DNA of 14,914 nt from Ignavibacteriota bacterium (GTDB lineage: Bacteria; Bacteroidota; Ignavibacteria; UBA10030): NCBI GenBank assembly GCA_963727825.1, contig CAVSHO010000005.1, forward strand, positions 1 to 14,914, read 5' to 3'. Below are positions 1 through 14,914 of the stretch, piece after piece. The translations under genes were made by a program, and so were the position numbers. A model generated the notes under the pieces. The model was given only the letters and a program-made list of their open reading frames with translations, had not been told where the DNA came from and did no database searches. The stretch's first letter is position 1. Every line of letters begins with the position of its first letter.

Positions 1-657
1 AACACGTAATTTCGTCTGCTGTTGAATAACAGATCGAAGATTTCGAATATCTCCTGCGGAACGCACAAACGATAGTGCCACATAATCTACGTCATGTGCA
101 AGACCGAACTTTAAATCTTCGATATCTTTATCTGTTAGTGATGGCGTGCTTAACCTGATACCAGGAAGATTCATTCCTTTATTTTCTTTCAGAATGCCGC
201 CGTTCACCACCGTGCATTCAACATCCTTTGCTGTCTTCATTACTACGCGCAATGCCATCTTGCCATCATCCAATAAAATTATATCTCCTGCTTTCACATC
301 GTCCGGTAATTCGCGATATGTCGTAGTAACCCGATGTTCATCTCCCTCAATTTCATCGATAGTGAATACGAACATTGCCCCTTCTTTCAACTCTACAGAT
401 TTATTCTGCAACTTACCGGTACGAATCTTTGGCCCGCATAAATCCTGTAAAATGCCAATGTGCTCTCCAGTGAGTTTACTTGCCTCTCGTACATTTTTTA
501 TCGCCGCTAGATGATCCTCATGCGTTCCATGCGAAAAATTCAATCGTGCGACATCCATACCTGCTTGAATTAATTCCACCAATTGTTCAACACTTTGCGA
601 AGCAGGGCCGAGTGTGCAAATAATTTTTGTCTTGGCAACTGTTCTTTTACTTCTCAT
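1..657 (-). CDS. pyk: Pyruvate kinase, N-terminal part (runs off the left edge of the window)
   Basis: Not in the ORF track. Hand translation from ATG at 657 gives MRSKRTVAKTKIICTLGPASQSVEQLVELIQAGMDVARLNFSHGTHEDH, with the PK motifs TKIICTLGPA and RLNFSHG, followed by DLCGPKIRTG. Confidence 0.97.
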   Translation of the reverse strand, partial: MRSKRTVAKTKIICTLGPASQSVEQLVELIQAGMDVARLNFSHGTHEDHLAAIKNVREASKLTGEHIGILQDLCGPKIRTGKLQNKSVELKEGAMFVFTIDEIEGDEHRVTTTYRELPDDVKAGDIILLDDGKMALRVVMKTAKDVECTVVNGGILKENKGMNLPGIRLSTPSLTDKDIEDLKFGLAHDVDYVALSFVRSAGDIRNLRSVIQQQTKLRV

Positions 658-661
658 AGTT

Positions 662-1405
662 CTATCCTCTTATTTCTTCTCTAATCTTCACAAGACGCGG
701 CAGTGCTTCGCCTGCTTTTCCAAGTATTGTCTCATTAACGTTATGCGATATTTCCGTTCGCTCCATATTAATTTCTACAACATATGCACCCTGCTTCCGT
801 GCTATTAAAGGTAGATTTGCGGCAGGATATACAACTGCCGATGTACCGACAGTTAGAAATAATTCACACCGGTTCGCTGCTTCTGTCGCTGATTCAAAGA
901 CTCCTTCCGGCAGCATTTCGCCAAACCATACAATGTCTGGACGAATGATTCCATTACAGGATTGACAGTGCGGCACTTTGTTTTCAAATGAAACTTCGAC
1001 GTTGGAAGCAAATTTTCCACAATTAATACAATAGCTGCGCTCTATGTTTCCATGGAGTTCTAACACAGCTTTGCTGCCAGCACGTACGTGTAGATTGTCG
1101 ATGTTCTGCGTAATTAATGTGAAATCTTTTACCAATTCCTGCATGCGCGCAAGAGCGAAATGTGCAGGGTTGGGTTTCACATCGTGAATAATTTTTTTTC
1201 TATAATTGTACCATTCCCATACCAACTCCGGATTACGCATAAATGCATTGAAGTTAGCCAGCTCTTCCGGTTTTAGCTTCGACCATAATCCATTGGAACC
1301 GCGGAAAGTTTCTACTCCACTTTCTGCTGAAATGCCCGCCCCTGTCAGCACACAAATTGAATCTGTGTTTTGAAGCAACAAACGAAGCTTTTCGGATATA
1401 TTCAT
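662..1405 (-). CDS. cobB: NAD-dependent protein deacylase (sirtuin, class III/CobB-like)
   Basis: Motifs GAGISAESG..TFRG, TQNIDNLH, LELHG, CxxC...CxxC zinc site, RPDIVWFGE and GTSAVVYPAA. Start moved from 1438 to ATG 1405 (MNISEKL), which forms an ATGA overlap with the upstream stop. Confidence 0.95.
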   Translation of the reverse strand: MNISEKLRLLLQNTDSICVLTGAGISAESGVETFRGSNGLWSKLKPEELANFNAFMRNPELVWEWYNYRKKIIHDVKPNPAHFALARMQELVKDFTLITQNIDNLHVRAGSKAVLELHGNIERSYCINCGKFASNVEVSFENKVPHCQSCNGIIRPDIVWFGEMLPEGVFESATEAANRCELFLTVGTSAVVYPAANLPLIARKQGAYVVEINMERTEISHNVNETILGKAGEALPRLVKIREEIRG

Positions 1406-3810
1406 CTCATTGGCCTTAGCGTAAGAACATCTCGGCATGTTGATTCAATAATCGACTGCTGCATCGGACGCGTTTTATAAGCGCCATTGAGCCAGAGTGT
1501 TACTTGATCTTTGTAGTGGCTGGAAAACACTTGCCCCGATTGACCCGGCGGTAAAACACTTCGCGTATCATTGATGTCAGCGAGATTAAATACTTGCCGC
1601 ATTGACGGTCCAACGGCACTTTTAAAAGAATGAGCAATGAAATACTGCCCAACATTAATTGTAGAATGCGAACCACCTATCGGGAATGGTCCAATATTGA
1701 AGAATCCAGAAAGTAATTTGTTCGCACCAAAAACATGTCCGAATGTTACCGTGTGCAGTCTTCCCCATTGCCATTCTTTGAGATCGCCGCCGAGTTGGTT
1801 TTTTAACATAACAAGTGCGTCGCTTACACTCTTGCGTATAAGATCATCCCGTGTTTCACGCGGAGGTGTGTTAAGATCATCGAACCACTCCGAGTTAGGG
1901 TTCTTCAGTAAATGAGACAATGCTGACAAAGGCGTGCTTGCCAGCGTATCATACAATCCGTACAGTCGATCACCCATTTTATCATGAAAAACATTGTAGA
2001 TAAGTTTGTTGATTGTTGCTTGGAATAGAGTAGTACTCACATCTTCTTTCCGCATTTCGAAATTCCAATTCCGGAAATATTCCAGTGCCGTTTTCACATC
2101 TTCATCAATAACAATGACGCTATCGTATGCATGAAGGATGTACGGCACAACTTCCATTGCATGCGTGGAAACAAGATCGAGCTGTAGATGCTGGATTTCA
2201 TCTACCGTAAATTTATCTTGTTCATTCAGCACTTCACTTATCCGGATTGACCGCCACGGAGATTCCCAATGATTAGAGATGTTATAAGGATACGAATCAT
2301 CGACAATCTTGTTGTTTGCCGTCGCTATAAATCCTTCTGGCGGGTTGAAGACATGCGGCATCTGGTCAAACGGGACAAATCCATTCCAATCGTATTCATC
2401 TGTCCAACCGGGGAACGGCAGTGTCGGTCCCTTCGTTTTTCGGATCGGAAGCTTGCCGCCCGTTCGATATCCGATATTGCCATCGACATCAGCGTACACA
2501 AAATTCTGTGCGGGTACAGCAAATAATTTTAACGCTTCCTGAAACTCCTGCCAGTTACCAGATTTATCAATTCGATACAAAGCGCCGGCCTCATTTGATA
2601 TTTCATTTCCAGTCCATCGCATTGATATGAGCGATGATGCTGATTGGGCCGTTGGTTCTATTTTATTTACAATTGGTCCACGGTGCGTACTATATATAGA
2701 AATTGCAACCGGCAGTGATCCCTTCACAACAATCGTATCAACAGTTTCAGTGATAGACAGCCATTCGTTGTTAAATCGATAACGTGTCGGATGTTGAAGC
2801 GAATCAACTTCTTCAATGTAAAAGTCTTCGTCATCCATCATTGCATTCGTTACACCCCATGCAATGCGCTGATTTCTTCCCATCACAATAAATGGCACAC
2901 CAGGAATAGACATTCCGGCAACATCCAAGTTCGGTGCGCTGATGTGAAGTTCGTACCACCGCGCCGGCGACATCAGTATAAGATGTGGATCGTTTGCAAG
3001 CATAGGCTTTCCGGTAACAGACTTAGCACCAGAGATTGCCCACGCGTTGCTGCCAGACTCAAGAGCGCGAATTCCAAGAAGCGAGCGGCATGCTCCTTCC
3101 GCTTCAAACAACGGACGAAGGTCTTCAGCAATTGTTTTCCCTTTCAATTCTTTTGGAATAATAAAAGGGGCGTTATCCGGCCAGTACGGGAAGATCTCTT
3201 TCGCCTTCGCTTCACCAAATTTCTGGACTAATTCGGCAAGAAGTAAATCTATCCAGCGTGAGTAATTCAATTCCCATGCCATCAATCGGCTGACAAGGAT
3301 CGAATGCTCGATCGTCCACGGCTCCGGTTCGATTTTCAACATATCAAATTCAATAGGATATTTACCGGCATGTGTTACAATGAATTGATTCACGCCGTCT
3401 GCATATGCTTGCAATGCTTTACGTGTATCATCATCGAGCGACTGTGAAATTTTTTGTGCATGGCGCCATAAACCGAGAGTGTGGAACATTTTATCAATCT
3501 GAAGCGCCTGCTCTCCTAATACTTCCGATAGACGCCCCATACCAACACGCCGCGTCAATTCCATTTGCCACAGCCGATCCTGTGCATGCGTAAAACCAAC
3601 TGTAAAGAATGCATCATATTCTGATTGCGCGACAACATGCGGAACGCCAAATTCGTCCCGATAAACTTTCACATCTTGCGCCAATCCTTTAACATCTATT
3701 GTTCCTGAAACCTTCGGGAAAGATCGCGTCACGAGGAAATATCCAATTAATGTTCCAACGAGTAGAACAATAATAAATATTGTACCGATTCCAATCAAAG
3801 TCCTTCGCAT
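1402..3810 (-). CDS. Penicillin acylase family Ntn-hydrolase (peptidase S45), N-terminal membrane anchor
   Basis: RDEFGVPH, HAQDRLWQM, GSNAW (N-terminal nucleophile Ser of the beta chain), LANDPHL, QNFVYAD, TANN and PGQSG..S.HY.DQ motifs. Hydrophobic N-terminus; AAGGT just upstream of the ATG. Confidence 0.95.
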   Translation of the reverse strand: MRRTLIGIGTIFIIVLLVGTLIGYFLVTRSFPKVSGTIDVKGLAQDVKVYRDEFGVPHVVAQSEYDAFFTVGFTHAQDRLWQMELTRRVGMGRLSEVLGEQALQIDKMFHTLGLWRHAQKISQSLDDDTRKALQAYADGVNQFIVTHAGKYPIEFDMLKIEPEPWTIEHSILVSRLMAWELNYSRWIDLLLAELVQKFGEAKAKEIFPYWPDNAPFIIPKELKGKTIAEDLRPLFEAEGACRSLLGIRALESGSNAWAISGAKSVTGKPMLANDPHLILMSPARWYELHISAPNLDVAGMSIPGVPFIVMGRNQRIAWGVTNAMMDDEDFYIEEVDSLQHPTRYRFNNEWLSITETVDTIVVKGSLPVAISIYSTHRGPIVNKIEPTAQSASSLISMRWTGNEISNEAGALYRIDKSGNWQEFQEALKLFAVPAQNFVYADVDGNIGYRTGGKLPIRKTKGPTLPFPGWTDEYDWNGFVPFDQMPHVFNPPEGFIATANNKIVDDSYPYNISNHWESPWRSIRISEVLNEQDKFTVDEIQHLQLDLVSTHAMEVVPYILHAYDSVIVIDEDVKTALEYFRNWNFEMRKEDVSTTLFQATINKLIYNVFHDKMGDRLYGLYDTLASTPLSALSHLLKNPNSEWFDDLNTPPRETRDDLIRKSVSDALVMLKNQLGGDLKEWQWGRLHTVTFGHVFGANKLLSGFFNIGPFPIGGSHSTINVGQYFIAHSFKSAVGPSMRQVFNLADINDTRSVLPPGQSGQVFSSHYKDQVTLWLNGAYKTRPMQQSIIESTCRDVLTLRPMR

Positions 3811-3830
3811 AAACGACCTTTTAAGTGTAC

Positions 3831-3874
3831 AAAAAAAATTCCGTCCCGATTGTTCATATCAATCGAGACGGAAT
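3831..3874 (-). terminator. Intrinsic terminator after the FadL-like outer-membrane protein gene
   Basis: Minus strand ATTCCGTCTCGATTG-ATATGAA-CAATCGGGACGGAAT is a 15-bp stem with one G-U pair, followed by a T run (A tract at 3831-3838 on the plus strand). Confidence 0.9.
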
Positions 3875-3908
3875 AATGTAATCAAACTTGAAAAGCAGTG
3901 CAACTAAA

Positions 3909-5375
3909 CTAAAAATAGTAGGACAACGTCAGATTAAAATTACTGGTGGTAACCGTTTCATCGGTTCCGACATATTGAGTAACGCCTGATCCATCTATAT
4001 ACGAATAATTTGTCCGTAAGGTTTTCCATGTCCCGTATGCATACGCAGCGTTGAGAACGGTCCGCTCATCAAGCGAATATCCGATTCCTGCAGTATAGTA
4101 CAACTGGTCTCGACTACTTGGGTCCCCTTTCCACGGAGATGGATTATAAATAATTCCGGCGCGCAGTTTTAGCCCTATATTAAAGAGCGAAACCTCTCCT
4201 CCTCCGCGAAGATTTGTTGTTGCTCTCATTTGATTCTTGATACGGGAATTTTCCTCACTAAAAGCTGCATTGTCATTGAACTCCATCTGTGTCCAATCTG
4301 TATACTCTGCATCTCCTGCTAATAAAAGCCATTCAAGCGGCTGAATTGATATTCCACCGCTGAGTACATAAGGTGTTGTTACTTTATAATTTGTTGAATT
4401 TGCTGTCACAGGATAAAAATATGAATAATTACCGGAAGCATCTGGCGTTTTGAATTGACTTGATGCAGATTCTGAATACGTTTCATGTATATCATAAATA
4501 GTAGCTGTTCGAATAGCAATACCAATTGAATATTTTCCAGGATTTCTGTACATCAATCCTAAGAGTGCATTGAATCCGCTGATATCATCATTAATTGTAT
4601 TCTCGTAAGTGAATTGGCTAAAATCGTTTGGATATGTCGTATACAAATTCAATATATCGTTTTCATTTACCGTTTGATCATACGAATATGAGCCAGAAGC
4701 AAAATTGAGTGATACACCGATAGAGAGATTTGGACCAACATCCATTGCGCCACCAAAAGTCCAGTGGTTTAATCCACCTCCTTCTAAAACATTTAAAGTT
4801 TGTTGCACATTGCCCTTCATAATCGAGGATAGTTTTCCGGTCAAAGTATCCATATTCGCTAAGTATAATTGATAAGGAATATTGTTGTCTAACGGTTGAT
4901 TGAGTAAATATGTTGACTGAGAAAAAGAACTAGAAGGATTAAATGCATTCATCGAAGCTGTTGTTGTGTAATCTGCCGCCCTATTGAATCCAAAGGCAAA
5001 TGTTAAGCTGCCCCGTGTAGTCGGAACTGCATAAACAATACCAAGATTATTGAGATTTAAAACATTACTATTCGAGGTAGTTTTTGTGCTTAAATATGAC
5101 ACATCATTTGAATATCCAAGGTTTGAAAGTCCAATAGAAAATTCATTATCACGTTCAAGTGCTAAACCTGCAGGATTCCAGAAAAGGGCCGAATAATCAT
5201 TAACACCGCCAACGGTCGCGTTACCCATCCCAAGTTCGCGTGCACCAACTCCCAACCCAAGTTGTGAATAGCGTAGTGCATCTTCAGCGTATTGTGCTTG
5301 AAGTGCCTGCAAACTTAAAGTTAAAACGACAACTAAGACAAATATCTTCTGAATCATTTTCATCGTATGTCCCAT
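3909..5375 (-). CDS. Outer-membrane beta-barrel, OmpP1/FadL-like (Bacteroidota 'hemin receptor'-type)
   Basis: Signal peptide ending ALQA-Q, then DALRYS...GARELGMGNA...SALFWNPAGLA typical of FadL-like hatch regions, amphipathic strands and a C-terminal Phe (LSYYF). The true start may be ATG 5363. Confidence 0.85.
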   Translation of the reverse strand: MGHTMKMIQKIFVLVVVLTLSLQALQAQYAEDALRYSQLGLGVGARELGMGNATVGGVNDYSALFWNPAGLALERDNEFSIGLSNLGYSNDVSYLSTKTTSNSNVLNLNNLGIVYAVPTTRGSLTFAFGFNRAADYTTTASMNAFNPSSSFSQSTYLLNQPLDNNIPYQLYLANMDTLTGKLSSIMKGNVQQTLNVLEGGGLNHWTFGGAMDVGPNLSIGVSLNFASGSYSYDQTVNENDILNLYTTYPNDFSQFTYENTINDDISGFNALLGLMYRNPGKYSIGIAIRTATIYDIHETYSESASSQFKTPDASGNYSYFYPVTANSTNYKVTTPYVLSGGISIQPLEWLLLAGDAEYTDWTQMEFNDNAAFSEENSRIKNQMRATTNLRGGGEVSLFNIGLKLRAGIIYNPSPWKGDPSSRDQLYYTAGIGYSLDERTVLNAAYAYGTWKTLRTNYSYIDGSGVTQYVGTDETVTTSNFNLTLSYYF

Positions 5376-5398
5376 CCTAATGTTTTGATATATAATTA

Positions 5399-6275
5399 TC
5401 AGCGTGATCTACCCGAACCACCACTTTGATGACCACTACCGCCATCGTTTCTTGATGCTGGTGCGCTTGAAGAAGAACTTGTCCGAGTTGATGATTGCGG
5501 TGAATAACTTCGTCCACTTGATCTAGATTGCCCGTTACTTGATCCTTGACTTCGAGAATATACACGACCGTGCGAGCTGCCGGTTCTAGATCTTCTGCTC
5601 GTTGTCATAGTGCTTTGATCCCGATGACGCGGTTGCTGAACGCTCAGATTATACCAATTGCCTCTTTGGCGGCTTGTTGAGACGCTCCTCGAAGAATTAC
5701 GCGAAGTTCTTGTTGTTACGGCACTTCCACTTTGAGTGGCTGCACTTCCAGCTGCGCGAGGAAGGCTAACGCCTCCCTGGCTAGTTTCAACTCGACCATT
5801 GTACGTCGTTCCTATTCCAGCATATCCAGATCTTGTGGTACCAGTTAGTCTACTATTTCCACTTCTCTGATAGCCAAAATTGCGCGTCACAAACGATCGA
5901 GGATAGCCATAACCGTACCCTGAATAATAACTCCTGTAACCCCAATAATGAGGATAATAGGAATAACCAATATAGAATGCAGGACCCCAGTGACCATGGA
6001 TCCCAATACGACGGGTATACACATCCATAATCCCATGACCAATATGAATTCCAGCCGGGATAATAATAAGAGAATCCGAGACATTGGTGTGATTGCCAAT
6101 TATCATTATCTTCACCGTAATATGAAGAATCATTTTGAACAGCAGATTGTTGTTCCTGTCGATATGATAAATCTTCATCTCGCGTTGGAACAAATTGCGT
6201 GTAGCATCCTTGGAAGAAAATCGCCATTAGTCCAAACGACAGAAGAAGTTTGAAATATAAAATCATTGTTTTCAT
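5399..6275 (-). pseudogene. Lipoprotein with Y/W/G-rich middle and R/S/G-rich tail, split by a one-base frameshift near 5992 (pseudogene or sequence error)
   Basis: The 5' frame gives a signal peptide and lipobox (FFQG-CYTQF) up to SYWDPW. The 3' frame continues WGPAFYIGYSYYPHYWGY...SGGSGRSR. Removing one base gives DPWYWGPAF and one ORF of about 291 aa. GAGGT lies 5 nt before ATG 6275. Confidence 0.75.
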
Positions 6276-6309
6276 GATCGACCTCATTTGTTTGACGCTT
6301 AAATAGTGC

Positions 6310-6325
6310 TCAAGTTTCTTGCCAG
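6310..6325 (-). promoter_or_regulatory. Candidate sigma-54 (-24/-12) promoter for the lipoprotein-barrel pair
   Basis: Minus strand CTGGCAAG-AAAC-TTGA matches TGGCACG-N4-TTGC with correct spacing, but has GA instead of GC at -12. It sits just downstream of a terminator and about 35 nt before ATG 6275. Confidence 0.55.
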
Positions 6326-6329
6326 CGAT

Positions 6330-6376
6330 AAAAAAACAAAAAGCCTGAATTCGGCGAGTTTTCGCTATATTCAGGC
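6330..6376 (-). terminator. Intrinsic terminator ending the recN...YjbH-like transcript
   Basis: GCCTGAAT (6343-6350) pairs with ATTCAGGC (6369-6376), with an inner GCGA/TCGC stem. TTTTTGTTTTTTT follows on the minus strand. Confidence 0.8.
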
Positions 6377-6514
6377 ATTTAAATTATAGCCCAAATTCTT
6401 ATATGTCTACAAATCTAAACGCTACTGTTCACAGCCCTGTACATTTAAGTAATAGATTTTCTGACAGATTTATAAGTTAAAATTTAAATAACAAGATATT
6501 ATTATGATAGAGGA

Positions 6515-7297
6515 TTAAAAATTTCCTATGTAATCAATCTGGAGTGTGCGATTTCCAAGGTCCACGTTGTTTTGGTTCTTTGTGATATTTTTTAAATTGA
6601 AGCCGACAACTAATCCTTTTGCACATGTCCATCTGAAACCAAAATTGAGGTACCCGTTTCCTTTGCCAAGTGCATAATTATTATTATCATTTTTCGCAAA
6701 ATCGTACTCAAGCATAATTGAGATATCTCTGCCTATTGATTTCTCTGCACCTACGTACGCATTAAGATCCTTATCGCCATCATTTGTTTCCATGGATTTA
6801 TTCAATCCGCCATGCAAACTGAGATTGCCAAGGAATTCGTAATTCTTACTGGCGGCTAAATACACTCCGGGCGATTTGATTGTATAGCGTTTTAATGTAT
6901 CGGCATTGAGATATGGTTCTTTGCCTTGAGAATCAAAACCGATGGCGAGCGCTGGCATGGTCGAACTCTCACTCACAAGACGCAGTTTTGCGTTTATTCC
7001 GGGCATTGGATTCATATTAATTTTATTCTGACCTATAATATCTGTGCCGCCATACGAAATTCCAAATGTAAACGGTTCAAAAACTCCCACCGAAATCCCC
7101 ACCAACACACCGCCGTCTTGAAAGAAGTTCGAAGAAACAGAATACGATCCTCTTTTTAGCAAACCGGCTGTCGGTTTATCAATCAGCATTGTCGGTTCAA
7201 TAGTTGCTCCGTCGCCTGCATAGCTTTGCGCTAATGCCGTTTCTACTGTCACTATCATTAAAAGATTCACAATCAGAATTAAACTCGATTTTTTCAC
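6515..7297 (-). CDS. Exported/outer-membrane protein, YjbH-like barrel
   Basis: Start reassigned to GTG 7297 (AGGAG at 7304-7308, 6-nt spacer), which removes the overlap with the amidohydrolase. Signal peptide ends ALA-Q; LIDKPTAGLL motif as in the YjbH N-terminus; beta-strand pattern; terminal Phe. Confidence 0.7.
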   Translation of the reverse strand: MKKSSLILIVNLLMIVTVETALAQSYAGDGATIEPTMLIDKPTAGLLKRGSYSVSSNFFQDGGVLVGISVGVFEPFTFGISYGGTDIIGQNKINMNPMPGINAKLRLVSESSTMPALAIGFDSQGKEPYLNADTLKRYTIKSPGVYLAASKNYEFLGNLSLHGGLNKSMETNDGDKDLNAYVGAEKSIGRDISIMLEYDFAKNDNNNYALGKGNGYLNFGFRWTCAKGLVVGFNLKNITKNQNNVDLGNRTLQIDYIGNF

Positions 7298-7322
7298 TTG
7301 ATTCTCCTTTTCATAAACTAAA

Positions 7323-8849
7323 CTATTCTTCGTCGTCACCAAATATTTTCTTAACATTCTTTGGAAGTTCCTTAGCCGTTTCATGCGAGGCATTACCTTT
7401 TGCTTGCGGAGCAGACGTTGTTCGTTCCTTTCGAACAATTCTAAATCCTTCTTTAGCAATCATATCCTCTTCAGAAGATTTACTTTCTTTTTTTTGTTTT
7501 TCAGAGAACTTGAGTATCGGGGCTGACAATGGCAGACCTGATGTTTTTTGTTTATGGAAAGATAATAACTTTTTAAAAATTATTTGCCCCTCCCTTGCCA
7601 AATCTTCTTCTGAATAAGTGAGAGCATGTCCTTCGCGGATGTAAAATTCGCCATTAATCATTACGTCGCTTACCTGTTGTGAGGCGGCTTCTTGAAGAAC
7701 AATCTCAAGAATTTGTTCAGCATTGTCATCCGCAAGGATGGAATTCATACGAAACTCAGATAAATTAAGGAAAACAAGATCGGCTTTCTTTCCCGTTTCA
7801 ATCGTCCCAATTTCCGCATCAAGCCCAAGCGCATATGCTCCATTTTTTGTGTGAAGAGCAAGTAAATCGTACGCCTGTTCATGCGGCAAACCGAGCGTTT
7901 TAAGAATAGAACAATAGGATTGAATATTCTCTAACGGCTTTGCAATTCCCCAATCGGTACCAAATGCGAGCGTAATTTTGTATTTGAGTAATTCTTCGAA
8001 TGGCGGGATTTCCGTTCCCTTCTGAAGAATTGCCGATGGCGAATATACCAACGGCGTACCAGACTTCGCAATTATTTCAAAATCTCCATCTTCAAAACAT
8101 GAGAGATGAAGTAGATGCGCCGGCGAGTCAATCGCTCTATACTCTGCATATAATTGGGCAATGGACTTATTGAAATTTTTCTTCACGATATTAAATGCCT
8201 GCCGGGTTTGGCCCAAATGCAATATTACCGGCCATTGAAGTTCCCGCGCTGAACGAATACTTGATTGAAGATTGTAAGTTGTAAGATTTTCTTCATCGGT
8301 GATAACAAAAGCGAAACGAATTGACGATTCGCGCTGCTTACGAGCCGCTTCAATCTGATCGCCATTATGCAAGCCGATAAAACCTCTTTGATTCGTTTGC
8401 TGCATTGCTTCGAGTGATGCTGTAAAAGAATGTTCAAGATTATCGATGCCATATTCTGACAATGTTGTTACACCGGATTTGAGCGCGGCATAATATGACA
8501 ATCGGTAAAGGGTTAAGAATTCCTGGAATGTGGCTTCCTTGCGTAAATAGTCATTAGCGCGGCTAATGATCGGGGTCTTATTCCATCGCGACATCGGCTG
8601 ACCAGATGTTAAATATCGCAAGATAAACGATTCACCCGTATGATGCGCATCTACGAATCCCGGCAAAATGATTTTTCCCGCGGTATCAATAACTTCGGCA
8701 TTCGGATACGTCGCCTTGAGAGCATCAGCGCGCTTGCCAATCTCGATAATACGGCCGTTCTGAATTATGAGCGTGAGTTTCCCAGCGCGATTTTGCTTGT
8801 CACCCGTAAAAACAAATCCGTTTTCGATTATTTTAATTGAATCGATCAT
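7323..8849 (-). CDS. Amidohydrolase superfamily protein (SsnA/MtaD-like) with degenerate metal motifs
   Basis: N-terminal beta-sandwich (IIQNGRIIEIG), IILPGFVDAH, LKSGVTT, FGTD and NGAYALGL..EIGTIETGKKADLV motifs. Confidence 0.85.
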   Translation of the reverse strand: MIDSIKIIENGFVFTGDKQNRAGKLTLIIQNGRIIEIGKRADALKATYPNAEVIDTAGKIILPGFVDAHHTGESFILRYLTSGQPMSRWNKTPIISRANDYLRKEATFQEFLTLYRLSYYAALKSGVTTLSEYGIDNLEHSFTASLEAMQQTNQRGFIGLHNGDQIEAARKQRESSIRFAFVITDEENLTTYNLQSSIRSARELQWPVILHLGQTRQAFNIVKKNFNKSIAQLYAEYRAIDSPAHLLHLSCFEDGDFEIIAKSGTPLVYSPSAILQKGTEIPPFEELLKYKITLAFGTDWGIAKPLENIQSYCSILKTLGLPHEQAYDLLALHTKNGAYALGLDAEIGTIETGKKADLVFLNLSEFRMNSILADDNAEQILEIVLQEAASQQVSDVMINGEFYIREGHALTYSEEDLAREGQIIFKKLLSFHKQKTSGLPLSAPILKFSEKQKKESKSSEEDMIAKEGFRIVRKERTTSAPQAKGNASHETAKELPKNVKKIFGDDEE

Positions 8850-8854
8850 GCAAA

Positions 8855-10312
8855 TTAGTTTATCTTACGCCAGCTTGTGCCATCTTTCTTATCTTCGATT
8901 ATAAAACCAATAGTTTTCAAACCATCACGAATAATATCTGACAACGTCCAAAGCTTTTGCTTGCGCACTTCTGCTCGAATACTTACGACCAAATCCATGA
9001 GATTTGATTCTGTCTTTACTTCACCACTTGCCGATTGAATTTGGTTCGGAATAATTCCAAGGATATTACCACCGAGTTCGTTAAAGAGTTGATCAATCTG
9101 TTTAAGCGCATCAATACTAAGCTTTTGTTCTGAGTTAAGCGACTGATTTGTCTCACGTGCCAAATCAAATAACACACCGATAGCAAGCGGTGCATTGAAA
9201 TCATCGTCCATCGCTTCTAAGAAATGTTTTTGATGCGATGAAAGATCCATTCGTGCTCCATTTGTCCGCTGCTCAGATTCGGCTTTCTTTAATTCATTCC
9301 GGAGATTGCGGATGGTATTCAGCAATTTATCATATCCAGTATTCGCTCCTTGCAATGCTTCGTCGCTGAAATCCAATGTGCTGCGATAATGGCTTTGCAG
9401 TATGAAAAACCGTATTACAAGAGGATCATATTTCTTGAAGGCATCTTTCAGCGTTACAAAATTTCCGAGCGACTTGGACATTTTTTTCCCATTAACCGTC
9501 ACAAGGTTGTTATGAATCCAGTATTTCACAAACGGTTTCCCGGTTGCAGCTTCACTCTGCGCAATTTCGCATTCGTGGTGCGGAAATTGGTTATCCATTC
9601 CGCCGCCGTGAATATCAAATGTCTCGCCAAGATATTTCATCGACATTGCAGAACATTCTATGTGCCATCCAGGAAATCCTTCGCCCCACGGGCTCGGCCA
9701 GCGCATAATATGTCCGCTTTCTGCTTTCTTCCACAGTGCAAAATCAACTGGATGCCTTTTCTCTGAACGCGATTCGACACGTGTTCCTTCTACAGATTCC
9801 TCTAGTGCACGTCCCGAGAGTCTGCCGTAATTCTTAAACTTCTGCACGTCATAATAGACGGAACCGTTCACTTCATAAGCATATCCTTGATCTAGCAAAC
9901 GCTTAATAATTTCGATTTGTTCAATAATATGTCCCGATGCTCGCGGTGAAATATCCGGGCGGCCGATTCCAAGTTTATCCATATCTTCAAAATAACTGCG
10001 CGTGAACATTTCTGCTATCTGCATTGGATGGACGCGATCAAGATGCGCTTGTTTGACGAGTTTATCTTCACCTTCATCAGCATCATCGGTAAGATGACCA
10101 ACGTCGGTGATGTTTTGAATATAGCGCACCTCGTTGCCAAGATAACGCAAGTATCGAACAATGACATCGAAGGAAACATAACTTTTTGCATGACCAATGT
10201 GTGAATGGCTATACACGGTAGGTCCGCACACATACATGCCTACATATCCGTCGTGAATCGGTTTGAATTCTTCTTTATTTCGGCTTAATGTGTTATAGAT
10301 AAAAAGAGACAT
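8855..10312 (-). CDS. cysS: Cysteine--tRNA ligase
   Basis: [55 protein letters not shown] and AMDDDFN motifs. Confidence 0.99.
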
Positions 10313-10320
10313 ATAATATC

Positions 10321-10355
10321 AGGTTTTAGGTATTAAGTGATAGGTTTTAGGTTTC
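10321..10355 (+). repeat. Tandem heptamer array (AGGTnnn x5) downstream of the four-helix-bundle gene
   Basis: AGGTTTT AGGTATT AAGTGAT AGGTTTT AGGTTTC, with degenerate in-phase units GGGATTT AGATAAC continuing to 10369. Confidence 0.9.
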
Positions 10356-10360
10356 GGGAT

Positions 10361-10744
10361 TTAGATAACTTTCTTGTATTTTTTCCCGCTTCTTTCTCTC
10401 ACGCTTGCAATAAAACTATTTAGCATTTTTTGTTCTTCGGAAAGCAATTGAAGAATAGGATCAACTTTGGTTTTTGAAATAAGACCTACATTTTTAGTAA
10501 TTGTTAATTGGGTTTCAAGTTCATAAGCCGAGCCAATCGCCATCTCTAAGAATCTCTTGAAATCAGGTTCACTATTCCGACTACATCCTTCGGCAATATT
10601 TGATGGAATAGAAACTGCTGCCCGCTGTAATTGAGTCTTCAATCCATAAGTTTCATCCTTAGACAATAAAGCTGTAAGCTCATAAGTACGAATGACAATA
10701 TCCATTGCTTTTTGCCATATTAAAAGTTCTCGAAAATTTCTCAT
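10361..10744 (-). CDS. Four-helix-bundle protein (23S rRNA intervening-sequence protein / bAvd-like family)
   Basis: F.EL.IWQKAM, E.YGL..QL.RAAVSIPSNIAEG, F.RFL..A.GS..ELETQL are the signature of this family; 127 aa. Confidence 0.95.
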   Translation of the reverse strand: MRNFRELLIWQKAMDIVIRTYELTALLSKDETYGLKTQLQRAAVSIPSNIAEGCSRNSEPDFKRFLEMAIGSAYELETQLTITKNVGLISKTKVDPILQLLSEEQKMLNSFIASVRERSGKKYKKVI

Positions 10745-10782
10745 TACCTTACCTTTTATCTAATACCTTTCACCTAAAACCT
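10745..10782 (-). repeat. Tandem heptamer array upstream of the four-helix-bundle gene, inverted relative to 10321-10355
   Basis: Minus strand AGGTTTT AGGTGAA AGGTATT AGATAAA AGGTA AGGTA then ATG. It fills the whole gap between the recN stop and the ORF start. Confidence 0.9.
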
Positions 10783-12533
10783 TATTTCATCCCAATTAAT
10801 TCTCTTGCACCGTTCAGACTTGCCTCGGTTACTTCTTCACCGCTGAGTAGTCTGGCAATTTCTTGAATGCGATTTTCTTCATTTAACTTACGAATTGTCG
10901 AAGACGTACGATGTTTCGATTCGCTCTTCTCTACTGCAAAATGGCAATCTGCAAATCCGGCAATTTGCGGTAAATGTGTGATGGCGATGACTTGGTGGAA
11001 TTGCGATAAACTCTTCATACTTTTGCCCACTGCCTGAGCTATTCTTCCGCTTATGCCGACATCAATTTCGTCAAATACGAGCAACGGCAGACGATCTGCC
11101 TTGGCAAGAATTGTTTTTAACGCAAGCATAATGCGCGATATTTCGCCTCCGGATGCAACCTTAGCCAATGGTTTCAAGTCCTCACCAACATTTGTCGAAA
11201 GATAAAATTCGATAAAGTCAATTCCGCTTTGTGTTGCGTCGTAAAATTCGCGTCCCAGTTTAACATAAGCACTGTTCGCTTTGCCATCCAATTTTCCCAA
11301 CACGCGATTTTCAATCTTCACATCGAACTGTGCATTTGCAATGCCTAATTTTGCTAACTCCGTGCAGACCGATTTACTAATCTTACCTACCAACTCACGC
11401 CGCTTTGTTGAAAGACGCTGTGCAGCAGCAGAACAAGTTATTCGTTCAAGCTCAATGTACTCATTCAATTTACGAATTTCACTTTCGAAGTTTTCCGCCA
11501 TCGTAAATTCTTTGCCAATCTTCTCGCGACGTTCAATTACAGCATCCAGTGAACCGCCGTATTTTTTCTTAAGGAGCGCAATTTGACCGAGTCGTTCTCG
11601 AATTTGTTCCAAACGCTCAGGATTAAATTCAATCTTTGAATTGTAGTTCTGGATAAACTTTGTAAGTTCGCCAACAATCGCTGCTGCAGAAGCGCATTCA
11701 TTCTTTATATCTTCGAAAGTCGTATCAATCCTTGCAAGGTCTTCAAGTTGGTTGCGTGCTTTCAGTAGTAAATCATATACCGACTGCCCGCTGATATTTT
11801 CCGAATTTAGCCGGGATGGTTCTCCTTCGTAAAGTGACTGATATAATTGCGATGTTGCTTCAAAAAGTTTTTCAGAATTTTCTAAAATGCGCAGTTCGTT
11901 TTCCAGATCACTTTCTTCACCAGCACGTGGATCGACAGCGTCAATTTCTTTAATTTGAAATTCATAAAGGTCGCGCTTTTCTCTCAATTCTTTTTCCTTA
12001 AGCGAGAGTGTACGTAATTCCGTAAAAAGCACCGTTAGCCGGTCGTATGATTCGCGATATTCATCCACTAATTTATCCAAACTTCCGAATTCATCCAGCA
12101 AGCCGATGTGTGTCTCCGGTCGAAGCAATGATTGATGCTCATGCTGACCATGAAGATCGACAAGATGATCACCGATTTCTTTTAGAACCGTAAGCGAAAC
12201 AGGCGAATCATTTATAAAGCAACGTGATTGTCCTTTAATAGAAACTTCACGGCGAAGAATAAAATCTTCCTGTAATTCGATCTCATTCTGTTTCAGAAGT
12301 GCTTTTACTTTTCCGTTTTCCGTTATTCCAAAAATACCTTCAACAACAGCTTTGTCGGTTCCCTTACGTACTACATCAGAACTTGCTCGATCCCCGAGTA
12401 TGAGACTCAATGCATCGATAATAATAGATTTGCCGGCGCCGGTTTCACCCGTAAGAATGTTCAACCCGCTCTCAAATTCGATTTCGACGAATTCGAGAAG
12501 AGCGTAATTTCGGATGGTCAATGATTTGAGCAT
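10782..12533 (-). CDS. recN: DNA repair protein RecN
   Basis: Walker A TGETGAGKS, DLHGQHEHQSLL, coiled coil, LAKVASGGEISR signature, Walker B LVFDEIDVGISG, ITHLPQIA and EIARLLSG. Confidence 0.98.
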   Translation of the reverse strand: MLKSLTIRNYALLEFVEIEFESGLNILTGETGAGKSIIIDALSLILGDRASSDVVRKGTDKAVVEGIFGITENGKVKALLKQNEIELQEDFILRREVSIKGQSRCFINDSPVSLTVLKEIGDHLVDLHGQHEHQSLLRPETHIGLLDEFGSLDKLVDEYRESYDRLTVLFTELRTLSLKEKELREKRDLYEFQIKEIDAVDPRAGEESDLENELRILENSEKLFEATSQLYQSLYEGEPSRLNSENISGQSVYDLLLKARNQLEDLARIDTTFEDIKNECASAAAIVGELTKFIQNYNSKIEFNPERLEQIRERLGQIALLKKKYGGSLDAVIERREKIGKEFTMAENFESEIRKLNEYIELERITCSAAAQRLSTKRRELVGKISKSVCTELAKLGIANAQFDVKIENRVLGKLDGKANSAYVKLGREFYDATQSGIDFIEFYLSTNVGEDLKPLAKVASGGEISRIMLALKTILAKADRLPLLVFDEIDVGISGRIAQAVGKSMKSLSQFHQVIAITHLPQIAGFADCHFAVEKSESKHRTSSTIRKLNEENRIQEIARLLSGEEVTEASLNGARELIGMK

Positions 12534-12544
12534 ACAGATTCGCT

Positions 12545-12574
12545 CAAATGTAAGGAAAAAAGATGGAATTTCAA
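12545..12574 (-). promoter_or_regulatory. Candidate housekeeping promoter for recN
   Basis: Minus strand TTGAAA-16 nt-TACATTTG. The downstream box fits both a sigma-70 -10 (TACATT) and the Bacteroidota TAnnTTTG element. Confidence 0.6.
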
Positions 12575-12599
12575 TGAAAGAGATTCTTCTTGCAGCAAA

Positions 12600-13433
12600 T
12601 CAATTCTGCGGCTGATTAAGTGCATCAATATCAAAAAATAGTATCTGCGGCACGTCGCCGATGATGCCATGAAAGTAAGCATAATTAATAAATTCGGCTA
12701 AGCTTTCTTCTTCCTTTTCAGTAAAATCATACGAGAACAATGAGAGATAACTAGTCAGTTCATTTATAGAAAGATTCTGCTGCTGTGCTACACTCTGTGC
12801 AATTTGTGACTTCAGAAGGACACCGCTATTTTTTGCCGTGAATAATGCCTGCGCTTCCATTTTTGACAATTCTTCTTCACGTCCAACCCAAAATCCATGA
12901 ATATACGGCAAACCCGTCAGGTCATTCCATTCTTCTACAAGATCGAGTGTGAACGTGTCTGCACGAGCGATTATATGCGGATTGTCTTGAACAATTAAAG
13001 CCGCATCGGCTTTTGCTAGCATTGCATTAACATCAGGCATCATCGGAATAAACTGGAGGTTAGAATGCGTTGATTGGTTTTGGTACTTTTCTGATAGAAT
13101 AATTTTTGCAAGAATGATTTCAGACGTAAATCGCACATCAATTGCTATACGTTCAATGTTATGCAGATTGGATTTGAGAATAAGCTGAATTGTGTTTGTC
13201 TGATTGGAAGAAGCAACGCAAATGTTTGGTACTATTCGGTATTCCCCGCCATGCCGCGCATAATCGATGGGCGATAAAAAAGCGCTCCGTATTCCACCGG
13301 AACGCTCACTGAGTTTTATTGCATTTTTTGCAGGGATGTCTATGACCAGATCAAACGGAGATTCTATTCGATCCAATCCAAACAGGAGCGGCTTCAGATA
13401 CAGTGCATCAGATGCTGCAAGCCGCGATTTCAT
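12600..13433 (-). CDS. mqnA: MqnA/MqnD (menaquinone futalosine pathway) family protein, MqnA-like but divergent
   Basis: KPLLFGL, SPIDY, DAALIV and DLVEEWNDLTGLPYIHGFW (family pattern DLGEEW..TGLPFVF..W). TGATG overlap with the rplS stop. Confidence 0.7.
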   Translation of the reverse strand: MKSRLAASDALYLKPLLFGLDRIESPFDLVIDIPAKNAIKLSERSGGIRSAFLSPIDYARHGGEYRIVPNICVASSNQTNTIQLILKSNLHNIERIAIDVRFTSEIILAKIILSEKYQNQSTHSNLQFIPMMPDVNAMLAKADAALIVQDNPHIIARADTFTLDLVEEWNDLTGLPYIHGFWVGREEELSKMEAQALFTAKNSGVLLKSQIAQSVAQQQNLSINELTSYLSLFSYDFTEKEEESLAEFINYAYFHGIIGDVPQILFFDIDALNQPQN

Positions 13434-13774
13434 CAGGCATTTGTTTTTTGAGCAACGGCTTTGGTCGCCAATTCGCGAACATAATAAATTTTTGAGCGGC
13501 GAACTCTGCCATCTTTCACCTTCTCGATTTTTGCAACACTAGGAGAATGCACAGGGAAAATTCGCTCTACACCGACACCGTCAGACATCTTGCGAACAGT
13601 GAACGTTGTATTAATCCCTGAACCGCGCTGACCAATGACAATGCCTTGGAATTCCTGAATGCGCTCTTTATCGCCTTCCTTGACTTTCACATGCACATTT
13701 ACAATGTCGCCGGATTTAAATTTTGGGACATCGGTTTTTAGTTGAGTTGCCTCAACAAGTTTCAACTTATCCAT
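13433..13774 (-). CDS. rplS: 50S ribosomal protein L19
   Basis: [35 protein letters not shown] and [10 protein letters not shown] motifs; lies after trmD; GGAG upstream. Confidence 0.99.
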
Positions 13775-13825
13775 TAGTATTTTACTCCACTAAATCAAGT
13801 TACTGTGTATTATCTTCAATTATTT

Positions 13826-14503
13826 TTATGAAACAAAACTATCGCCGCGCAGACGTTTTGTTCTTCGTTCACGCTGCTCCTGCCGCCAGCGATCTATTTC
13901 CTGATGATCTCCTGATAGCAATACATCCGGCACAGTCAATCCGCGAAATTCCGCCGGTCGCGTGAATTGCTGACATCCAAGCAACCCATCCTGAAATGAA
14001 TCTGTCAATGCGGATTCACCATCATTCAACACACCAGGAATGAGCCGCACAACCGTATCCACCACAACTGCCGCAGCCAATTCGCCACCGGTCAGGACAT
14101 AATCACCGATAGAAATCTCGCGTGTAACTAACATTTCACGAACTCGTTGATCGATGCCTTTGTAATGTCCGCACAGCAGCATCAAATTATTTTTTAACGA
14201 AAGTTCCGTTGCAACTTTCTGAGCAAATAACTCGCCGTCAGCCGAAAGAAAAATGATTTCATCATACCGGCGTTGAGCTTTTAGCTCTTCCACACATTCA
14301 AAGAACGGTTCCGGCTTCAGTATCATACCTGCGCCGCCTCCATAAGGGGTATCGTCGATAGTATGATGCTTGTCGTGTGTGTAAGTACGGAGGTCGTGAA
14401 CAACGATCTCTACAATTCTTTTTTCCTGCGCCCGTTTCAAGATACTTTCTTGGAGTGGACTTTCCAACAACTTCGGTAAACCTGTAATGATATCAATTCG
14501 CAT
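13826..14503 (-). CDS. trmD: tRNA (guanosine(37)-N1)-methyltransferase
   Basis: DDTPYGGGAGM, LCGHYKGIDQR, EISIGDYVLTGGE and VPDVLLSGDH motifs. Confidence 0.99.
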   Translation of the reverse strand: MRIDIITGLPKLLESPLQESILKRAQEKRIVEIVVHDLRTYTHDKHHTIDDTPYGGGAGMILKPEPFFECVEELKAQRRYDEIIFLSADGELFAQKVATELSLKNNLMLLCGHYKGIDQRVREMLVTREISIGDYVLTGGELAAAVVVDTVVRLIPGVLNDGESALTDSFQDGLLGCQQFTRPAEFRGLTVPDVLLSGDHQEIDRWRQEQRERRTKRLRGDSFVS

Positions 14504-14914
14504 CAGTCAAGCAATCCATCTATATCGTGAATAGTGATGCGTTTATTTTTGATATCCACATGCCGGATAATCGCTTTAACTGCCGGAATGAGAATTTCCT
14601 TTGCATCTTTTTTAACAACCCATAAATCATTCATCGGAAGCGAGAACAAATCAGCTATTTTGCCAATTGTCGTTTGTTCTTCTGTCACAACTTCACATCC
14701 GATTATATCGTCTATGAAGTAACTTCCATTCCGAAGTTTAACGGCATCCTCTTTAGCAACAAAAAGAAACGAATTCTTTATTTTTTCCGCTTCTTCAACC
14801 GTTTCAATACCATCAAAGTTAAAAACCACTTGTTTGGTATTGATTCTCACATCCATAATCTTCTTCAATTCTACATTAGCCGCATCAAACCCAATCCACA
14901 CATTTTGCAGATTT
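14503..14914 (-). CDS. rimM: Ribosome maturation factor RimM, C-terminal part (start lies outside the window)
   Basis: The frame stays open to the window edge. YFIDDIIGCEV, NDLWVV and EILIPAVK PRC-barrel motifs; TGATG overlap with trmD; canonical rimM-trmD-rplS order. Confidence 0.95.
   Translation of the reverse strand, partial: NLQNVWIGFDAANVELKKIMDVRINTKQVVFNFDGIETVEEAEKIKNSFLFVAKEDAVKLRNGSYFIDDIIGCEVVTEEQTTIGKIADLFSLPMNDLWVVKKDAKEILIPAVKAIIRHVDIKNKRITIHDIDGLLD

Follow-up and report, generated by a model that had tools for sequence, protein, structure and literature searches.

In the genome of an Ignavibacteriota bacterium, a gene encoding a protein of only 127 residues lies between recN and cysS with short tandem repeats on either side, and the two sets of repeats face each other. 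The locus raises the question whether gene and repeats together make up one discrete element and, if so, what the repeats do. The window (the whole stretch of DNA analyzed, 14,914 nucleotides) has every gene on the minus strand, in a run that includes rimM, trmD, rplS, a menaquinone gene, recN, the 127-aa ORF, and cysS, among others. The junction is made up of the following features, listed in gene order.

10782-12533, minus strand: recN, the upstream host gene (SMC_N and AAA_23 profile matches)
10745-10782, minus strand: 5′ arm of five heptamers (Tandem Repeats Finder, lag-7 shuffles)
10361-10744, minus strand: gene of 127 aa belonging to PF05635, the 23S rRNA intervening-sequence protein or S23p family (Pfam, structure model, dN/dS)
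10321-10360, minus strand: 3′ arm of heptamers reading nnnACCT on the gene strand and AGGTnnn on the plus strand (Tandem Repeats Finder)
10313-10320, minus strand: 8-nt rest of the spacer ahead of the cysS ATG
8855-10312, minus strand: cysS, the downstream host gene, with its ATG at 10310-10312 (tRNA-synt_1e and DALR_2 profile matches)

The recN-cysS insert and its paralogues

The 127-aa ORF matched positions 1-106 of the Pfam profile PF05635 (23S_rRNA_IVP) with an E value of 1.1e-36 (125.7 bits, cut-off 33.8), and Xcc0516 (2gsc) was matched by sequence with an E value of 6.3e-21. The AlphaFold2 model of the protein (pLDDT 87.6) contains four helices, and Foldseek aligned it with Xcc0516, BT_0352 (2rld), and Avd (4dwl) at TM scores of 0.85/0.92, 0.78/0.91, and 0.77/0.87, respectively, the last at 14% identity. 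The protein is thereby predicted to be an up-down four-helix bundle like Xcc0516 and BT_0352. The entries 2gsc and 2rld each hold five chains, and the solved PF05635 relatives are described as pentamers in the literature (including PMC4990558). No nuclease or other catalytic domain was recognized in the 127-aa protein. The family background given in the original prediction was right in that PF05635 was first seen in rRNA intervening sequences and has an Avd-like fold; the family has very many members and solved structures, but no function has been established for it, and the 23S rRNA intervening sequence is the only setting in which it has been studied.

On the gene strand, the 5′ arm reads AGGTTTT AGGTGAA AGGTATT AGATAAA AGGTAAG followed by GTA-ATG, and its heptamers run directly up to the start codon through a spacer of about 37-38 nt from the recN stop. 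The 48-nt spacer from the ORF stop to cysS carries the complementary nnnACCT units. As had been claimed, the unit starts on the last base of the recN TAA stop (10782), which is also the first base of the 5′ array, and ends at 10321, 8 nt from the cysS ATG. Tandem Repeats Finder reported a period-7 array at 10321-10354 (4.9 copies, AGGTTTT) and a period-14 (2 x 7) array at 10750-10783 in the opposite strand sense. Lag-7 self-identity amounted to 0.61 in the 48-nt 3′ spacer, a value equalled by 0 of 5000 shuffles, and to 0.55 in the 38-nt 5′ spacer, equalled by 45 of 5000. The arrays fill about 34 of the 48 nt of the 3′ spacer and all 38 nt of the 5′ spacer, in agreement with the view that nearly all of the non-coding DNA around the gene consists of AGGTnnn repeats. 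The perfect 11-bp match at the outer ends of the facing arrays was also confirmed; it pairs AGGTTTTAGGT (10321-10331) with ACCTAAAACCT (10772-10782), and its length was reached in 10 of 5000 shuffles. The arms can also pair in a second register (10342-10368 with 10756-10782, 27 nt at 78%), owing to a 21-nt duplication of three units in the 3′ array, a duplication that the orthologue L009 and some of the public contigs lack. In the window, what recurs from unit to unit is the 4-nt core AGGT alone; at the three spacer positions, the two arms frequently fail to match.

The genome contains six PF05635 loci, all between co-directional genes, namely recN and cysS, a gatB-like gene and tpiA, two xanthine-dehydrogenase subunit genes, a pepF-like and a mocA-like gene, two ABC-transporter genes, and an ACT-domain gene and an aminotransferase gene (names of neighbors other than recN and cysS were read from translations). 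Inspection by eye revealed inverted periodic flanks at all six, each with its own unit of 7-8 nt (AGGTnnn, TGAGTCnn, GTGATSA, AAAGTCA, AATGAAA, and an A-rich CAAA-type unit), bearing out the expectation that the paralogues would have inverted arrays at unrelated operon junctions. The six proteins share 18-31% mutual identity, and Q38, R41, S45, N49, and E52 are invariant across paralogues with different units. Throughout the genome, Tandem Repeats Finder returned 36 arrays of period 7 or 8 at a score of at least 36, five of which have an inverted partner within 1.5 kb scoring at least 26; four of these five flank PF05635 genes, and the remaining one is a hairpin without a gene, its 20-nt arms being 90% complementary and separated by a 101-nt loop. 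Heptamer arrays without a PF05635 gene are also present in this genome.

The same design recurs beyond this genome. Scanning of species-representative genomes with the window protein alone, a search biased to relatives of its lineage, yielded 80 loci from four phyla (Ignavibacteriota, Flavobacteriia, Moorena, and one Myxococcales MAG), including relatives about 50% identical to the window protein with the units TATTAAG, CCCTACT, and GAGCGAC. The best period was 7 in 74 of the 80 5′ flanks and in 51 of the 80 3′ flanks, inverted complementarity was above all 200 shuffles in 55 of the 80 loci, and of the 74 loci in which the two neighbors could be called, 73 had both of them co-directional, counts that overstate the number of independent cases since many of the loci are orthologues. 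For the same reason, a mismatched-pair control was useless for these loci and was replaced by the shuffles.

Occupied, empty, and scarred junctions

The assembly (3.12 Mb, 14 contigs, 6.55% contamination) contains a 15-kb region three times, on the window contig C5 and on C4 and C7. Nucleotide identity to C5 is 98.2% and 96.8% for C7 (C7:190763-205232) and 93.6% and 95.7% for the C4 haplotype. BLAST alignment of the window contig with C4 and C7 breaks exactly at 10312/10313 and 10780/10781, and the recN-cysS spacer is 27 nt in both of these contigs versus an insert of 468-469 nt in the window. These results show that the recN-cysS cassette is a discrete and dispensable insert, polymorphic among near-identical strains, as the original prediction had supposed in calling it a discrete element. 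One public run also contained both a contig identical to the occupied junction and a contig whose loose end equals the C7-type empty spacer, and the 3′ arm was three units shorter in contigs from a DNA run and from an RNA library; these runs were available as assembled contigs only, which carry no information on RNA ends, strand, or level, the best covering at most 0.27 of the sampled words, and their uncovered parts are uninformative. The finding of occupied and empty alleles within one assembly and within one sequencing run is new here. In a tree of the flanks (2 x 1200 nt), the topology was (L008 empty, (window, (C4, C7 empty))) with 100/100 at each node, the occupied window thus being nested within empty alleles.

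For a wider survey of this junction, recN was taken from 40 relatives, and the DNA downstream of the 30 loci returned was inspected. Among 15 other genomes of the genus, which are not independent of one another, seven carried an intact orthologous cassette (protein identity 71-90%, all with AGGTnnn/nnnACCT arms of varying lengths), one a pseudogene (L020), three a short spacer of 22-27 nt homologous to that of C4 and C7, three a remnant of 100-129 nt that kept the 3′ arm and had lost the gene and the 5′ arm, and one another heptamer array without a gene. The gene was matched at none of the 14 recN loci outside the genus, where the gap from recN to cysS is mostly 0-50 nt if cysS follows recN. 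No target-site duplication was visible on comparison of empty and occupied alleles, in which the whole spacer differs and several of the empty alleles are scars. Empty sites, which the original prediction had proposed to look for, thus exist as short junctions of 22-27 nt, but several of the apparently empty sites are scars that keep one arm rather than virgin sites. That scars identify several empty sites as losses is likewise new here. For annotation, we note separately that the spacers around PF05635 genes belong to the element and that junctions taken as empty may be scars.

The other five sites present a similar range of states. At gatB-tpiA, 13 of the 14 other genomes of the genus with a match were occupied, one of them by a degraded copy, as were two genomes from other families. 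At least three protein lineages occur at this one site, each with an 8-nt unit in both arms (TGAGTCnn, TGAGATnn, and TGAGCCnn/TGAGCAGn). Cross-pairing of the arms gave medians of 29 for arms of the same cassette, 32 for arms of the same lineage from another genome, and 16 for arms of different lineages. The arms thus pair within a lineage and poorly between lineages, which implies at least three episodes of concerted change in both arms. The one apparently empty gatB-tpiA junction, that of L038 (61 nt), retains sequence homologous to the TGAGAT-lineage 3′ arm and is a scar.

At the ABC-ABC site, 11 of 25 loci were occupied, with two unit types, and five of the 11 occupied copies were degraded, among them the copy in this genome, interrupted by an in-frame TAA; clean junctions of 5-6 nt were found in five genomes of the genus and scars of 43-48 nt in two. 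The ACT-aminotransferase site was occupied in four of 16 loci, two of the four copies being degraded. A further six (possibly seven) loci there held remnants of 168-260 nt with both arms and no gene, the same deletion being present in two remnants whose hosts differ by about 20% in the flanking protein, and two more loci held a solo, partly expanded arm. The xanthine-dehydrogenase site was occupied here and in one relative, another relative holding a different PF05635 gene with TGATGGAn units, and the pepF site was occupied here and held a degraded copy in one relative. Regularly, the first unit opens with the stop codon of the upstream gene (TAAggt.., TGAgtc.., TGAgat..). Collectively, these sites show a decay series from pseudogene to gene-less two-arm remnant, solo arm, and clean junction, the first three of these states being common, and they show that the two arms of a cassette change in concert.

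Intact cassette genes are under purifying selection, with dN/dS values of 0.08-0.24 at recN-cysS and 0.02-0.22 at gatB-tpiA. Synonymous divergence in these genes does not track that of their neighbors, and it departs from it in both directions. Thus, between the window and L015/L019, dS was 0.42-0.44 in the gene and 1.5-3.2 in the flanks, and between the window and L010, 1.10 in the gene and 0.85-0.98 in the flanks; at gatB-tpiA, the corresponding values were 0.47 and 1.7-1.9 for L037 and L045, and 1.85 and 0.5-0.9 for L037 and L039. At the nucleotide level, the ORF was the most conserved part (about 88-91% identity), followed by the flanks (about 77-80%), with the arms the least conserved (47-70%). 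The decoupled genealogy points to exchange of cassettes or ORFs between genomes at the same site, probably combined with fast turnover of the arrays through slippage; constraint on synonymous sites would be an alternative. Since the gene and flank trees were not in topological conflict (AU test, p 0.456, the flank grouping not being rejected for the gene), the case for exchange is made by the distance ratios. A scan for donor tracts found the window flanks nearest to the empty C7 and C4 throughout, with identity to them falling to 91% in the 100 nt on either side of the insert, where no sampled occupied relative was closer. Transfer of the window cassette from L009 or L010 was rejected, the flanks staying closest to C7/C4, and an unsampled donor of the window's allele is possible.

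The further proposal that the element spreads between operon genes was not borne out. Across sites, the most similar cassette proteins in the clade were 44% identical, and with paralogues at 18-31%, recent movement between sites was not seen. The window protein is nearer to proteins of Flavobacteriia, Moorena, and Myxococcales (about 50%) than to the paralogues of its own genome; the lineages must therefore be old and must have crossed phyla. The pattern is one of long residence at one site, same-site exchange, and decay by deletion. The presence at one site of three lineages, each with its own unit variant, and the decoupled synonymous distances are, like the negative wobble test described below, new here.

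Possible roles of the arms

The reading that we prefer, with a probability of roughly one half, is proposed by analogy with 23S rRNA intervening sequences and Avd: the insert would be a cassette of the intervening-sequence type, in which a promoterless PF05635 gene lies between inverted arrays of a lineage-specific 7-nt unit that form a hairpin in the transcript, and the protein acts on this hairpin. A search for a promoter or terminator signal belonging to the cassette gene found none, and the cassette is presumably transcribed by read-through from recN to cysS; one contig from the RNA library extends from the start of cysS across the 3′ arm and the gene, and could be DNA carry-over. In the transcript, the arms would form an imperfect hairpin in several registers, setting the insert apart from the host message, and this hairpin would be a likely substrate for RNase III, a gene for which is present in the genome (C9:777234-777617). 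The putatively pentameric protein would in turn act on the arm RNA of its own transcript; Avd contacts structured RNA in the DGR particle, according to a preprint (bioRxiv 10.1101/2023.10.23.563531). Hairpin and protein together might allow the insertion to be tolerated both within operons and within rRNA.

For pairing of the arms in the mRNA, no positive evidence emerged. Both the MFE and the centroid fold of the cassette RNA pair the two arms, but the whole-cassette fold was no more stable than shuffles (z 0.12), and the gene-less two-arm remnants, folded as RNA, were likewise no more stable than shuffles. The energy of the arm-arm duplex, -30.8 kcal/mol, was matched by 35 of 1500 control gene flanks (fixed 66-nt flanks, with a heavy tail in the control), and three of the six paralogues were not distinct from control flanks by this measure, in part as a result of the start codons chosen, which left the 5′ arm inside the ORF as called. 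When the order of the units in the window was permuted, mean complementarity was 29.8 versus 30 observed, so the complementarity of the window arms is explained by the repeated 4-nt AGGT core. The same permutation placed 36 of 78 loci above their permutations at p ≤ 0.05, but moving blocks disrupts the arrays as well and so biases the test; only the null for the window was therefore used. The lengths of the two arms varied independently (Spearman 0.39, p 0.15, n=15; -0.11, n=8). Among arm mismatches in 83 loci, G.U in the transcript was counted 44 times versus 141 for A.C, where composition predicts about 1:1.3, the counts being dominated by one Flavobacteriia cluster and the A-rich sense strand; by protein cluster, A.C exceeded G.U in five, G.U exceeded A.C in two, and one was tied. 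In view of its origin in one clade and in base composition, the skew toward A.C is not decisive. Looping-out of the ORF by the arms in the mRNA, as the original prediction envisaged, is thus possible but unsupported.

Several of these results would also fit a reading that we consider unlikely, in which the arms are not mainly a stem but arrays of binding sites, in dsDNA or RNA, for the cassette's own protein, one 7-8-nt unit being one site and the inverted layout bracketing the gene for auto-regulation or end-marking. Besides the confinement of recurrence to the AGGT core with its mismatched spacer bases, the immaterial order of the units in the window, the unequal lengths of the two arms, and the absent wobble signal, this reading draws on a period fixed per lineage (8 nt in all gatB-tpiA lineages, 7 nt at recN-cysS), on a unit that differs among protein lineages at one site, and on the five chains per entry of the solved relatives. 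Unit and protein are, however, co-inherited, with about three independent changes, and their covariation is not separable from descent. Moreover, the relatives about 50% identical to the window protein have very different units, the five residues invariant across paralogues with differing units cannot read the unit, and the arms outlast the loss of the gene.

The polymorphic occupancy between strains, the occupation of one junction by different lineages, and the clean 5-6-nt ABC-ABC junctions beside occupied ones could alternatively mean that the arms act in DNA. They would then fold into a hairpin or cruciform while the DNA is single-stranded in replication or uptake, and a host enzyme or the cassette protein would use this structure for insertion, excision, or copying, making the cassette a transposase-free mobile element with a REPIN- or attC-like logic. 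The mismatch counts, read on the antisense strand, favor G.T by the same 141 versus 44, although this excess largely comes from one clade and the A-rich sense strand. We regard this reading as distinctly doubtful, given that near-identical copies at different sites were not found (at most 44% identity, and 18-31% among the genome's own paralogues), that target-site duplication was not seen, and that the arms differ among the paralogues of one genome, which makes a single trans-acting enzyme unlikely. In addition, co-orientation with the neighbors in 73 of 74 loci is unexpected for a DNA-symmetric element unless expression selects for it, and homologous recombination through conserved flanks can explain the same-site exchange.

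That the gene is an ordinary host accessory gene and the slippage-prone spacer repeats are functionless by-products is highly improbable, for although unit number changes fast (the 21-nt polymorphism), spacers at one site range over 12-121 nt and 40-190 nt, and heptamer arrays without PF05635 genes occur in this genome, an inverted unit is shared by both sides in 55 of 80 loci across phyla, inverted arrays stand at all six sites here, and both arms change together in three lineages, which drift alone would not keep.

Comparison with known systems

Cyanobacterial STRR sequences are intergenic tandem heptanucleotide repeats of variable copy number, and the arms of the cassette resemble them in all of these respects; to our knowledge, STRR have been described as free repeats without an enclosed gene. 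The Moorena relative of the window gene is flanked by CCCTACT-type arrays. MITEs and REPINs are small intergenic inserts with inverted ends and no transposase, features that the cassette shares. It differs from them in the conserved gene inside, in its ends made of tandem arrays with a copy-specific unit, and in that neither near-identical genomic copies nor target-site duplication were seen. A multicopy element of the MITE type was rejected, given paralogues that are 18-31% identical with different units and cross-site identity of at most 44%.

Homing-endonuclease genes pass through a cycle of invasion, decay, loss, and re-invasion. Like them, the cassette is found in intact, degraded, scarred, and clean states, with different lineages at one site and intact copies under purifying selection; unlike them, it has no recognized nuclease or other catalytic domain, and biased conversion is only hypothetical. 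The states documented at a single site, from intact through degraded, scarred, and clean to re-occupied, are reminiscent of this homing cycle. It is improbable that PF05635 cassettes are a new class of transposase-free self-propagating elements, the pentameric protein recognizing its own arms, in RNA or in a DNA hairpin, and biasing copying to empty alleles of the same junction and, rarely, to new junctions or rRNA helices. If they were, a cycle like that of homing genes, leading from invasion through decay and scar to re-invasion, would account for rRNA intervening sequences and for many unexplained bacterial heptamer arrays.

Avd (4dwl; DGR particle 8ub7) shares with the 127-aa protein the four-helix bundle and pentameric relatives, and differs from it in sequence (14% identity). 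No reverse transcriptase or template/variable repeat adjoins any of the six PF05635 genes, the sole RVT_1 match in the genome (C9:380466-380936) being away from all of them, and a role as a DGR component was rejected for want of an adjacent reverse transcriptase.

A search of the literature, in which subscription journals were thinly covered, returned no published account of inverted heptamer arrays around PF05635 genes outside rRNA, and the sole parallel found is the heptamers that precede the ORF of the Coxiella burnetii intervening sequence (PMC4990558). The helix 45 intervening sequence described there measures 428 nt, contains an S23p ORF, and is closed by a terminal stem of 28 bp; RNase III cuts inside this stem, where the first GACAGAT heptamer begins, and strains have two to three such heptamers (PMC4990558). 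The window cassette is similar in its size class (about 430-470 nt), in the ORF of the S23p/PF05635 family lying in the loop, in the complementary sequences that bracket the ORF, in the heptamers of strain-variable number just upstream of the ORF, and in the proneness of the ORF to decay (PMC4990558). The cassette differs in lying between the protein-coding genes recN and cysS and not in a 23S rRNA helix, in having heptamer arrays as both arms, in a protein under clear purifying selection, and in a weaker stem, an 11-bp perfect match plus 4-bp blocks versus the 28-bp stem of Coxiella; processing by RNase III was shown for the Coxiella element (PMC4990558) and is a prediction for the cassette. 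If the cassette is a general, exchangeable insert of operon junctions, rRNA intervening sequences would be linked to a wider family of elements, some orphan heptamer arrays would originate as scars of lost cassettes, and the function of PF05635 would become concretely testable. Being outside rRNA, the cassette is not a 23S rRNA intervening sequence; with this location excepted, it has all the testable features of the ORF-bearing intervening sequences.

Decayed cassettes and gene-less remnants

In the genome to which the window belongs, one of the six PF05635 paralogues has decayed, and a hairpin of array-type units stands without a gene:

C10:138943-139251 (L005), PF05635 paralogue between two ABC-transporter genes, with an in-frame TAA
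C9:713056-713204 (L236:256-405), gene-less hairpin of AAGTAAA units

The paralogue is a pseudogene, in which the AATGAAA/TTTTCAT arms remain recognisable. The AAGTAAA hairpin, with arms of 20 nt that are 90% complementary and a loop of 101 nt, may be the leftover of a lost cassette; further AAGTAAA arrays were found in the same genome at C1:18576, C1:49523, C8:32632, and C9:356189. In a relative (genome G002), a two-arm remnant lacking the gene in the ACT-aminotransferase spacer (L218) has gained two copies of a GC-rich palindrome resembling CCCTGTGGCTTGCCACAGGG, which are a REP-like element inserted in the former loop.

Coding arrays and an exception in orientation

Among the orthologous recN-cysS cassettes of relatives (L010, L015, and L019), some have an ORF that extends into the 3' array and ends in a tail of the kind ..PKSQNLMPKT; in L015 and L019, a GTG within the 5' array may serve as the start codon, five codons earlier. 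Thus, the heptamer arrays of these cassettes can become coding. At a locus from a Formosa MAG (L137), which belongs to the 25 loci that lack inverted complementarity, the 5'-flank unit is oriented like the 3' arm, with CTTAATA on both sides; this 5' array may be the end of an adjacent cassette.

Strain mixture and direct-repeat arrays

The 15-kb window region is present in the assembly as three haplotypes (C5, which is the window itself, C4, and C7:190763-205232) that are 94–98% identical, and therefore the bin is a mixture of strains, which is probably reflected in the contamination figure of 6.55%.

CAATCCN heptamer arrays flank two small minus-strand gene pairs in the same genome:

C9:1-1010 (L234), region with CAATCCN arrays
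C9:24887-26200 (L235), region with CAATCCN arrays

These arrays are long (up to 28 copies) and keep a single orientation throughout. One gene pair has a YafQ-toxin-like match that is weak, its 22 bits lying under the cut-off, and the other consists of a nucleotidyltransferase and an NTase_sub_bind/HepT-like protein. Thus, heptamer arrays in this genome also enclose toxin-antitoxin-type modules, there as direct rather than inverted repeats.
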